Shown one piece after another: positions 1 through 64,000 of a stretch of 64,000 bases of DNA. The notes beneath the pieces are model-generated. The model was not told the origin of the DNA and did no database searches. It saw only the letters and a program-made list of their open reading frames with translations. Positions within the stretch are counted from its first letter, which is position 1, and each line of letters starts with the position of its first letter. The translations under genes and the position numbers were made by a program. Source of the stretch: Terracidiphilus sp. GTDB taxonomy: Bacteria > Acidobacteriota > Terriglobia > Terriglobales > Acidobacteriaceae. The DNA is taken from NCBI GenBank assembly GCA_049511595.1, contig JBEKXX010000001.1:676-64675 (forward strand), written 5' to 3'.

Positions 1-87
1 CCAGGTGTGTGCGCCAACTCCCCATGACGAAAGGGTTTTGCACGAGGGGACTACCCATCAGGTTAGCAGATAGCGTTGGGGTGGAAT

Positions 88-486
88 TCAGGGTGCGATG
101 AGGGGAACGGCAGGGAAATAAGTGGAGTATGGCCGCGTATCTCGCGTCAGAATTTCGCAGCGAAGCGATGCAGCGTGAGCGCCGATGAAGAAATCGGGAA
201 GGACGTTACTCCTGTTGCCGCCTTGCCGCCGGTATTGCTGGAAAGCCTTGCCGGCAAGGAAAGCCGCATCGCGAGGAATCTCCAACACGATCAGGCCGAG
301 CTCATCGACGGCTTTGTCGAGGTTTGCCTGGGACGAGAATCTCGCTGAAATCTCCGCATAGATCACTGCGTTAATCACCAGGTCATGCGCAGTTGAAAGC
401 GATCGCAATTGTTGCGCCGACCAGGAACCCCACACGGGATCCATATCCCAGAGGTCGAAGATGATGTTGGAGTCGACGATCACCAT
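88..486 (-). CDS. vapC: PIN-domain toxin (VapC family)
   Basis: N-terminal VDSNIIFD PIN motif, YAEIS, and PDFFIGAHA...ILTRD C-terminal PIN motif; directly downstream of an AbrB-type antitoxin. Confidence 0.9.
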   Translation of the reverse strand: MVIVDSNIIFDLWDMDPVWGSWSAQQLRSLSTAHDLVINAVIYAEISARFSSQANLDKAVDELGLIVLEIPRDAAFLAGKAFQQYRRQGGNRSNVLPDFFIGAHAASLRCEILTRDTRPYSTYFPAVPLIAP

Positions 487-495
487 AAGGGAGCT

Positions 496-756
496 TTACT
501 TGAAACCGGGATCGTCCTTATAGCCGCGGATGAACTCCATGTATTCGTCCGTGGTCCCATGCCACTTGATTTCTGCGGAACCCAGGGCGCGGTCGAATCG
601 GTCAGGCCTTCTTTCAACCGGCCGCACCTTGCGCATGATGGCTTCACCGTCGCCGCTCAACTCGATTGCTACCTTCGTCCCTGGTTTGATCTTCATGGCC
701 TCGCGCACGTGCTTCGGAATCGTTACTTGCCCTTTGCTGGTGACCGTGGTTGCCAT
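496..756 (-). CDS. vapB: AbrB/MazE/SpoVT-family antitoxin
   Basis: TVTSKGQVTIPKHVREAMKIKPG is the swapped-hairpin AbrB signature; paired with a PIN toxin. Confidence 0.9.
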   Translation of the reverse strand: MATTVTSKGQVTIPKHVREAMKIKPGTKVAIELSGDGEAIMRKVRPVERRPDRFDRALGSAEIKWHGTTDEYMEFIRGYKDDPGFK

Positions 757-768
757 GGGTTGCGCTCC

Positions 769-802
769 AAAGTATTACTTTCCCTCATTATGGTAATACT
801 TT
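769..802. promoter_or_regulatory. Inverted repeat, probable vapBC operator
   Basis: AAAGTATTAC (769-778) and GTAATACTTT (793-802) form a perfect 10-bp inverted repeat just upstream of vapB; TTGACA lies on the minus strand at 807-812. Confidence 0.65.
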
Positions 803-826
803 TCAGTGTCAAAGCGCAAATACCAC

Positions 827-846
827 GGGCCGCCTCGCGGCGGCCC
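827..846 (-). terminator. GC-rich hairpin downstream of bamD
   Basis: GGGCCGCC-TCGC-GGCGGCCC, perfect 8-bp stem; U tract weak. Confidence 0.45.
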
Positions 847-869
847 TAACATTGGCTTAAGTCAAAGGA

Positions 870-2405
870 TTAGAACGGGTTGAGCTTTCCGAGGCCCTTC
901 TTCTTTTTCTTTTTGCTGGAGGACTCGTCGCTCAGGTCGGTCTTGGGTTTCTTTTGCTTTTGATTCTCAGCGGTGGCGGGCTGAGCCGGGTTCGTGCCGG
1001 GCTTAATGTCGTTGATCTGGAGGGGCGCCTCGGCGGGTTTTTCCGCGACCGGCAGAGCCGTGTTGACGGGGCCGACCGGCTTTACTAGAGCGTTGGGATC
1101 TGCCTGCGCGGCGCCGCCGGGGGTTTGGCCGGCGCTGGCGGGGGCCTGAGCCGTAGTATTCGGCGCACTCACCACTTCGACACCGACGCCGGTGCCTTCA
1201 GCGGGAGCCTGCATTTGCAACGGGGCCGTAGAGGGTTGATCGCTGCGCGGCGGCTCGTTGGGACCGGTGGGGGTGACGGCAGCGGCCGGCGCCGGCGGCT
1301 TGCCGGCGTTTACAGCCTCCAGTAACATGGTCCTGTTTTCCTGAGAAACCTGGGGAGCAAGCGTACGCGTGGGATCTTCGAGAGTGGGCTCGCCGACATG
1401 TACGGCCTCAACCACGGTGGGGCCGCGCTTGATGATATCGAGCGTCTTGTCAGTAAAGTGCAGGGGCTGGCGGCTGCGCTCTTCGGCGTCGCTTTCGGCG
1501 ATGGCAGCGCTGGTGGGCTCGGGGACGGGGCGGTTCATGGCGACGAGGCGGTCACGGGCATCTTCAACGTGGGCTGCCATGGGATAGCGCACGATCACCT
1601 TGTCGTAGGCCGCAGCGGCCTTGTCTTCGTACATGGCGCGGAGACGCTCTTTGATTGCGCCGGGCAGGCCGCGAACAATACTAACGCTGTGCGCCTGGCC
1701 TGCATAAGCGTCGCCGATGCCGATCAGCACCTGGTCGCTCTTGGAGTAGAGGGGATAGGAATCGGCCACGGTTTGCAGGCGGGCGATGGCGGCGGGATAA
1801 TCTTCGCGGCTCTCGTAGTAACTGCCGATCTGGAACTCGCGCTCGGCCAAAACCTCCTGCACGTCGCGCAGCTTCTGCTTGGCGCGCGGAACGAGGCTCG
1901 AATCCGGGAACATGTTGATCATCTCCCGGTATTCCTTCTCGGCTTGCTGGACGTTGGTGAAGTCGCGATCGGGCTTCTCCATCTGCTGGTAGTAGATGTC
2001 AGCCACCTTCATCTTGGCTTCGGCAGCCTCGGGCGCGTTGGGGAAGAAGGTGATGAAGTCCTCGTACTCGGCCTCGGCCTGGGTGAGAGCCGCGGAGCCG
2101 CCCTCCTTGAACCAGGTGTCGCCGACCGAGAGCTTGGCTCTCATGCGGTATTCCGACTCGGGATAGGTGTTGAGCAGGGTCTGCAAGTCGAGGCGGGCCA
2201 CGTCGTAGCGGCCTTTCTTCATGGCCACCATGGCTTTGTCGTAGAGTTCCTTGTCGGGCTGCTTGGACTGCACGCCGGCCAGCGGGTTGGCGTTCAGATC
2301 GTAGGCCTTCTTTGGCTTCTTCTTGGTTCTGGCATCTGCCGAAACCCCACCCAGAAACAACACGGCAAGTGCGACAGCGACGATCTTGAGAGACAACCGA
2401 TTCAT
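870..2405 (-). CDS. bamD: Outer membrane protein assembly factor BamD with long Pro/Ala-rich C-terminal tail
   Basis: BamD-type TPR motifs (LYDKAM..., LQTLLNTYPESEY, YEDFITFFP, LAEREFQIGSYY); start placed at MNRLSLK (2405), where a signal peptide begins. Confidence 0.85.
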   Translation of the reverse strand: MNRLSLKIVAVALAVLFLGGVSADARTKKKPKKAYDLNANPLAGVQSKQPDKELYDKAMVAMKKGRYDVARLDLQTLLNTYPESEYRMRAKLSVGDTWFKEGGSAALTQAEAEYEDFITFFPNAPEAAEAKMKVADIYYQQMEKPDRDFTNVQQAEKEYREMINMFPDSSLVPRAKQKLRDVQEVLAEREFQIGSYYESREDYPAAIARLQTVADSYPLYSKSDQVLIGIGDAYAGQAHSVSIVRGLPGAIKERLRAMYEDKAAAAYDKVIVRYPMAAHVEDARDRLVAMNRPVPEPTSAAIAESDAEERSRQPLHFTDKTLDIIKRGPTVVEAVHVGEPTLEDPTRTLAPQVSQENRTMLLEAVNAGKPPAPAAAVTPTGPNEPPRSDQPSTAPLQMQAPAEGTGVGVEVVSAPNTTAQAPASAGQTPGGAAQADPNALVKPVGPVNTALPVAEKPAEAPLQINDIKPGTNPAQPATAENQKQKKPKTDLSDESSSKKKKKKGLGKLNPF

Positions 2406-2463
2406 ACCACCTCGTTGGAGGAGAGCCCTGAGGGTGGGCTGCCCACTGCATGACATACGCTTT

Positions 2464-3174
2464 TCAGTGAATTTTACTCTTTCCGCCCGCTACCTGGCTG
2501 ACCATGATCCGATCGGCGGCCTCACGAGCCGCGGCCAGCAGGGCGCGCGCATCGCGCTCCGGCTGCCCGGCGCCGAAAACAGCACTGCCCGCGACGAACA
2601 GATCCGCACCCGCTTGGACGATTGGCGCTACCGTGTCGTGAGCCACGCCGCCGTCCACCTCGATTTTAAATGCCAAGCCGAGCTCTTGCCGGATTTCCGC
2701 CAGGCGGCGGATCTTTTCGAGCGAGAAGGGGATAAACTCCTGCCCGGCGAAGCCGGGATTGACGCTCATGACGAGCACGTGATGGACCATGGGGAGGATG
2801 TCCAAAATGAGTTCGACGCGCGTGGCGGGGTTGAGAACCACGCCGGGCTTCATGCCGTGATGAAGGATCATCTGGAGCGAGCGGTGCAGGTGGGGGCAGG
2901 TCTCGTAGTGGACGCTGAGCCAGTTGGCTCCCGCTTCGGCAAAGGCGGCGATGAAATCGTTGGGGTTATCGATCATCAGGTGGCAGTCGAGGGGCAGGCG
3001 TGTGGCCTTGCGCACGCTGGCAACCACGGGCGGGCCGAGGGTCAAGTTGGGGACGAAGTGGCCGTCCATGACATCGACGTGGATGGCCGTGCCGCCGCCG
3101 CGTTCGGCTGCGGCAATCTGATCGGCCAGGTGGGCAAAATCCGCGGAGAGGATGGAGGGCAGCAGCTCAACCAT
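2464..3174 (-). CDS. rpe: Ribulose-phosphate 3-epimerase
   Basis: PSILSADF, HVDVMDGHFVPN, DCHLMI, VMSVNPGF, IEVDGG, FVAGSAVF motifs. Confidence 0.97.
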   Translation of the reverse strand: MVELLPSILSADFAHLADQIAAAERGGGTAIHVDVMDGHFVPNLTLGPPVVASVRKATRLPLDCHLMIDNPNDFIAAFAEAGANWLSVHYETCPHLHRSLQMILHHGMKPGVVLNPATRVELILDILPMVHHVLVMSVNPGFAGQEFIPFSLEKIRRLAEIRQELGLAFKIEVDGGVAHDTVAPIVQAGADLFVAGSAVFGAGQPERDARALLAAAREAADRIMVSQVAGGKSKIH

Positions 3175-3244
3175 GGGATTCGTGTGGAACTCCTTGCGGG
3201 GACAGTGTATCAGCGGGAGCGGGGGTTTGTGGCGGTTGAAGCCG

Positions 3245-4648
3245 CTAAGAAATGGAAGACTTCAACTTCTCGGCTGCCACACGGCCGATACCGCGCAGGA
3301 TGGCTTTGATGGGCCAGCGGTTATCGGCGTCGGGGAAGAAGATTTCGCCCGTGCGGCGGGCTTCGGGGCGGTAGTACCAGCGCTTGAGCAGAGCGAGATG
3401 GGCCTGGCGAACGGTTGCGGAGGGCGTGGCGGTGTCCTGCGCCAGCAAGGCGAGTGCGGCTTCGAGGCGGGATTCGAGAACGCCGCGAGCGAGCTTTGCG
3501 GGCGCGATGTTTCCCCCAGGGGCTAAAGCCCCATCATCTATGGGGCCGCTTTCGGCACGACTGAAGCCGTGCCCTTTCAAGACTTCTTCCGATTGGTCTG
3601 TATTGATTTCGTTTCCCTGTTCCCTACGTCCTGTTCCCTGCTCTCTGTTCTCAGAACTCTGTTCACTGTTCTCTGGGGCTTCCGGAATCGGTTCGATGGC
3701 CATGGGCTGGGCGAAGAGCGAAGTCGAAGTGGTGTTTTCGTTCTGGATTCTCATGCCGAGAGTGGAGAAGGCGGCGGGGCCGCGCAGACGGCCACTTTCA
3801 AAGAGAAAGACGGCTACTTCGCCGGGGTTGGCGGAGGCCTGCAGAATGACGGCGCGCAGGCGGCTCAGGGGGCGAACGAGTTCGGCGGCGAGGGCGCTCA
3901 CGGCTTCGACGCGCTGCGCTTGAGCGTGGAGCGCAGCGGCGGATTCGAATTCGAGATTTGCCGAGGCTTGGTCGCGCTGGGTGCGGAGGGCTACAAGGCG
4001 GCTTTCGCCACGCGTGGAGAGAAAGCTCTCGACGGCTACGGATTCTTCGGCGTAGCGCTCGTCCGAGCAGCCCTTGTAGCAGGGGGCGAGACACATCTTC
4101 ATCTCGGAGTAGACACAGCCGGGATAGCTGGGGTCGGGCGCGAGCTCGAAGGTGCAGCGGCGCAGGAGAAAGAGCTTGAGCATTTCTTCGGCGTAGCGCT
4201 CGGCCGCGGCGCGCGAGGGAAACGGCCCGTAGGCCCAATCGGCTTGGCGCAGGCTGGGACGGTAGGTGACGGTGAGGCGCGGGTAGGGATTGCTGCCGAG
4301 AAAGCGCACAAACGCCGGGTGGCGCAGGTGCATGCGTTCAAGGCACTTCGTGCCGTATACCTTTTGGACGAGTTCAAACTGAATCAGCAGCGACTCGAAT
4401 TCGGAGCCGGTGATGCGCCATGCGATGCGGCGAACCAAGCCGGCGAGATGCAGGCGGCGCGGATGGCGGGGCGAGGGCTGGAGCAGGCGGTCAAGTCTGG
4501 AACGGAGGTTGGGCGTGCGGCCGATGTAGGGTTCGGCGCGAGAGTCTGCTCCGTAGAGCGCGAAGACGGCGGGCGATGACGGCAGTTGGGCGAGCGCGGC
4601 TTTGGGGTTGGCCGGATCGAAGGATACGCTTTGGAAGTCATTCGGCAC
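3245..4648 (-). CDS. UvrC N-terminal-like (Cho-like) GIY-YIG nuclease with UVR domain
   Basis: VFALY...PYIGRT.NLRSRL GIY-YIG; LRRC...CVYSEMKMCLAPC cysteine cluster; UVR motif ASANLEFESAAALH; no RNaseH or HhH half of UvrC seen. Confidence 0.75.
   Translation of the reverse strand: MPNDFQSVSFDPANPKAALAQLPSSPAVFALYGADSRAEPYIGRTPNLRSRLDRLLQPSPRHPRRLHLAGLVRRIAWRITGSEFESLLIQFELVQKVYGTKCLERMHLRHPAFVRFLGSNPYPRLTVTYRPSLRQADWAYGPFPSRAAAERYAEEMLKLFLLRRCTFELAPDPSYPGCVYSEMKMCLAPCYKGCSDERYAEESVAVESFLSTRGESRLVALRTQRDQASANLEFESAAALHAQAQRVEAVSALAAELVRPLSRLRAVILQASANPGEVAVFLFESGRLRGPAAFSTLGMRIQNENTTSTSLFAQPMAIEPIPEAPENSEQSSENREQGTGRREQGNEINTDQSEEVLKGHGFSRAESGPIDDGALAPGGNIAPAKLARGVLESRLEAALALLAQDTATPSATVRQAHLALLKRWYYRPEARRTGEIFFPDADNRWPIKAILRGIGRVAAEKLKSSIS
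3519..3573. repeat. REP-like double palindrome inside the uvrC-like CDS
   Basis: GGGGCTAAAGCCCC (3519-3532) and GGCACGACTGAAGCCGTGCC (3554-3573); translated in frame as LKGHGFSRA...GALAP. Confidence 0.75.
3615..3675. repeat. Degenerate heptamer tandem array (T-C-C/T-C-T-G-T type) inside the uvrC-like CDS
   Basis: About 9 units such as TCCCTGT, TCCCTAC, GTCCTGT, TCCCTGC, TCTCTGT, ACTCTGT, TCACTGT; encodes ENSEQSSENREQGTGRREQG. Confidence 0.7.
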
Positions 4649-4809
4649 GGGCCGTGGTCACCTCGCGTGGAGCGCGTCGCGCGTTCAGAGTGATTGTACG
4701 GCGGAACAGAGTGATGCAGCCGGAAGGAGAGGCGGCTTTTCGGAGACGTGCGGAAGCTGGTATGCTGCGGGCGCAGAGAAAAGCGATTTAGATAAGAAGG
4801 ATTGCGACC

Positions 4810-6288
4810 ATGTGGTTCCTGGGGATGGATGTGGGGACGGGCGGAACGCGGGCAGTCGTCGTGGACGGCGCGGGCAAGCTGAAGGGCACAGCTTCGAGCG
4901 AGCACAAGCCTTTCCGCGCCGAGCATCCGGGCTGGGCGGAGCAAGATCCCGAGGATTGGTGGCGCGCGGCGCAGAAGGCGATCCGTGGGGCACTGGCCGC
5001 GACGCCGGAGCCGCGGGAGCCGGTGGCAGCCATTGCGCTGACCGGGCAGATGCACGGGGCGGTGATGCTGGACGAGACGGGAGCGGTGCTGCGGCCGTCG
5101 CTGATCTGGTGCGACACGCGAACGCAGCCGGAGTGCGACTGGCTGACGGAAAAGATCGGGTACGAGAGGCTGATCGAGCTCACGTGCAATCCCGCGCTGC
5201 CCAACTTTACGCTGACCAAGCTGCTGTGGGTAAAGAAGCACGAGCCGGAGACGTTCAAGAAAATCAGGCACGCGATGTGCCCGAAGGACTATGTGCGCTA
5301 CCGGCTGACGGGCGAGTTTGCCATCGACGTGCAGGAGGCGAGCGGAACGCTGCTGCTGGACGTGACGCACCGGCGCTGGTCGCGCGAGGTAGCCGAGGCG
5401 GCGGGGATTGAAATGAGCTGGCTGCCCAAGGTGTATGAGTCGCCGGAGATTTGCGCGCGGATCAGCGAGAAGGCTGCGGGGCTGACCGGACTGAATGCGG
5501 GAACGCCGGTAGCCGCGGGCGCAGGCGACCAGGGCGCGGGCGCGGTGGGCATGGGGATTCTGGAGCCGGGCAGCGTGTCGGCAACAATCGGGACTTCGGG
5601 CGTGGTGTTCGCGGCAACGGCCGAGCCTACGAAGGATCCGAAGGGAAGGCTGCACACCTTTTGCCATGCCGTGCCGGGATTGTGGCACGTGATGGGCGTG
5701 ACGCAGAGCGCGGGCTTGAGCCTGAACTGGCTGCGCGGAACGTTCTTTGCCGGACAGAGCTACGACGCGATGAGCGAGGCGGCGGCGCGGGTTTCGGCTG
5801 GGAGCGAAGGCCTGGAGTGGGCGCCGTATCTGCTGGGCGAACGGACGCCACATCTCGATCCGGAGGTGCGGGCAGCGTTTGCGGGCATTAGCGCGCAGCA
5901 CTCGGCGGCGCACTTTGTGAGGGCGGTTCTCGAGGGCGTGGCGTATTCGCTCGAAGATACCTTTGCGCTATTCCGCGAGCTTGGGATTCCGGTGAGCGGC
6001 ATTCGCCTGGGCGGCGGCGGCGCGCGCGGCGCACTGTGGCAGAAGATTCAGGCGGGCATCTACGGGCACGCGGTGGAGGTGCTCGCAGCCGAAGAGGGCG
6101 GCGCGTTTGGCTGCGCGCTGATGGCCGGCGTGGGCGCGGGACACTGGAAGAACCTGGACGAAGCCTGCGGGCAGGCGATCGAAGTGGCGCAGCGGATTGA
6201 GCCGGATGCGGGCGATGTTGCGGCGTACAAGGCCGGATATGAGCGGTGGAGGAAGCTGTATCCGGCGCTGCGGGGACTTAAAAACTAG
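4810..6288 (+). CDS. xylB: Xylulokinase (FGGY family)
   Basis: LGMDVGTGGTRA, AEQDPEDWW, ALTGQMHG, ILWCD-like LIWCDTRT, GAGDQGAGA, PYLLGERTPH, RLGGGGARG motifs. Confidence 0.93.
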   Translation: MWFLGMDVGTGGTRAVVVDGAGKLKGTASSEHKPFRAEHPGWAEQDPEDWWRAAQKAIRGALAATPEPREPVAAIALTGQMHGAVMLDETGAVLRPSLIWCDTRTQPECDWLTEKIGYERLIELTCNPALPNFTLTKLLWVKKHEPETFKKIRHAMCPKDYVRYRLTGEFAIDVQEASGTLLLDVTHRRWSREVAEAAGIEMSWLPKVYESPEICARISEKAAGLTGLNAGTPVAAGAGDQGAGAVGMGILEPGSVSATIGTSGVVFAATAEPTKDPKGRLHTFCHAVPGLWHVMGVTQSAGLSLNWLRGTFFAGQSYDAMSEAAARVSAGSEGLEWAPYLLGERTPHLDPEVRAAFAGISAQHSAAHFVRAVLEGVAYSLEDTFALFRELGIPVSGIRLGGGGARGALWQKIQAGIYGHAVEVLAAEEGGAFGCALMAGVGAGHWKNLDEACGQAIEVAQRIEPDAGDVAAYKAGYERWRKLYPALRGLKN

Positions 6289-6323
6289 TGGTCAGTGGTC
6301 AGTGATCAGTGGTCAGGGGTCAG
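6286..6323. repeat. Heptamer tandem array (CAGTGGT)
   Basis: TAGTGGT CAGTGGT CAGTGAT CAGTGGT CAGGGGT directly after the xylB stop. Confidence 0.85.
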
Positions 6324-6333
6324 AAAACGCCGC

Positions 6334-7002
6334 TTACGCGCCGGCAACAACAAAGTCGGCGAAGGTGAAGCCGTCGCGGGTGACGATTTCGCCGGTCGTG
6401 AGCGGAAGCGGAGCGGAGAACATGGGGCCGGCGTAGACGCAGGTGTGAAACTCGCCGCGCTCACCGCAGGGGTCGGCCTGGGACGGAAGATCGCGTAAAA
6501 AATCCTCATCGAATTCACGGCCGGCAAAGGCGGCGGGGAGTTGCTTCGTGTCGACACAGGAGAGGCGGGCGCGCAGGCCGCCGGCGATCATCTCGCGCGC
6601 GAGCGCATCGGTGGGGAGCTGCCAAAGAGGAAAGAGCGGCTCAAGGCCGGTGGGCGCAAGCTGGCGAACGCGATAGGCGCGGACGTCTTCAAGAAATAAA
6701 TCTCCGAAGGCGACGGCTTCGATGTGTTCATTGATGGCGCGCTCGCAGGTTTCGGCCATGCGCTGCTCATAGACTTCATTGGGACAGGGCCAGGGAAGCG
6801 GAACGATCCAGAGCGGGAGTCCGGCGGCGGCAGCCTGCGCCTCGAGGACCGCGCGGCGGACGCCGTGCATGGCGACGCGGTCGAACTCGGAGTTGAGTGT
6901 GGTGAGAAGGCCGCAAATTTCGATGGCGGGATCGCGGCGCAGGGCGTGTAGCGCCCACGCGCTGTCTTTGCCGCTGCTCCAGGAGAGAAGAACGCGCTTC
7001 AT
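6334..7002 (-). CDS. Dph6/MJ0570-like ATP pyrophosphatase (adenine nucleotide alpha hydrolase)
   Basis: SWSSGKDS PP-loop, VAFGDLFLED, DPCGERGEFHT. Confidence 0.9.
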   Translation of the reverse strand: MKRVLLSWSSGKDSAWALHALRRDPAIEICGLLTTLNSEFDRVAMHGVRRAVLEAQAAAAGLPLWIVPLPWPCPNEVYEQRMAETCERAINEHIEAVAFGDLFLEDVRAYRVRQLAPTGLEPLFPLWQLPTDALAREMIAGGLRARLSCVDTKQLPAAFAGREFDEDFLRDLPSQADPCGERGEFHTCVYAGPMFSAPLPLTTGEIVTRDGFTFADFVVAGA

Positions 7003-7079
7003 AGAACGATGATAGCGGCAGCAGTGCCGGAAGCAGATTCCGTAACGGGCGATGACGCCGCCTATAATCGGACCGGGAG

Positions 7080-8249
7080 ATGAGCAGAACCATGAAGATC
7101 AATTTCTTTGCCGATCGCATCGGCGGCTGGCGTTTATTGGCGTTGAGCGCGGTTTTGCTGGTGTGCCGGCCTGCCTCGATGTACGGCGCGCAGGATGCGC
7201 AGGCGGGGCCGGCGCCGTTGCGTGTGGCGATTGTGGGCCTGGAACACGGGCATGTGGAGGCGTTTCTGCGGGCGCTGCCACAACACAAAGACGTCACTCT
7301 GGTAGCGGTTGTGGATGCTGACCAGGCGCTGGCAGAGAAGTACCAGAAGAAATTCAACCTGCCGCCGAGCCTGTTCTACCCGAGCCTGGAAGCGATGATC
7401 CCGGCGCAGCATCCGCAGGCGCTGCTGGTGTACGCGCCCATCGCGCAGCACCGCGGCGTGATCGAGAAGGCGGCGCAGTATGGCGTCTCAGTGATGGTGG
7501 AGAAGCCGCTGACCATCTCGCTCGAGGATGCGCTGGCGATTCGCAAGGCCGCGCGCGAGCACCACATACATGTGCTGGTGAATTACGAGACGACGTGGTA
7601 CGCGAGCAACCGCGCCGCCTACGACGCCGTGGAGCAGGGGCAACTGGGCGCGATCCGGCGCGTGGTGGCGCACGATGGCCACCAGGGTCCCGTGGAGATT
7701 CACACGCCGCCTGAATTTCTTCGCTGGCTGACCGACCCGGCGCAGAACGGAGCCGGCGCGCTCTACGATTTCGGCTGCTACGGCGTGGATCTGATGACAT
7801 GGCTGATGCACGGAGAGACGCCTCTGACGGTGACGGCCGTGACGAACCACGACAAGCCTGAGATGTATCCGCGCGTGGATGACGACGCGACGATCGTGCT
7901 GACTTATCCCCGCGCGCAGGCGGTGATTCAGGCTTCGTGGAACTGGCCGTTCAACCGCAAGGATATGGAAGTGTGTGGCGCGACGGGTTACGCGATCACG
8001 GTGGGCGCGGACCAGGTGCGCGTGCGTCACGAGCACGACGCGGCGGAGCAACTGATCACGGCGCCGCCGCTGAACGCGCCCGAGGATAATTCACTCGATT
8101 ACCTGGCTGCCGTGTTGAACGGACAGATCGAGTCGAAGGGCGACCTGAGCGCGCTGGACACGAATGTGGTGGTGATGCAGATTCTTGATGCCGCGCGCGA
8201 GTCCGTGCGGACGGGAAAGACTATTAAACTGGCCAAGCTGCCGGAATAA
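7080..8249 (+). CDS. Gfo/Idh/MocA oxidoreductase with N-terminal signal peptide
   Basis: VAIVGLEHGH Rossmann fold, VMVEKPL, GAGALYDFGCYG. Confidence 0.9.
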   Translation: MSRTMKINFFADRIGGWRLLALSAVLLVCRPASMYGAQDAQAGPAPLRVAIVGLEHGHVEAFLRALPQHKDVTLVAVVDADQALAEKYQKKFNLPPSLFYPSLEAMIPAQHPQALLVYAPIAQHRGVIEKAAQYGVSVMVEKPLTISLEDALAIRKAAREHHIHVLVNYETTWYASNRAAYDAVEQGQLGAIRRVVAHDGHQGPVEIHTPPEFLRWLTDPAQNGAGALYDFGCYGVDLMTWLMHGETPLTVTAVTNHDKPEMYPRVDDDATIVLTYPRAQAVIQASWNWPFNRKDMEVCGATGYAITVGADQVRVRHEHDAAEQLITAPPLNAPEDNSLDYLAAVLNGQIESKGDLSALDTNVVVMQILDAARESVRTGKTIKLAKLPE

Positions 8250-8289
8250 AGCAGCCTGACCGGATTGACGCCGGGTGATGTTTCAGCCG

Positions 8290-9525
8290 TCACCGCGTGG
8301 TTTGCTGCGCGAAGAGCGTGAGGTCGATGGCTTCGCCCATGGCTTTATAGCCTGCGTCTTTGGGGTGCAGGTGATCGCCTGAGTCGTAGGCCGGGTTGAA
8401 GCGATTGGGATCCTGCGGATCGCGCGTGGCTTTGTCGAAGTCGGCGACGCCGTCGAACGTGCCGCTATTGCGAATCCAGTCGTTGACGGCTTCGCGGATC
8501 TGCTCGCCCTTGCCGGAGTAGTAGAACGCGCCGCCGTAGGGCGTAAGCGTAGCGCCGATGGCTTTGATGCCGTGCTCGTGCGCGGCATCGGCAATCTGTT
8601 TGAGGGCCATCTCCAACTGCTGCGCGTCGATCTCATCGTACGGAGCCCGGGGCCGCTCGAGGCTGCCGATGTCGTTGATGCTTTCGAGCACGATGACGTA
8701 GCGCACGCCGCTCTGCGCAAGCACGTCGCGGTCAAGGCGCGCGAGGGCGCTGGGTCCGTAGTCTTCGTTGAGGACGCGGTTGCCGCCGATGCCTTCATTC
8801 AGGACGGCGACGTTTTTGAGATTCGGATCTTCGTGGAGGCGTGCGGCGAGAACGTCGGGCCAGCGGCGATTGGCGTTGGGAGTAGAAAGCGAGCCGTCGG
8901 TGATGGAGTCGCCGAGCGCGACAATGGCGCGGGAACCGGCGACGGCGGAGACATCGATGCCGTCGAGGAAGTACCACGAAGAGAATTTTGTGGCGCCGGG
9001 CAGATCCTGCGCGGTGGAGACATCGCCGTCGGCGAGGAAGTTGTCCTGGTCGGCGAAGTCGTGAAAGGTTTCGGCGCGCATGACTTGCGGCGGCAGATAG
9101 AAACTGACGGCGAGATCGGAGAGCGGAGGAACGGCGAGGGCGACGGGATCGGAGAAGAGCTCGGCTCCGGGCGGGATATTGACGGAGGTTGCTCCGCCGA
9201 AGGTGACGGCGTGATCGATGCCGGGCTGGATGGCTCCGTTGCCGGCGCTGAGCGCCACGTGAGCATCGGCGATGGTCAGCGGATCGGCGCCGTAGGCGTT
9301 GGTGAAGCGCACGCGAAGTTGCGGGCCGCCGACGGAGACGTGGACGATTTCACGCAGCGTGACGCCGCTGAGGGGGCGTAGGTTGAAGCCACGCTCGACC
9401 AGCAGGGGAGCCGCGGCCCACGTGCCTACCCATTGCGGATGAGGTACGGACTGGGCGCTGGACGGCGCTGGGAGAACGAGCACCAGAGCGGCGCAGGCAG
9501 CTAATGAAAGGCAGTGTTTCCCCAT
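8290..9525 (-). CDS. Secreted SGNH/GDSL hydrolase
   Basis: ALGDSITDG, NEGIGGNR, LESIND, DHLHP blocks; RBS GGAGAGG before MGKHCL (9525). Confidence 0.92.
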   Translation of the reverse strand: MGKHCLSLAACAALVLVLPAPSSAQSVPHPQWVGTWAAAPLLVERGFNLRPLSGVTLREIVHVSVGGPQLRVRFTNAYGADPLTIADAHVALSAGNGAIQPGIDHAVTFGGATSVNIPPGAELFSDPVALAVPPLSDLAVSFYLPPQVMRAETFHDFADQDNFLADGDVSTAQDLPGATKFSSWYFLDGIDVSAVAGSRAIVALGDSITDGSLSTPNANRRWPDVLAARLHEDPNLKNVAVLNEGIGGNRVLNEDYGPSALARLDRDVLAQSGVRYVIVLESINDIGSLERPRAPYDEIDAQQLEMALKQIADAAHEHGIKAIGATLTPYGGAFYYSGKGEQIREAVNDWIRNSGTFDGVADFDKATRDPQDPNRFNPAYDSGDHLHPKDAGYKAMGEAIDLTLFAQQTTR

Positions 9526-9572
9526 CGGATGATTCCTCTCCAGTTCAAGTTGATTTTCGTGCCAGCGATCGG

Positions 9573-12125
9573 CTATTGCAGTTCCATGTTGGCGGCGAGC
9601 GGCGTGTTCTCGCTGGAGTCGCCGACGCGAATGACAAACTTGCCGGGATCGATGGCCCATTTGTGCGCGGATTCATCCCAATAGCTGAAGGCGCGCGCGT
9701 CGAGCGTGAGGGTGACGTGTTTGGTCTCGCCGGGAGCAAGGCGGACCTTTTCAAATCCCTTCAATTCGCGCTCGGGGCGATCGACGTGGGCGGAGGGGTC
9801 GGAGACGTAGAGCTGGGCGACTTCGGCTCCCGCCACGCTGCCGGTGTTGGTGACGTCGAAGCTGACGGCTACGGTGGCGCCGGAGGCAGCCGAAGCAGGA
9901 ACGTCGAGCTTTGAGAACTGGAACGTGGTGTAGCTGAGGCCGAAGCCAAAGGGAAAGAGCGGGTGCTTGCCGGTTGTGGTCCAGTAGCGGTAGCCGACCA
10001 TGAGCTTGTCGCCGTACTTGATGTGCCCAATGGTGTAATCGACGGGCCGGCCGTTGGCGACAGGGGTGTGGAGCGTGGTGTCGGCGCCGGGGACGGGGTA
10101 GTACCAGGCATACGAAGCGTTGTCTTGCCAACTGCGATCGAAGGTGACGGGGAGCTTGCCCTCGGGGTCGTGTTTGCCGAAGAGGATTTGCGCGACAGCC
10201 CTGCCGCCCTCCTGGCCGGGATAGAAAAGGTGAAGCAGCGCGGGGACCCTGTCAAGCCAGTGCTCGACATTCATGCCGCCTCCGCCGGTAAGAAGAACAA
10301 TGGTGTGGGGGTTGGCGGCGGCCATGGCCTCAATGAGCGCGTCCTGGCCCGGCGGGAGGGTGAAGGTGCGGTCGTGGCCCTCGCCTTCGAAGTCGGGGTC
10401 GAAGCCTGCGGCCACGACCACAACATCGGCGAGAGACGCAAACTTTTTGGCGTCGGCTGAGACGAAGTCCGGCCCATAAACGATGCCGAACCCGAAGCGG
10501 GAGCCGACAGCGTGGGGCAGGTAATCGGCCTGGAGGCTGACGGTCTGGCCGGCGGCGAGATCGAGGGAAGTGGAATGGGGCACCTGGCCCTCGGCGTGGA
10601 TCTGTTCGAGGACTTGTTTGCCGTCGACGAGGATTTTGTACGCATCTTCGCCGCTGGCGGCGGCAAGGAGCAGATAATTGCCGGCTTTGCCGGCCTTGAA
10701 GGCGGCGGTGTAGCGGATGCTGCGCGGCTGGGGATCGGGAGCCTCCCACTGACCGTATCTCCAGCCGGCCACGTCCCCGCTCATGCTGGTTTCCGGCTTG
10801 CCCGTGAAGTCCCGGCTGGGAAAGGTCTCAACCCGAACGCCGTTCTCCCAACTGGTGCTGCCAAAGACACCGTTCATATCGGGCAGCCCACGGCTATAGA
10901 GGACGTGCGCATCGGGACCGAGGAGATTGGCGATGCCGGTGAGGATGCTGACGGGCTCGAAGGCGTGTACCTCGGCCGATCCCCCGCCGCCGGGGACCGC
11001 GGGCCAGGCGTCAGGGCCGATGATGGCGATGGTCTTGATTTTCGCGGGGTCGAGCGGGAGGAGATTTCCCTCGTTTTTGAGCAGCGTGATGCTCTCGAGC
11101 GCGCCCTGAAGAGCGACGGCGCGGCCGCCGACCGAATAGATGGAATCGGCAGGATCGAATTGTGGGCGCTCGGTGAAGCCGTAGCGCAGCTCGGTGCGGA
11201 AGAGACGCAGGATATGGTCGTCGATGGTGGATTCCTTTACCTGGCCGCTTTGGACCGCCGGGATAAGATTCTTCGCGTTCATGAATGTGGGGCCGGGCAT
11301 CTCGAGGTCGAGGCCGCCGTTGACCGCGGCGACGCCATCGTAGGTTGCATCCCAGTCGGACATCAGGATGCCTTTGAAGCCCCAATCGCCTTTCAGCACC
11401 TTTACGTTGAGGAAGTCGTTCTGTGTTGCGTGCACTCCGTTTACCAGGTTGTAGGAGTTCATCACCGCGTCCGCGTGGCCTTTGGTGACCGCAGCCTCGA
11501 AGCTGGGCAGATAGATTTCGCGCATGGTGCGCTCGTCCACGTCGGCGCTGGCGTTATGGCGGTCAAACTCCTCGTTGTTCAGCGCGTAGTGCTTCATCGT
11601 GGCGATAACGCCATGGGACTGCAGCCCTTCGATATAGGGAACCACGAGGGCAGAGTTCAGGAATGGGTCCTCAGAGAGGTACTCGAAGTTGCGGCCGCAC
11701 ACGGGCGAGCGGGCGATGTTGACGCCGGGGCCGAGCAGGAAGTTGACGCCGCGGGCGCGGGCATCCTTGCCCAGGCTCTCGCCCAGAGTGCGCGCAAAGT
11801 TCGTGTCCCAGGTCGCGGCCAGCGTTACGCCGCCCGCGTATGCCGTCGCGGGCCCCCAGTGGTTCACGCCCACCGACGCATCGGACATTTTGAAGCCGGG
11901 CAGCCCGATGACAGGCATGGGTGGGGTGAACTCGCCTTCGAAGCCGCCGAGGAGCTCGATTTTCTGTTCGAGCGTGAGCCTGGAAACCATGGCATGTGCT
12001 TGAGCCTCAATGGCGGGCGAGTCGGGCACGGGAGCCTGGGCCGCAGCGGGGAGGCAAACCAGCGAAAAACCCATCAAAACGGCAGAGAAAATCGATAAAC
12101 GAGGGCATTCCAAGCGGTTTTTCAT
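9573..12125 (-). CDS. Secreted GH3 beta-glucosidase with PA14-like insert and C-terminal Fn3 domain
   Basis: GRNFEYLSEDP, KHYALNN, LMSDW, EGEGHDR, PFGFGLSYT, RELKGFEKV motifs. Confidence 0.93.
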   Translation of the reverse strand: MKNRLECPRLSIFSAVLMGFSLVCLPAAAQAPVPDSPAIEAQAHAMVSRLTLEQKIELLGGFEGEFTPPMPVIGLPGFKMSDASVGVNHWGPATAYAGGVTLAATWDTNFARTLGESLGKDARARGVNFLLGPGVNIARSPVCGRNFEYLSEDPFLNSALVVPYIEGLQSHGVIATMKHYALNNEEFDRHNASADVDERTMREIYLPSFEAAVTKGHADAVMNSYNLVNGVHATQNDFLNVKVLKGDWGFKGILMSDWDATYDGVAAVNGGLDLEMPGPTFMNAKNLIPAVQSGQVKESTIDDHILRLFRTELRYGFTERPQFDPADSIYSVGGRAVALQGALESITLLKNEGNLLPLDPAKIKTIAIIGPDAWPAVPGGGGSAEVHAFEPVSILTGIANLLGPDAHVLYSRGLPDMNGVFGSTSWENGVRVETFPSRDFTGKPETSMSGDVAGWRYGQWEAPDPQPRSIRYTAAFKAGKAGNYLLLAAASGEDAYKILVDGKQVLEQIHAEGQVPHSTSLDLAAGQTVSLQADYLPHAVGSRFGFGIVYGPDFVSADAKKFASLADVVVVAAGFDPDFEGEGHDRTFTLPPGQDALIEAMAAANPHTIVLLTGGGGMNVEHWLDRVPALLHLFYPGQEGGRAVAQILFGKHDPEGKLPVTFDRSWQDNASYAWYYPVPGADTTLHTPVANGRPVDYTIGHIKYGDKLMVGYRYWTTTGKHPLFPFGFGLSYTTFQFSKLDVPASAASGATVAVSFDVTNTGSVAGAEVAQLYVSDPSAHVDRPERELKGFEKVRLAPGETKHVTLTLDARAFSYWDESAHKWAIDPGKFVIRVGDSSENTPLAANMELQ

Positions 12126-12349
12126 GACGCGCCCAAGATAGCGCATTGGGCCGCCGGATGTACAGGGTCGGCCCGGCTGTAACCGGGCGCCTCCAAAATA
12201 GCGACTTTTTCGCGAGTTCTAAAGCCGAAGGAGGAGACAGTGTGGCGGGGCTGGCCAGAAACTTCACTTTCGGCAAGCAGAATTTCTTAGTTTCAACCGC
12301 GTTTGAGGCGGCTTTGGTCTTTCTCTAGCGAAATCAAGGCCTTGGCTAT

Positions 12350-12387
12350 TGTGACTCGAATCACAGGGGGGGGTGAATGGGGTCACT
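12350..12387. promoter_or_regulatory. Tandem CRP-type boxes upstream of usp
   Basis: Perfect TGTGA-CTCGAA-TCACA (12350-12365) and GGTGA-ATGGGG-TCACT (12372-12387), 22 bp apart, with a G8 run at 12366-12373. Confidence 0.7.
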
Positions 12388-12464
12388 GCCCTGCTCCATT
12401 CCGGGAGCGCACACTCAAGGACCAGTGAACCAGAGAGAGCAGCGGCTGCCGCGGAGAGACGACC

Positions 12465-13364
12465 ATGAGCTTTGCTGAGGGTTTGAAGACCATTGTGGTC
12501 GCGACGGACCTTGGGGGTCAGGCAGAAGCAGCCCTGGAGTACGCCCGCAAGCTGGCAGCGAACTATGGGGCGCGGATTGTGCTCGCCCACGGGCTGGACC
12601 CGATGGAGTACGCCGCAGTGGACGCGCTGCCCGACAGCGTGCTCAGCCGCCTGACAGCAGAGGCGTGCAAGGTGCTGGACAAGCTGGCGGGGGATCTGTT
12701 GCGGGAGGGGATTCACAGCCACTCCGAAGTGCGGCAAGGGGCCGTGGCGGAGATGCTGGTGGATGTGGCGCGGCAGTATGATGCCGGGCTGATCGTCATT
12801 GGCACCAAGGGGATGGAAGGCGCCGGACCTGTGGTGGTGGGCGCCATTGCGGAGCAACTGGTGAGGCTGGCGCCGTGTCCGGTGCTGGCCGTGGCGGCGG
12901 ACTGGAACGCGGGCCCGCACCGGCCCACTCCGGGCGGACCGGTGCTGCTGGCGATGGAACGGAACGATGCGGCCGCGACTGCCGCAGCCACGGCGTACTC
13001 ACTGGCCGAAACTTTCGCTCGGCCTCTGCTGGCGCTGCACGTGCGAACCGCTGCCGAAGCCGCGGCCGGGATGAATCCATGCGCCGCCCGCCTGGAAGAT
13101 TTTGGCGTTCCTGCGCAGGGCAAGGCGCCGGTGCATTGCCTTGTAAAGGACGGCAACCCGGCCGATGCCATTGCAGAGGCGATTCGCGAAAATCACCCTT
13201 GCATTCTTGTGGCCGGAGTGAAACGCGCGAGCGGGACGCCGGGGCCGCATGGCACGGCGTTTGCATTGTTGTCTGCTTCGCGCGTGCCGGTTCTTTGCGT
13301 TCCGCCGGAGGGGTCGCGCGCTGCCGTGGAGCGGGAAGTTGCCGTTCCAGTGTGCGCTCAGTGA
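12465..13364 (+). CDS. Tandem-domain universal stress protein
   Basis: KTIVVATD, LIVIGTKG...GAIAEQLVRLAPCPVL, and a second domain ending SRVPVLCV. Confidence 0.88.
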   Translation: MSFAEGLKTIVVATDLGGQAEAALEYARKLAANYGARIVLAHGLDPMEYAAVDALPDSVLSRLTAEACKVLDKLAGDLLREGIHSHSEVRQGAVAEMLVDVARQYDAGLIVIGTKGMEGAGPVVVGAIAEQLVRLAPCPVLAVAADWNAGPHRPTPGGPVLLAMERNDAAATAAATAYSLAETFARPLLALHVRTAAEAAAGMNPCAARLEDFGVPAQGKAPVHCLVKDGNPADAIAEAIRENHPCILVAGVKRASGTPGPHGTAFALLSASRVPVLCVPPEGSRAAVEREVAVPVCAQ

Positions 13365-13619
13365 TCGGTGGACAGAAACGGGCCCGCGAGAGCCGCGATC
13401 GCTACCAACAGGGAATGGGCGGACGAAAGGAGAAGCCGCACCGTTTTGAGCGATCCCAAGCAAATGTAACCCAGCATGGTGCAAAGACGATGTGCTGCGC
13501 CGCGAATGGCGGTCAGTGAAACGTTGGTTTGCAGCGAAGAAAAAGACGCGCTTACCGGAAGCAGAAGGGCAGCAGATACCGCAAGCAAGATGCCAAAGAG
13601 CCGGGAACACGGTGAAAGA

Positions 13620-14132
13620 ATGGCGGACCTGACCACTCAACCCGAGACTCGATTCGAGCGCTTAGCCGCCGTGGCGGCACGTCCGCTCGCCGAGCTGCTG
13701 GAGTGCCCGCAAGAGGCTGGAGACCTGCTGAGCGGAGCGACGCGGTGTGTGGATTTCGAAGCCGGACAGGTGGTTTTCCGGCAGCACGGGCCCTGTAGGG
13801 GGTTGTATGTCGTGGTATCGGGCGATTTTGTGCGCAAGGCAGAGCGTTTCGATATGCGCGTGACGCTGGGCGCGGCGCGGCCCGGGGACCTGGTAGAGCT
13901 GGCCGCAGCGCTGGGAGACGGACATCACACCTGCACGATGACCGCAGTGACTTCCGGAGCGCTGCTGCAGTTACCGATGGACGCGCTGCAAAGAGCGTTT
14001 GAGAGCTATCCGCCGCTGCGGATGCGTCTGCTGGAAGAACTGGCACGAGAGATTTCGCGCGCCTACATCACCTGCGCTTTGACACGCGTGATGCCGGTCC
14101 GGCGGCATGGAAATGGAGCGGTACTGGCTTAG
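13620..14132 (+). CDS. Stand-alone cyclic-nucleotide-binding (cNMP) domain protein, no HTH
   Basis: FEAGQVVFRQ..., LYVVVSG, GDLVELAA, TAVTSGALL, C-helix LLEELAREI; ends before any HTH. Confidence 0.75.
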   Translation: MADLTTQPETRFERLAAVAARPLAELLECPQEAGDLLSGATRCVDFEAGQVVFRQHGPCRGLYVVVSGDFVRKAERFDMRVTLGAARPGDLVELAAALGDGHHTCTMTAVTSGALLQLPMDALQRAFESYPPLRMRLLEELAREISRAYITCALTRVMPVRRHGNGAVLA

Positions 14133-14252
14133 GACAAGAGCCAGTCCGGACAGTGTGAGTATCGGGTAGAAGCCGGGAAGACGAAAAGACCCGCCATGCC
14201 GGGTGAGGATTTGCGCTATACTTCTCCTAGCGTTGAATCTCGCGGGAGATGT

Positions 14253-14966
14253 ATGGCTTCAGCCCATTCTCATCACCCCCCGGAAGATTGCCTGAATTGC
14301 GAACACCGGCATTTACGGATGTTCTGCGATCTTACACCGGAGGCGCTGACGGATTACGATCAGATCGGCATCATGATGAGCCACGCTCGCGGGGCCAAGC
14401 TGTTCTCCGAGGGCGATCCGGCGCGTAATGTCTTTGTTATCTGTTTCGGGCAGGTGAAGGTCTCGTCAACTTCCCGCGACGGCAAGACGATGATCCTGAA
14501 GATTGCCGGGCCGGGCGACGTGATGGGGTTGAGCGCGGTGCTGGCCAACGTGCCGCACGAGGTAACGGCGGAGGCCATCGAGCCCTGCCAGGTGAAGACG
14601 GTCCGCAAGCAGGAATTTATCGAGTTTCTGGGTCGGCATGGGATCGCATCGATGCACGCGGCGCAATCGCTCTCGGGCGAATACCTGACGGTGTTCCACG
14701 ACGCCAAGCGGCTGGCGCTCTCGGGCTCGGCTGCGGGACGGCTGGCGCGGCTGCTGCTGGATTGGGGACGCGCGGCGTCCAACGGCAAGCCGGAGATTCG
14801 TTTCACCATGGCCCTGACGCACGAGGAGATTGCCAACATGGCGGGCACCTCGCGCGAGACGGTAACACGGCTGCTGAACCAGTTCCGCCGCGACCAGTGG
14901 GTCACCATCAAGGGCACCAGCCTGACCATCGTGAAGCCCGATCAACTGGAGCGGCTGACGGCGTAG
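14253..14966 (+). CDS. Crp/Fnr-family transcriptional regulator
   Basis: cNMP domain (LFSEGDP, GPGDVMG) plus HTH LTHEEIANMAGTSRETVTRLL; N-terminal CLNC-x8-C. Confidence 0.92.
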   Translation: MASAHSHHPPEDCLNCEHRHLRMFCDLTPEALTDYDQIGIMMSHARGAKLFSEGDPARNVFVICFGQVKVSSTSRDGKTMILKIAGPGDVMGLSAVLANVPHEVTAEAIEPCQVKTVRKQEFIEFLGRHGIASMHAAQSLSGEYLTVFHDAKRLALSGSAAGRLARLLLDWGRAASNGKPEIRFTMALTHEEIANMAGTSRETVTRLLNQFRRDQWVTIKGTSLTIVKPDQLERLTA

Positions 14967-15018
14967 AGTTCCTTCCTAACCTGGCATTGTTCCGAATCGC
15001 AGTGAGAAAAGACATGCC

Positions 15019-15125
15019 ATGATCATCCCCTTCGACAAGTTCAAGGCAAGGCTGCTGGCCAATCCCGAGGTGCGGAGAGAGTATGAAGCTCTCTTCCTGG
15101 AACTCGAAATCCCGGCCGCCACTCC
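15019..15125 (+). pseudogene. N-terminal relic of an XRE/HigA-type antitoxin
   Basis: MIIPFDKFKARLLANPEVRREYEALFLELEI matches the usual antitoxin N-terminus; the reading then runs into the antisense 3' end of the next gene and no HTH follows. Confidence 0.6.
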
Positions 15126-15503
15126 TCAAGCGGCGCGTCCTTTTCGTAACAGAGGCAGTTCGAGTTCGATCCGGTGGTGTGCGACTTTCGGCGCAATGCG
15201 TCCGCGGGACCCGCGTACCAGACGAACCAAGCCGTAGTTGGCCATGGTCTTCAGCGTGCGGGAGAGATTCGGCTTTTTGCGCCCGGTGAGTTGCGATAAT
15301 TCTTCGAGAGAACCCGGCGCCTTCTCGGCAATCAGACGGAGCAGATCGCGATTGCCGGCCGAAAGCACTCTGGCGAAGGACTCCGTGGAGGGAAACCAGA
15401 TGCGCGGCTCGTGGGATGCGAGCTTGCGCTGGCCACGTGCAATGGCGAGGGTCATGGCCTTCATCTCTTTGTAGCTGGCGATTCCTACTCGAAGCGTCGT
15501 CAT
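15126..15503 (-). CDS. HVO_A0114-like winged-HTH antitoxin (TumA-like)
   Basis: IWFPSTESFARVLSAGNRDLL...SLEELSQLTGRKKPNLSRTLKTMANYGLV; overlaps the upstream gene by ATGA. Confidence 0.75.
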   Translation of the reverse strand: MTTLRVGIASYKEMKAMTLAIARGQRKLASHEPRIWFPSTESFARVLSAGNRDLLRLIAEKAPGSLEELSQLTGRKKPNLSRTLKTMANYGLVRLVRGSRGRIAPKVAHHRIELELPLLRKGRAA

Positions 15504-15853
15504 GGGAGGACTCCCCTCTCTTTCAGCACAGCGTCCACTTCCCTCCAGAAATCTGCAAGCAACGCGGCGGCATCGCGGTACTCATAAGGCCGCACCGCGC
15601 GGATGCGGTGACGATGATCCTGCGGACGGCCTCGTTTTTGCTTTGCAATGGGGTGGGCGTTGTCGAATCCCACCAGCCGCTCGCCATTTCGTCCATGCAG
15701 CGTAAGCGAGTAATCCAATCCGTGCGGTTTCTCCGGCGTGACCGGTACCTGATTGACCACAAAGCGGACCCAGTGCCCTGCTTCAGGATCGACGACGAAC
15801 GTGAGGCCATCCAGGTCGAGCAGCGTATCCAGGGCGGGATCGTGCTTCCGCAT
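15500..15853 (-). CDS. DUF6516 / TumE-like toxin
   Basis: PHGLDYSLTLHG..GERLVGFDNAH...DHRH...YEY....LLADFW.EV signature. Confidence 0.75.
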   Translation of the reverse strand: MRKHDPALDTLLDLDGLTFVVDPEAGHWVRFVVNQVPVTPEKPHGLDYSLTLHGRNGERLVGFDNAHPIAKQKRGRPQDHRHRIRAVRPYEYRDAAALLADFWREVDAVLKERGVLP

Positions 15854-15862
15854 ACTCCTGTA

Positions 15863-15891
15863 ATGTTATCAGTTCATCATAAGTATTGCAA
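15863..15891 (-). promoter_or_regulatory. Sigma70 promoter of the DUF6516-HTH operon
   Basis: Minus strand TTGCAA-17 nt-TAACAT; imperfect palindrome TTATCA-N5-TCATAA (15866-15882) overlaps the spacer. Confidence 0.6.
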
Positions 15892-15957
15892 CGTGCCTTT
15901 TTGGCTCGGGGCCGTGAACAGTAATTCGTCCGCAAGCTGTTTTGTTACTGTTGACTC

Positions 15958-17355
15958 ATGGCTCACGCCGCTGCCGAATCATCGAATCCATCTCTCGACC
16001 TTGAGTCTCTCGTCTCCGACGTCGTCGCGCTGGCCATGAAGGCGGGGGCGAGCGACGCGGAGGCGGCGGCGCGCGAGGGCGACGAGTTCAGCGTGAACGT
16101 GCGCATGGGCGAGGTGGAGACGCTGACGGAATCGGGCTCGCGCGGACTGGGATTGCGGGTTTTCCTGGGCAAGCGGTCGGGCTCGGCTTCGACCAGCGAC
16201 CTGACCGCGGAGGGAATTCGCCAGCTTGTGGAGGGCGCGCTGGCGCTGGCGAAGGTGACGGAAGAGGATCCGTTTGCCGGACTTCCGGATGTGGGCGAGT
16301 TTGGCTCGGTCGAGGGCGATCTGCACCTGTACTACGAGGATGTGTACTCGCTCGCAGGAGCGGAGCGGATTGAGTGGGCGCGGCGCGCCGAGGCGGCGGC
16401 GATGGCTGCCGACCCGCGCATCACGAACTCCGACGGCGGCAGCTTTGACGCCACAACGGGCCGCAAGGCACTGGCCAACTCGCGCGGCTTTGTGGGCAGC
16501 TACCGTAGCAGTTATGCAGGCGTTTCCGCCGCGCCGCTGGCCATGGACGCCGACGGCAAGATGCAGCGCGACGGCTGGTGGTCGAGCGCGCGGCGGCTCG
16601 CGGACCTCGAATCGCCTGAGGCCGTTGGCAAGGAAGCGGCACGCCGCACGCTACGGCGGCTGGGAGCGCGGCGCGTGGCGACGCAGCGGGTTCCCATCGT
16701 GTTCGCGCCGGAGACGGCGCGGACGCTGGTCGGATCGATCTTTGAAGCCGCTTCCGGCGACGCCATCTGGCGCAGCGCTTCATTTCTCGCGGGGAAACTG
16801 GGCGAGACGATCGCCGCGCCCAGCCTGACGATCGTGGACGACAACACGATGCTGTTGCCCACGGGCGCGGGAGGATTTGGAACTTCGCCTTTCGACGACG
16901 AGGGCCTGCCTTCACGGCGCACCGTGATAGTGGAGAACGGCGTGCTGCGCAATTACCTGCTGAACACCTACACCGCGCGCAAGCTGGGCATGAAGTCCAC
17001 GCACAATGCCGCGCGCGGGTTGGCGGGCGCTCCGGGGATCGGTTGCGGCAATCTCTTCGTGGAGCCGGGAACGCTTACGCCCGAACAGATCGTCGCGGAG
17101 GTTCCGGCGGGGCTTTACGTGACGGGCTTGATGGGCTTCGGCACAAATCTGGTGACGGGCGACTACTCGCGCGGGGCGACGGGCTTGTGGATCGAAAACG
17201 GCCGGTTGACGCACGCCGTAGAAGAGGTGACGATTGCCGGGAACCTGGCCGAGATGCTGCGCAACGTGACGGCCATCGGCAACGATCTAGTGTTTCGCGG
17301 ATCGGTGGCTTCGCCGACGCTGCGGATTGACGGGATGACGATTGCGGGGGCGTGA
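15958..17355 (+). CDS. pmbA: TldD/PmbA family protein (PmbA/TldE)
   Basis: VNVRMGEVETL, GLGLRVF, SPFDDEG, LLNTYTARKLG, TGDYSRGATG, EVTIAGNL. Confidence 0.9.
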   Translation: MAHAAAESSNPSLDLESLVSDVVALAMKAGASDAEAAAREGDEFSVNVRMGEVETLTESGSRGLGLRVFLGKRSGSASTSDLTAEGIRQLVEGALALAKVTEEDPFAGLPDVGEFGSVEGDLHLYYEDVYSLAGAERIEWARRAEAAAMAADPRITNSDGGSFDATTGRKALANSRGFVGSYRSSYAGVSAAPLAMDADGKMQRDGWWSSARRLADLESPEAVGKEAARRTLRRLGARRVATQRVPIVFAPETARTLVGSIFEAASGDAIWRSASFLAGKLGETIAAPSLTIVDDNTMLLPTGAGGFGTSPFDDEGLPSRRTVIVENGVLRNYLLNTYTARKLGMKSTHNAARGLAGAPGIGCGNLFVEPGTLTPEQIVAEVPAGLYVTGLMGFGTNLVTGDYSRGATGLWIENGRLTHAVEEVTIAGNLAEMLRNVTAIGNDLVFRGSVASPTLRIDGMTIAGA

Positions 17356-17376
17356 GCGGGCGGCGCAGTCCGGTTT

Positions 17377-18264
17377 CTACGCCGAACGCAGCGTGAGCAG
17401 CGTGATTTCCGGCGGGCAGTCGAGGCGGAAGGGAATGCCGACGGTGCCGAGTCCGCGATTGACGTAGAGTTGCAGATTTCCGATGCGGAACCAGCCCTCG
17501 ACATACTTGCGGCCGAACTCTGGAAGAGCCAGAGGGCCGATCCATGGCAGGCGGATCTGGCCTCCATGGGTGTGGCCAGCCAGCACGAGAGAGAGCGCCT
17601 GGCCCGCGGGAATCAGCAGGAGATCGTCCACGTAATCGGGCGCGTGGCAGAGGAGGACGATGGGCTCGTGCGGCACGCCGCGGATGGAGGCGGGGATGGC
17701 GGCTTCGGGATCGGGATCGCCGGCCACGGGATCGTCGACCCCGGCAAGCCAGAAGCGGCTCCCGGCGCGTTCGATGGGAAGATAGGAATTCTCCAGGACG
17801 GTGATGGCGTTTGCGGTGAGCGCCTCGATGACGTATTTCCGCCCGACGATCACGTCGTGGTTGCCGAGAACGGCGTAACGGTTCCGGCATTGGAGCCGGT
17901 TGAGGAGATTGGCGCACTGCCACGCCGGGCCGATGGAAAATCTCTTGGGCAGGAGCTCGTGGGTTACGTAGTCTCCGGTGAGAAACACCGCATCGGGATT
18001 CATGCGGTTGATATGGCGGACGGCGTCACGGAGGAAGAACGGTTCAGTGAATTCGTCGAGGTGGATGTCACTGAGTTGCGCCACGCGGAAGCCGTCGAAC
18101 GCCTGGGGAAGGCCGGGGATGACGACGTCGCGATACGTGATCTCGATCCAGTGCCGCTCGATCTCGCCCGCGTAGAGCGCCAGACCGGCGCCGGCGCACG
18201 CACCTGAGAGCAGGAAGCGGCGGCGGGTGATAAGCAACTGCGGAGCGGGACGAGACACTGTCAT
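17377..18264 (-). CDS. Calcineurin-like metallophosphoesterase (YkuE-like) with twin-arginine-like leader
   Basis: QLSDIH, LTGDY, VLGNHD, LCHAPD, AGHTHGGQ, NRGLG motifs; TRRRFL leader. Confidence 0.92.
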   Translation of the reverse strand: MTVSRPAPQLLITRRRFLLSGACAGAGLALYAGEIERHWIEITYRDVVIPGLPQAFDGFRVAQLSDIHLDEFTEPFFLRDAVRHINRMNPDAVFLTGDYVTHELLPKRFSIGPAWQCANLLNRLQCRNRYAVLGNHDVIVGRKYVIEALTANAITVLENSYLPIERAGSRFWLAGVDDPVAGDPDPEAAIPASIRGVPHEPIVLLCHAPDYVDDLLLIPAGQALSLVLAGHTHGGQIRLPWIGPLALPEFGRKYVEGWFRIGNLQLYVNRGLGTVGIPFRLDCPPEITLLTLRSA

Positions 18265-18401
18265 AGTTCATGGTATCGGATTTCGACGGCGCAGGCGCCT
18301 GCCCTGGGGCTAAGCGCAGTAGGTTGAGAGGGTTCGCCGCCGGTGTCTCGGGTTACGGCGGGACGGCGAAGGCGGGCGATGCGTCCGGCTTGCGGGGACG
18401 C

Positions 18402-18956
18402 TCAAGCGGGGTTTTCAGGCTGGGAAGGGACGGCGGCGAAGTACTCGGCGACTTCGCGCCAGTTGTTTACGCGGACGAAGCCGGTTGCGCTGAGGTTGTG
18501 CGGCGCGGAGTAGAGCAGCCCCTGGCCTTCGAAGCGGAGGAGATTCTTGGGCTGGTCGTCGATGAGGTAGTCGGCGCGGAGGATGCTCTTGTTGCCGCAA
18601 AAGACGTAATGCGAGGGCGGGATGAAGGGGAAGTGGCGCTGCAGCCACCGGTACTTGGAGCCGAGCGAGTTGGGCACGGCCATGGCCTGCGTGGCGATGT
18701 AGATCTCGAAGCGCGCGGAGAGATCTTGGAGGACCGGCTGCGCATCGGGCATCAGCGCCAGGTCTTCAAAGAAATCCTCGGCATCGAGGAAGGCGCGGAG
18801 TTGGGCCTGGCGGTCGAGGGGCGCGATCTCCCAGAGGCCTTTGCCCGCCAGATCATCCGGCGTAACGTCCTCGTCGAAGGTCTGGTTGTAGCGGCGGAGG
18901 TGCTCGGCGAGGGTGTCGGCCATGACCTCGTCCATATCGACACAGATGCGCTGCAC
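18402..18956 (-). CDS. 5'(3')-deoxyribonucleotidase (HAD, NT5C family)
   Basis: VDMDEVMAD HAD motif I, KYRWLQRHFPF, DYLIDD. Confidence 0.88.
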   Translation of the reverse strand: MQRICVDMDEVMADTLAEHLRRYNQTFDEDVTPDDLAGKGLWEIAPLDRQAQLRAFLDAEDFFEDLALMPDAQPVLQDLSARFEIYIATQAMAVPNSLGSKYRWLQRHFPFIPPSHYVFCGNKSILRADYLIDDQPKNLLRFEGQGLLYSAPHNLSATGFVRVNNWREVAEYFAAVPSQPENPA

Positions 18957-18973
18957 GGGGGTGCTCCTGAAAA

Positions 18974-18993
18974 CAGTGGTCAGTGGTCAGCGG
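18974..18993. repeat. Short CAGTGGT heptamer array
   Basis: CAGTGGT CAGTGGT CAGCGG; same unit as 6286-6323. Confidence 0.65.
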
Positions 18994-19060
18994 CCGGTCC
19001 CTTCCGGCGCAGGGCGGTAGACCGGGTTGCTAAGGAAAGGGTAGCAGGATGGGAGGAGGT

Positions 19061-19849
19061 TTACGCGCCGGCGGGGCGCGGTTTGCGCGGAGCGCGGCCG
19101 GCGCTCGCCTTGGCCGGGTCGGGCGCGGGGTTCGGTGCGGGCGGAGTCATCGCCGGGTCCCAATAGAGGAGGCGGCTGCAACTGTCGCAGGCGAGCAGCT
19201 CGCCATTGCGGAGCTGGTTCCAGGTTTGCGGGCGCACGCCCATGCTGCAGCCGGTGCACTGCTGATTCTCGGCGCGGGCGATGGCGGCGCCGCGGGCCTT
19301 GGCGATACGGTCGAAACGGGCCAGCAAGTCGGGATCGATAGCCGCGCGGGCGGCTTCGCGATCGGCGTCGAGCGCGGCAAGTTTGCCGGAGAGCTCGCGC
19401 TTGCGGGCGGCAACACTGGCGCGGACGGCATCCACCTCGGCGGCGAACCGTTCCACCTGGGCGCGTGCGTGGGCGAGTTGAGCTTCCAGGGCTTCCGAGC
19501 GCTCGAGGCTGGCGTATTCTTCGTTCTCCAGGCGCTCCGCTTCGGCGGTGGCGAATTGAATCTCGTGCTCGACGGCCGCGGCCTGCTCGGTAGTCTTTAC
19601 GGAGTCCAACTGCTCGCGGAAGTGGGCGGCTTTCTTGCGATGGGCGGCGATCTCGCGCTCCAGGCGGGTGCGCAGCGAGTCCTCGCGGCTGAGGGCGGCA
19701 GAGACGTCGGCGGATTGGCGCTCGGCGGCGGCAAGCGCGGCTTCGGCCTGGGCGATTTCGGCGGGCAGCGCGCGCAATTCATGGTTGACGCGGGCGCGGT
19801 TGAGTTCAATGGCCTGGAGCTTTACGAGGTTTTCAATCAGGGCTTGCAT
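19061..19849 (-). CDS. Coiled-coil protein with C4 zinc ribbon (DUF164/CT398-like)
   Basis: LVKLQAIE..., long heptad coiled coil, CTGCSMGV ... CDSCSRLLYW. Confidence 0.88.
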   Translation of the reverse strand: MQALIENLVKLQAIELNRARVNHELRALPAEIAQAEAALAAAERQSADVSAALSREDSLRTRLEREIAAHRKKAAHFREQLDSVKTTEQAAAVEHEIQFATAEAERLENEEYASLERSEALEAQLAHARAQVERFAAEVDAVRASVAARKRELSGKLAALDADREAARAAIDPDLLARFDRIAKARGAAIARAENQQCTGCSMGVRPQTWNQLRNGELLACDSCSRLLYWDPAMTPPAPNPAPDPAKASAGRAPRKPRPAGA

Positions 19850-19910
19850 CGATGACAAGAAGTCTAAGGCATGGAGCGGGGGGAAGGACAGGGAGCAAGG
19901 GCGCAGAACG

Positions 19911-19978
19911 AGTTGCTAGCTGCTAGCTGCTAGTCCTTAGCTGTTCGTTCTTAGCTGCTGGTTGCTGGCTCGTAGCCA
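19911..19978. repeat. Degenerate heptamer array (AGCTGCT type)
   Basis: AGTTGCT AGCTGCT AGCTGCT AGTCCTT AGCTGTT ... AGCTGCT in the divergent intergenic region. Confidence 0.7.
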
Positions 19979-20141
19979 GGGGTAAGGAAACAAAAACGGA
20001 GACTGCGGGGTGCGATTTTTCAAGAAGGAAAGGAAGCGCGGTGCTTGCGATGCGATTTCTGGCGCAGATCGCGTCAAACGAAGCGGGAATTGACCCTGCG
20101 GCGTGAAGGAAGCCTGCGAAAATGGAAGCGGGAGAGGATGG

Positions 20142-21842
20142 ATGGCGGCGGCGAGGCGAGCGAGAAAACCGCGCAGGCGCCGATGGCTGAAGTGGTTCGC
20201 GGCCGCGGTTGTGCTGGCGCTGGTCGCACTGGGCGTGGCGATTGCCGTGGCCCTGCACCGGGCCGAGCCCATGTTGCGCGCCGAGATTGTGCAACGGCTG
20301 GCAGCGCGCTTTCACGCGCGCGTGGAGTTGGACAGCTTTCATGTATCGCTGATGAGCGGGCTGTGGGCCGAGGGCAAGGGGCTGCGGATCTGGCCGCCCG
20401 CGCAAGTGGCGGGTGTGACGGTTCCGGGCGCAAAGGGAGCCGGCGCGGCCGGAGCGCCCAAGCCGCTGATCCAGCTCGCCGAGTTTCGCTTTCATGTGCC
20501 GCTCAGCTACAGGCCAGGCAAGCCGATCGGGATTTCCGTGGTGGAGATGAACGGGTTGGACGTGGATGTACCGCCTAAGCCGCACTTCACGCACGCGGCA
20601 ACGGCGGGCGTCGCGGAGCCGGAGAAGGAGGATTCGGCCGGCCTGATGGGGCTGCGTTTCCAATTGGAGAAAATTGAATGCAAAGATGCGCGCCTGATGC
20701 TGGAGACGAGCAAGCCGGGAAAACTTCCGCTGGAGTTTGCTATCGCGCATATGAACCTGACCCATGTGAGCGCGAGCGGGTCGATGCACTTCGATGCGGA
20801 GCTGACCAATCCGCGGCCCAAGGGAACGATTGCGACCTCGGGCAGCCTGGGCCCGTGGGTGGTTGAGGATCCGGGTGAGACTCCGGTGGCGGGCGAATAC
20901 CGGTTTGAGCACGCGGACCTGAGCGTGTTCAAAGGCATTGCGGGAATCCTGAATTCGACGGGCAAGTACCAGGGCGCTTTGCGCGACATGACGGTGGATG
21001 GGCAGACGGATACGCCGGACTTCCGGCTGACGCACTTCGGCACTGCGCTGCCGCTGCACACCGTGTTTCACGCAACCGTGGACGGAACGAACGGGGACAC
21101 GTGGCTGCAGCCGGTCGACGCGATGCTGGGGCAGTCGCACTTTACCGCCGAGGGAGAGATTGTGGGGGTTCCGGCCGGAGTTTTGCCCAACGGCGCCGCG
21201 CGGCCGGGCGGGCACGAGATCTCGCTGAAGGTGAAAGTGGACCGGGGACGGATGGAAGACTTTCTGCGCCTGGCGAGCAAGAGCGGGACGCCGTTGCTGA
21301 CCGGCGCGCTGGCGTTGAGGACTACGCTTGAAATTCCACCGGGTGCGGAGCCGGTGCACGACCGGCTGAAGCTGAATGGGAGCTTTGTGCTTCAGGACGC
21401 CGAGTTTACCAGCGCGAAGTTTCAGAACGACGTGGGAGAGCTGAGCCTGCGCGGACAGGGCCTGCCGAAGGATGCGAAGAATGGCGGAGCGGAAGTGCGC
21501 TCGGCGATGGAGAGCGATTTCACGATGGCGGGCGGCGTGATTACGCTGCCCGATGTGAAGTACACGGTGCCGGGAGCGGAGATCGGCTTAAAGGGCACGT
21601 ATCGCGTGGACGGCGGCGCGCTGGAATTCAAGGGAACAGCCAAGACACAGGCGACGGTGTCGCAGATGGTGGGCGGGTGGAAGGGCTTGCTGCTGAAGCC
21701 GGCCGATCGCTTCTTCAAGAGAGACGGAGCGGGGACCGAAGTTCCAATTCATATCGGCGGCACGCAGGAGGATCCGAAGTTTGGGATCGACTTCGACCGC
21801 ATGAAGCACACATCGCCGCAGATGCCGGGAGAGCCGCAATAA
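20142..21842 (+). CDS. AsmA-family membrane-anchored protein
   Basis: N-terminal TM after a basic stretch, beta-rich body, and an AsmA-like C-terminus (LKPADRFFKRDGAGTEVPIHIGGTQEDPKFG). Confidence 0.75.
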   Translation: MAAARRARKPRRRRWLKWFAAAVVLALVALGVAIAVALHRAEPMLRAEIVQRLAARFHARVELDSFHVSLMSGLWAEGKGLRIWPPAQVAGVTVPGAKGAGAAGAPKPLIQLAEFRFHVPLSYRPGKPIGISVVEMNGLDVDVPPKPHFTHAATAGVAEPEKEDSAGLMGLRFQLEKIECKDARLMLETSKPGKLPLEFAIAHMNLTHVSASGSMHFDAELTNPRPKGTIATSGSLGPWVVEDPGETPVAGEYRFEHADLSVFKGIAGILNSTGKYQGALRDMTVDGQTDTPDFRLTHFGTALPLHTVFHATVDGTNGDTWLQPVDAMLGQSHFTAEGEIVGVPAGVLPNGAARPGGHEISLKVKVDRGRMEDFLRLASKSGTPLLTGALALRTTLEIPPGAEPVHDRLKLNGSFVLQDAEFTSAKFQNDVGELSLRGQGLPKDAKNGGAEVRSAMESDFTMAGGVITLPDVKYTVPGAEIGLKGTYRVDGGALEFKGTAKTQATVSQMVGGWKGLLLKPADRFFKRDGAGTEVPIHIGGTQEDPKFGIDFDRMKHTSPQMPGEPQ

Positions 21843-21943
21843 GGCGGGGCGCACGGGTTTCAGAAACCTTGCGGATTGCAGCGGCAACCTGCGAGGATGG
21901 GAAAACCGCGAGGCGGAGAAGAAAGAGAACGGGGAAAAACGCG

Positions 21944-23758
21944 ATGCAAGTGGCGAGTGGAATGTTGCGAAGGATCGGGAGCTGTACCGCAGGTCTGGTG
22001 CTGGTGGCCGCGGCCCTGGCCGCAGGAGGGCAAACGGCGCCAGGTACAACGAGGATGGATGCGAGCATGGCGACGGCAGCGGGCGAACGGAACTGGTGGA
22101 AGAATGCCGTGATCTACGAGGTATACCCGCGCAGCTTTCAAGATACGAATGGCGACGGGATCGGCGACCTGAACGGGATTACGGCGCGGCTGGACTACCT
22201 GAAGGATCTGGGCGTGGATGCAATCTGGCTGACGCCCGTGTACCCCTCGCCGCAGGTGGACTTCGGCTACGACATCTCGAATTACCGGGACATCGATCCG
22301 CAGTACGGCACGCTGGCGGACTTCGATCGGCTGGTGGCCGAGGCCGGCAAGCGCCACATCCGCGTGATTATGGACATGGTGATGAACCACACGTCGGATC
22401 AGCACGAGTGGTTCCTGCAATCGCGTTCGTCGCGCGACAACCCTTACCGCGACTGGTATATGTGGCACGATGGCAAGGGCGAGACCGCGACAAGCAAGGG
22501 CGAGCCGCCCAACAACTGGCAGTCGCTCTTTGGCCACTCGGCGTGGCAATGGGATGAGAAGACGCGGCAGTACTACTATCACAAGTTCTATATCCAGCAG
22601 CCCGACCTGAACTGGCACAACCCCGCGGTGCACGAGGCGTTCAAGCAGATCATGGCGTTCTGGCTGAAACGTGGAGTGGGCGGGTTCCGGTTCGACGCGA
22701 TTACGGCGCTGTTTGAGGACCCGAGCCTGGCCGACGAGGGAGTGGTGCTGGACAAGAACGGCAAGCCGGTGATCAATGCCTACGGCGATCCGCAACTGGA
22801 CGACTCGAAGACCGACAACCAGCCGGGCGTGCACGAGGTGATCGCGGAGATGCGGGCCGAGGCGGACAAGTTCGGTGGGAGCGCGTTCCCCGGCGCGCGC
22901 GTGATGATCGGCGAGACCTATCTGCCCAACATCGGCGAGCTCCGCAAGATGTATGGAACACCGAAACAACCGGAGTTCGAGCTGCCGATGGATACGCAGG
23001 TGGCTTTCATCAACAAGCTGGATGTGACCGTGTTCCGGCAACGGCTGGCCGATGCCGAGTTGCGGCTGGGGACTCATACTCCGCTGCTGCTTTTCGATAA
23101 TCACGACAATCCGCGGATCGCTGCGCGCTATGGCGACGGCGCGCACGACACGGACATCCAGCGCGCGATTGCGGCCATCCTGCTGGCGAGCCGCGGGTCG
23201 GCGCTGATGTACTACGGCGACGAAATTGGGATGAAGACCACGCCACCCAAGCGCAAAGAAGATGTGAAGGATCCGATCGGGATCACCGGCTGGCCCAAGG
23301 AGAAGGGACGCGACGGCGAACGCACGCCGATGCAATGGGACGGGAGCGCGAACGCCGGGTTCACGACCGGAACGCCCTGGCTGCCTGTGCCCGGTAGCGC
23401 GGAGGCTATCAACGTGAAGGCCGAGGAGCGCGATCCCGATTCGCTGCTTGCGTGGTACAAGGAGCTGATCCGGCTGAAGAAGACGGTTCCAGCCTTCGAG
23501 AATGGCGCGAACATCATGCTGGATACGGAAAACACAAAGGTGCTGAGCTGGATGCGGCAAGCCCCGGGCGCGGCCCAGGTGGTGGTGAGCGTGAACTTTA
23601 CGGCTGAGCCGCAGACGGTGAATCTGGCCACCGGCGGCGCGGGCATCCGGCCCAGCAAACTGAAAACGCTGCTGAAAACGCCCGGCGGGGCAGAGCCGGT
23701 TGCATTGAACCGGATCGAGCTGGGGCCGTACGGGGTGTATGCCGGCGAGGTGCAGTAA
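21944..23758 (+). CDS. Secreted GH13 alpha-glucosidase / oligo-1,6-glucosidase
   Basis: WWKNAVIYEVYPRSFQD, DMVMNHTS, QPDLNW, GFRFDAI (nucleophile D), MIGET (acid E), DNHD; start approximate. Confidence 0.92.
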   Translation: MQVASGMLRRIGSCTAGLVLVAAALAAGGQTAPGTTRMDASMATAAGERNWWKNAVIYEVYPRSFQDTNGDGIGDLNGITARLDYLKDLGVDAIWLTPVYPSPQVDFGYDISNYRDIDPQYGTLADFDRLVAEAGKRHIRVIMDMVMNHTSDQHEWFLQSRSSRDNPYRDWYMWHDGKGETATSKGEPPNNWQSLFGHSAWQWDEKTRQYYYHKFYIQQPDLNWHNPAVHEAFKQIMAFWLKRGVGGFRFDAITALFEDPSLADEGVVLDKNGKPVINAYGDPQLDDSKTDNQPGVHEVIAEMRAEADKFGGSAFPGARVMIGETYLPNIGELRKMYGTPKQPEFELPMDTQVAFINKLDVTVFRQRLADAELRLGTHTPLLLFDNHDNPRIAARYGDGAHDTDIQRAIAAILLASRGSALMYYGDEIGMKTTPPKRKEDVKDPIGITGWPKEKGRDGERTPMQWDGSANAGFTTGTPWLPVPGSAEAINVKAEERDPDSLLAWYKELIRLKKTVPAFENGANIMLDTENTKVLSWMRQAPGAAQVVVSVNFTAEPQTVNLATGGAGIRPSKLKTLLKTPGGAEPVALNRIELGPYGVYAGEVQ

Positions 23759-23857
23759 GAAAGACCAAAGGCCGTTTGCCATGCCCGGAGTTCCAGGTTC
23801 GCTGCCTGCGCGTAGACCGGGTGCGAGAAGGGAAGCACACGCAACGAAGGATCGGCC

Positions 23858-24814
23858 ATGAACGCCGCGCCCAAGCAAGACTCGCAGGATAAGCGCCAAC
23901 AGCAGTATCGCGATGCCCGCTTCGCCATGCGGCTGTCGTTGTTCGTTGGCGTGCTCATGCTTGCCGGGAAGATGACGGCTTACCTCTACACGGACTCCTC
24001 GGCGATCTTTTCCGATGCAGCGGAATCGGTGGTGCATGTGGTGGCTGTGGCGTTTGCCGTCTTCAGCCTATGGCTGAGCGCGCGGCCTGCTGTCACGCAT
24101 TTCCACTACGGATACGAGCGAATCACCTTCTTTTCCGCGGGTTTTGAGGGCGCGATGATCGCGCTGGCCGCGGGAAGCATTCTCTATACGACCATCGAGA
24201 AGTGGCGGCACGGCCTGGCCCTGGAGAACATTGGCGGCGGAGTCGTCCTGATCGTTGCCGCCGGAATCCTGAACGCCGTGCTGGGGTGGTATTTGCTGCG
24301 GCTTGGCCGGCGCAATCACTCGCTGATACTGGAGGCCGACGGGAAGCACGTGCTGACCGACAGTTGGACCAGCTTCAGCGTGGTTGCAGGTTTGCTGCTG
24401 GTGATGACGACGGGATGGAAGCCGTTCGATCCGTTGGTGGCTTTCGGCGTGGCGGCGAACATTCTCTTTACGGGCGGCCGGCTGCTTTGGCGGTCCTTTA
24501 AAGGATTGCTCGATTACTCCGATCCTAAGGTCGGCCACCAGATTCGGGCGCGGCTTGACGCCCTTTGCGAGGAACTTGGCGTGCAATACCACGGGGTGCG
24601 TTTCCGCACCACCGGCTACCGGCAGATCATCGAGGTGCACCTTCTGTTTCCCGACGGCATAAAGCTGGGCGAAGCCCACCGGCTGGCGACCCAGGTGGAA
24701 GAGCGGCTGGCGCTCGATCTGGAGATGCCCGCGGAGGTCATCACGCATCTGGAGTCGCTTAAGGACCACTCCGAAGTCCATCACATGCAGCACTATACGG
24801 GGCGGCCGGATTGA
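23858..24814 (+). CDS. Cation diffusion facilitator family transporter
   Basis: IFSDAAES, HFHYGYER, ADGKHVLTD, FDPLVA, EVITHLE. Confidence 0.92.
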   Translation: MNAAPKQDSQDKRQQQYRDARFAMRLSLFVGVLMLAGKMTAYLYTDSSAIFSDAAESVVHVVAVAFAVFSLWLSARPAVTHFHYGYERITFFSAGFEGAMIALAAGSILYTTIEKWRHGLALENIGGGVVLIVAAGILNAVLGWYLLRLGRRNHSLILEADGKHVLTDSWTSFSVVAGLLLVMTTGWKPFDPLVAFGVAANILFTGGRLLWRSFKGLLDYSDPKVGHQIRARLDALCEELGVQYHGVRFRTTGYRQIIEVHLLFPDGIKLGEAHRLATQVEERLALDLEMPAEVITHLESLKDHSEVHHMQHYTGRPD

Positions 24815-24882
24815 CAGCCCCATGGCCCGACTGACCTCCCGGCTGCTATCCCGCGCAGCGAATGGGCAGTAAACCCGGCTCC

Positions 24883-25974
24883 TCATCCCGCAATCGACTC
24901 GACCAGCCGGTTCATTCTGTCTTCCTGCCGCTCGATGGACTCAACCAACTTGAATTGCGTGCGGCAGCGGTCGAGGTTGTGGCCTTCGAGATGCACCTTG
25001 AAGTAGGTGTCGCCGGCCAGATAATCGGCGAGAAAGCGGATGCCGGTCTCGAACGTGATGAGCTTGCCCGAGAAGGCGAGGAGCTGCTTCTCCGCCGGGG
25101 CAAGGAACCCTCCTGCCGATTCAAGATAACCGCGGACAAGGGCCTCGAACAGCGGAAACTGCATGGCGACTTTCGACAGATCCTGTTCGTCTTCCTGGGC
25201 GGGGCTGGTAGTGGTGCGCACCATGTCGCCGAAATCGTAAAGCGCCAGGCCAGGCATCACGGTGTCGAGGTCGATAACGCAGACGGCTTCGCCGGTTGCG
25301 CCGTCGAGCAGGACATTGTTGAACTTGGTGTCGTTGTGGGTGATGCGGTCGGGCAGGCCGGCATTCAGCAGGACGTTGGCGATCGATTGGCGCGAGCGGG
25401 CAAACTCGATCTCCGGCTTGGCGAGCGCGGAGCGGCCGGCGACATCGGCGGCGACGGCATGTTCGAGCGCGGCGAAGCGCTTGGGCGTGTCATGAAAATT
25501 GGGAATGGTTTCGTGCAGGCGCGGCGGGGGCAAGCTGGCAACCTGCTGCTGGAAGCGGCCGAAGGCGCGTGCGGCCTGGAATGCCTGCTCCGCGGAGGCC
25601 GCGGTTTCATAACTGCACGCGTTCTCAATGAAGCGATAGGCGCGCCAGGTTTCTCCGGCTGCGTCCACGTGCCAGTTGCGTCCGTCCTGCGCCGGAACGA
25701 GCTGAAGCGCGCGCCGGGCGCCGTCGGGTTGGCCTGCCACTTGCCCGGCAAGATGCGCCGTGACGCGCTCGATGTTCTGCATCAGGGCGGCGGGATTCAA
25801 GAAGACGCGGCGATTGATGTGCTGCAAGATGTAGCGCGCGGACGCACCGGCTCCCTGGCACGACACGACGTAGGTGTCGTTGATGTGGCCGTTGCCGTAA
25901 GGCGCGATGGCTGAGACTTCGCAGTGGAACTCAAATTGACGTGCCGCAGCGTATGCGTCGGGCAGGCCGCTCAT
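24883..25974 (-). CDS. APH-fold sugar kinase, N-acetylhexosamine 1-kinase-like
   Basis: GNGHINDTY, YILQHIN, THNDTKFNNVL, IDLDTVMPG, DFGDMVRT; ATGA overlap with the upstream nucleotidyltransferase. Confidence 0.8.
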   Translation of the reverse strand: MSGLPDAYAAARQFEFHCEVSAIAPYGNGHINDTYVVSCQGAGASARYILQHINRRVFLNPAALMQNIERVTAHLAGQVAGQPDGARRALQLVPAQDGRNWHVDAAGETWRAYRFIENACSYETAASAEQAFQAARAFGRFQQQVASLPPPRLHETIPNFHDTPKRFAALEHAVAADVAGRSALAKPEIEFARSRQSIANVLLNAGLPDRITHNDTKFNNVLLDGATGEAVCVIDLDTVMPGLALYDFGDMVRTTTSPAQEDEQDLSKVAMQFPLFEALVRGYLESAGGFLAPAEKQLLAFSGKLITFETGIRFLADYLAGDTYFKVHLEGHNLDRCRTQFKLVESIERQEDRMNRLVESIAG

Positions 25975-26879
25975 GACCAGAGTCTTTCCGGATAGAGGCC
26001 ATTGGCGATGAGGCGGCGGATGCTTTCGACGACGCGCGGGCGATCCTCGCGATAGGTGACGCCAAACCAGGAGTCGCTCGAATGCAGCACCTTGACTCGC
26101 GCCAGGCCCGACTGAACCAGCTCGCCGACGGTCGAGGGAATGAAACACTCGGCCTTCAAATCGCCGGCGCTGCCCTCAAGGAACTTTTCGAAGCGCTCGC
26201 GCAGTTGATCGAAGACGCGGGGCGTGAATCCCCACATGTTCATGGAGACCGGTTCGTCGCCGGAGAGCTTCGTCACATTTCCCGCGGCATCGGTGTTGCG
26301 CGCTCCGTTCGTGTCGCGCTCGATTTTGGTGAGCTCGACGATGTGCTGGAGGTAGCCGTCGCCGGCAACCTGGCAGACGCCGCGCGCCACGGAGCCGAAG
26401 TCGGAGAGCGTATTGCGCAGGATGAAGCCTACCATGGCGTAGTCGGGCGAGCCGGAGGTCAGATGCCTGGCCAGCTCGCGGTAGCCGCCTGAACCGTAGA
26501 AGTCGTCGGCGTTTATGGCGGCGAAGGGCTCATGGATGACGCCCTCGGCGAGCAGGATGGCCTGTGTGGTGCCCCAGGGCTTGGCGCGTCCTGCAGGCAC
26601 GGTGAAGCGAGGAGGAATGTCTTCGAGGGCCTGAAAGACGTATTCGACCGCAACGCGTTTTTCAAAGCGCGCGCCGACGATCTCGCGGAATTGCTGCTCG
26701 ATGTCCCTACGGATGACGAAGACGAGTTTGCCGAAGCCGGCGCGAAGAGCGTCGTAGATGGAGTAGTCGATGATGGTTTCGCCGGCCGGGCCAACGGGAT
26801 CGATTTGCTTGAGGCCGCCGTAGCGGTTGCCCATTCCGGCAGCGAGAACGAGGAGTGTGGGAGAGGATGCAGAGCTCAT
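25971..26879 (-). CDS. Sugar-phosphate nucleotidyltransferase
   Basis: LVLAAGMGNRYGGLKQID, KPWGT, INADDFYG, VSMNMWGF, WFGVTYRED. Confidence 0.88.
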   Translation of the reverse strand: MSSASSPTLLVLAAGMGNRYGGLKQIDPVGPAGETIIDYSIYDALRAGFGKLVFVIRRDIEQQFREIVGARFEKRVAVEYVFQALEDIPPRFTVPAGRAKPWGTTQAILLAEGVIHEPFAAINADDFYGSGGYRELARHLTSGSPDYAMVGFILRNTLSDFGSVARGVCQVAGDGYLQHIVELTKIERDTNGARNTDAAGNVTKLSGDEPVSMNMWGFTPRVFDQLRERFEKFLEGSAGDLKAECFIPSTVGELVQSGLARVKVLHSSDSWFGVTYREDRPRVVESIRRLIANGLYPERLWS

Positions 26880-26994
26880 CAATCGGGGCCTTTTCGCGGG
26901 CGTTGATCCAATCGAAATGGTACAACACGGACCGGCTGGAGAACGACAGTAGACCATGGGCAACGGCACAAGGAGTCTGGTAGAGTGGGTTGCC

Positions 26995-27834
26995 ATGAGA
27001 ATCCACAACACTCGCCGATGGGTTTACGCGATTTCGCTTTTGGCCGCGCTCGCCGTTTGCAGCGCAACGCCGAGGATCCACGCGCAGACGCCTCCTGCGC
27101 AGAACTCGCTGCCGCCGGTTCCGGATTGGGAGCAACCCGGCTCGGCAACGCATCAACAGGTGCCGCCGCCCGCGGGCTTTCACCGGCCGAGCACAAATTT
27201 CAACACGCCGATCGGAATCTTCGACGGCCAATCGGACGTCGGCAGCGCGCTGGCGCCGGGCAGCGCGAGCTACGATGCCGCAACGGGAAAGTACACCATC
27301 CACTCGGCGGGATATAACATCTGGTACTCACGCGACGAGTTCCGCTTTCTGTGGAAGCGCATGTCGGGAGACGTGTCGCTGGCGGCCGATATCTCCTTCC
27401 CCGATCCCAATGGCTACGGCGACCGCAAGGCCGTGCTGATGATCCGGCAGAGCCTGGATGACAATTCGAAGACAGCGCTGGTGGCCCTGCATGGGGCCGG
27501 GTTGGTGCATCTGGCATGGCGCCTGGAGAGTGATGCAAGCCTCGAGGATATCGCTTTTCGCATGAGCCGGAGCGGAGGACCGGACGCCGGGGAGCCGTTC
27601 AGCAATGGGACCATCAACGCCAAGCGCATCGGGATCGAGAAGCGCGGCGACGAGTTTGCGCTCTTCGTGAGCCTGGACGGCGAGCCGATGCACCAGTTCG
27701 GGCCGCCCATCAAGCTGCATCTGGATGAGCCGTTCTACGTTGGCATCGGTTTCTGCTCGCATCTGCCGGTGACGGTGGACACGGGGGTGCTGAGTAATGT
27801 GGTGCTGGTGAATAAGGCGGGGAAGGTGCGGTAA
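26995..27834 (+). CDS. Secreted hypothetical protein, lectin/ConA-like beta-sandwich
   Basis: Signal peptide, Pro-rich linker, then GIFDGQSDVG...AGYNIW...DEFRFLWKRMSGD...YVGIGFCSH; function unknown. Confidence 0.6.
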   Translation: MRIHNTRRWVYAISLLAALAVCSATPRIHAQTPPAQNSLPPVPDWEQPGSATHQQVPPPAGFHRPSTNFNTPIGIFDGQSDVGSALAPGSASYDAATGKYTIHSAGYNIWYSRDEFRFLWKRMSGDVSLAADISFPDPNGYGDRKAVLMIRQSLDDNSKTALVALHGAGLVHLAWRLESDASLEDIAFRMSRSGGPDAGEPFSNGTINAKRIGIEKRGDEFALFVSLDGEPMHQFGPPIKLHLDEPFYVGIGFCSHLPVTVDTGVLSNVVLVNKAGKVR

Positions 27835-27945
27835 GAGCGCTTCGCCAGAGGGATCGTCCCGGTACAAAGGTTTGGAATGAATCGAATGGTAGAAAACAGA
27901 AAAATAGGCCTTCGTCCATTTGTAAGCGAATGAAAACAAATAATA

Positions 27946-27982
27946 TTGACTATTACAACTAGAACAACTATAATTATAGTCA
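27946..27982 (+). promoter_or_regulatory. Near-consensus sigma70 promoter with operator palindrome
   Basis: TTGACT (27946-51), 17 nt, TATAAT (27969-74); perfect palindrome ACTATAATTATAGT (27967-80) covers the -10. Confidence 0.8.
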
Positions 27983-28003
27983 GAATTGGCGCGGAGGCAG
28001 GAG

Positions 28004-28249
28004 ATGGCTCGCTGGCAGGTACAAGAGGCCAAGACGCGGTTGAGCGAGGTGATCGAAGAGGCTCACAGCCAGGGTCCGCAGATCATCACACGGCATGGCG
28101 CGGAGCGGGCCGTGGTGCTGTCGATCGACGATTTCCGCGCCTTGACAGCGCACAAACCGGGGCTGAAGGAGTACCTGCTCGGCGGACCGAAGGTGGACAG
28201 CTTCGAGATTGAGCCCGACCGCGACGCGGGCCGCGAGATCGCTCTGTGA
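28004..28249 (+). CDS. Phd/YefM antitoxin
   Basis: WQVQEAKTRLSEVIEEA...PQIITRHG..AVVLS. Confidence 0.92.
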   Translation: MARWQVQEAKTRLSEVIEEAHSQGPQIITRHGAERAVVLSIDDFRALTAHKPGLKEYLLGGPKVDSFEIEPDRDAGREIAL

Positions 28250-28668
28250 GCACGGCGCCTGCGTATTTGCTCGACACCAATGTACTGAGCGAAACGCGGA
28301 GGAAAAAGGCCGATCCGGGCGTGATGGCTTTTCTCGAAGCGGCCGATTCCACTTCGCTTTTTCTGAGCGTGTTGACGATTGGCGAGCTGCGCAAAGGCGT
28401 GGCTGCCAAGATGCGGTCCGATTCTGCCGCGGCCAAAAGCCTCGCGGCATGGGTCGAGGGGCTGGAGTTCGGATTTGCCGACCGCATTCTGAGCATCGAC
28501 CCCGCCACAGCGCGGCTGTGGGGCGACTGGTCGGGCGATCGCCCGCGACCGGTTGTCGATACGTTGCTCGCGGCGACGGCCGTGGTGCACGGACTGATCT
28601 TCGTCACACGCAACACGCGCGACGTGGACGGGATTCAGGTCAAGCTGCACAACCCGTGGACTGAGTAG
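28246..28668 (+). CDS. vapC: PIN-domain toxin (VapC family)
   Basis: YLLDTNVLSE, LSVLTIGEL, VDTLLAATA, VTRNTRD; GTGA overlap with the antitoxin. Confidence 0.93.
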   Translation: MSTAPAYLLDTNVLSETRRKKADPGVMAFLEAADSTSLFLSVLTIGELRKGVAAKMRSDSAAAKSLAAWVEGLEFGFADRILSIDPATARLWGDWSGDRPRPVVDTLLAATAVVHGLIFVTRNTRDVDGIQVKLHNPWTE

Positions 28669-28742
28669 AGGCACTCATGAAGGTGCGCGGGCGCCCGGCG
28701 CGCTACCATGCTTGGGGATACCGTCTTCTGTGAGGTGCTCTG

Positions 28743-29816
28743 GTGAACCGGCGGTCTTTCGTGCATTGCGCAGCGGCGCTTACTGCTCCGCTGATGGTCT
28801 TTCCGGGAGCAGCAGCCCAGGCTACCGGCGGCCCAGCGAGTGCGGCTGCAGGCGAGAGTTTGCATCCCGAAAGCGCCCGCCGGATCAAGAAAGCTGCGGC
28901 TGCGGCGATGGCAATGCAGCGCCGCGACTGGGAGCAAGGAATTCTGGCCGAGGCGTTGGCCGAGGCCGGCGACCGGCGCGGAGCGATTCTGCTGACCCGG
29001 GCCGCAATCGTGCAGCGGACGCCGGACGGACGGCTGGGCGTGGTGGTCTCGGGCAGCCCGGCCGATCCCGCCATGGGCGGCTGCGCCTATGCGAAGGCGG
29101 CCGAATGGACAGGCGATGCGCAGATTCAACAAGCGGTAGACGGACTGCTGGCCTGGATTCGGACTAAAGCTCCGCGCAACGCCGAAGGCATCCTCTACCA
29201 CGTCTTCGGCGCGCCGGAGATGTGGTCCGACGGGCTGAACTGCGCGCCGCCATTCCTGGCCGCGATGGGCTTCCATGACGAGGCGCTGGCCCAGATCGAC
29301 GGCTACAGGGAGCGGCTTTGGAACCCGCAAAAGAAACTCCTCGCCCACATCTGGGACGACGGCAAACGGCAGTTCAGGGACGGCAACTTCTGGGGCGGCG
29401 GCAACGGCTGGGCCGCAGCGGGCCTGGCCCGCGTTCTGCGCAGCCTGCCGGCCGAACGCCGCCAGGACCGCCAGCGCCTGGCTGCCTTTGCTAGAGAGAT
29501 TGTGGACGGTTGTCTCGAGCACCAGCGGCCCGACGGTCTCTTTCACGACGTGGTGGACCAGCCCGCGACCTTCGTGGAAACCAACCTGGCGCAGATGCTC
29601 GCCTTCGCGGTTTTCGAGGGCGTCGCCGCCGGCTGGCTCTCCCCCAGCTATCGGCAACATGCGGAGCGGATGCGCGCCGCCGCCCGCTTGAAGATGGATG
29701 CCGACGGTTACATTCAGGGCGCCTGCGGCGCGCCCAACTTCGACCGCCCCGGAAACTCGACCGAGGCCCAGGCGTTCTGCATCCTGATGGAGGCCGCCGG
29801 CAGCAGGCTGCCCTAA
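28743..29816 (+). CDS. Tat-exported GH88/GH105 unsaturated glycuronyl hydrolase
   Basis: MNRRSF leader; DWEQG, MWSDG, FWGGGNGWAAAGL, QRPDGLFH, ETNLAQM. Confidence 0.82.
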   Translation: MNRRSFVHCAAALTAPLMVFPGAAAQATGGPASAAAGESLHPESARRIKKAAAAAMAMQRRDWEQGILAEALAEAGDRRGAILLTRAAIVQRTPDGRLGVVVSGSPADPAMGGCAYAKAAEWTGDAQIQQAVDGLLAWIRTKAPRNAEGILYHVFGAPEMWSDGLNCAPPFLAAMGFHDEALAQIDGYRERLWNPQKKLLAHIWDDGKRQFRDGNFWGGGNGWAAAGLARVLRSLPAERRQDRQRLAAFAREIVDGCLEHQRPDGLFHDVVDQPATFVETNLAQMLAFAVFEGVAAGWLSPSYRQHAERMRAAARLKMDADGYIQGACGAPNFDRPGNSTEAQAFCILMEAAGSRLP

Positions 29817-29913
29817 GTTGTATCGACATATAGGGGTGTGCGGCGCTGGGAAAGGCCGGCGCGCGGGCGCGGGCAGAAGGCCATGGAGCGGGCGAAGGCG
29901 TGGGCGTAAAGGC

Positions 29914-29962
29914 AGTTCGTAGTTCTTAGTTCTTAGTTCGTAGTTCGTAGTTCTTAGTTCGC
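29914..29962. repeat. 7 x heptamer array AGTTC(G/T)T
   Basis: AGTTCGT AGTTCTT AGTTCTT AGTTCGT AGTTCGT AGTTCTT AGTTCGC. Confidence 0.92.
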
Positions 29963-30046
29963 GGTGCTCGGTTGCCGCTTCTTCAGCCGGCTTGTACAGC
30001 GATCCCTGTTCGGTATCCTTTCCCGCCCCGGCCGTTATCCTGAAAG

Positions 30047-30754
30047 GTGAAGGTACGACGAACCAGAAACCCCAAGCCTCCGCGCCGGAAGAGCCTGCTC
30101 CGAACTTGCATACTATGGTTTGCGATCGGCGTAGCGGCTTGCTGGACGCTTGCCGCGCTGATGCTGGTGGCGGCCAAGTGGATCGATCCGCCGACGACCG
30201 CGGTGCACATGGAGCGCCGCGTCGAGGCGTGGATTCACTCGAAGCCCTATCACGAACGCTACACATTCGTTCCGCTGAAAGACATCTCACCCAATTTGCA
30301 GCACGCCGTGATTGCCGCGGAGGACGCGCGCTTTTACGAGCACCATGGGTTCGATTGGCATGCCATTGAGCTTGCTGCCGAGCAGGACGAGAAAGGCGGC
30401 CGCATTCGCGGAGGGTCCACGATCACGCAGCAACTGGTGAAGAACCTGTTCTTCGGAACGGAGCGCTCGTTTCTGCGCAAGGGAGCGGAGGCATCGCTGG
30501 TGCCGGTGGCGGAGTTCGTGCTGGGCAAGCAGCGCATTCTGGAGCTTTACCTGAACGAGGTGGAGTGGGGGCCGGGAATTTATGGCGCGGAGGCGGCGAG
30601 CCGGGCGTATTACGGGGTGGGGGCGCGGAAGCTCGACCGGAACGAGGCGGCGCGGCTGGCGGCGGTTCTGCCGCGGCCGCTGAAGCGGCGACCCGAGCGC
30701 ATGGACCACTACAGCGAGATCATTTTGGAGCGGATGCGGGAGATGGGGTGGTGA
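30047..30754 (+). CDS. mtgA: Monofunctional peptidoglycan transglycosylase
   Basis: IAAEDARFYEHHGFD, RGGSTITQQLVKNLF, RKGAE, RILELYLNEVEWG. Confidence 0.95.
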   Translation: MKVRRTRNPKPPRRKSLLRTCILWFAIGVAACWTLAALMLVAAKWIDPPTTAVHMERRVEAWIHSKPYHERYTFVPLKDISPNLQHAVIAAEDARFYEHHGFDWHAIELAAEQDEKGGRIRGGSTITQQLVKNLFFGTERSFLRKGAEASLVPVAEFVLGKQRILELYLNEVEWGPGIYGAEAASRAYYGVGARKLDRNEAARLAAVLPRPLKRRPERMDHYSEIILERMREMGW

Positions 30755-30762
30755 GGGGGAGC

Positions 30763-30826
30763 AGCGGAGCTAGCGGGGTTAGCGGAGTTGGAGAACGACC
30801 CCACCCTAGCGGGGCTAGGACATGGC
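30763..30826. repeat. 9-mer array AGCGG(A/G)G(C/T)T followed by a degenerate CCCCACCC-type REP hairpin
   Basis: AGCGGAGCT AGCGGGGTT AGCGGAGTT (30763-30789), then CCCCACCCTAGCGGGGCTAGG. Confidence 0.7.
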
Positions 30827-30893
30827 ACAAGGCTATGTTGTAAATTGCGATTGAGCTTTATCTCAGGTCAAATGCGTGGCAGCGGAGCGAAAA

Positions 30894-31910
30894 ATGAAGG
30901 CGGGAAAGATTATCACTATCGTCATCGCAAGCGTAGCGAGCCTCATCGTGCTCGCTGCAGCCGTCGCGGCGGCAGGCCTTTTCGGGCTATCGAAGATTGG
31001 TAGCCAGCAAAACTTCCCGCCACCAGAAGGTCAGCAGGCGGTTTCTCAGTCGGGAAACCTCATTCTTTTCTCCGAGGCAAGTGGAAGCTCCTCCTTCCTG
31101 TACCTTCAGGATTCGAGCGGCAAAAAGAAAACTCGACTTACGGGTGCTCTGAAGGGAATTGAATCGGAACCGAGCTTCTCCCACGATGGCAAGTTCGTGG
31201 TCTATACCTTTGCAGACTCGCCGAATTCCAAATCGGCTGTTTGGCTGGTGGGTGTGGATGGAAATAACCCCCACGCCATAAGCGACAGCGATCAGGACGC
31301 GCTTCACCCGGTTTTTTCCCCAGACGACACAAAGGTCTTTTATGCGGTGTCAAACTTCTCCGGACATTACTCTCCGATTGTTCGACCTGCCCGACACGAT
31401 TGGGATCTGTTTTCAATTCCGGTCGGATCAGGTACGCATGCGGGGACTGTGCCCACTCAGATTACTCACGAATCTTTTTATGATCTTCGTTCTCTTGATG
31501 CTACCGCTGATGGGCTCAATCCGGGAGGGACCAAGCTGCTGATTAGCACATCGGGGTATCCGATAGGAGAGCTAATTGAAGAGTTCAACTTAGACGCCGC
31601 CGGTCGAAACAAAATTTTCCAGCCGCACGTTCCCGGTGAATCGTCAGTGGGCCCTTCTTACGGAGAGGCACGTTTCATACATGACGGGATGGAAATCCTG
31701 TTTCTCGCTGCGACAGATACATCCGGCGGGGACTATGACTACAACATCTATTCAATGAGCGACGTGACCGGGGCAGAAATCAAGCAGCTTACTCACCTGA
31801 AAGGGATGACGAAGGATTTACGGGTCGTACCCAGCGAAAAAGCGCTCTTTGAGAATGGCGGAGCCATTCAGCTGTTGGATCTGAGCACACAGACTGTAAA
31901 GCCCATTTAG
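30894..31910 (+). CDS. Membrane-anchored TolB-like (PD40) beta-propeller protein, lower GC
   Basis: N-terminal TM; EPSFSHDGKFVVY and HPVFSPDDTKVFY PD40 repeats; GC 32/60 and 27/60 in two lines counted. Confidence 0.7.
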   Translation: MKAGKIITIVIASVASLIVLAAAVAAAGLFGLSKIGSQQNFPPPEGQQAVSQSGNLILFSEASGSSSFLYLQDSSGKKKTRLTGALKGIESEPSFSHDGKFVVYTFADSPNSKSAVWLVGVDGNNPHAISDSDQDALHPVFSPDDTKVFYAVSNFSGHYSPIVRPARHDWDLFSIPVGSGTHAGTVPTQITHESFYDLRSLDATADGLNPGGTKLLISTSGYPIGELIEEFNLDAAGRNKIFQPHVPGESSVGPSYGEARFIHDGMEILFLAATDTSGGDYDYNIYSMSDVTGAEIKQLTHLKGMTKDLRVVPSEKALFENGGAIQLLDLSTQTVKPI

Positions 31911-31972
31911 AGATACGCGAAGCATTTGGGAACATGATGGGCCTGCTCCCTTCTTGCAGCTTAGCGGTTTGC

Positions 31973-33286
31973 TCAGCCGATGTCCTGATTCCAGTTTTCC
32001 AGCACCTTTTTGAACTCGAGCATGAATTTGCCGCCGTCGGCGCCGTCGATGAGGCGGTGGTCGAAGCCGAGGCAGAAGTACTGCATCGACCGAATCGCAA
32101 TGGAGTCGTTGCCTTCGGCGTCGGTGACGACGGCGGGCTCCTTGCGCAGGCCGCCGACGGCGAGGATGGCCGACTCGGGCTGGTTGATGATGGGCATGCC
32201 GTACTCGCCGCCGAAGGCTCCGGCGTTGGTGAGGGTGAAGGTGGAGTTGCCGACCTCGTCGGGCAAGAGCTTTTTGGAGCGGGCGCGGAGGGCGAGATCG
32301 GCGATGGAGCGGGCGAGCGAGGCGAAGGTGCGCTCGTGGGCGCGGCGGATGACGGGGACGATGAGGCCCCAATCGAGGGCCACGGCGATGCCGAGATCGA
32401 TGGTTTGGTGGTAGCGGATGGCGAGGCCGGCCGAATCGCTTTGGGGGGCGCTTTCGAGCGAGGCGTTGACGATGGGGAAGCGGCGCAGCGCGGCGACGGC
32501 CGCGGCGGCGATGAAGGGCATGTAGGTGAGCTTGACGCCGTGGCGCTGGTTGAAGGCGTCCTTATGCTGGTCGCGCAGGCGCGCGATGCGCGTCATGTCA
32601 ATCTTGTAAACCGTGTGGACGTGCGGGGCGATGCGCACGCTCTCAACCATGCGCTCGGCGATGATGGCCCTCATGCGGGTTAGGGGCACGGGGTCGACGG
32701 GCAGAGTCGAGGGGTCCGGCGCGGGCGTCTGCGCCACCTGCGGTGGGGGCACCTGCGGTGGGGCAGCCCGCCCGCTATCGCGGGCGACTTCAACCGGCGT
32801 GGCCGAAGAGGCTTCGCTGCGCAGGCCAACTGTAGTGGCAGCGCGGAGCACGTCTTCTTTGTTGATGCGGCCTTCAGCGCCGGTGCCGGCGACGCGGCTG
32901 AGATCGATGCCGTGCTCTTTGGCGATGCGGCGGGCGAGCGGCGAGGAACGGATGCGGCCCACCTGCGCCACCTGCGGTGGGGCAGACCTTTGGACTGGCG
33001 ATTGTGCAATGTTTGCCGCTGCCTGCGCGGTAGCGGGGATCGTCGCGCCGGCTTCGCGAATCACCGCGACCACTGTGTTGACCTCAACGGTAGCGCCTTC
33101 AGTGAAGCGGATCTCGGCCAGCACGCCGGCTGCGGGCGAGGGAAGTTCGGCGTCGACCTTATCGGTGGAGATTTCGAGGAGCGGCTCGTCTTTTTCAACG
33201 GCGTCGCCGATGGTTTTGAGCCATTTAGTGATCGTGCCCTCGAAGATCGACTCGCCCATCTGGGGCATGATGACATCCGTTGGCAT
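31973..33286 (-). CDS. sucB: 2-oxoacid dehydrogenase E2 (dihydrolipoamide acyltransferase)
   Basis: Lipoyl domain EISTDKVDAELPSP, PSBD SSPLARRIAKEHGID..GTG..GRI.KEDV, catalytic FDHRLIDG; substrate specificity (succinyl or acetyl) is not certain. Confidence 0.85.
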   Translation of the reverse strand: MPTDVIMPQMGESIFEGTITKWLKTIGDAVEKDEPLLEISTDKVDAELPSPAAGVLAEIRFTEGATVEVNTVVAVIREAGATIPATAQAAANIAQSPVQRSAPPQVAQVGRIRSSPLARRIAKEHGIDLSRVAGTGAEGRINKEDVLRAATTVGLRSEASSATPVEVARDSGRAAPPQVPPPQVAQTPAPDPSTLPVDPVPLTRMRAIIAERMVESVRIAPHVHTVYKIDMTRIARLRDQHKDAFNQRHGVKLTYMPFIAAAAVAALRRFPIVNASLESAPQSDSAGLAIRYHQTIDLGIAVALDWGLIVPVIRRAHERTFASLARSIADLALRARSKKLLPDEVGNSTFTLTNAGAFGGEYGMPIINQPESAILAVGGLRKEPAVVTDAEGNDSIAIRSMQYFCLGFDHRLIDGADGGKFMLEFKKVLENWNQDIG

Positions 33287-33308
33287 GGATTCCTTTCTTG
33301 GCAGAGCG

Positions 33309-33335
33309 AGCGGAGTTAGCGGGGCTGGCGGAGCT
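33309..33335. repeat. 9-mer array AGCGGAGTT type
   Basis: AGCGGAGTT AGCGGGGCT GGCGGAGCT; same unit as 30763 and 40353. Confidence 0.7.
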
Positions 33336-33441
33336 AAAAACCCTAGGGTCCACTTCTCAACGCGGCGCGCGCAACTCCTGCCGGATTATAAATCGCGGGC
33401 ACGCGGGACGGAGCGGGTTGAAGGCCTAGCTCAGACGGGGC

Positions 33442-34374
33442 TCAGGCGGAAACGGGCCGGTCTTTGCGTTGGCGCAGGCGCTCGATCTCGGGCGGGATCT
33501 GGAGCGGCGTGTCCTCTGCCGGAAATTCAGGGGCTGGAAGATCGGGATCCGGAGCGGCGGGAGCTGGAGGTTCCGGCGTGCGTTCGGCGGAGGCTTGCGC
33601 CTGTGCGCGCAGGGCGGCGAGGCTTTCGACGAACTCGACCTGCTGGTCGAAGACCTGGCCGAACTGGCGCGCCGCTGAGTGGGCGAGAGATTCGAGGGTA
33701 GGAAGGCTGTTGGGGCCGGCGATCTCGTTTTCGAGGCTGGTGACGGGGCGGTTCGTAATGCCGCAGGGGTTGATGAGAGTAAAGCCGCGGAGATCGGTGG
33801 TGACGTTGAAGGCGAAGCCGTGCGAGGTGACGCCGCGGGCGACGTGAATGCCGATGGCGGCGATCTTGCGCTCGCCCAAGGGCGCATCTTTGTCCTCTGT
33901 CCCACAGCTCTCGTCCAAGGGTCTGCCGCACTGCAAGTGCCCCCACCGCAGGCGGCACCAGACGCCGGTGAGGCCGCAGATGCGGCCCGCGGGGACGCCG
34001 AACTCGCCGCAGAGGCGGATGAGCGCTTCTTCCATGAGCCGGACAAAGTCGACCGGGCCCAGGCGGTTGCCTGCGGGCGAGCGCAGGCTGCGCAGATCGA
34101 AGATGGGATAGCCGATGAGCTGGCCGGGACCGTGGTAGGTGACGTCGCCGCCGCGGTTGATCTCGTGGAGGGTGACGCCGCGCCGCTCCAAAAGCTCGTC
34201 CGACGCGAGAATGTTGGAGCGGTTGGCGTTGCGGCCGAGGGTGAGGACCGGCGGATGCTCGAGGAGCAGGAGCACGTTGCCGATGCGGCCCGCAGTGCGC
34301 AGCGCGACGAGCTTTTCCTGGATGCAAAGCGCCTCGCCGTAATCCACGCGCCCGAGATAGAGGTACTGGATCAT
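33442..34374 (-). CDS. lipB: Lipoyl(octanoyl) transferase
   Basis: LLEHPPVLTLGR, RGGDVTYHGPGQL, RKIAAIG, TSHGFAFNV, INPCGI. Confidence 0.95.
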   Translation of the reverse strand: MIQYLYLGRVDYGEALCIQEKLVALRTAGRIGNVLLLLEHPPVLTLGRNANRSNILASDELLERRGVTLHEINRGGDVTYHGPGQLIGYPIFDLRSLRSPAGNRLGPVDFVRLMEEALIRLCGEFGVPAGRICGLTGVWCRLRWGHLQCGRPLDESCGTEDKDAPLGERKIAAIGIHVARGVTSHGFAFNVTTDLRGFTLINPCGITNRPVTSLENEIAGPNSLPTLESLAHSAARQFGQVFDQQVEFVESLAALRAQAQASAERTPEPPAPAAPDPDLPAPEFPAEDTPLQIPPEIERLRQRKDRPVSA

Positions 34375-34427
34375 GGTCTGGTTTGATTGTAGCGGGGCGC
34401 CGCATAGGCTTCCGCCTGGGGGATGGA

Positions 34428-35159
34428 TTACGGCAGTTTGGCCATATCCATGTTCCAGGGTTTGCCGGTGGGAACATTCAGCGGCTCTTCGGCCTCGTAC
34501 CCTTCCTTGCGGAAGCGCACCTGAATCGTCCTGGGCTGCGGTTGCGGCAGGTGCAGATCGTAGCGCCCCTGCGCGTCAGTCAGAGCAGAGGCCTGCACTC
34601 GGTTCGCGGCCAGAACATCTACCTCAACGCCCGCAACGGGCATGCTGGTGACGCGATCGGTGACCTCGCCCTGGAACTCCCACGGCGGCGGCGGACGCAA
34701 GGCAAACCAAAGGGCCACGCCAGCCAGGATCGCCGCGAGCGCCGCAAGCGCCGCCTGCAACCTGCGTCTGCGTCGCAGCGGCCAGCCCAGCGCCGGCTTG
34801 AGCTGCGCGGCCGCTTGCGCGGGATCGGCGGCGGTGATGCCCTGGATCTCGAGCATCGCCGGAAGGGGCGTCTTATCCAGCAGCCAGGGAAGGATGGGTT
34901 TGCGCATCGCCTCGGCGCGAGAGTACTCGAAGGTGATGTAGTCGGAGCCGCGCGTGTTCTGCGACCAGCACAGCACCAGCGCGCGCGAGGCGCGAATGGA
35001 TCGCTCCAGGCGGCGCTTCCACTGCTCGCCTGGATCGATCGATTGCACGTCGAAGAAGACGCGATAGCCAAGCCGGCGCAGCTCGTCGCGCAGGGGCGCA
35101 ACGCGCTCGGCGTCGGCGCGGGAGTAACTGAAGAACACGTCGTACTTGACCATCGCCAT
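34428..35159 (-). CDS. TIR domain - transmembrane helix - CarboxypepD_reg/Ig-like domain protein
   Basis: YDVFFSYSRAD...VFFDVQSIDPGEQW...SRALVLCWS..SDYITFEY TIR_2 pattern; RRRR then a hydrophobic helix (about 34698-34760); GEVTD...PVAGVEV...TDAQGRY...KEGY. Start is 35159 or 35153. Confidence 0.85.
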   Translation of the reverse strand: MAMVKYDVFFSYSRADAERVAPLRDELRRLGYRVFFDVQSIDPGEQWKRRLERSIRASRALVLCWSQNTRGSDYITFEYSRAEAMRKPILPWLLDKTPLPAMLEIQGITAADPAQAAAQLKPALGWPLRRRRRLQAALAALAAILAGVALWFALRPPPPWEFQGEVTDRVTSMPVAGVEVDVLAANRVQASALTDAQGRYDLHLPQPQPRTIQVRFRKEGYEAEEPLNVPTGKPWNMDMAKLP

Positions 35160-35164
35160 AAGCG

Positions 35165-37693
35165 CTATTGTTGCAGGATCGGTTCGAGCTGGTGAAGAGC
35201 AGCGGTCATGCCGGCGCGGTCGCCGTTCTGGACGGCGGTGAAGAGCGCGATCCAGGAGGCGCGGCCGTTGCTGAAGGCGGGTGAGGCTGAAAGGATTTGA
35301 AGCGACCCGGTAAAATCCCAAACCGCCGCCTCCAGCATTACAGACTTCGACAGGAGCACTTTTTCCGTTTGCCGCGCCGCGTTTTTGTCTCCCGCGCCCC
35401 ACTGGCAGGCGAACTCGATGGTGTCTCGCACCACGGCCTGCGGCGCGGATAAGGAGTCGTCGGTGAGGACTGCCACGCGCTGAATACACGCGGAGTAGCG
35501 TGCGGCCATAAAACTGACTTCCATAATGTTCATTTGCGTTTCGGCCCAATCCTCGGGCAGATCGGCTTTGGTGTCCACCTCAAGCGCACTTTGATAAGCC
35601 TGGACGGCCTGGTCGAACAAAACCCTGGCTTGGTCCCCTCCGGTATGCAACGCCTCGCTTGCCAGCGCGTCGCCCAGATCGAGCTGCGCCGTCGCCCAGT
35701 ATTGCGGCAGATCGGCTTTGGTGAAGACCTCAAGCGACTTTTCAAACGCCTGCACGGATTGAGCGAGGAGGGGGCCTGCTTTATCCCCGCTGGCGCGCAG
35801 CCCCTCCTGCATCCATGTCAAACCGAGATTGATTTGCGCTCTCCCCCAGTCCTGAGGCAGATCGGCCTTGGTGTAAACTTCCAGCGCGCTTTGATAGGCC
35901 TGCGCCGCCCGATCGAAGAGGGCGGGGGCGTTTTCGTCGCTGGCGCGAATTGCCTCATCCTCGAGCGCGCTTCCCAGGTTGTTCTGGATCTGGGCCCAAG
36001 CCTGCGGAAGGCCGTCCCTGGTGATCACCTCAAGTGCGCTCTTGAAGGCTTGCACAGCCCGATCGAGCAGAGCGGCGTTGTTCGCCTGGCTGGATCTCAG
36101 GCCCTCGTCCATCAAGGCAAGGCCCAAAGCATCCTGGGTAATGGCCCAGCGCTGAGGGAGGTCAGCTTTGGTATCGACTTCAAGCGCGTTTCCGAAGGCC
36201 TGCACCGCAGCGTCAAGCAGAGCAACGGCCTTTGCGCCGACGGCGTGCTCGCTTTCCCGGGTCAGCGCAACTCCGAGGCTGAATTGGGTTCTGGCCCATT
36301 CCTGGGGCTGGTTGGCCCTGGTGGTGACCTCGAGCGCCTGATGAAAGGCCTGCACAGCCTGGTCGAATAGCGCAGTGGCCTTGTCGCCGCTGGCGCGCTG
36401 AGCCTGGTCCGCAAGCGCGTTTCCGAGATCGTTTTGCGTGGCGGCCCAGTCCTGGGGCTGATCGGCTCTGGTGCGTACGGCAAGCGCGTCCTGGTAAGCA
36501 TGGGCCGCTCGATCGTAGAGAGCCGCAGCCTTGTCACCGCTCACACGGGCCGCCTCATCGGCCAGTGCGCTGCCCAGACCGGCTTGCGCCGCTGCGCTCT
36601 CGCGGCGATCGCCCAACGCGGCATAGTCGCGCGCCAGCGACTCGAAATCCTCCACGGATTGAGCCAGCAGGCCTAGGCTCTGGCTGGCGGGCGAAACCTC
36701 GCCCTCAGCTTTGCGCGCAGCGCCCAGGTCAGAAACGGCTCGCAGCCACAACTCGTTAAAACCCCTATCGCCGGGATGCTTCCCGTGTTCGGCAGCAGCG
36801 GTGGCTGCGGCGGTTTCGAGGGTCTGCGTGGCGAGGCGATACTGCTCGGCGAGTTGCGAGGCGCTCGCGCTCTGCTCGCGGTCGTTGATCAACTGGCGCA
36901 GCTTGTCGCGGCGGGCGTTGAGAAAGGCTTGTTCTTCGGCGTCGAGTTCGTCCTTGTCGGCGGCGGCGGCCTCGTCAAATAACTGCGCGGCGCTGGCGTA
37001 GTGCTTGAGCGCAACCTCGGCCAAGGCCTTTTGCTCGGTGGTGGCCTGCGCCGGCTGACGCTGGATGTTCTGCGCCCATTGCTGCACCTGCTGGTTGACC
37101 TGGCCGGCGGAAAAACCATTCGCCTGGGCCCATTCGGCGATGGCGGCGCCAAGGTCGACCTTCTGGTTCTGCGCCTCGGCAACTTCGGCCTTCAGCGCCA
37201 GGTTTTGTTTCTTGAGGCTGTTGACCTGAAGCAACATGCGGTGCAGGGCCGCTTCGATCTGCGCCGGGCCGGTGAGCGCGAGCGAGCCTTTCGGCAGCAG
37301 GCTGACCTGGACGGTTGCGGGCAGCGCGGCAGCCTTTCCCTCGGCGGACCGGAAGTCGGGTAATTGGCCGTCGGCTGGCTCGTAGATGACCAGGCCGGTT
37401 GCGCCTGCGATCTCAATGCGCAGATTTCCACGCTGCGACGCGTCGGGCGAAACCAGCAGCAATGCCTCGCCCCCGGAGTTGGTGACCTGCTGCGCGTCGG
37501 TGATGGTCAATCCGCTATCGAGATAGCTGAGCGCGACACGGACGCCTTTGACCGGTTGGCGCGGTTGCGGCAGCACGTTGACCACCAGCACCATGACGTT
37601 CTGCTCCGGCGTGGGCTTTTGCGCGCCCGCGGAAGCGGCTACGCAGCCTATTCCCAGCAAAAGAAGAACTGCCTTGCCCAGCCTGTTCTTCAT
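35165..37693 (-). CDS. Secreted TPR-repeat protein (about seven 50-aa repeats)
   Basis: Signal peptide MKNRLGKAVLLLLGIGCVAASAGA; beta-rich N-domain; coiled coil; repeats W-A-x-T-Q-x-x-L-G-x-A-L...A-V-Q-A-F/Y-x-x-A-L-E-V-x-T-K-A-D-L-P with a 150-bp period. Confidence 0.85.
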   Translation of the reverse strand: MKNRLGKAVLLLLGIGCVAASAGAQKPTPEQNVMVLVVNVLPQPRQPVKGVRVALSYLDSGLTITDAQQVTNSGGEALLLVSPDASQRGNLRIEIAGATGLVIYEPADGQLPDFRSAEGKAAALPATVQVSLLPKGSLALTGPAQIEAALHRMLLQVNSLKKQNLALKAEVAEAQNQKVDLGAAIAEWAQANGFSAGQVNQQVQQWAQNIQRQPAQATTEQKALAEVALKHYASAAQLFDEAAAADKDELDAEEQAFLNARRDKLRQLINDREQSASASQLAEQYRLATQTLETAAATAAAEHGKHPGDRGFNELWLRAVSDLGAARKAEGEVSPASQSLGLLAQSVEDFESLARDYAALGDRRESAAAQAGLGSALADEAARVSGDKAAALYDRAAHAYQDALAVRTRADQPQDWAATQNDLGNALADQAQRASGDKATALFDQAVQAFHQALEVTTRANQPQEWARTQFSLGVALTRESEHAVGAKAVALLDAAVQAFGNALEVDTKADLPQRWAITQDALGLALMDEGLRSSQANNAALLDRAVQAFKSALEVITRDGLPQAWAQIQNNLGSALEDEAIRASDENAPALFDRAAQAYQSALEVYTKADLPQDWGRAQINLGLTWMQEGLRASGDKAGPLLAQSVQAFEKSLEVFTKADLPQYWATAQLDLGDALASEALHTGGDQARVLFDQAVQAYQSALEVDTKADLPEDWAETQMNIMEVSFMAARYSACIQRVAVLTDDSLSAPQAVVRDTIEFACQWGAGDKNAARQTEKVLLSKSVMLEAAVWDFTGSLQILSASPAFSNGRASWIALFTAVQNGDRAGMTAALHQLEPILQQ

Positions 37694-37775
37694 GGGAACC
37701 TCGCCTAAAACAATTGCTTGATTTTGCTTGCAGTGTAGCACCTCTTCCGGCCGGGAAATCCGATATGCCGATCTC

Positions 37776-37814
37776 TTTCGCGGTGCGCTAGAGGCTGGCA
37801 GGAGGACCGGGCGG
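37776..37814 (+). repeat. Direct-repeat copy of the rnpB promoter -10 region and 5' end
   Basis: TTTCGCGGTGCGCTAGAGGCTGGCAGGAGGACCGGGCGG is 35/39 identical to 39714-39752. Confidence 0.88.
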
Positions 37815-38042
37815 ATGGGCGTTGGGGGCGGGAGCGCTGAAGACAAGAAGGCTGGCGGCGAGGATGGCGGATGGGATTCCTGGCAAGTGGGGCATTTCGA
37901 TTGGATTCCTTTGCGATGCGGGGTTCCTGGCTTGCGGCTCTCGTGGCTCTTTATATCAAACCAATGTGGGCTTCGCCCCAGGGCGGATGCTTGCGATGTG
38001 GATGTTGGTTAAAATAGAGGCAGTTCAGGGAGAGAGGCGTCG

Positions 38043-38333
38043 ATGCGGCCTTCGGAGATACTGCCGCTGCACCGGGAGACCATTCGCCGGCTTGTGTCGC
38101 AAGCGGGAATGGCGAACCCGCGCGTATTCGGGAGCGTGGTGCGCGGCGAGGACACCGAAGACAGCGATCTGGACATTCTGGTGGACCCCGCCCCACGGAC
38201 GAGTTTGCTGGATCTCGCCGGCCTTCAGATTGATATTGCAGAGAAGACCGGAGCCAACGTTGACCTCCTGACTCCAAATTGTCTTCCAGTGAAGTTTCGG
38301 CAGAGGGTTCTGGACGAGGCCCAGCCGGTATGA
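38043..38333 (+). CDS. mntA: Minimal nucleotidyltransferase antitoxin (MntA-like)
   Basis: RVFGSVVRGEDTEDSDLDILVD (GS-x10-DxD), VDLLT. Confidence 0.9.
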   Translation: MRPSEILPLHRETIRRLVSQAGMANPRVFGSVVRGEDTEDSDLDILVDPAPRTSLLDLAGLQIDIAEKTGANVDLLTPNCLPVKFRQRVLDEAQPV

Positions 38334-38698
38334 GCCAGCATCCGGAGCGCGTCGGGGATTATCTCGAACACATACTCGCCGCCGTCGATCGCATTCAGCG
38401 ATATATCGCGGGCAAGTCTGTGGCCGACTTCATGGCCGACACGATTCTTCAGGATGCCGTGCTGCGGAACCTCGGTGTCGTTGGCGAAGCAGCACGCAAG
38501 CTAATTGCTGACTCTCCAGAGTACGCGGCACTGCATCCGGAGATTCCGCTGGCGAAGATCAATGCGACACGAAACCGGATTATCCATGCCTACGAAGAGG
38601 TTGATCTGGACATAATCTGGAATCTGCTTTTGTACGATGTCTCCGTTCTCCGGCCAAAGATCGTCGAGGCGCTGAATGCGATCAAGAGAGAGCAGTAG
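38330..38698 (+). CDS. hepT: HEPN/DUF86 ribonuclease toxin (HepT-like)
   Basis: YLEHIL, DAVLRNLGVVGEA, RNRIIHAY (R-x4-H plus the downstream Tyr); ATGA overlap with the MNT gene. Confidence 0.9.
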   Translation: MSQHPERVGDYLEHILAAVDRIQRYIAGKSVADFMADTILQDAVLRNLGVVGEAARKLIADSPEYAALHPEIPLAKINATRNRIIHAYEEVDLDIIWNLLLYDVSVLRPKIVEALNAIKREQ

Positions 38699-38741
38699 GC
38701 GAATAGTCTAGCGCGCGAAAAAGCGGGAAGAACGTAAGGTG

Positions 38742-39707
38742 ATGGAGATGGAAGATCAAGAGTTGCAACAAACTGGAACCCCGCCGAAGCCTGAGGGACT
38801 GCTCTATCATTACACGGATGAAAAAGGGCTCTATGGAATACTTGACAGTGGAGAGATATGGGCGACACACTATCGTTTCCTAAATGACCTGGCAGAGCAA
38901 AAAGAAGGCTCCGCCCTCCTATATTCATTTCTCGACGAAACAAATCTCGAATACACAAGACTATACCGAAACGAGATTAAGATGTTGTTCGACTATGACC
39001 TTACTCATATGCAACTGTTTGTAGCATCGTTCTCTGGGGATTCCGCAGATGCCGTCGGCGGAGACCGGCTAAGTCAATGGCGCGGGTACTCTCCAAATCG
39101 GACCGGTTTCAGTCTTGGATTTGACGGCAGCCTTTTGAGAGCCAAAGCTGAGAGCCTAATGGTCAAGACAGTGCTAGCGGTATTTCTGTGGCAATGCGTT
39201 TATTCAAAAGAGGGCAAGAATGAGATAGAGAGAAAAATCACGTCAGTTTTCGAGGAAAAGGTTGAGATGAATCTCAACGCTTTTTCCCAGAAATGGGCAC
39301 ATTTCAGTAGAGAAAATGTTGAGATGGGCCAGTTGAATCGAGAAAAAAGGAGGCAGGAGTTTCGTGAAATTGCGTTTTACCCGCTTCGTGACGAATTTCT
39401 AAGGTGGTGTGCAACCCTGAAGCATGAAGGATTTAATGAGGAGCGCGAGTGGAGGTTAGCTTGTTATGTCCACGAGGAGGTTACAGATTTGAAATTTGTC
39501 CAGCTCCGGGACAGGCAATATGGGCACACTCCCAACATTCAGGTCCCTCTCGGCTTATCTGATTCAGATTCCCCGTTGAAGCGGATTGTTGTGGGTCCGT
39601 CCCAAAATCATGAGCAAGCCGCTATCAGCTTAGGGATTGAACTCGCGAAGAGGGGTCTCAAGGGTGTTAAGGTCGTCCCCTCCCAAATCCCATACCGCAA
39701 CTGGTAA
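38742..39707 (+). CDS. DUF2971-domain protein, low GC
   Basis: LYHYT...LND..E, FVASFS...DRLSQWRGY, KHEGFNEEREWR; GC 27/60 and 23/60 at 38881-39000 versus 42/60 in xylB. Confidence 0.8.
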   Translation: MEMEDQELQQTGTPPKPEGLLYHYTDEKGLYGILDSGEIWATHYRFLNDLAEQKEGSALLYSFLDETNLEYTRLYRNEIKMLFDYDLTHMQLFVASFSGDSADAVGGDRLSQWRGYSPNRTGFSLGFDGSLLRAKAESLMVKTVLAVFLWQCVYSKEGKNEIERKITSVFEEKVEMNLNAFSQKWAHFSRENVEMGQLNREKRRQEFREIAFYPLRDEFLRWCATLKHEGFNEEREWRLACYVHEEVTDLKFVQLRDRQYGHTPNIQVPLGLSDSDSPLKRIVVGPSQNHEQAAISLGIELAKRGLKGVKVVPSQIPYRNW

Positions 39708-39730
39708 ATCCCATTTCGGGGTACACTAAA

Positions 39731-40259
39731 GGCTGGCAGGAGGACCGGGCGGTCGCTGCCGGAAGTCCTTGCGCGAGCGGGGGTTGCCGGGAGAGGAAAG
39801 TCCGAACTCCGCAGGGCAGTGTGCCGGATAACGTCCGGGACGTGAGCGTGAAGGCTCACGGACGGCCAGTGCCACAGAAAACATACCGCCTCGGCTACCC
39901 CTCTTCGGAGGGTCTCCGGAATGGCCCTACAGGTTCGCCTGGACGGCCAGTCCCGCCGGGGTAAGGGTGAAAAGGTGCGGTAAGAGCGCACCGCTCCGGC
40001 AGTAATGCCGGAGGCAGGGTAAACCCCACACGGAGCAAGACCAAATAGGGAGGGAAGCCGGGGCCAAGAGCCAGGCGCCGGCTGCGCATCGGCCCGATGC
40101 GGCAAGGCGGCTCCAAGCGGGGCCCCCGACGACAGGTTTTCGTCGTTGGGGTGTTCACGTGCCGGAACCTCCGGGTAGGTCGCTGACGAGCGCCCGCGGC
40201 AACGCGGCGCCTAGAGGAATGACCGCATAAACAGAATTCGGCTTACGAGTCCTTTTGCC
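39731..40259 (+). ncRNA. rnpB: RNase P RNA (type A, extended)
   Basis: GAGGAAAGTCC, AGTGCCACAGAAA, GGTGAAAAGGTGCGGTAAGAGCGCAC, GGTAAACCCC..GGAGCAA and AAACAGAATTCGGCTTAC; P1 pairs 39735-45 with 40249-59; TACACT -10 at 39722-27. Confidence 0.97.
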
Positions 40260-40310
40260 GAATGAAGACGGCTCCGATTGGCGGGTGATTGCCGTCAGGA
40301 GCAAGACGAC

Positions 40311-40342
40311 AGCCCCGGCTGGGTAAACACCCTACCGGGGCT
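40311..40342. terminator. Hairpin downstream of rnpB
   Basis: AGCCCCGG...GGGT-AAAC-ACCC...CCGGGGCT; no U tract, so it may be a REP instead. Confidence 0.35.
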
Positions 40343-40352
40343 GACCAGTCTT

Positions 40353-40510
40353 AGCGGAGTTAGCGGTGTTCGCGTAGTTGGAATCGGGCATGTTCGTGCG
40401 CTCTCCGCTTCCAAGTGTCAGTGAGCCCGCTCTGAAAACAAGGTGCCCAGTGCAAGCTTCCATGCATCAATCTAGCTCCGCTAACCCCGCTAGCCCCGCC
40501 AATTCCGCTA
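40353..40510. repeat. Inverted pair of 9-mer arrays enclosing a core of about 94 bp
   Basis: AGCGGAGTT AGCGGTGTT CGCGTAGTT (40353-79) faces AGCTCCGCT AACCCCGCT AGCCCCGCC AATTCCGCT (40474-510). Confidence 0.75.
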
Positions 40511-40520
40511 CTATCAATCC

Positions 40521-40955
40521 ATGTTGCGAGTGAAGCGATTGGAGGCGGAGGCGCAGCTGCCTGTGGTGGCGCATCCGGGCGAGGACCTGGGCTATGACCT
40601 GTTTGCGCTGGAGGCGGTGCGGCTGGCGCCCCGCGTCACGGTGAAAGTGAGAACGGGAATCGCCGTAGAAGCGCGCGACCCCGCCACTGGCGCGCCCTTG
40701 GGATTGCTGGTGCGCGACCGCTCGTCGATGGCGGCGCGGGGGATTGCCACTACGGGCGGCGTGATCGACGCAGGCTACCGCGGAGAAATCCTGGTGGTGA
40801 TGACCAACCTGGGCGATGCGGCCGTGGAGTTGAAGGCGGGCGAGAAGATCGCGCAGATGGTTCCGGTGCCTGTGCTCACCGGGCCGGTGGAAGAAGCCGA
40901 GGACCTGGAAGGCTCTTTGCGGGCTGCGAAAGGGTTTGGAAGCACAGGGAAATAG
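40521..40955 (+). CDS. dut: dUTP diphosphatase
   Basis: GYDL, VRTGI, RDRSSMA, GVIDAGYRGEI, GEKIAQ, KGFGSTG. Confidence 0.95.
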   Translation: MLRVKRLEAEAQLPVVAHPGEDLGYDLFALEAVRLAPRVTVKVRTGIAVEARDPATGAPLGLLVRDRSSMAARGIATTGGVIDAGYRGEILVVMTNLGDAAVELKAGEKIAQMVPVPVLTGPVEEAEDLEGSLRAAKGFGSTGK

Positions 40956-41020
40956 GGACTGAGGGTCTGGGGGCCCAGGAACCGCGCGTTGGCCAGGTTC
41001 GTATCATAAAGGGCAGGAAC

Positions 41021-42247
41021 ATGCCACTTCGAGAGGCCTTCAAACTCGCGCTGCAATCTCTGTGGGGCAACAAGATGCGCACCACTCTGACTCTGATCGG
41101 CGTGGTGATGGCGGTGGCAGCGCTGATTATGGTCATTACGCTGGTGAATGGCGCCAACCGCTATGTGGCCACCAAACTTTCGGGCTACGGCGCCGACGTA
41201 TTCACCGTAACCCGGATGGCGAGCGTGATCTTCAGCGCGGACGATTATTTCCGCTACCAGAAACGCAAGATTCTTCGCATTGAGGACTACCAGGCGGTGC
41301 GCGACGCCTGCACGGAATGCAGCGAAGTCGGTGCGCTGCTGGACCGGTCGACGAACGTGGTGGCGAACGGGCACTCGAGCAATAACACCGAGGTGCGCGG
41401 CTACACGTGGACAATGCTGTCGCTGAACAACATCGACATTGCGATCGGGCGCGGATTTACGCCGGCCGACGAAGAACACGGCACCCACGATGCGATTGTG
41501 GGCTACGACATTGTGGACAACATTCTGGGTGTGGGCGACCCGATCGGCAAGGAAATTCGCGTGGACGGAATTCCGTACACGATCGTAGGCGTCGGCGAGC
41601 GGCAGGGCAAAACGCTCGGGCAATCGCAGGACAACTGGGTGGCCGTGCCCATCAGCACGTATCAGCAAATTTACGGATACAACGATTCGGTGGACATCTA
41701 CGCGCGGGCCGTGGGCGGCGCACAGGCGATGACACGGGCCGAGGACGAGGTGCGCGTGCTGATGCGCACGCGGCGGCACGATGCGCCGGGAACGCCGGAT
41801 GACTTTGAGGTGGAGACGAACGACACTTTTCTGGATATCTGGAAGCAGATCAGCTCGCTGTTCGCCGGCATCGTGCTGGGACTGGCTTCGATCGCGCTGG
41901 TGGTGGGCGGCGTGGTGATCATGAACATCATGCTGGTGAGCGTGACGGAGAGGACGCGCGAGATCGGCGTGCGTAAGGCGCTGGGCGCCAGGCAGCGCGA
42001 TGTGCTGATGCAGTTTCTGATTGAGAGCGCAACCATGGCGACCGCGGGAGGAGCCATTGGCGTGGCGTGCGGGATTCTGGCGGGAAAGCTGATCACGCTC
42101 GTCATCGGATTCCCGACCAGCGCGCCGATCTGGGCGATCTTTCTTGGTTTGTTCCTGGCCGGGTCTGTGGGAATCTTCTTCGGCGTGTATCCGGCGAGCA
42201 AGGCGGCGAAGCTGGACCCGGTAGTGGCGCTGCGCGCGGAATTGTAA
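41021..42247 (+). CDS. MacB/FtsX-family ABC permease
   Basis: NKMRTTLTLIGVV, MNIMLVSVTERTREIGVRKALGA, YPASKAAKLDPVVALR. Confidence 0.95.
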   Translation: MPLREAFKLALQSLWGNKMRTTLTLIGVVMAVAALIMVITLVNGANRYVATKLSGYGADVFTVTRMASVIFSADDYFRYQKRKILRIEDYQAVRDACTECSEVGALLDRSTNVVANGHSSNNTEVRGYTWTMLSLNNIDIAIGRGFTPADEEHGTHDAIVGYDIVDNILGVGDPIGKEIRVDGIPYTIVGVGERQGKTLGQSQDNWVAVPISTYQQIYGYNDSVDIYARAVGGAQAMTRAEDEVRVLMRTRRHDAPGTPDDFEVETNDTFLDIWKQISSLFAGIVLGLASIALVVGGVVIMNIMLVSVTERTREIGVRKALGARQRDVLMQFLIESATMATAGGAIGVACGILAGKLITLVIGFPTSAPIWAIFLGLFLAGSVGIFFGVYPASKAAKLDPVVALRAEL

Positions 42248-42250
42248 AGG

Positions 42251-43516
42251 GTGGTCATGGCTCGATCCGGGCAAACCCGCGAATCGGTGAAGATGGCGCT
42301 GGATACGCTGCGCACGAACAAGATGCGTTCGGGGCTGACGATTCTCGGCATCGTGATCGGCGTCTCCACCGTGATTGCGATCTCGTCGGTGATCAGCGGG
42401 CTGAACAACCGCGTGTCGGACTGGGTGAGCTCGCTGGGATCGAATGTGATCTGGGTGTTCCACATGCCCGTGATCGGCGTTCGGCCTACGGCCGAGATTC
42501 TGGCGCGCAAGAAGCTCACGCTCGACGACGTGCTGGCGTTGCGTCGGCTACCGCACGTGGTGGCCGCGGACGGCGGAATCCAGCATGTGAAGCCGCAGTT
42601 CCGCGTAGGCGATGTGTCTGTGAAGTACAACGGGAAGAAGGTGGCGGGGACGATTTTGCAGGGAGACACTTCCGAGATTTCAGATGTGAGCGACTTGACA
42701 ATGCAAGAGGGGCGGATATTTACCGATGCCGAAGATGCGCGCGCCGCCCATGTGGTTGTGATCGGACACGACACATGGCAGGAGCTGTTCGGGAACGAGC
42801 CGGCAGTGGGCAAAGAAGTGGCGATTGAGTCGGGGTTGTACACGGTAATCGGCGTGCTCGACCCGCGCAAACAGCCTTTCGGCGGAGGAAAAAACCCTGC
42901 CGACAATATGGTGTTCTTCCCGTTGAATACATTCCATAACTTGCATCCGGAAGACAAGGACATGTGGGTGAGCGTGAAATACGATGACGTGAAGAACAAG
43001 CCGTTGGTGCAGGAGGAGGTTCGCGAACTGCTGCGCATACGCCGCAAGGTGCGCGTGGACAAGCCGGATGACTTTGAAATCTTCGGGCCGGATTCGCTGA
43101 GCCGGCTCTGGGATCAATTGACCACGGGGCTTGTGATTTTCATGATTGCCGTCTCCAGCGTGGGACTGATGGTGGGCGGCGTGGGTGTAATGAACATCAT
43201 GCTGGTGAGCGTGACGGAGCGGACCCGCGAGATCGGAGTGCGAAAAGCAATAGGCGCGACCAAACGCATGATCCTGACGCAGTTCACCGTGGAGGCGGTG
43301 ACACTGTGTTCGATTGGCGGCGTGGTGGGGATTCTAGTGGGCGCGGCGATCACGTGGATCGTGTACTTCTTGCCGATCGGGTTGCCGGCCACGCTCTCAA
43401 CCACCTGGGTGACGATTGGCTTCGCAGCGTCGTGCGCGATCGGGTTGCTGTTCGGCATTTATCCTGCGTGGAAGGCGGCAAAACTGGATCCGATTGAGGC
43501 GCTGAGATACGAGTAA
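42251..43516 (+). CDS. MacB/FtsX-family ABC permease (paralogue)
   Basis: NKMRSGLTILGIVIG, MNIMLVSVTERTREIG, YPAWKAAKLDPIEALRYE. Confidence 0.95.
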   Translation: MVMARSGQTRESVKMALDTLRTNKMRSGLTILGIVIGVSTVIAISSVISGLNNRVSDWVSSLGSNVIWVFHMPVIGVRPTAEILARKKLTLDDVLALRRLPHVVAADGGIQHVKPQFRVGDVSVKYNGKKVAGTILQGDTSEISDVSDLTMQEGRIFTDAEDARAAHVVVIGHDTWQELFGNEPAVGKEVAIESGLYTVIGVLDPRKQPFGGGKNPADNMVFFPLNTFHNLHPEDKDMWVSVKYDDVKNKPLVQEEVRELLRIRRKVRVDKPDDFEIFGPDSLSRLWDQLTTGLVIFMIAVSSVGLMVGGVGVMNIMLVSVTERTREIGVRKAIGATKRMILTQFTVEAVTLCSIGGVVGILVGAAITWIVYFLPIGLPATLSTTWVTIGFAASCAIGLLFGIYPAWKAAKLDPIEALRYE

Positions 43517-43520
43517 AAGC

Positions 43521-43676
43521 AGCTTCTAGCCTCTAGCTCCTAGCTTCTAGCCATGATCTTCGGCGCTCAGCCGCCCGCGCAGAACTCGTATTCGCGGGTC
43601 GATAGCAGTCTCGAAACACCGATTCCGTTAACCCGTTCACGAAGAGCTAGCGGCTAGAAGCTAGTAGCTAGAAGCT
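43521..43676. repeat. Inverted pair of heptamer arrays enclosing a core of about 94 bp
   Basis: AGCTTCT AGCCTCT AGCTCCT AGCTTCT AGC (43521-51) faces GCTAGCG GCTAGAA GCTAGTA GCTAGAA GCT (43646-76). Confidence 0.78.
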
Positions 43677-43690
43677 GTAATCTTGCTTTT

Positions 43691-44899
43691 GTGATGCCGC
43701 ACGCACTGGCGCAGGCCGTGGAGATCGCGACGACGGCGCTGGCCGTGGCCGGGATGGGATACTTTCTGGCGGCGATTGTTGCGGCGCGGGTGTTCCTGCA
43801 CCAGCGGCGCGCGCCGCAGGCTGAGTTCGCGCCCGGCGTGAGCATTCTGAAATCTCTCAAGGGCCTCGACCCCGGCATGATGGATGCCTTCCGCAGCCAT
43901 TGCCGGCAGAGCTATGCGGGCGAGTTCGAGCTGCTGTTTGGCGTCTCGTCGCTTGACGATCCCGCGGCGGCGGCCGTGAAAGCGTTGCAGGCCGAGTTTC
44001 CCGAGCGGGCCATCCGGCTGGTCGAGTGCCCCGAGCGGCTGGGCGCCAATGGCAAGGTAAGCACGCTGGCGCAGATGGTCGCGGAAGCGAGGCACGATTT
44101 TCTGCTGATCAACGACTCCGACATTACGGTAAGCCCGCACTACCTGGAGCGGGTGATGTGCTGCTTCGCTTCCCCACCCTTTCCGCAAAAGGACGCGGAG
44201 AAAATGGGGCAACCCAGGGCTGAAGTCGGATTGGTGACGGCGCTCTATCGCGGAAATCCGCGCAACACGCTGCCCTCGCGGCTTGAGGCGCTGGGGATTG
44301 CGACGGACTTCCAGGCCGGAGTACTGCTCTCGAAACTGATCGAGGGCGGATTGCATTACGGGCTGGGTTCGACGCTGGCGGTGCGGCGCGAGGCGCTGGA
44401 GAAGGCTGGCGGGTTGATGCCGCTGGTGGATCATCTGGCCGATGACTACGAGCTGGGCGAGCGCGTGGCAAAGGCCGGCTATCGCGTGGAGTTGAGCGCC
44501 GAGGTGGTGGAAACGAGCGTGCCGGCTTACGGCTGGCGCGGATTTTTCGATCATCAACTGCGCTGGCTGCGGACGGTGCGCGATGCGCGGCCGGGCGGCT
44601 ATGCGGGGCTGATCTTTACGCATGGGCTGTGTTGGGCCGTGGCGAATGTGCTGGCCGGTGGGTTGAGCCCGGTGAGCCTGTGGCTGCTGGGGTTGAGCTT
44701 CTTCCTGCGGCTGGCGCAGGCCATGACGGTGGGCGCCGCGGTGCTGGGCGATCGCGAGGTGCTGCCGAATCTGTGGCTGCTTCCCCTTCGCGATGCGATC
44801 GCGATGGGTTTGTGGGTGGCGGGATTTGCCGGAGACACCGTCGTGTGGCGCGGGGAGCGGTTCGCGCTAAAGGATGGAAAGCTGCAACGAGCAAGTTAG
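43691..44899 (+). CDS. hpnI: Hopanoid (BHT-glucosamine) glycosyltransferase HpnI, ceramide glucosyltransferase-like GT2
   Basis: VSILKSLKG, NGKVSTL, INDSD, GSTLAVRR, LADDYELG, QLRWLRT. Confidence 0.85.
   Translation: MMPHALAQAVEIATTALAVAGMGYFLAAIVAARVFLHQRRAPQAEFAPGVSILKSLKGLDPGMMDAFRSHCRQSYAGEFELLFGVSSLDDPAAAAVKALQAEFPERAIRLVECPERLGANGKVSTLAQMVAEARHDFLLINDSDITVSPHYLERVMCCFASPPFPQKDAEKMGQPRAEVGLVTALYRGNPRNTLPSRLEALGIATDFQAGVLLSKLIEGGLHYGLGSTLAVRREALEKAGGLMPLVDHLADDYELGERVAKAGYRVELSAEVVETSVPAYGWRGFFDHQLRWLRTVRDARPGGYAGLIFTHGLCWAVANVLAGGLSPVSLWLLGLSFFLRLAQAMTVGAAVLGDREVLPNLWLLPLRDAIAMGLWVAGFAGDTVVWRGERFALKDGKLQRAS
44172..44215. repeat. REP-like hairpin inserted in frame in hpnI
   Basis: CCCCACCCTTTCCGCAAAAGGACGCGGAGAAAATGGGGCAACCC: CCCCA pairs with TGGGG and TTTCCGC with GCGGAGAAA; encodes SPPFPQKDAEKMGQP. 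Confidence 0.7.
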
Positions 44900-45033
44900 C
44901 AAGCCGGCTGCTTGGCGCTGATTGCGGCGAGTTTTCGGGTCCGCGAACTCAGGTCCAAGAAGCACGACCTCCGCGGACGAGAATTTGTCCGCGCGGCCCC
45001 GAAACCTGCGGCATCCTGCAGCGCGGATGGATT

Positions 45034-47514
45034 TCAGCCGCCGTTTGCTTTTTCGGCCTCGCTGCCGGCGCGGATGGCTTCCGTGTCGAAGGTAAGGCAC
45101 GCGCCCAGCTCGTTGAAGTCTTTTTCCCAGCGCGGACGTTCTTCATCTTGCAGCGCGGTGAGCGAGTGGTCTGCGCTGCGCAAAATCTCATACCAGAGGT
45201 TCTGCGCCTGCCAGAGATTGAGGTCGAAGGGCAGCTCAATGAGCGTGTGCGCCAGCACCAGCGCGCGATCGAGCATCTCCGGCGATCCCGAAGACATTTG
45301 CAGCTCCACCATGGCGCGTTTCATGCGCCGGTCGGCGATATAGGAGAGCGTGGCCGTGTCGAGAGGCACCTGGTCGGCCTTGGCCAGTGAAAGATTGGAG
45401 CGCATCTGCGCGAGATCGATGGGGTCGCTCTCAAGCACGCGGCGCAGGCCGGCGTTGATGGCGAAGCCCGCGGCCAGCGTGAGCGCGGGCGGCTTGGGCA
45501 GGCCCGCCTGCGAGAGATAGTGGAGCAGGCTGGCGTGGTCCTGGTAGATGGTGGTGAGCGAAGTCTCGATGTCCCAGAGCGTGGAGTTGAGGATGAGCTC
45601 GACGATGCGGCGCTGTTCGTCCGTGAAGAGCGACGTGAGCGAGTAGTCGGCATGGCCGTAGAAGCGGTCAAGCAAGCGAATGACCTCAGGGAAGTCGGCG
45701 CGTTGGACGTGGCCGGCGGCCTCGGCGGAAAAGGCCTCGAAGGCTGCCGCGCCGGACTCATCGTAGGCTTTGACGGCAGCGGTGATGTTCTGGTCGCCGA
45801 AGTGGAGAACCGCAAACGAAAAGAGCTGCGCGTGGCCGGTGATGGCGCTGGCCACATGCGCTCGGCCCAGCGCAAGGCGCCCGCGGCCCGAGGTGTGAAT
45901 CTCGTAGGAGATACGGCGGACGCGGTAGCAGAAGAGGTCCGTCTCATCGGCAAACGAGGAGAAGACGGAACTGATGGCGTAGTGGGCGGCGACCTGTTCC
46001 AGGTGCAGCTCCATGGTGTCGACGCATTTCCTGTAAATGCTGGCGCCGTCGCCGGCGGCAGGATCGTTGGAGTGCGCCTCGGCCATTCGCGCCAGAAACG
46101 CGGGCTCGAGCGGCGCGGCCTGGTCGCCGAAAATCTGTTGCGCGAGCTGCAATACGCGGGCCGCGTAGGCAATCACCTGTATCGTCTCAATGCCGGCGAG
46201 GTCATCGAAGAACCATCCATCGCTGGAGTACATGAGTTGCGCGTGGCGCTGCATCTCCATGAGCTCGAGGGCGCGCACGCGCTCGGCCTCAGAGAGCGCA
46301 TGCGCCTGTTGCGCGGCGAAGAAGCGGTCCACCGACTCGGCGCCGCGGTCGAGCACAACCTGGATGTAGGCGTCGCGGGCGGCCCAAACATCGTTGAAGA
46401 GCTTGCCGCCCTCCTGTTCAGTGAGCGGGGCCAATGCGTCGCGCAACTCGTTGAACGCCTGGCGTAGAGGCGCGCGCCAAGAATGGTTCCATCCAGGATG
46501 GCCGCTGTTGCAGCCGCAGTTGGAGCGCCAGCGCTCAATGCCGTGCGGGCAGCTCCATGAGGTGTTCTCGACGATCTCGCACTCGAATTCCGGTGGAAAC
46601 TGCTCGAGGAAGCTGGCGTAATTAGTTAGCTTCACGGTCTTATCCTGCTCCAGCAGGCGCAGCGCGTAGGCCAGCGCCATCTCGCCGTACTTGTGGTGAT
46701 GGCCATAAGACTCGCCGTCGGTGGCGACGTGAACCAACTGCGCCTGAGCGCCGTCTTTGAATCCGCCCTTGAGGCGCGCGACAAGGTTGTCGCCGGAGTT
46801 GAGCAGTCCTTCAAAGGCGATGGCGCGCGAGACCGGCCCGTTGTAAAAGAAGACGGCGATGGAAGCGCCGGAGGTGAAGCGCACGAGATACGGGCGGGTT
46901 GTGTCCACCGTAGCGTCCGGCGTGGCGCTCCAATTCGCGCCTTCCTTGAGCGGGCGAATGCGCTGGCACTGGTGCGGCGCCAGCACCGTGAACTTGATGC
47001 CGTTTGTGGCGAGCGCTTCAAGAGTTGCGGAGTCGGCTGCGGTCTCCGCCAGCCACATGCCCTCAGGCGGCGCGCCAAAGCTGCTCTCGTAGTCGGCAAT
47101 ACCCCAGCGGACCTGGGTATCGCGGTCTCGCGGGCTGGCCAGCGGCAGAATCATGTGGTTATAAACCTGCGCCATGGCCGAGCTGTGGCCGCGGTAGCGC
47201 CCTCGGCTGCGGCCCTCGCCTCCCAGAATCATGCGGTAGGTGCGCGGCGCATTTTCCTTGAGCCAACTGAGCAGAGTGGGGCCGAAGTTGAAGCTCATGC
47301 GCGCGTAGTTGTTCACGATGCGCGTGATTTGATTCTTCGCGTTCACCACGCGCGCCGCGCCGTTGGGAGCGTAGCACTCGGCGCAGATGCGCTCATTCCA
47401 GTCGTGGTAGGGAGCGGCCGAGTCCTGAGTTTCTACCGTCTCCAGCCAGGGATTTTCGCGTGGCGGCTGGTAAAAGTGGCCGTGAATGCAGACAAAACGT
47501 TTGCCAGAAGGCAT
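45034..47514 (-). CDS. GH57-family glycoside hydrolase with DUF3536
   Basis: IHGHFYQPPRENPW, SFNFGPTLLSW, GMWLAE, ATDGESYGHHH, SWSCPHGIERW. Confidence 0.9.
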   Translation of the reverse strand: MPSGKRFVCIHGHFYQPPRENPWLETVETQDSAAPYHDWNERICAECYAPNGAARVVNAKNQITRIVNNYARMSFNFGPTLLSWLKENAPRTYRMILGGEGRSRGRYRGHSSAMAQVYNHMILPLASPRDRDTQVRWGIADYESSFGAPPEGMWLAETAADSATLEALATNGIKFTVLAPHQCQRIRPLKEGANWSATPDATVDTTRPYLVRFTSGASIAVFFYNGPVSRAIAFEGLLNSGDNLVARLKGGFKDGAQAQLVHVATDGESYGHHHKYGEMALAYALRLLEQDKTVKLTNYASFLEQFPPEFECEIVENTSWSCPHGIERWRSNCGCNSGHPGWNHSWRAPLRQAFNELRDALAPLTEQEGGKLFNDVWAARDAYIQVVLDRGAESVDRFFAAQQAHALSEAERVRALELMEMQRHAQLMYSSDGWFFDDLAGIETIQVIAYAARVLQLAQQIFGDQAAPLEPAFLARMAEAHSNDPAAGDGASIYRKCVDTMELHLEQVAAHYAISSVFSSFADETDLFCYRVRRISYEIHTSGRGRLALGRAHVASAITGHAQLFSFAVLHFGDQNITAAVKAYDESGAAAFEAFSAEAAGHVQRADFPEVIRLLDRFYGHADYSLTSLFTDEQRRIVELILNSTLWDIETSLTTIYQDHASLLHYLSQAGLPKPPALTLAAGFAINAGLRRVLESDPIDLAQMRSNLSLAKADQVPLDTATLSYIADRRMKRAMVELQMSSGSPEMLDRALVLAHTLIELPFDLNLWQAQNLWYEILRSADHSLTALQDEERPRWEKDFNELGACLTFDTEAIRAGSEAEKANGG

Positions 47515-47574
47515 GAGGGCCCCGATGAAGTGCGCCGCGTCCGGTGTTTGCCGGCCGCTCAAGCTATTTTACGG

Positions 47575-48276
47575 CTATCGCGCTGAACGTCCCGCCGGAG
47601 CAGTTTTCTTGGCCAGATCGCAGGCGCGCCATAGGTACCAGCTTGCGATGGAACGGTAAGGCGCCCAGCGCCAGCCGCGGCGGAGGACCACATCCGGCTT
47701 TGGCAGATCGCTGGCTTCCAGCGGGCGCGATTTGGGCACGCGCAGAAAGGTGAGCGCGAAGCCCTTGCGCACGCCGTAGTCGGTTACGGGCAGCACATCG
47801 GGCCGGCCCAGGCGGAAGATCAGCAGCATTTCGACGGTCCACGTACCGATGCCGCGCACCGCAGTGAGCCGTTCGACGATTTCCGCGTCGGACATTTTGC
47901 GAATGGCGGCGTGCGAGGGAACGGCGCCGTCGAGGGTGCGGGCGGCCAGGTCGCGAAGAGCTTTGATCTTGTTGCCGGAGACGCCGGCGGCGCGAAGCGG
48001 TTCGTCGGGCGTAGCGAGCAGAAGCTGCGGCGTGGGGTCGCCGTGGAAGTACTCGCGCACCCGGGCGTGAATGGTGGCCGCGGCCTTGCCGTGCAACTGC
48101 TGGTAAAGGATCGATTCGAGCAGGGACTCGAAGGGCGAGGGCGAAGGATCGAGACGGAGGGTGAACGGGCCGGCGCGATCGATGAGCGCCGCGAGTTTTG
48201 GGTCGCGGGCGCATAAGTGCGCCACTGCCTCTGCAGGATCGAAGGGAAGCTTGCGGCTGCGGCCGTCGTGAATCAT
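47575..48276 (-). CDS. alkA: DNA-3-methyladenine glycosylase II (HhH-GPD)
   Basis: SILYQQLHGKAA, AGVSGNK, VRGIGTWTVEMLLIF, DVLPVTDYGVR, WAPYRSIASWYLW. Confidence 0.88.
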   Translation of the reverse strand: MIHDGRSRKLPFDPAEAVAHLCARDPKLAALIDRAGPFTLRLDPSPSPFESLLESILYQQLHGKAAATIHARVREYFHGDPTPQLLLATPDEPLRAAGVSGNKIKALRDLAARTLDGAVPSHAAIRKMSDAEIVERLTAVRGIGTWTVEMLLIFRLGRPDVLPVTDYGVRKGFALTFLRVPKSRPLEASDLPKPDVVLRRGWRWAPYRSIASWYLWRACDLAKKTAPAGRSAR

Positions 48277-48410
48277 GGATGGAGTGTATCGCAGGCGGCG
48301 GCGCGGTCCGATGCATGCACCCACTGGGAAACGAACATGGGCTGTCTGCCGATCGAGTGCGCGCGCAGGTGGTACACTTCCTCCCGTTGGTGCGAGGAGA
48401 AATTTTCGCC

Positions 48411-50507
48411 ATGAAGCGCCGCGATTTTGTAAAGACGATGACTGCCGTGGGAACAGGTTTGCTGTTGCGGCCTGGCTCACGGTTTAGAGCGCTCGCCCAG
48501 GGGGCTGCACAGCCCGACCCCGGCGTCAAACGCGTGCTGGCAATGTTCAAGTGCCATTTCGACGCGGGTTTTATCGATACGCAATACAACGTGGTCCATA
48601 AACTCTACTTCGACAAGTTTTTTCCCAAGGCTATAGAGATTGCGCGCGCGGCCAACGCCGGGGGAAAGCGGCGTTATGTGTGGACCACGGGATCGTGGCT
48701 GCTCTACGAATACCTGGAGCAGGCCTCGCCCGCTGACCGCAAGACGATGGAAGAAGCGATTGCGCGCGGCGACATTGCGTGGCATGCGCTGCCGTTCACC
48801 TGGCAAACGGAGATGATGAGCCCTTCGATGATCGAGGGCAGCCTGGCGCTGGCGCGGTCGCTCGACCGGCGCTTTGGCACGGTGACCACCGGCGCAAAGA
48901 TGACCGACGTGCCGGGGCACACACGAGGCATTATCGTGCCGCTTGCCGGCCGCGGCGTCACCTTTCTTGAGATTGGCGTGAACGGCGCCTCCGCGTACGC
49001 CGAGGTGCCCCCGATCTTTCTGTGGAAGAACCAGACTGGAGCGAGCCTCGCTGTGATGTATCACCACGATTACGGCGGCGTCGCGCGCGTGCCCGGCTCC
49101 GACCTGGCGCTGGTGACCGTCGTGCGCGACGACAACAGCGGCCCGCACACGCTCGAGGAGATCGACCGCATTCACGCGGATCTGGCGGCGCGATTTCCGA
49201 ATGCGGAGATCGTAGCCGCCAATCTGAGCGAGATGGCGAATGCGCTCAAGCCCTATCACAGCAAGCTGCCGGTGGTGACTGCGGAGATTGGCGACACTTG
49301 GATCTACGGCTGCGCCAGTGACCCGCTGAAGGTGGCCCGCTATCGCGAACTGGAGCGCCTACGCAAGCAATGGCTAATCAACGGCGAGTTCCGTGAGGGC
49401 GATGCAACCGATCTTCAACTGCTGCGTTACGTGCTGCTGGAGCCCGAGCATACCTGGGGAATCGCCGCCAATCACTGGCTGGACCTGGACAACTACGAGC
49501 CTGCCGATCTGGCGCGGATGCTCGACACGAAGAACTACAAGGTGGTGGAATTCAGTTGGATCGAGAAGCGGCAGGACCTGATGGATGGCGTGGCCACGTT
49601 GCCGGAGGCGCTGCGCGAGGAAGCGCAGTTGGCGATTGAAAGCGTGGCGCCGGCGTGGCCGGTGGTCTCTCTTGGAGCCGCTCCGGCCGACGCCGGAAAG
49701 CCCATTGAGACGGAGCATTTTATCCTCGAAATCGGCGCGAAGACGGGCGCCATCACGCGGCTGCGCAACAAAGCAACCGGCCGCGAGTGGGCCAGCGCCA
49801 GGAATCCCATCGCGCTCTTCACCTACCAGACGCTTTCTGCGGAGGATTACCAGCGCTACCGGGCCAGCTATCTGGTGATGAAGTCGGATTGGGCGCTTTT
49901 GGACTTCGGCAAGCCGGACATCGAGCGGTTTGGTGCGATGAGCCAGGAATGGCACCCGGAGATCGCCGATGTTTCAGTAGAGGAAGCAAGAAAGGCGCAC
50001 CGCGTTCTAATTCGCATGCGTTTCAAGGACGATTTTGCGTTTCTGAGTGGAAGCGCCTCATTCCCGCGCGTTGCCTACACGGAGCTTTTGCTGCCTAAGG
50101 CCGAACCCACGATCCATCTGAGCCTGTCCTGGTTCGGTAAACCGGCAACGCGGCTGCCTGAGGCGCTGTGGCTTACCTTTAACCCCATCGCAGCGGACCA
50201 GAAGGGCTGGACGCTGGATAAATCCGGCGAGTGGATTTCGCCTTTTGACGTGGCGCCCTCAGGCAATCGCCACATGCACGCTGTGCAACAGGGATTCCGG
50301 TACGAGTCAGGCGACGATTCTTTCGCGGTCGACACGCTGGACGCGCCCGTGGTGGCGCTGGGCGGGCGCAATCCGCTGATCTTTTCAAACGGCCAGCCCG
50401 ACTTGGCCAGGGGGATCCACTCGTGCCTCTTCAATAATGCATGGGGCACGAACTACATCATGTGGTACGGCGAGGACGTGCTGGCGCGATATGTAATCCG
50501 CGCATAG
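48411..50507 (+). CDS. Tat-exported DUF5054 / GH38-like glycoside hydrolase
   Basis: MKRRDF leader; FKCHFDAGF, KMTDVPGHT, EIGDTWIYG, EHTWG, LFNNAWGTNY. Confidence 0.7.
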   Translation: MKRRDFVKTMTAVGTGLLLRPGSRFRALAQGAAQPDPGVKRVLAMFKCHFDAGFIDTQYNVVHKLYFDKFFPKAIEIARAANAGGKRRYVWTTGSWLLYEYLEQASPADRKTMEEAIARGDIAWHALPFTWQTEMMSPSMIEGSLALARSLDRRFGTVTTGAKMTDVPGHTRGIIVPLAGRGVTFLEIGVNGASAYAEVPPIFLWKNQTGASLAVMYHHDYGGVARVPGSDLALVTVVRDDNSGPHTLEEIDRIHADLAARFPNAEIVAANLSEMANALKPYHSKLPVVTAEIGDTWIYGCASDPLKVARYRELERLRKQWLINGEFREGDATDLQLLRYVLLEPEHTWGIAANHWLDLDNYEPADLARMLDTKNYKVVEFSWIEKRQDLMDGVATLPEALREEAQLAIESVAPAWPVVSLGAAPADAGKPIETEHFILEIGAKTGAITRLRNKATGREWASARNPIALFTYQTLSAEDYQRYRASYLVMKSDWALLDFGKPDIERFGAMSQEWHPEIADVSVEEARKAHRVLIRMRFKDDFAFLSGSASFPRVAYTELLLPKAEPTIHLSLSWFGKPATRLPEALWLTFNPIAADQKGWTLDKSGEWISPFDVAPSGNRHMHAVQQGFRYESGDDSFAVDTLDAPVVALGGRNPLIFSNGQPDLARGIHSCLFNNAWGTNYIMWYGEDVLARYVIRA

Positions 50508-50570
50508 GAACGGCGCGCGGAAAGCGGCCTCGCACATCGCGCTCTACTGCTGCGCGCAGGCCCCCAGCCG

Positions 50571-51110
50571 CTAATTCGAACCCGGCGCCGCGGCGTTCTT
50601 GGCGTGCGCGATGACGATTTCCGTCTTGCCGTTGAACCGGTTCGGCCGCACCGTCACCGACACGGACTCCCCCGATCCCGTCTTCAGGAAGAGCGTTTCA
50701 CGGTCGCCGAACGTCCTGGTTTGCGCGCCAGGGCCCAGCTTGCTTTGGTAAAAAGCGATCACCTGGTCCTTCGAATCGGAGGTGAGAAAGTTCGCCGTGA
50801 GCATGTCTTTGCCGGCGACGGTCATGCGCAGGTTTGCTTTGCCCTGCTCGGCGCCGGGATAGATCGTGACTCCCAGGTCGCTTTCCGTAACCGGTTGCGA
50901 TGAGATGGAAGTTTGGGCGACTTTGTAGGCGAAGTAGCCGAGGATTCCGGCTCCGATCAGCCCGAGGACGGCGAAGATGCCGACGATGATGAGAATAATC
51001 TTCACGGCGCTCGGGCCCTTTTTCGGAGGAGGGTAAGCGAGCGGCTGGTAGGGAGTGGTTGGCTGCGAAGGATAGCCCTGAGGAGGCTGGTTGCCGGGAA
51101 TGTTGGTCAT
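50571..51110 (-). CDS. Single-pass membrane hypothetical protein with Pro-rich N-terminus
   Basis: PQ-rich N-terminus, TM IILIIVGIFAVLGLIGAGILGYFAY, C-terminal IYPGA...VIAFY domain. Confidence 0.7.
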   Translation of the reverse strand: MTNIPGNQPPQGYPSQPTTPYQPLAYPPPKKGPSAVKIILIIVGIFAVLGLIGAGILGYFAYKVAQTSISSQPVTESDLGVTIYPGAEQGKANLRMTVAGKDMLTANFLTSDSKDQVIAFYQSKLGPGAQTRTFGDRETLFLKTGSGESVSVTVRPNRFNGKTEIVIAHAKNAAAPGSN

Positions 51111-51348
51111 GGTCCCATCCTTGTTTGCGAGTGGATTTTTCGTGACGCTGGCCGGTTGCGATTTGAAATTGCAGCCACTATACCTCATCCGCCGCGATCG
51201 GGAATTCGAATGGCAGGTGAGAAATTCCGCATCGCAGTCACGTTCCGAATCGGATTGCGCCCCGCAGTTGACGGGGATCGGAACGGACAACTGCCGGCTG
51301 GCAGCTTTACCATCAAGAGCATAGACACTTCGTTTGAGGAGCGCCACC

Positions 51349-52794
51349 ATGAAGATGCGGCCGGGATCGCAGACGGGATTTCTGCTGTGCGGCAAGGAGT
51401 GGATTGACGGAGAGGCGCTGGAGGTGCGCTCGCCGTGGGACCAGGGGCTGGTGGGCCGCGTTACCGTGGCGACGCGGGCCGACGCGCGCCAGGCCGTGAA
51501 TCATGCGGCGGCGAGCCTGCGGCGCACGCGGGCGCTGCCGCGATGGAAGCGCCGCGAGATCCTGGAAGACGTGGCCGCCGCGCTGATCGAGCAGAAGGAG
51601 CGGTTTGCGCAGCTCATTGTGACCGAGGCAGGCAAGCCGGTGCGGCTGGCGCGGACCGAGGTGGATCGCACCGTGCTCACCTTCAAGACCGCGGCCGAAG
51701 AGGCCGCGCGGCTGGGCGGCGAGAGCATTCCGCTGGATTTGACCGAAGGCAACGAGGGCCGCTGGGGGCTGGTGCAGCGCTTCGGCGTGGGGCCGGTGCT
51801 GGCGATTACTCCGTTCAATTTTCCATTGAACCTGGTGGCGCACAAGGCGGCGCCGGCTATGGCTGCGGGCTGTCCGGTGATCGTGAAACCCGCGCCGCAA
51901 ACGCCTTTCACCGCGCTGGCGCTGGGCGAAGTGATCCTGAAGGCGGGATGGCCCGAGGAGGCGCTGGCGGTACTGCCGCTCTCCAACGCCGATACCGCGT
52001 GGCTGGCGGAAAAGGAAGATCGCATCAAGCTGGTGAGCTTTACCGGCTCGGCCAAGGTGGGCTGGGAGCTGAAAGCGCACTCCGGGCGTAAGCGCGTGCT
52101 GCTGGAGCTTGGCGGCAACGCCGCGCTGGTGGTGCACGGCGACTGGAAGGATCTGGACGATGCGGCGCTGCGAACCGCACACGCGGCGTTCAACTACGCG
52201 GGGCAGTCGTGCATCAGCGTGCAGCGTGTATTTGTGGAGCGCGGAATCTTCCAGACCTTCCTGTGGAAGGTGGCGGACATAGCGGAGAAGCTGGTGGTTG
52301 GCGACCCATCGAAGGAAGACACGGAAGTGGGACCGCTGATACGGCAGAGCGAAGCCGAACGCGTGGAAGCGTGGGTGAAGGAGGCAGTGGAGAGCGGCGC
52401 GAAGCTGGTAACCGGCGGCGAGCGCAAGGGATCCATGATTACGCCCGTTATTCTGACCGGAACCAAGCCCGGCATGAAGGTCCACGACGAGGAAGTGTTC
52501 GGTCCAGTGGTGCTGATTGAGCCGTACGACGACTTCGAGGAGGCTCTGGCCGCGGTGAATCACTCCAAGTATGGATTGCAGGCCGGACTGCTGACGCGCG
52601 ACGCCGGCCGTATCCTTACCGCCTACCGCGAGCTGGAGGTGGGCGCTCTGATTGTGGGCGACACGCCGAGCTGGCGTCTGGATCCCATGCCCTATGGCGG
52701 AGTGAAGGATTCCGGATTGGGCCGCGAGGGGATCCGCTGGGCCATCGAGGAGATGACCGAGCCGCGCATGCTCATGATGGCGGGAATAGGATAA
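51349..52794 (+). CDS. Aldehyde dehydrogenase family protein
   Basis: ITPFNFP, VKPAPQTP, FTGS, LELGGN, GQSCIS, EEVFGP, PYGGVKDSG. Confidence 0.95.
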   Translation: MKMRPGSQTGFLLCGKEWIDGEALEVRSPWDQGLVGRVTVATRADARQAVNHAAASLRRTRALPRWKRREILEDVAAALIEQKERFAQLIVTEAGKPVRLARTEVDRTVLTFKTAAEEAARLGGESIPLDLTEGNEGRWGLVQRFGVGPVLAITPFNFPLNLVAHKAAPAMAAGCPVIVKPAPQTPFTALALGEVILKAGWPEEALAVLPLSNADTAWLAEKEDRIKLVSFTGSAKVGWELKAHSGRKRVLLELGGNAALVVHGDWKDLDDAALRTAHAAFNYAGQSCISVQRVFVERGIFQTFLWKVADIAEKLVVGDPSKEDTEVGPLIRQSEAERVEAWVKEAVESGAKLVTGGERKGSMITPVILTGTKPGMKVHDEEVFGPVVLIEPYDDFEEALAAVNHSKYGLQAGLLTRDAGRILTAYRELEVGALIVGDTPSWRLDPMPYGGVKDSGLGREGIRWAIEEMTEPRMLMMAGIG

Positions 52795-52886
52795 AGCGAG
52801 CGTTGCCACCTCCGCATCGGGAGGCGCGGCAAAAGCCGCGTCTGCACACTGCGGCATCGCGGCAACGCGTCAAAACAAGAGAACGG

Positions 52887-53129
52887 CTATGCTTTTGGTT
52901 TCGCCTTGGCGCGCACCGCAGCCCAGCGCTTGCGCTGCGCATCGGCGATCCGCTTGCGCGCTTCGGCGCTCAGCACACGCTTCTTCCTGGGCTTGGCTTT
53001 GGCGGCCGCTTTCCCGGCTTTGCGTCCGGCTTTTGCGGCTGCGGTACCGATTGTGGCCAGCAGCGTACGCGCCTGCTTGAGCCTTGCAATCTCAGAGTCG
53101 AGTTGGGCAAGAATGTTTTCAATCGCCAT
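52887..53129 (-). CDS. Small basic protein (coiled coil plus Lys/Arg/Ala-rich tail), candidate DNA-binding protein
   Basis: IENILAQLDSEIARLKQARTLL...KPRKKRVLSAEARKRIADAQRKRWA. Confidence 0.7.
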   Translation of the reverse strand: MAIENILAQLDSEIARLKQARTLLATIGTAAAKAGRKAGKAAAKAKPRKKRVLSAEARKRIADAQRKRWAAVRAKAKPKA

Positions 53130-53296
53130 AAACATAGAATAACTCAAAAATTCACATTTATGAAAGTTTTCTGACAGCATTTTCTTGACTTAGGAAGGCC
53201 ATTTACTCGATAAGTCGATTCCACTTAAGCCGCGCGCAGGCGGCGCGCTTACCATGCGTAAGCGGATATGGCAGAGGCATTGCCCGGAGACACCGC

Positions 53297-53326
53297 GGCG
53301 GGATAGGCGAATCAACCTATCCCGCC
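53297..53326. terminator. Perfect 11-bp hairpin downstream of the 53371-53928 gene
   Basis: GGCGGGATAGG-CGAATCAA-CCTATCCCGCC; no U tract. Confidence 0.45.
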
Positions 53327-53370
53327 AACGCGTGCCCAAATTGCCGGCGTCCTTACCGGGACCGCTTCGC

Positions 53371-53928
53371 TTACATGCCTAGATACTCGACGTGCACATA
53401 GGTGCCGAGGCGGACGTTGTAGGCCAGATACCAGCCGATGTGGTCCGGATCTTCATAGATAACGATGTCATCGGAATCCCACAGCCAATCCGTGCAGAAG
53501 GCGATGTCGGCTGCCGCGACCGACCAGAACCAACCGTTGAACCAGAACCTGCCGGGATCTCCTCCGGCGATCCGCCAAACGTGCGCCGGACCGAAGCCGC
53601 CGGTAAAGCGGCCGTATTGCCAGGGATGGTCAAGATGGTAATTCGGATCGTTGGGGCCGGTATTATGACCCACCCATGTGCGGCCGTTTTCGACGTGCGG
53701 AACCGTGGGATGTGCGGGGTTTTGGGCGGGATGGCTGGGCTGTTGGGCATTGTTGTGGCTGGGGGCAGGAGCAGCCGGAGCGCCACGATGAGGAGCGGGG
53801 CCATGCGCCGGCGGGGTTGGATGGCCGGCTGGTTTTTGTGGCGCCGGATGGTTGGCTGGTTTTTGTGGCGCAACCGCCGGCGCCGCGAAAACGAGCAAAG
53901 CTGCGAACGCGATCTGAATGGGCTTCAT
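53371..53928 (-). CDS. Secreted hypothetical protein (Pro/His-rich N-terminus, Trp/Asp-rich C-domain)
   Basis: Signal peptide; APQKPA(N/G)H duplicated (18-bp exact repeat at 53827-44 and 53854-71); C-domain RFWFNGWFW...[24 protein letters not shown]. Confidence 0.7.
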
Positions 53929-54128
53929 CGATTCCTCCCGATGACTGCAAGGATGGGCGACCCGCCGATTGCAGGCTTCTTGCGATGGTCGTCGACAACA
54001 GCTTAGTTACCCACCGGAATTCTTGCACAGGACGGCGCAGTCCGGCACGCAAATTCTTTCACTGGAAGTTAGCTGTCCATTGCAGTTCGCAGAGATAGAG
54101 GAACATATGCCGCGAGCCCGCTGTTGGC

Positions 54129-55409
54129 TTACGCGGCAACCGGGGCCGGCGCGCGCCGCCAGGCGTAGAGCGGGAACCGGTTGGCCATCTCGGCCACTTC
54201 GCCGCGAATGCGCGCCAGCGCCGCATCTTCGCCGCGCTGTTCGAGAGCCTTGGCGATCCACACGGCAATCTGCCGCATTTCCGGCTCTTTCATGCCGCGC
54301 GTGGTGAGCGCGGGCGTGCCTACGCGAATGCCCGAAGGCTTGAGCGGCGGATTCGTGTCCCAGGGAATCGAATTCTTATTCACGGTGATGCCGGCCTTGC
54401 CCAGCGCCAGCTCGGCCTCGGAGCCGAGGATGCCTTTCTCGAAGACATCGACGAGCAGGAGGTGGTTGTCGGTGCCGCCCGAGACCAGGCGGAAGCCGGC
54501 TGCCCGCAGTCCCTCGGCGAGAGCTTTGGCGTTGGAGACGGTCTGCGCGGAGTAAGTGCGGAACTCGGGACGCAGCGCCTCGGCGAAGGCAACGGCTTTG
54601 GCGGCCACAATGTGCACAAGCGGGCCGCCCTGCTGACCGGGAAAGACTGCCTTGTCGACGGCCGCGGCCAGATCCTGCGCGCAGATGATGAGTCCGGCGC
54701 GAGGACCGCGCAGGGTTTTGTGCGTGGTGGTGGTGGTGATGTGCGCATGAGGCACGGGTGAAGGATGCACGCCGCCCGCCACCAGACCGGCGATGTGCGC
54801 CATGTCGAAGATGTACACCGCGCCCACTTTATCGGCGATCTGCCTCATGCGGGCGAAGTCCCACAGGCGCGGATAGGCGCTGGCGCCGCCGATGATAACC
54901 TTGGGCTTTTCCTGCGTGGCGACGGACTCGAGCTCGTCGTAGTCGATGGTCTCGGTATCGCGGCGAACGTGATAGAAGGTGGTGCGGTAGAGCTTGCCGC
55001 TGAAGCTAAGGCGATGGCCGTGCGTCAGGTGACCGCCGTGCGACAGGTCGAGGCCGAGGATGGTGTCGCCCGGCTGCAACACCGCCGCAAAAGCCGAGGC
55101 GTTGGCCTGCGAGCCGGAGTGCGGCTGCACGTTGATGTGCTCGCCGCCGAAGAGCTGCCGCGCGCGGTCGCGCGCCAGGTTCTCAACGACGTCGGCGTAC
55201 TCGCAGCCGCCGTAGTAGCGGCGCCCGGGGTAACCCTCGGCATATTTATTGGTGAAAACCGAGCCGGCCGCCTCCAGAACGGCTTCGGAGACGAAGTTTT
55301 CGCTGGCAATCATCTCCAGCCCCTCGTGCTGGCGGAGAGTTTCGTGGTCAATAGCGGCGGCGACTTCAGGATCAACCTGGGCGAGAGGGAGCGACATGCG
55401 GTCAGTCAT
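54129..55409 (-). CDS. glyA: Serine hydroxymethyltransferase
   Basis: [62 protein letters not shown]. Confidence 0.97.
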
Positions 55410-55522
55410 AACTAAAATTTTAGCTTGTTCCCCGCTCCGGTCAAAGGACGCTCTCATAGGCCCGGCGTGCAAATCCCGTACACTGAGTTCGGCGCTGACT
55501 TTCATCGCCGATCGAGGATGCA

Positions 55523-56122
55523 GTGACAGGCCGCTACAAGCAACTCGCATGGTTGTTGATCGGCGCATTCGCGCCCGGCCTGACGGCAGCCCAGACGGCG
55601 AGCATTGACGCGGCCCTGCTGGCCAGGGCCAATGCGGGCGATGCAGCGGCTCAGGTACAGGCAGGCGAGAGCTGCGTGCAGGCTGCGGCGGTTGAACGGA
55701 ATCGGGAGCAGGCAGCAAAGGATACTGAGCAGGCGGCAGCGTGGTACCGGAAGGCTGCCGAACAGAACAACCTTGCCGGAGAACTGCATCTCGCCGCGCT
55801 CTACCGCGACGGAGGTCCAGGGTTTGAGCGCGACATGGCGCAGGCGGCGGGGTGGTATCGCAAGGCTGCCGAGCAGGGAGACGCCGACGCGCAGGCAACG
55901 CTGGGCGTTCTCTATTCCATGGGCCAGGGTGTGCCGCAGAGCGACGTGGAAGCCTACTTCTGGCTCGATCTTGCCGCTTCCGTCAAGGGCCCGAACCAGG
56001 AGAAATACGCGGCCAACCGCCAGATGATCGGCACGCACATTACCGCCGATGAACTGGCCGGCATTGAGGATCGCGTGGCCGCGTGGAAGGCTGCGCACCC
56101 GCGGCCGAATGCCGCGCAATGA
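55523..56122 (+). CDS. Secreted Sel1-repeat protein
   Basis: [42 protein letters not shown]. Confidence 0.9.
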
Positions 56123-56276
56123 GCCTGACATCGATTGCGATCCGACCGGCGCGCGGCCTTTGCGGTTTGCGGAAAAAACCAAAGTAATTCTTGTGCCGGA
56201 CAACTTTTCCCGGAGGCATGGGTTCGGACAAAACATGGGCCGGCAGTTCAAACCCAAAGGCCCGCGGAGGAACCAC

Positions 56277-56879
56277 ATGCAGCGCACCCTGTTTACGCTT
56301 GCCGTGGCCGCCCTGATCGCCTCGGGACCGGCCTTTGCTCAACAGAGCCAACCGCAGACTCAGCCAAACCAGCCGGCGCCGACCGTCAACGACCGCCGGG
56401 AGAACCAGCAGGATCGCGTCGCGAATGGAATCGACTCCGGACAACTGACAGCCGGCGAGACAAAGAACCTGGAAGGGCGCGAAGCGAACCTGAATCGCGA
56501 GATCCGCGACGATCGCTCGGCGAACGGCGGCACGCTGACGCCGCAGGAGCGTCAACAGGTCAACCGGCAGCAGAACAACTTGAGCCGCTCGATCTACCAG
56601 GACAAGCACAATGCGAACGTGGCGCACTACGGCAACAACGAAGTGGGGCAGCGGCGCGAGAATCAGCAGGACCGCATCGCCAACGGCCTGCGCAACGGCA
56701 CGATGAATGCCGGCCAGACCGCACGCGTTGAGAATCGAGAGCAGGGCATCAACCAGCAGATTCACGCCGACCGCTCTGCCAACGGCGGAAGGTTGACGGC
56801 GCAGGAGCATCGGCAGATCAATCGCGAGCAGAATCGCACGAGCCGCCGGATCTATCGCGACAAGCACAACGGCAAATAG
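56277..56879 (+). CDS. Secreted helical protein with two 86-aa repeats
   Basis: Signal peptide MQRTLFTLAVAALIASGPAFA; RRENQQDR(V/I)ANG...DRSANGG.LT..E...NR.QN..SR.IY.DKHN occurs twice. Confidence 0.8.
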   Translation: MQRTLFTLAVAALIASGPAFAQQSQPQTQPNQPAPTVNDRRENQQDRVANGIDSGQLTAGETKNLEGREANLNREIRDDRSANGGTLTPQERQQVNRQQNNLSRSIYQDKHNANVAHYGNNEVGQRRENQQDRIANGLRNGTMNAGQTARVENREQGINQQIHADRSANGGRLTAQEHRQINREQNRTSRRIYRDKHNGK

Positions 56880-56931
56880 ACAAACTGACTATCACCACGC
56901 TTCCGCGGGATGCGCCCGGTATGCTGAATGC

Positions 56932-57834
56932 ATGGCCGGCGCGCGCATTCCGCGGTTTGTGCTTTCGCTCGCCGTTTTCGCCGCGATGATAGTCACGCGG
57001 CCTTGCGGGGCGCGGGCGGAAACGCAGAATGACGAGGTGACGCTTGCACCGGCTGTGGTCGTGGCGGGATCGCCGGTGCTGATTCGCGTCGAAGCGCCGG
57101 ACGCCGTGGCAGCAGACGGTGAATGGCTGGGCCGGAAGCTCGAGTTCTTTCGCGGGCGCGATGGAAAAAGCTGGTACGCGCTGGCGGGAGTTGACGTGGA
57201 GGCGGCGCCGGGTTCTACAACTTTGAGCATCTCCGCGCGCACTGCCGACGGCGGCTCGCTGGATTTGAGCCGTGCGGTCGAGATTCATCCCGCGCGCTAC
57301 CGGACTGAAACCTTGGCGGTAGCACCGAAGTTTGTCGAGCCGGGGCCTGTGGAACTCGAGCGGATCAAGGCCGAGATCGAACTTAAGCAGAAAGTCTTTG
57401 CGGCGAGCGCTGCGGAGCCGCTGTGGTCAGGCGACTTTCGCGCGCCGGTTCATGCCGCGCCCACCGATAGCTTCGGCACGCGGCGTGTCTTCAACGGCCA
57501 GCTCGACAGCATTCACAAGGGGATGGACTTTCGCGCGGCGATGGGCACGCCGGTACGCGCCGGCAACAGCGGCGTAGTGGTGCTGGCGCGTCCGCTCTAC
57601 TACGAGGGCAATTGCGTGGTGATTGACCACGGGCTGGGGCTCTACACGATTTCGATGCACCTGAGCCGCATCGACGTGCGGGAAGGCGAGCACGTAAGCC
57701 TGGGCCAGCGCATCGGGCTGAGCGGAGCGACGGGCCGCGTGACCGGGCCGCATCTTCATTGGGCGGTGCGGTGGGAGGGCGCGTATCTGGATCCGGCGAA
57801 GCTGCTGCGCATGGATTTGAGCCGGGTGCGCTAA
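56932..57834 (+). CDS. M23 family metallopeptidase
   Basis: HKGMD (HxxxD), IDHGLGLYTISMHL, VTGPHLHW. Confidence 0.92.
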   Translation: MAGARIPRFVLSLAVFAAMIVTRPCGARAETQNDEVTLAPAVVVAGSPVLIRVEAPDAVAADGEWLGRKLEFFRGRDGKSWYALAGVDVEAAPGSTTLSISARTADGGSLDLSRAVEIHPARYRTETLAVAPKFVEPGPVELERIKAEIELKQKVFAASAAEPLWSGDFRAPVHAAPTDSFGTRRVFNGQLDSIHKGMDFRAAMGTPVRAGNSGVVVLARPLYYEGNCVVIDHGLGLYTISMHLSRIDVREGEHVSLGQRIGLSGATGRVTGPHLHWAVRWEGAYLDPAKLLRMDLSRVR

Positions 57835-59123
57835 CGCGGAACGGTTTCCTCTTCGGTCTCGCGTGAGGGCGCGGCCTCCGTGCGAAGCCCAGCCGCCTTC
57901 TCCGCCCGCAACGCCTTGAACGCGCGATAGACGAACCAGCCCATGTACCAGCCGTCGATGTACTTGAAAGGCGTTTCGCCGGTGGTGTAGTGGCCGCAGG
58001 GCAGCACGCGCACCTCGTGATTCACGCCGGAACGGCGCGCCGCCTCGACCACCTGCAGCGAGTACTCCCTGGGAAACGTCAGGTCGTAGTTCGCGTAGAC
58101 GAAGAGAGCGCGTTTCAGCGGCCCGCCGGCCTCGTCGCCGACAAATTTCGAGTAGTAGCTGACGGGACTGATGGCGGCCCAGAGCGCCCGCAGACGGTCT
58201 TGCGTGAGGCCTGCCGCTTCCACTCCTGCGCGGATGTGGCGAGTGCTTTGCCCCGCCCAGACGACATCGCCGAACGCCGTGGACGCGTGGTTGAAGGCGT
58301 TTACGCGCAGGCGCGCATCGTGCGCGCTGGCAAGATAGGCGTAGCAGGAGCCGAGGCTCGTGCCCAGCACGCCCAAGTGCTCGTAGCCCTGTTCTTCGAG
58401 CCAATCGAGGCAGCATCGGATATCGACCACCGCCTGGCGGCAGGCCGACAGGGTGCGGCCGATATTGGCGCTGACGGCATAGTCGGAGCGCTCCAGCTCC
58501 ATGGGACGGCGAATGTCGTGATAGGGCTTGGAGAGGCGCAGCGCCGAGACGCCCATGCGGTTGAAAATCGTGCACAGCGAGTTGTGGCTGAATCCGTCGG
58601 CGTTCCATTGCGGCAGCACGACGATGGCCTGTTTGGGCCGCGCGGGATCTTTGTGCTCGGGCGCAGGATACCAGCGCGCGTTCGCCAGGTCGTTTTCCGG
58701 ATACGGCGTGCGCTCCGGCGAGGTGAAGCGCAAATATTGCGCTTTGGGCAGCTTGCCTTCGGCAGCCTGCTGCTTCAGCGCCGCCTCCTGCGCCAGCGTT
58801 TCAGGGCGCACATTGGTGGGGAAGAGCTGCGGATAGCGCTCTTCGAGGCGGTAGTCCGTGGGGCGTTTGTAGCCGAAGTAGACGCCGCTGTGGCGGATGA
58901 GGAGCTGGTTGATGCGGACCATCGCGGCTTCGGCCGCCGCTTCGTCGCGCTCCACGCCGGGATCGGGAACCGCAGCGCCGAGGCCATGCGCTTCAAGGAA
59001 CGGAGCGATCCACTCAAATCCCCATTCCAGCGGACGCACCACGCGATTCTCGTCGCGCGTGCACAACCGCGTTTCCCACGCGTACATCCGGCGCGCGTAC
59101 CAGTCAGTGAACATGAATCTCAT
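57831..59123 (-). CDS. Alpha/beta hydrolase (ABHD18/DUF2048-like)
   Basis: GTSLG nucleophile elbow, NYDLTF, PCGHYT. Confidence 0.75.
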   Translation of the reverse strand: MRFMFTDWYARRMYAWETRLCTRDENRVVRPLEWGFEWIAPFLEAHGLGAAVPDPGVERDEAAAEAAMVRINQLLIRHSGVYFGYKRPTDYRLEERYPQLFPTNVRPETLAQEAALKQQAAEGKLPKAQYLRFTSPERTPYPENDLANARWYPAPEHKDPARPKQAIVVLPQWNADGFSHNSLCTIFNRMGVSALRLSKPYHDIRRPMELERSDYAVSANIGRTLSACRQAVVDIRCCLDWLEEQGYEHLGVLGTSLGSCYAYLASAHDARLRVNAFNHASTAFGDVVWAGQSTRHIRAGVEAAGLTQDRLRALWAAISPVSYYSKFVGDEAGGPLKRALFVYANYDLTFPREYSLQVVEAARRSGVNHEVRVLPCGHYTTGETPFKYIDGWYMGWFVYRAFKALRAEKAAGLRTEAAPSRETEEETVPR

Positions 59124-59294
59124 TCCATTTTAACAGCGTGAGACGTGCGGAGCATTGGGTGCGCCGGCGGGAACAAACGCTGCGCCGATACCGCTCCTCG
59201 TGCGCGCGATTTCGATATTTCCGCGGCGATGAACCAGGCGGCGCTCAGAAGCGCGATGCGCCGCCGCAGCCGGCAAGCGCGGTACGATGAAGCC

Positions 59295-60095
59295 ATGAAC
59301 CAGCCGGACAGCGCCGATCGGTCGCGCCCCAGCGGACAGGTTTGGCAGAGCGGATCGCGCGTGGCGTTCTTCGGCGGCAGCTTCGACCCGCCGCATCTGG
59401 GCCATCTGGCTGTAGCGCGCGCCGCCCGCGATGCGTTCCGGCTGGATGCGGTGCTCTTTGCCCCGGTGGGCGCGCAGCCGCTCAAGCGCGAAGGATCGAC
59501 GGCGAGTTTTGAGCACCGGCTGGAGATGACGCGGCTGGCCATCGCGGGCGAGCGGGGATTTGCCGTCTCGCTGGCCGATGCGCCCAGGCCTTTGGGCGGC
59601 AGCGAGTCGCCGCGGCTGCCGCCCAACTACACTATCGACACGCTCGTGGGACTGCGCGCCGCTCTTCAGCCCGGCTTCGCGCTCTATTGCCTGATGGGAG
59701 CCGACTCGTTCTTCGGGCTGCGCCGCTGGCATCGCGCCGCGGAGATTCCGTTTGTGGCGCCGCTGATCGTGGCCTGGCGGCCGGGGCAGCCGCTGGAGGG
59801 ATTGAAGGCCGCGCTGCCCCAGGGACTCGCGCTTGAGCCCGCGGCGGAGGGCGACAGGAACGAATCCGGTATTGAGGTGCGCGCGTTTTGCCTTGTGAAT
59901 CCGGCTCGCGCCCACGTGCCGTTTTATGTGCTGCCCGGCCTGGATGTGGAGATCAGCGCGACGGAGATCCGCGAAGCGATCCGCAAGGCCGTCCACGTGG
60001 AGTCGAGCGTTGCGCAGGCTGGTTCCGCGGCTGTCCAGACGATGCTCCCCGCCGCAGTCGCGGAGTACATTCGCGCGCACGGACTCTACCGCTGA
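59295..60095 (+). CDS. nadD: Nicotinate-nucleotide adenylyltransferase
   Basis: FFGGSFDPPHLGH, YTIDTL, CLMGADS, ISATEIR; upstream of rsfS as usual; start approximate. Confidence 0.9.
   Translation: MNQPDSADRSRPSGQVWQSGSRVAFFGGSFDPPHLGHLAVARAARDAFRLDAVLFAPVGAQPLKREGSTASFEHRLEMTRLAIAGERGFAVSLADAPRPLGGSESPRLPPNYTIDTLVGLRAALQPGFALYCLMGADSFFGLRRWHRAAEIPFVAPLIVAWRPGQPLEGLKAALPQGLALEPAAEGDRNESGIEVRAFCLVNPARAHVPFYVLPGLDVEISATEIREAIRKAVHVESSVAQAGSAAVQTMLPAAVAEYIRAHGLYR
59592..59626. repeat. Perfect 12-bp palindrome inside nadD
   Basis: TTGGGCGGCAGC-11 nt-GCTGCCGCCCAA; encodes LGGSESPRLPP. Confidence 0.8.
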
Positions 60096-60103
60096 GCAGT
60101 TTT

Positions 60104-60138
60104 CTGGTCCCTATTCCCTATTCCCTGGTCCCTGCTCT
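60104..60138. repeat. Heptamer array CT(G/A)(G/T)TCC between nadD and rsfS
   Basis: CTGGTCC CTATTCC CTATTCC CTGGTCC CTGCTCT. Confidence 0.75.
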
Positions 60139-60167
60139 ACTATGAGCTTGGAGAGCTTTCCTACAGC

Positions 60168-60752
60168 ATGAACATATCGACGGCGCAGAAACAGACGCGC
60201 ATCCTGGTGCAGGCCGCAGCCGCGGTCTGTGACGAAAAGAAGGGCCAGAACACCCGCATCCTCGAGCTCGACCCTGTCGACTCCGGCCTGAGCGACTTTT
60301 TCCTGGTTACCTCAGCCGCCAACGAACGGCAGGCCATCGCCATCGCCGACGAGATCGAGCTGCGGCTGAAGCACAGCTTCGGCGTCTACCCGAACTCCGT
60401 GGAGGGCCGCCGCAACGGCGAGTGGATCCTGCTCGACTACGTGGACTTTGTGATCCACGTCTTTCTCGCCGAGCGCCGCGCCTTCTACGACATCGAGCGG
60501 CTGCGCAAGTCGGCGCGTCCGCTTACGCCGGACGAGTTTGACGCCGAGTTGAAAGCCGCGCTGGCGGAAAAAACGCGCGCCGTGCGCCAGAGGAAAGCTG
60601 CGAAGGCCAAGCCGGCAGCGGCCAGGCGCAAGCAGGCCACAAAGAAGCTGCCGGCCGCCGCGAAGCGCGGAGCCGGAAAGACCTCCGCCAATAAATTCCC
60701 TGTCCGCCGGCCCAAAGCGAAAAAGACCGCGAAGAGAGCCGCAAAGAAGTAG
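60168..60752 (+). CDS. rsfS: Ribosome silencing factor with Lys/Ala-rich C-terminal tail
   Basis: DEKKG, DFFLVTS, WILLDYVDFVIHVF, RAFYDIERL. Confidence 0.93.
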   Translation: MNISTAQKQTRILVQAAAAVCDEKKGQNTRILELDPVDSGLSDFFLVTSAANERQAIAIADEIELRLKHSFGVYPNSVEGRRNGEWILLDYVDFVIHVFLAERRAFYDIERLRKSARPLTPDEFDAELKAALAEKTRAVRQRKAAKAKPAAARRKQATKKLPAAAKRGAGKTSANKFPVRRPKAKKTAKRAAKK

Positions 60753-60794
60753 CCCGCGGCCACGCCGTCAGCCAGGCACGCGCAGAAACACTCA

Positions 60795-60822
60795 GGGCGC
60801 CCGCCATAGCGGACGCCCCTTT
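60795..60822. terminator. Hairpin between convergent rsfS and the TonB receptor gene
   Basis: GGGCG-C-CCGC-CATA-GCGG-A-CGCCC followed by CTTT. Confidence 0.5.
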
Positions 60823-60848
60823 GATGTTGGTCCGGCTTCGCCGGAGGG

Positions 60849-63800
60849 TTAGAAGAGAATCTTGCCCGTGAACTCGACGATGCGGACCGAAGGATCTCCG
60901 CCCACGCCCGAGCCGTAGATGCTGGTCGGCGGGCCTTCCGCGTAGAGTGACAAGCCGAATTGCGAGGAGTCGAGAGCTGCTGTCGGCAGGCCGAAGTTGG
61001 GGTGGTTGAGGAGGTTGTAGGCGGTCATGCCGACCTCAAATCGACCCTGGTCGCCTATATGCGGCAGCTTGAAGGCCTTCTGGAGCGTCATATCGGTGTC
61101 GAAGTAGCTCGGTCCCCAGAACTGGTTGCGGTCGGTGGCGCCGAATGGCGAGACGCTGGGCGTTACATAGCCGCCGATGATCGGGTAGTTGGGGAAATCC
61201 GCGGGGGTAAGGCATGGGGTCGTGGCGGAACTGGGGCCGCAGTGGTGCGAGGTACCCGGCGCAGCGGCGATGGGAATTGCGTCGTACCCGCTGCCATAGC
61301 TCCCAACCCCAAAGTCACTGATGTAGGCGTAGGGAGTAAACGGACTGCCGCTGTTGAAAAAGATGGCTCCGCCTATCTGCCAGCCCTCGGTCAGTAATTT
61401 CGGTCCTCCGAAGTACGGCATCTGATAGAGATAGGTGCCAGAGAAGGTTTGGGGTACGTCGTAGTCCGCGTTGCCGTAGTTCTGGCGCAGGTTATAGGGA
61501 TTGGTCTGTTCCACGATGCTTCCTGAATTGAAGGGCAGGATGCCGCCGTTCGAGATCTCATCGAGCGCATGGCTCCAGGCATAGTTCAGTTGCAAGTTGA
61601 GGCCGTGGCCCTGGATCAGGTAGCTGACGATCAAGCCGTTGTAGTTGGAGGATGCCTCGCTCTGAACCTCGGTGACATTGGCAAAGCTGGGCGCAGGCGA
61701 CGTATCGGGTAAGCCGGGGCCTCCATATGCGTTCGCGCCAAGACTCTCATTCGGCTCGTGGTAGCCGCGGTTGCCCACGTAGCCTATCTGGATGCTCTGT
61801 GATTGGGAGAACTCATGCTGGATCTGCAGGTTCCACTCCTGATAGGTGGGATAGTGCAGCGACCCGGCCACCGTGGTAAAGCTCGGAGGCTCGAAGAGGG
61901 AGTTGAAGGCCGACATCGTGTCGAAGCTGCCGCCGTTCTTGAAGCAGGATGTTGGGTTGTAAGTGCAATCCTGGAAGGTGTCGTTTGCGCCGGCCATCAG
62001 CGATTGCGCGCTGGAGGGATCGGATGGGTTCACCTCCATCCCCGCGTTCTGCACGACAAAGGCGAGATTCAGGGGAGCATTGTTGAGCATGGAATCGGCG
62101 ATGGTGCCGGGGAAGACGTCGGTAAAGTAGCCGAAGCCGCCGCGCAGCACGTCCTTTGTATCCGGAGAGTACGTGAATCCAATGCGCGGCTCGATCATGT
62201 AGGCCTGGTAGCTGTTGAAGGCTGTCGGCAGGTTGTACTTGATCTGGGCGTTATAAGCGCCGGAGGAGGAGTTAAGAGGAGCGCCCGCCGCCTGCGAAAA
62301 GAAGCTGCCGCCAAAGTTGGAGAGGCAATTTTTGAGGCAGGAGACATTGGAGTTCCTTTCCACGCGTACGCCCGCCGTCACCGTCACTTTCGGCATCGGC
62401 TTCCAGTCGTCCTCGAAGTACATGCCCAGCGTGTAGAGGGAAAGGGGCTCAGAGAGTGTGGTTGGGAACTGCTGCTGGCCGGCGTCCGATACTCCGCCGC
62501 TGAAGCCTGTCCATGCCTCAGCGTCGGGATCGTATCCGCCTTGACTGACGAAAATAAGCGGCACGCTATAGATGCCGAGGTCGAAGTCGGAGAGATCGTC
62601 TTTCTTGTAGGAAAAGCCGGCTTTGAGCGTATGTTTGCCCGCCGTGTAGCTGAAGTCGTCGCCGATTTGATACTGCGTGACGTTACGCCGCTGTACCAGG
62701 AACCGGTCAAGAGGAGCTGGTTGACCGCCCTGGTGCTGAAGGTGTGAGTCTCGGCGAACTGGCCTTCGTAGTCGGGCTGATCGCTCTGCGCGTCAAAGGC
62801 AGGATTGATGGGGTCGGTATAGCTGGGCTGAAGGCCGTGGTCGTATTTGAAGTGTCCGAACATCTTGTCGCTGGGGCCGAGGTTCACGTCCACGCGACCG
62901 GTGATCAGCTTCTCGGTCAGGTTGAAACTCGAGGGGGTCGAGAGCGCCAACTGGCCGGGCGTGCTGGTAGTGGCCGCACTCGCGTAGTTGGGCGTGCCGT
63001 TATACAGGGCAAAAACTTTGTTATAGAAGGCACACTCGCCGCTGTAGCCCGCCTCGTAGAGGCTGCTGGTGCTATCGCCGCAGGTACCGTCAGTGCCCAC
63101 GACGCTGCTCTCGTAGCTGGTGCTGGGCAGGTGGACCACACTCTGGCTGGCAGTTATGAACGTAATCCCCTCTGAGTTCACGAAAAAGAAGGCCTTGTCC
63201 TTCCAGATCGGTCCCCCAAGCGCTCCGGCCCATTGGTTGTAGTTGGAAAACGGGCGCGCGGTGGCAGGGCTGGAATAATTGGGATTCTTGTTGTACCAGT
63301 CGTTGGCGTTCATGGAACGGCCGTTCCATGACCAGCCGAGGTTGCCGTGGAACTTGTCAGTGCCAGAGCGGCTGATGGAGTTCATCTGGAGGCCGGCCAG
63401 GGTGCCGTACTGAACCTCATAAGCGTTGGTGACGACATCGGTTTCCTGAATGTCATTGAGGCCCAGCAGCATGTTGGACGGGCCAGAATTGTTCAGGTTC
63501 AGGAAGGGATCGTTGACCTCCATGCCATTTTCAGTGAAGTTGTTGGAGGTTCCGGGGAGGCCAAAGGCGGAGAAGTTGCCGTAGCCGAGGGAGCCGACGG
63601 AGGAGTCCGCGCCGGTATTCATCACTACACCCGGCTTGCCCTGCGCCGCATAGGTGATGTCGCTGCCGGGGTTGGGGATGTTTTGCAACTGGTCGAGAGT
63701 GACCGAGGTGCTCAACTGAGCGGTGTCAGTCTGGAGAAGCTGCGTGGTGGCGCTGACCTCAATGGTTTCGGATGCGGATCCCACGGTGAGTCGGATGCTC

Positions 63801-64000
63801 TGCGTGGTGATCTGGCCGACGGCCACCGTGACGGTTGTGGAAGCCGCCGAGAACCCGGTTGCCGAGGCGGTGAGCGTATAGACGCCCGGCTGGAGCAGAG
63901 AAATGCGGTAGTCGCCGGTATTCGACGTCTTGACTGTGGCGACAGCGCCGGTTTCCCTGCTGGCCGCCTTTACCGTTGCACCCACAACGGCTGCTCCGCT
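60849..64000 (-). pseudogene. Oar-type TonB-dependent receptor, frameshifted near 62690, 5' end beyond the window
   Basis: N-part (CarboxypepD_reg domain, plug, SRSGTDKFHG) is in one frame up to GSWYS; the barrel part RNVTQYQIGDDFSY...RIVEFTGKILF* continues in another frame from 62687. Confidence 0.82.

Follow-up and report, generated by a model that had tools for sequence, protein, structure and literature searches.

Two adjacent genes of a peat-soil Acidobacterium encode a membrane-anchored protein with an N-terminal TIR domain (P0001) and an exported, repeat-rich partner (P0002). We propose, with a probability of roughly 0.5, that together they form a self-contained, envelope-spanning TIR module of the conflict or alarm type that is activated from the outside in by clustering. 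The genes lie in a 64,000-nucleotide stretch of Terracidiphilus sp. DNA (the window; Table 1). A first-pass annotation had described them as a pair with a 5-nt gap, and this is what the DNA holds: both genes are on the minus strand in the place described, the TAG stop codon of gene 1 is followed by CGCTT and then by the ATG of gene 2 at 35159, and an SD-like GAGG is found 5 nt upstream of the gene 1 ATG.

Table 1 Features of the two-gene locus, with coordinates in the window and residues of the encoded proteins.
Feature	Coordinates	Strand	Evidence
Gene 1 (P0002, exported partner, 842 aa)	35165..37693, stop included	-	ORF and translation
Sec-type signal peptide, residues 1-25 (MK..., hydrophobic core, A-x-A|QK)	37619..37693	-	conserved in aligned partners
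N-terminal Ig-like beta-sandwich, residues 30-135	37289..37606	-	AlphaFold2 strands 31-134; weak Big_1 match
Conserved linker (LPKGS..GPAQIEA), coiled coil and helical region, residues 136-362	36608..37288	-	invariant motifs; low-pLDDT long helices 143-280
Seven 50-aa TPR-like repeats, residues 363-722	35528..36607	-	Trp spacing; pLDDT >90; LGN/Pins matches
C-terminal helical domain, residues 723-842	35168..35527	-	holds the only two Cys of the mature protein (C736, C763)
Spacer, 5 nt, gene 1 stop to gene 2 start	35160..35164	-	same 5-nt gap in most related loci
Gene 2 (P0001, TIR-TM-Ig, 243 aa)	34428..35159, stop included	-	ORF, Pfam, AlphaFold2 model
Predicted cytoplasmic TIR domain, residues 5-124	34788..35147	-	TIR_2 75.9 bits; AbTir/SARM1 matches
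Glu78 codon, catalytic position of TIR NADases	34926..34928	-	alignment to AbTir/SARM1 catalytic Glu
Arg129-Arg133 cluster, then TM helix, residues 134-154	34698..34775	-	single helix 128-154 in model
Predicted periplasmic CarboxypepD_reg/transthyretin-like beta-sandwich, residues 160-239	34443..34682	-	PF13620 37.9 bits; Foldseek carboxypeptidase D

A neighbourhood check indicated that the pair co-occurs elsewhere, in two deep lineages and in both gene orders. Specifically, the TIR gene and its partner recur together in every locus with enough flanking sequence (~40, in Terracidiphilus-like Acidobacteriaceae). Of 38 loci (L037-L074), 37 have a partner homologue adjoining the TIR gene, and the remaining one, L067, begins inside the TIR gene; at four further loci the partner is intact in three and decayed in one. 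The remote lineage, in which TIR identity falls to 34-39%, carries the same pair with the gene order inverted and a gap of 0-5 nt, and its partner aligns with P0002 over the full length (E 5e-71). A sample of 400 genomes of the phylum yielded no member of this lineage, whose TIR protein has 231-235 aa, and the BamA encoded next to the remote pair finds its best matches (43-46%) within the same class but in a different family. Because the pair is kept across ~40 loci, the adjacency of the two genes is not a matter of chance, and we are confident that they constitute one functional unit.

The TIR domain of P0001 matches Pfam TIR_2 (PF13676) over residues 8-112 with a score of 75.9 bits against a cut-off of 28, and residues 163-238 match CarboxypepD_reg (PF13620; 37.9 bits against a cut-off of 32.3). 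In the AlphaFold2 model (mean pLDDT 88) a TIR fold (residues 6-124) is followed by a single long helix (128-154) and a beta-sandwich (160-239), the latter preceded by an invariant PPPPW linker. Foldseek matched P0001 to TIR-STING, SARM1 and AbTir and its ectodomain to the transthyretin-like domain of carboxypeptidase D; profile, model and fold match agree with the C-terminal CarboxypepD_reg/Ig-like domain that had been called from the letters of the sequence. No other part is as conserved as the TIR domain (mean identity 81%). Its Glu78, which the first-pass annotation had placed at the catalytic position, aligns with the Glu of the AbTir DWTNYE motif and of the SARM1 DWVHKE motif (which we take to be E208 and E642, respectively), and is invariant in 64 homologues, as is the motif around it. 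Judged by this residue, the TIR domain of P0001 looks to be of the NAD-cleaving type. The description of an RRRR cluster followed by one TM helix was right as to the cluster and the single helix (mean Kyte-Doolittle hydropathy 2.26), but the cluster holds five arginines (residues 129-133), not four.

P0002 was said to be an exported protein with a beta-rich N-terminal domain, a coiled coil and about seven 50-aa TPR-like repeats, and each of these parts was recovered: the signal peptide is conserved, AlphaFold2 delineates the domains, and the repeat period is exactly 50 aa, with Trp at positions 416, 466 and so on to 716 in seven copies. A crude signal-peptide rule was satisfied by 84 of 123 called partners, the failures being mostly miscalled starts. 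A remote homologue of the partner, P0420, carries a CarboxypepD_reg match. The repeats are modelled as an alpha-solenoid of helical hairpins (pLDDT >90) that resembles the TPRs of LGN/Pins (Foldseek TM 0.75-0.84). Pfam TPR models gave no match to P0002 at E<=1, and relatives of the partner carry precomputed matches to TPR_1, TPR_10 and TPR_12; the label TPR-like therefore rests on structure and on the Pfam matches in relatives. Tandem Repeats Finder did not detect the 150-bp repeats in the DNA of gene 1 because the copies are only ~64-70% alike at that level, so that the repeats are documented in the protein instead. The two cysteines of the C-terminal domain are both invariant in the partner alignment (A2), and a C-x(20-35)-C pattern is present in 105 of the 123 partners.

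These features point, with high probability, to a topology in which the TIR domain is cytoplasmic and both the Ig-like domain and the TPR partner are periplasmic, the layout that had been claimed. With signal peptide and TM helix called by simple rules, the N-terminus of P0001 is not hydrophobic, and Lys plus Arg flanking the TM helix amount to 4.6 on the N-terminal side versus 1.4 on the C-terminal side, with an excess on the N-terminal side in 64/64 homologues. The partner supports the same topology through its conserved signal peptide and the conserved Cys pair of its mature part.

We found no published description in the literature of this pairing of a TIR-TM-Ig protein with an exported TPR protein, and the earlier statement that it matches no named defence system held up: PADLOC and NCBIfam matches are confined to the TIR domain and fall far below cut-offs (NCBIfam ThcB4, 37.8 bits against 220; PADLOC ThsB matches, TIR part only). 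The profile of Thoeris ThsB-type TIR domains, PF08937, likewise scored below its cut-off (19.5 against 21.2 bits). Nor, as had been noted, does a Thoeris ThsA, a cyclase or an NLR partner lie beside the pair: no ThsA-type effector (SIR2, Macro, SLOG, TM) adjoins it in the window or in 11 annotated contexts, no CBASS/Pycsar cyclase was present in any context examined, and P0001 has no nucleotide-sensor domain (SAVED, STING, cNMP-binding), the TM helix and CarboxypepD_reg being all that it carries beyond the TIR domain. ThsB, a TIR protein of bacterial immunity, resembles P0001 in its TIR domain, with partial HMM matches; it is cytoplasmic, however, and the present pair has neither ThsA nor another effector linked to it.

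The best sequence and fold matches, with the catalytic Glu aligned, are to SARM1, AbTir, TIR-STING, SPARTA TIR-APAZ and TIR-SAVED, for which a switch by self-association is established. Those TIR NADases respond to cytoplasmic triggers (NMN, cyclic nucleotides, a guide-target duplex), whereas the sensor parts of the present pair are predicted to be periplasmic. In domain content the pair can be likened to TIR-II of E. coli, in which a TIR domain is likewise coupled with a TPR array, whether on a single chain or split between two proteins, and which is a proven anti-phage system whose defence requires TIR active-site residues (Nat Commun 2024; PMC11350192). TIR-II, validated and cytoplasmic, is without a reported signal peptide or membrane span, whereas P0002 is exported and P0001 is anchored in the membrane and has an ectodomain.

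Close relatives of the TIR-TM part are two uncharacterised single-chain proteins, P0257 and P0270 (60% and 51% TIR identity; 51-60% over TIR plus TM), with the order TIR-TM-FlgO-like-TPR or TIR-TM-TPR. Their TPRs come past the TM helix, on the side of the membrane where P0001 has its Ig-like domain, and this links the TIR-TM module to periplasmic TPR sensing. In these proteins the sensor is in cis and consists of canonical 34-aa TPRs with a FlgO-like (FlgO/TolB-N-like) domain; the pair, by contrast, has its sensor on an exported protein of its own, with 50-aa repeats, and P0001 bears no more than a small beta-sandwich beyond its TIR-TM part. The layout also recalls animal Toll-like and IL-1 receptors, which have an ectodomain of repeats or Ig domains, one TM helix, a cytoplasmic TIR domain and a separate or soluble extracellular partner, and which are activated by induced proximity, as we propose for the pair. 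Unlike Toll-like receptors, P0001 has inverted polarity, with an N-terminal TIR domain and type II topology, lacks LRRs and has a single beta-sandwich as its ectodomain. Its TIR domain looks enzymatic, whereas that of the animal receptors is adaptor-like, and homology is restricted to the TIR domain.

The cassette is accessory in character: it is patchily distributed, occurring in 2/5 genomes of the genus; orthologues were sought in 150 other genera of the family and none was found; partners differ among relatives in repeat number, in 50-aa steps; and some copies of the cassette are decayed. In a genus mate free of the cassette (G062), lipB adjoins dnaN and rnpB lies at a contig end. The flanking genes vary from locus to locus. 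The MNT-HEPN/DUF2971 islet reported beside the pair is indeed there, with MNT, HepT and DUF2971 genes in the flanks. We considered the pair to be a possible part of that islet and rejected this, as islet content varies in close relatives while the pair stays; distant relatives share only the pair.

Whether the role is one of conflict or immunity rather than ordinary signalling is a finer call, and we lean slightly towards the former. In favour of the reading that we prefer are the accessory character of the cassette and the anti-phage activity proven for TIR+TPR systems in E. coli. Counting against a conflict role, the neighbourhoods are mostly housekeeping and not classical defence islands, no copy of the pair was found in viral contigs or PLSDB plasmids, and a search for positive selection by coarse pairwise dN/dS per domain gave values below 0.4 everywhere. 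Purifying selection acts on both genes (dN/dS 0.06-0.37), which counts in favour of the module that we propose. The housekeeping neighbours and the purifying selection throughout would also suit an ordinary, non-immune envelope receptor that reports on physiology from the periplasm (for example on the state of the cell wall, on cell density or on a nutrient polymer), with the TIR domain making a nucleotide messenger for proteins encoded at unlinked sites of the genome; several other TIR-TM-type proteins in the genome suggest a receptor repertoire and fit the same explanation. We regard it as a serious alternative, though an unlikely one, since the pair is confined to a minority of the genus genomes, was found in none of the other genera sampled, shifts its genomic position between genomes and decays, and since no reader or effector gene recurs nearby.

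A structural or scaffolding complex of the envelope, in which the TIR domain would be an interaction module only, as in animal adaptors, and the partner a periplasmic scaffold, is improbable. TPR, coiled-coil and Ig-like modules are typical of scaffolds, one Foldseek match (rank 36) is a periplasmic flagellar scaffold, and the pair lacks an enzymatic partner; against this stand the invariance of the catalytic-position Glu and its motif in the 64 homologues, the status of the TIR domain as the most conserved part, and an accessory, patchy distribution that a structural component would rarely show. A toxin-antidote or addiction pair, in which the partner would restrain a TIR toxin and so stabilise the cassette on mobile DNA, has in its favour the tight coupling of the genes across a 5-nt gap, the MNT-HepT pair adjoining in the window, and an IS66 element and a resolvase near the Telmatobacter copy, but is highly improbable given that an exported partner cannot directly meet a cytoplasmic TIR domain, that the pair was not found on plasmids or viral contigs, and that an antidote of 842-1580 aa would be unusual.

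Support for the module also comes from co-variation between the two periplasmic beta-sandwiches, one in each protein (r=0.87; adjusted Rand index (ARI) 0.92); their correlation with other domains is only 0.4-0.5. When profiles of the two sandwiches were compared, no significant similarity emerged (E 0.33). Three loci have two partner paralogues per TIR gene, and these paralogues share 73-79% identity in the N-terminal sandwich versus 46-52% in the C-terminal domain. Co-variation of the sandwiches can also arise neutrally, as gene conversion between cassettes at different sites may exchange internal segments only, with both ends staying linked.

On the reading that we prefer, an envelope-spanning module activated from the outside in, P0001 would sit in the inner membrane with its N-terminus inside, holding the TIR domain in the cytoplasm and the transthyretin-like sandwich in the periplasm, and P0002 would be exported by Sec. 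P0002 might then dock through its own N-terminal beta-sandwich onto the P0001 ectodomain and self-associate through its coiled coil, with the variable-length TPR solenoid and the Cys-pair C-terminal domain as the putative surface for sensing. Phage parts, toxins or damage to the envelope could each serve as the periplasmic cue; by binding P0002 or by removing it, the cue could alter the oligomeric state of P0002 and so draw the cytoplasmic TIR domains together. Self-association of the TIR domains would switch on NAD+ cleavage, as in SARM1, AbTir, TIR-STING, SPARTA and TIR-SAVED, and the outcome may be either depletion of NAD+ together with arrested growth or a nucleotide signal. As there is no linked effector gene, we assume the output to be the TIR domain itself. 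The first-pass annotation had arrived at activation in the manner of a Toll-like receptor, and that proposal is supported in part, namely in the unit formed by the two genes, the predicted topology, the retained Glu, the absence of a ThsA, cyclase or NLR partner and the lack of a match to a named defence system. More tentatively, and we think this rather unlikely in its full form, the pair could be a prokaryotic outside-in pattern-recognition receptor, in which a secreted, modular and rapidly re-shuffled TPR sensor, docked by a matched Ig-Ig contact on a membrane TIR protein, would sense periplasmic phage parts, toxins or envelope damage and bring about NAD+ collapse in the cytoplasm.

To our knowledge, known bacterial TIR systems sense cytoplasmic events. 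If true, the coupling of a TIR enzyme to a sensor outside the cytoplasm would be a new input layer for bacterial immunity or signalling, and would mean that bacteria possess, with an enzymatic TIR domain, the layout of animal TLRs, in which the sensor is outside and the TIR inside and proximity activates. The cassette is directly testable: it is small, comprises just two genes, is carried by a cultured strain (Telmatobacter sp. DSM 110680) and has in E78A an obvious catalytic mutant. Because sensor blocks and repeat numbers are shuffled in nature, a set of variants is at hand for mapping specificity. Were the pattern-recognition reading true, the pair would be a working bacterial analogue of the arrangement of Toll-like receptor and co-receptor, one that allows sensing before, or without, the entry of foreign nucleic acid. 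The pair may well be a bacterial counterpart of the Toll-like receptor that has so far escaped study.

The two genes form a compact unit on the minus strand with gene 1 first, and the 5-nt gap read by a first-pass annotation is there: the TAG stop codon of gene 1 is followed by CGCTT and then by the ATG of gene 2 at position 35159. A Shine-Dalgarno-like GAGG lies 5 nt upstream of the gene 1 start and no Shine-Dalgarno sequence lies ahead of gene 2, an arrangement that fits translational coupling of gene 2 to gene 1. The cassette is followed on its own strand by lipB and a 2-oxoacid dehydrogenase E2 gene; on its upstream side, the opposite strand carries the MNT-HepT pair and DUF2971 gene noted in the same annotation, the RNase P RNA gene and dut. 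The MNT-rnpB interval (38209-39713), which holds HepT and DUF2971 here, is occupied by unrelated DNA of ~1.2-2.1 kb in four close relatives and is a variable islet at the rnpB 5′ end; the MNT protein matches the PADLOC candidate PDC-S09 (E 8e-28). A PD40/TolB-like gene (30876-31910), lying within a low-GC stretch (30789-31972; 0.52 versus about 0.65), is absent from four close relatives, whose flanks are otherwise 88-94% identical, and looks like a recent insertion.

Genes of the cassette and their products
Gene	Product	Coordinates	Strand	Basis
Gene 1	P0002, exported TPR-like repeat partner (842 aa)	35165-37693	-	ORF, translation
Gene 2	P0001, TIR-TM-Ig protein (243 aa)	34428-35159	-	ORF, translation

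The architecture originally proposed for the TIR protein, an N-terminal TIR domain, one transmembrane helix and a C-terminal CarboxypepD_reg/Ig-like domain, is recovered by profile matches, structure prediction and fold searches. In Pfam, TIR_2 scores 75.9 bits over residues 8-112 (cut-off 28) and CarboxypepD_reg 37.9 bits over 163-238 (cut-off 32.3); the AlphaFold2 model (mean pLDDT 88, from a 64-sequence alignment) comprises a TIR fold (6-124), a single long helix (128-154) and a beta-sandwich (160-239); and in Foldseek searches the first domain resembles TIR-STING, SARM1 and AbTir and the last the transthyretin-like domain of carboxypeptidase D. In a profile search against PDB sequences the motif SDYITFEY aligns with DWTNYEL of AbTir and DWVHKEI of SARM1, placing Glu78 at their catalytic Glu, as had been suggested; Glu78 is invariant across 64 homologues, together with F9, S11, Y12, D16, W65 and S66. 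The PADLOC and NCBIfam profiles PDC-S66, SAVED-TIR, pAgo-TIR, ThsB, ThcB4 and retron-TIR match only the TIR part, and none comes near threshold, with scores far under the curated cut-offs.

The partner likewise has the exported, beta-rich, coiled-coil and repeat organization first described for it. Its N-terminus is a Sec-type signal peptide (positive start, hydrophobic core, A-x-A|QK) that is kept in aligned relatives. In the AlphaFold2 model (mean pLDDT 73), residues 31-134 fold as a beta-sandwich and residues 143-280 form long helices predicted with low confidence, which is what one would expect if the coiled coil requires partners. A confidently predicted helical-hairpin solenoid then extends to about residue 730, and the C-terminal domain beyond it is also helical. 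In Foldseek the solenoid is similar to LGN/Pins TPRs (TM 0.75-0.84 on target), and it contains seven repeats of exactly 50 aa, with Trp at 416, 466, 516, 566, 616, 666 and 716. The protein itself matches no Pfam TPR model; TPR_1, TPR_10 and TPR_12 matches are present in its relatives. Mature P0002 has exactly two cysteines, 736 and 763, both invariant among the aligned sequences; 105 of 123 partners show the pattern, and such a solitary conserved Cys pair fits an oxidising compartment.

A positive cluster precedes the transmembrane helix as claimed, made up of five arginines (129-133) rather than four, followed by a hydrophobic segment (134-154) and an invariant PPPPW linker. Lys plus Arg is higher on the N-side of the helix than on the C-side in 64/64 homologues (mean 4.6 versus 1.4), and no hydrophobic stretch is present at the TIR protein's N-terminus. 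From these features, with transmembrane segments and signal peptides called by simple sequence rules, we infer that the TIR domain is cytoplasmic and the beta-sandwich periplasmic. Single-chain relatives found in a full scan of 1.8 billion representatives support the TIR-inside topology: P0257 (580 aa) and P0270 (620 aa) share 60% and 51% identity with P0001 over their TIR-TM parts, and beyond the helix P0257 continues into a FlgO-like domain and canonical TPRs and P0270 into canonical TPRs alone, an architecture that ties the TIR-TM module to TPR sensing on the opposite side of the membrane.

More than 300 homologues of P0001 (240-250 aa, 60-99% identity) were found, the named ones from Terracidiphilus and Telmatobacter. 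In 38 genomic and metagenomic loci (L037-L074), the neighbourhood search called for at the outset found a P0002 homologue beside the TIR gene wherever there was enough flank, the sole exception (L067) being a locus that starts within the TIR gene; in four others (L081-L084) the partner is intact in three and decayed in one. The partner usually comes first, with a 5-nt gap, and lies 3′ of the TIR gene in L038/L039/L074 and L057; L038/L074 also carry an additional partner-like gene start 7 kb off. Relatives at 92-95% DNA identity have the cassette at the same lipB-rnpB site. More distant loci have only the two genes in common, their flanks being IS66 with a patatin-like gene and a resolvase, SpoIIE phosphatases, leuA with a dynamin-like GTPase, aconitase with pheST, or lpxD. 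In Telmatobacter sp. DSM 110680 (CP121196.1), and in this locus only, a 944-aa gene with a weak patatin match (L037:1787-4621) precedes the partner gene by 63 nt in the same orientation, adjoining IS66 and with a resolvase nearby.

The same scan returned full-length TIR-TM-Ig proteins at only 33-39% identity, and in three contexts of this remote lineage a large gene (products P0420, 864 aa, and P0421, 616 aa) begins 0-5 nt after the TIR gene, so that gene order is inverted and the pairing retained. The remote partner aligns with P0002 end to end (E 5e-71, 29% identity) and shares its signal peptide, CarboxypepD_reg-like start, WA..YGF and ALAEF motifs, 50-aa repeats, C-terminal Cys pair and SSPAF motif. 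A BamA gene on one remote contig is closest to another family of the same class (43-46%). At one remote locus (L091) the cassette lies beside genes for a ParB_N-N6_N4 methyltransferase (993-2312) and a 552-aa deaminase-domain protein (5698-7356), a mobile or defence-like neighbourhood.

Distribution within the family is patchy. No orthologue was found in 150 further family genomes sampled at about one per genus, where the best matches (36%) cover the TIR domain only; within the genus, two copies are present in G280 and none in G062, G256 or G483, and several MAGs have two. Cassettes also decay, with partners truncated or split into several frames (L064, L072, L073, L081) and the TIR protein also cut short in L072 and L073. 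Partners range from 477 to about 1580 aa. P0227-P0241, from different samples, have the same near-identical N-terminal 340 aa and lengths of 577, 627, 677, 727 and 777 aa, a series indicating that whole 50-aa repeats are gained and lost. In close pairs both genes are under purifying selection (dN/dS 0.10-0.18 for the TIR domain, 0.16-0.37 for the repeats). Five further TIR genes are present in the source genome (contigs C19, C35, C122, C190 and C26; loci L001, L006, L005, L002 and L004); two of their products (473 and 414 aa) begin with the TIR and continue through a TM-like segment into a tail without annotation, and another, a TIR-nSTAND1 protein in a 1480-aa open frame, has its TM-like segment beyond the NTPase.

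Comparison of per-domain distance matrices across 30 cassettes showed that the TIR-protein ectodomain varies together with the partner's N-terminal sandwich (r=0.87; partial r=0.84 after conditioning on the TIR domain; ARI of type assignments 0.92), its correlation with every other domain being only r=0.40-0.52. A second block (ARI 0.89) comprises the partner's helical region and its C-terminal domain; the window and L066 have the inner block in common and differ in the outer one. At three loci (L053, L058, L084) a single TIR gene is accompanied by two partner paralogues, lying upstream as a tandem or flanking it on both sides, with 73-79% identity in the N-terminal sandwich and only 46-52% in the C-terminal domain. 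These patterns fit two sandwiches that may act as a docking pair, joined to an exchangeable sensor block. Gene conversion between cassettes at different sites, replacing internal tracts only, can also produce them neutrally, as crossovers falling in the linker and the highly conserved TIR domain would keep both ends linked; direct profile comparison of the two sandwiches was not significant.

Activation of TIR NADases by self-association is established for SARM1, AbTir, SPARTA and TIR-SAVED. TIR-STING is likewise an NADase switched on in this way (PMC9402430). Most likely, the cassette would encode a single-pass receptor complex whose periplasmic partner sets the proximity of cytoplasmic TIR domains. 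No linked effector gene was found in any context examined, so the effector is probably the TIR domain, with NAD+ depletion as its predicted output; its product may instead be diffusible and read elsewhere. A putative role in conflict is favoured by a sensor that varies and by a distribution that is patchy, mobile and decaying. An ordinary signalling role remains alive, favoured by neighbourhoods that are mostly housekeeping and by the lack of detected positive selection. That the cassette serves as a scaffold or for addiction is less likely.

The nearest validated system is E. coli TIR-II, in which TIR and TPR, on one or two proteins, act against phage and the TIR active site is required (PMC11350192). 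No export signal or membrane span is reported for TIR-II, whereas the cassette described here has a predicted signal peptide and transmembrane helix, and we found no description of this two-gene layout in the full-text literature on membrane- or periplasm-linked bacterial TIR receptors. What is new among TIR-based systems is the predicted extracytoplasmic sensing via a separate secreted partner.

Follow-up and report, generated by a model that had tools for sequence, protein, structure and literature searches.

The region just upstream of rnpB, the gene for the RNase P RNA, is a variable slot for small toxin–antitoxin and phage-defence cassettes throughout a genus of soil Acidobacteria. In the stretch of DNA analysed here (the window, 64,000 nucleotides from a MAG of 200 contigs and 3.3 Mb), this slot is occupied by an islet that lies between two copies of the rnpB promoter and 5' end. 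On balance, this repeat is probably the scar of an old insertion, and turnover in the slot seems to proceed mainly by recombination anchored on the invariant rnpB sequence, a process that needs no dedicated integrase.

The direct repeat consists of two copies of 39 nt, 1938 nt apart from start to start, which are identical at 35 of 39 positions (90%), with all four mismatches within the first 16 nt and the final 23 nt identical; a repeat search thus bears out what a preliminary description of this DNA had reported. The 23-mer occurs at only two sites in the 3.3-Mb assembly, i.e. in the two copies, and local alignment of the rnpB 5' block against the 5 kb upstream yielded a score of 58, as compared with 19.1 +/- 2.5 for shuffled queries (z = 15.9). 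The gene itself is intact and matches the covariance model of bacterial type A RNase P RNA (RF00010) over its full length, i.e. model positions 1-367, with 236.1 bits (gathering cut-off 100 bits) and an E value of 1.6e-75. Given the Rfam start at 39737, the repeat covers the TACACT box and extends 16 nt into the Rfam match, and P1 pairing is possible from 39735; the earlier claim that the repeat takes in the -10 region and the 5' end of the RNA including the P1 strand is therefore correct. At the corresponding place the left copy has TGCGCT (37784-37789), the decayed -10 noted before, and it stops at +18, counted from GGCAGG (HMM position). In all genomes of the genus that were examined, the TACACT box precedes rnpB by a constant distance, and the left copy matches working rnpB promoters of other species by up to 92.5%. 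Since a consensus promoter scan predicted no sigma-70-like promoter at either copy, the -10 is assigned solely by conservation. Sequence comparison supports the view that rnpB formerly used the left copy as its promoter and 5' end, that this copy has been displaced, and that the right copy is the working one.

A third, more degenerate copy had been proposed at 37850-37875. Its similarity to the left copy is genuine (an alignment score of 30 for 37849-37875, reached by none of 500 shuffles), but this segment also repeats the ATGGG found directly after the left junction, which makes it an internal duplicate of that junction and not a separate rnpB copy or evidence for repeated use of the site. 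That the entire arrangement might reflect chance similarity or an assembly artefact, the latter named in the preliminary description as a ground for refutation, has a practically negligible probability. The window does come from a MAG in 200 contigs, and several MAG contigs of the genus break at the rnpB 5' end; however, the similarity far exceeds that of shuffled sequence, the assemblies of four further species have the same architecture, and an independent JGI metagenome contig of 2341 nt, which spans both copies, is 100% identical to window positions 37704-40044. Apparent duplicates elsewhere in the genus were discarded where they proved to be two complete rnpB genes on separate contigs of mixed bins (G079, G175, G197 and G389), contig breaks inside rnpB (G004 and G091) or a chance similarity within coding sequence (G012).

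Features of the rnpB islet and its flanks, with positions in the window
Feature	Position	Strand	Basis
Left flanking gene, chromosomal, 842 aa, no Pfam match	35165..37693	-	96% identical in G020
Left copy, putatively the displaced former rnpB promoter with the first ~18-22 nt of the RNA	37776..37814	+	Repeat search, profile
Left leader, G-rich, 228 nt, containing the partial junction duplicate 37849-37875	37815..38042	+	blastn
MNT-type nucleotidyltransferase, predicted antitoxin, 96 aa	38043..38333	+	PF01909 1.1e-8, PF18765, PADLOC PDC-S09 8e-28
HepT (HEPN RNase), predicted toxin	38330..38698	+	PF01934 2.2e-21
DUF2971 protein, 322 aa	38739..39707	+	PF11185 6.8e-11
Right copy, putatively the working rnpB promoter (-10 TACACT at 39722-39727) with the P1/P2 5' strand	39714..39752	+	Repeat search, conservation
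rnpB, RNase P RNA type A with large insertions (525 nt vs 367-position model)	39737..40261	+	RF00010
dut (dUTPase), conserved to the right of rnpB in most of the genus	40521..40955	+	PF00692 2.4e-23, synteny

The first two genes of the islet probably form a type VII toxin–antitoxin pair, as they are adjacent, overlap by the ATGA shared by the MNT stop and the HepT start (38330-38333), and encode the characteristic motifs, i.e. GS...DxD (as GS...DLD) in MNT and Rx4H (as RNRIIH) in HepT. The third gene, which encodes a DUF2971 protein, has a GC content of 44-50%, in contrast to ~62-65% in the flanks, and its stop codon is followed after 6 nt by the right copy, as stated earlier; no terminator was found between this gene and rnpB. 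An alignment of six homologues revealed H24-Y25-T26, S112-Q-W-R115 and E235/E237 as invariant, and Pfam gave a weak Tox-ART-HYD1 match at the N-terminus. With its PF11185 match and the H-Y-(E) and ExE motifs, the protein is predicted to be an ADP-ribosyltransferase of the Aristaios family (PMC12522546, PMC11381338); a search among solved structures returned no sequence match. Aristaios, which is encoded on lactococcal plasmids, has been tested as an antiphage system that consists of one DUF2971 gene (PMC11381338), and its 316 aa are close to the 322 aa of the window protein, the relationship between the two being at the level of the Pfam family only; whereas Aristaios is a single gene, the window gene follows MNT-HepT in one apparent operon. 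The leader in front of this operon has blastn matches only in G020, G041, G172 and G319, i.e. it is confined to a clade of five species.

Across the genus, toxin–antitoxin or defence-type cassettes lie directly upstream of rnpB in about a quarter of the species not picked for cassettes (14 of 50). They comprise MNT-HepT-DUF2971, HicAB, an NTase plus exonuclease pair and DUF7689, among others, and the slot can also hold a gene for a 387-aa protein of no assigned function. In 31 of 401 species the DUF2971 stop codon is found at a fixed distance of 27-29 nt from GGCAGG. At locus L131, DUF2971 is interrupted by an IS1595 element, the only transposase seen. A comparison across species, of G003 with G213, may illustrate the empty and the occupied state: in the former, lipB (on the minus strand) is separated from rnpB by 57 nt, and in the latter lipB (again on the minus strand) is followed by 78 nt, a copy, hicBA and a second copy that leads into rnpB, the two copies forming an exact 48-nt repeat. 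Repeats equivalent to that of the window were found in ten other genomes, and each of the 11 repeat-bounded islets encloses foreign-looking toxin–antitoxin, defence or other cargo, empty tandems being absent. Old rnpB 5' ends occur as at least seven independent stumps that terminate at +18, +26, +28, +31, +34, +39 and +57; the underlying search required the 18-mer from +1 to +18, to which stumps shorter than +18 are invisible. These junction types uphold the claim that the rnpB 5' end has been used recurrently. A second copy is lacking, however, in about 27 of the 31 DUF2971-rnpB islets and in every other islet checked, and about 90% of the islets at this site have no repeat; neither Smith-Waterman alignment nor an nhmmer profile of 59 rnpB 5' regions detected decayed left copies in 26 further loci, and in twelve genomes of a sister family, where the rnpB 5' sequence is different, there was no duplicate within 1.5 kb upstream.

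Positions +1 to +26 of rnpB are nearly identical throughout the genus, and the outer edge of the repeat (-22 to -26) is also where promoter conservation between species ends, so that no attP is needed to account for this edge. As in the window, mismatches between the copies cluster in the promoter half in G264 and L161. The two copies differ in their promoter variant in G264, G131 and G124, where a cassette-associated variant is found in the new copy and another one in the old; the differences are clustered substitutions and not scattered decay. In G155 and L161 a tandem order of DUF2971, copy, new cargo and copy-rnpB places a newer junction, in each case one of the seven types, behind an older DUF2971 cassette.

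The age of the window islet can be gauged from the five-species clade, which probably represents Terracidiphilus (Acidobacteriaceae). In the four other members the left flank, the left copy and the junction (GGGCGG, then ATGGGCGTTGG...) are all as in the window. Where the left copy has retained its -10 region, i.e. in four members, position 2 is a G (TGCGCT or TGCACT), and in G172 this region has been replaced. An islet common to five species and an old -10 without its A at position 2 support the earlier suggestion of a relic. Among 401 genomes of the genus, the left flank of the window stands beside rnpB in this clade only, and neither these genomes nor JGI metagenome contigs contained an empty site with that flank. 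From the left flank through window position 38209, the five species are 94-96% identical; beyond this point they diverge at nested breakpoints (offsets 713, 818, ~1220 and 1340 of the extracted segments), and identity returns at, or shortly before, the right copy. Between the window and G020 the DUF2971 proteins are only ~33% identical, as compared with 96% for the flanking protein and 92% for rnpB. The cargo of the clade thus appears to have been swapped piecemeal via homologous recombination, with breakpoints within the islet and at rnpB, and judged by these alignments, the cargo turnover that is observable at the rnpB slot is homologous recombination.

According to the explanation that we favour, the common ancestor of the five species would have taken in DNA that brought, besides MNT-HepT and a third gene, an rnpB promoter and 5' end of its own. 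This DNA would have fused with the recipient's rnpB at a point some 18 nt inside the RNA; the left copy would be what remained of the recipient's promoter with the 18 nt that follow it, the key A of the -10 being lost later, and the incoming copy would now drive rnpB. The earlier proposal that incoming DNA supplied the promoter fits the old and new promoter variants of G264, G131 and G124. Subsequent turnover would mainly be driven by recombination, with the invariant rnpB serving as the right-hand homology anchor and the left-hand crossover occurring wherever homology exists, e.g. inside MNT or HepT, which would produce the observed mosaics. Occasionally, the left join may be non-homologous or use very short homology and lie no further than ~60 nt into the resident rnpB, thereby creating a short stump and, as a consequence, a direct repeat. 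That only short stumps are seen could be a matter of survivorship, since long ones, once formed, would recombine with the gene and disappear. Some of the data nevertheless run counter to this model: an attachment site, too, would be expected to confine seven junctions to the first 57 nt of a gene of ~500 nt, clustering of mismatches in the promoter half is a classical signature of attP x attB exchange, and cassettes separated by copies in tandem (G155 and L161) resemble att-site arrays.

An alternative, in line with the preliminary description, is that the rnpB block from -25 to +30 is an attB for a site-specific recombinase acting in trans, with a helper element's tyrosine or serine integrase and an Xer-type enzyme of the host as candidates, and that the cassettes are integrase-less, carry attP and restore both the gene and its promoter. 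We take this as a serious possibility, although one that we doubt. It would account for recurrent use of one short region with repeats of 40-60 bp, for the restriction of repeat mismatches to the promoter half, for the tandem arrangements just mentioned and for the old versus cassette-linked promoter variants, and the dusA-specific integrases provide a precedent for 5'-end targeting with gene restoration (Farrugia et al. 2015, PMC4482086). The integrase-bearing elements that the preliminary description had envisaged at this site were not found, however. Pfam searches of the cargo ORFs revealed no recombinase inside the 11 repeat-bounded islets; no integrase was located on or near the rnpB loci of G213, G264, G124, G155 and G131, where all PF00589 matches lie far from rnpB; and 31 loci with annotation reaching up to 8 kb upstream contained no integrase-bearing element among their ORFs. 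In IMG/VR, the exact 18-mer occurs just twice, both times in unrelated coding sequence with no rnpB nearby, and the only recombinases of the window genome are three Xer-like proteins encoded on other contigs, which score 93-122 bits against the integron-integrase model with its cut-off of 265. Similar cassettes have dissimilar left ends: the MNT start is 228 nt from the copy in the window and ~50 nt in G124, hicB is 47, 40 and 13 nt away in G213, G131 and G155, respectively, and stump lengths vary from +18 to +57. Moreover, a second copy is missing in most islets, and the block is not dif-like. The islet shares with integrative elements a target-duplicating 39-bp repeat with rnpB left intact; a recombinase gene and conserved element ends are not among its features. 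An attachment site of the integrase type is possible but not the best-supported mechanism, and we consider it rather improbable that a family of integrase-less defence cassettes, each with a copy of the block, uses the rnpB promoter and first ~30 nt as a genuine attachment site and is moved by an unrecognized recombinase encoded elsewhere, for which the conserved Xer-like gene pair of these genomes would be a candidate. Other routes were rejected: integron gene cassettes, as no IntI exceeded the cut-off and the repeats are rnpB sequence and not attC; a transposon with target-site duplication, as Pfam found no transposase in the window islet, the repeat search no inverted repeats at its ends, and the duplicated length is variable; and a hairpin or palindrome hot spot, as the nested dyads visible by eye in +1 to +26 fold as DNA (-5.1 kcal/mol) no better than shuffles (z = -0.13).

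It has also to be considered that the left copy is the stump of an in situ duplication of rnpB by unequal crossing-over or replication slippage, between the copies of which cargo landed later by chance. The perfect 48-nt repeat of G213 includes species-variable promoter positions and hence implies either a very close relative as the donor or a duplication in situ, and the junction duplicate at 37849-37875 demonstrates that local duplication occurs here. Yet nothing rnpB-like follows the left copy past +18, either in a profile search or as a partial RNase P match in cmscan at E <= 1, the seven independent stumps end within +18 to +57 and not at random points of the gene, the promoter variants of G264, G131 and G124 differ by clustered substitutions, and all 11 repeats bracket cargo, so that we regard this origin as unlikely. 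Retention of the left copy for a function, be it as a promoter or leader of the operon or as a decoy RNA, acting either by pairing with the P1 3' strand or by titrating the RNase P protein, is very unlikely. The copy is co-oriented with the MNT-HepT-DUF2971 operon, which it precedes by ~228-229 nt, and its 23-nt RNA part is unchanged in four of the five species, although at ~5% divergence only about one change is expected in 23 nt anyway. Against such a role stand the loss of the -10 A in the four clade members that keep this region and its replacement in G172, the failure to predict a sigma-70-like promoter, the HicAB cassettes of G213 and G131, which are on the strand opposite to their left copy, and the lack of any copy in most islets.

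The rnpB islets, which we take to be mainly products of recombination, have features in common with several known systems. The integrative elements at dusA (Farrugia et al. 2015) likewise insert foreign DNA at the start of a conserved gene, generate a short target repeat and restore the 5' end, but they encode their own tyrosine integrase beside the target, extend over 20-150 kb and have defined ends. By contrast, the rnpB islets have no integrase, a cargo of 0.5-2.5 kb, variable left ends, and as their target an RNA gene with its promoter. A structural-RNA landmark combined with partial-gene direct repeats, tandem arrays and toxin–antitoxin or defence cargo is also typical of genomic islands and islets of the Islander/TIGER type, which occupy tRNA and tmRNA genes at the 3' end; the rnpB islets differ in that they use the 5' and not the 3' end, include a promoter in the repeat, have no recombinase that could be found and show documented homologous replacement. 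In homology-facilitated illegitimate recombination during natural transformation, which has been described in Acinetobacter and Streptococcus pneumoniae, one conserved anchor pairs, the other end is joined without homology or at microhomology, and unrelated genes can enter. To our knowledge, this process has not been demonstrated in Acidobacteria, and we know of no tendency of its joins to cluster in the first 57 nt of an anchor gene. Defence-island hot spots, which sit between conserved core genes, resemble the rnpB slot as fixed places with conserved flanks, differing small defence or toxin–antitoxin systems and divergent alleles, with the difference that on the right the rnpB slot is anchored by an essential ribozyme gene, namely by its promoter and 5' end, which some events duplicate.

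Descriptions of integration sites and defence hot spots usually place them either 3'-terminally in tRNA and tmRNA genes or in the intervals between core genes for proteins, and a full-text literature search found no report of the rnpB 5' end as an insertion site. Here, a variable defence and toxin–antitoxin slot in a large genus of soil Acidobacteria is anchored on the essential gene for the RNase P RNA, at its promoter-proximal end. Some events would replace the promoter and RNA start of the ribozyme gene with the incoming copy, so that horizontal gene flow would be tied to the signals by which an essential gene is expressed. If a recombinase were responsible, the site would define a new class of attachment sites, and the cassettes would form a system that docks at an essential ribozyme gene and replaces its promoter with every insertion; if no recombinase is involved, the slot would be a clean natural case of cassette acquisition anchored on a single conserved sequence. 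The finding also provides a comparative handle, as the region upstream of rnpB in Acidobacteriaceae can be searched for new defence candidates, to which the slot already contributes divergent alleles of the DUF2971 putative ADP-ribosyltransferase, the 387-aa protein, DUF7689 and the NTase plus exonuclease pair.

The preliminary description had placed a direct repeat over the -10 region and 5' end of rnpB, bounding an islet without an integrase, and each of these elements is borne out. Repeat search and direct reading agree on two copies of 39 nt at 90% identity, with all four mismatches within the first 16 nt and the final 23 nt exact. The right copy spans the TACACT box (39722-39727) and the P1/P2 5' strand of rnpB as placed by Rfam, and the left copy reads TGCGCT at the matching position. 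This 23-mer occurs just twice in the 3.3-Mb assembly, and the rnpB 5' block aligned to the 5 kb upstream scores 58 versus 19 +/- 2.5 for shuffles. An assembly artefact, the doubt raised in that description, is ruled out by an independent metagenome contig that spans both copies at 100% identity (window 37704-40044), and by the same layout in the assemblies of four other species.

Features of the repeat-bounded islet and of rnpB in the window
Feature	Position	Detail
Left copy	37776-37814	displaced former rnpB promoter and 5' end
Third, degenerate copy	37849-37875	
MNT nucleotidyltransferase	38043-38333	first gene of the islet
HepT RNase	38330-38698	ATG overlaps MNT stop codon
DUF2971 protein, 322 aa	38739-39707	stop codon 6 nt before right copy
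Right copy	39714-39752	working copy
rnpB, type-A RNase P RNA, full-length	39737-40261	Rfam, 236 bits

The window's rnpB has 525 nt where the model has 367 positions; its large insertions include one of about 78 nt in P15-P17 and another of about 50 nt in P12. Lengths across the order are 395-580 nt. In most species dut lies downstream and co-oriented; in three (loci L033, L036 and L037 of genomes G001, G006 and G007) it lies upstream and divergent, i.e. rnpB or its neighbourhood is inverted relative to dut.

The three genes between the copies are all co-oriented, Pfam finds no recombinase among them, and GC content is lower in the DUF2971 gene (44-50%) than in the flanks (about 62-65%). Published work predicts DUF2971 to be an ADP-ribosyltransferase akin to DarT and AbiGi (PMC12522546), and one DUF2971 protein of 316 aa, Aristaios, was identified by experiment as an antiphage system (PMC11381338). 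Six homologues agree without exception at the HYT and ExE positions. By its gene content, the islet is a small predicted defence and TA module. In the 228-nt leader between left copy and MNT, two copies of a GG(A/G)TTCCTGGC..G.GG motif, recognized by eye at 37858-37940, could be putative operator sites for the TA pair.

An important question is which copy is the older one. The left copy, which matches other species' working rnpB promoters at up to 92.5%, adjoins the chromosomal flank and is thus the displaced resident. In three further genomes with a duplicated rnpB start (G264, G131 and G124) the old copy carries the common TTCGCGG-type upstream element and the new copy an aACTGCG-type one, which is found in 12/24 cassette-bearing loci versus 4/36 others (Fisher p = 0.002, phylogeny left out of account). 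Both observations support the earlier proposal that incoming DNA brought the promoter now in use. The third copy, previously taken for a trace of repeated use of the site, is real in its similarity to the left copy (0/500 shuffles reach the score); it also contains ATGGG, the bases after the left junction, and is a local duplicate of this junction rather than the scar of a separate integration.

The age of the islet emerges from close relatives. Among 41 relatives, 39 have a located RF00010 match, and the sequence upstream of rnpB (8 kb at most) was retrieved for 23 species of the genus. The nearest relative, G020 (left-flank protein 96%, rnpB 92% identical), has the same left copy and is 94% identical in DNA from the left flank through this copy to the first 166 nt of MNT; beyond, the sequences are unalignable until 67 nt before rnpB, where 92% identity resumes, and HepT and DUF2971 are only 41% and 33% identical as proteins. 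Scanning 401 species of the genus with the 18-mer GGCAGGAGGACCGGGCGG revealed exactly the same left junction in three more, G041, G172 and G319. Five species thus share left copy and junction, so the insertion behind the repeat predates their split, and the preliminary view of the islet as a relic holds: the window's own copy is old. Cargo differs among them: G172 has a different DUF2971 allele, G041 MNT-HepT followed by a 387-aa protein in place of DUF2971 (L089 1444-2607), and G319 an NTase and an exonuclease on the opposite strand (L093 1717-3364). In pairwise comparisons similarity breaks off within the islet at nested points (offsets 713, 818, about 1220 and 1340), and identity returns at or just before the right copy. 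After the insertion, then, homologous recombination has exchanged the cargo on repeated occasions, crossing over once within the islet and once at rnpB.

The slot is occupied well beyond this clade. In a 50-species sample not selected for the feature, 14 species carry some cassette directly upstream of rnpB (MNT-HepT-DUF2971, MNT-HepT alone, HicAB, NTase plus exonuclease, or the 387-aa protein); other species carry ordinary genes, i.e. lipB, rsgA, doxX, pta or a beta-lactamase-fold gene. In 31/401 species a DUF2971 gene ends (RNW codons, stop) at a constant distance of 27-29 nt from GGCAGG, the point from which rnpB positions are counted. Within the genus, DUF2971 alleles share about 30% identity, as little as they share with homologues from Desulfobulbales, Rifleibacteria and Gammaproteobacteria, and homologues from these and other groups adjoin neither rnpB nor MNT-HepT. 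Despite this divergence, the last codons (IPYRNW, stop) and the distance to rnpB are fixed (window gene and loci L122-L201).

Several cassettes deserve mention in their own right. A candidate two-gene defence system is the opposite-strand pair present in two species (L093 of G319; L051 of G002): its NTase has 354 aa (PADLOC PDC-M70A, 4e-27), its DEDDh-type exonuclease 221 aa (PADLOC 'Effector', 1.5e-37). The 387-aa proteins behind MNT-HepT in G041 (L089) and G381 (L064) are 73-79% identical and have no Pfam or PADLOC match. In one Terracidiphilus MAG (L131 7739-8641) the DUF2971 gene in the rnpB slot is split by an IS1595-family transposase and separated from rnpB by a HicAB pair.

Six genomes besides the five-species clade contain close same-strand duplicates of the rnpB start, enclosing HepT and a broken DUF2971 (G124, spacing 1734 bp), DUF7689 and an uncharacterized gene (G264, 984 bp), HicAB on the opposite strand (G213, 767 bp, repeat exact over 48 nt), HicAB (G131, 753 bp), a HicB remnant (G155, 515 bp) or an OmpA-family gene (L161, 1.9 kb). 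The old copies of G155 and L161 directly follow a DUF2971 gene at canonical distance, so a newer cassette entered an rnpB already preceded by a DUF2971 cassette. Compared across species, the empty site of G003 reads lipB(-), 57 nt, rnpB, and the occupied one of G213 lipB(-), 78 nt, copy, hicBA, copy-rnpB. G213 (L092) also has, some 930 nt before its left copy, a roughly 50-nt element resembling a REP or MITE, with dozens of copies per genome at 85-98% identity in several species (G009, G014, G018 and others). Apparent duplicates split over separate contigs turned out to be mixed bins or contig breaks. In a profile of 59 rnpB 5' regions, old copies end at +18 (five-species clade), +26, +28, +31, +34, +39 and +57. 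A search of 26 other loci yielded no additional decayed copies, and therefore about nine in ten islets at the site lack the repeat.

How do these repeats arise? Turnover directly visible at the site is homologous recombination, and rnpB +1 to +26 is almost invariant across the genus, with a variable P3 region behind it; recombination anchored on rnpB is therefore the mechanism we favour, as a moderately probable one. Here rnpB sequence would provide the right-hand homology anchor, the left join would occasionally be non-homologous and fall no further than ~60 nt into the resident rnpB, and longer stumps of the old gene would presumably be removed by recombination with the gene. Every repeat has its left limit at -22 to -26, where different species' rnpB promoters cease to be alike, and this limit carries no information on an attP.

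A trans-acting site-specific recombinase using the rnpB 5' block as attachment site, close to the original proposal, would account for insertions recurring within a single short stretch, for repeats 40-60 bp long with mismatches limited to their promoter half, and for tandem arrays. The recurrence itself stands, given the seven end points of old copies. An integrase-type site, however, fits poorly with the finding that none of 11 repeat-bounded islets has a recombinase inside or close by, with left ends that differ for cassettes of one type, varying stump length and the absence of the repeat from most islets; moreover, the window's genome has just three Xer-like recombinases and no attP-like copy was found in IMG/VR. 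We thus regard such a recombinase as rather unlikely, with other readings sharing the remaining probability. The window's genome (contig C43, L109 1096-3158) has a XerD-like and a XerC-like tyrosine recombinase gene that adjoin and overlap, an unusual arrangement for Xer genes; the pair is conserved in every genus genome examined, with matching places in G213, G264, G124, G131 and G155.

The closest described systems are tRNA/tmRNA islands and elements integrating at the dusA 5' end (PMC4482086); both have their own integrases, whereas none was found in or near the repeat-bounded rnpB islets. In the literature searched, insertion at the 5' end of rnpB is not reported. The rnpB slot shows a clear pattern throughout the genus, one in which the promoter of an essential ribozyme is involved.
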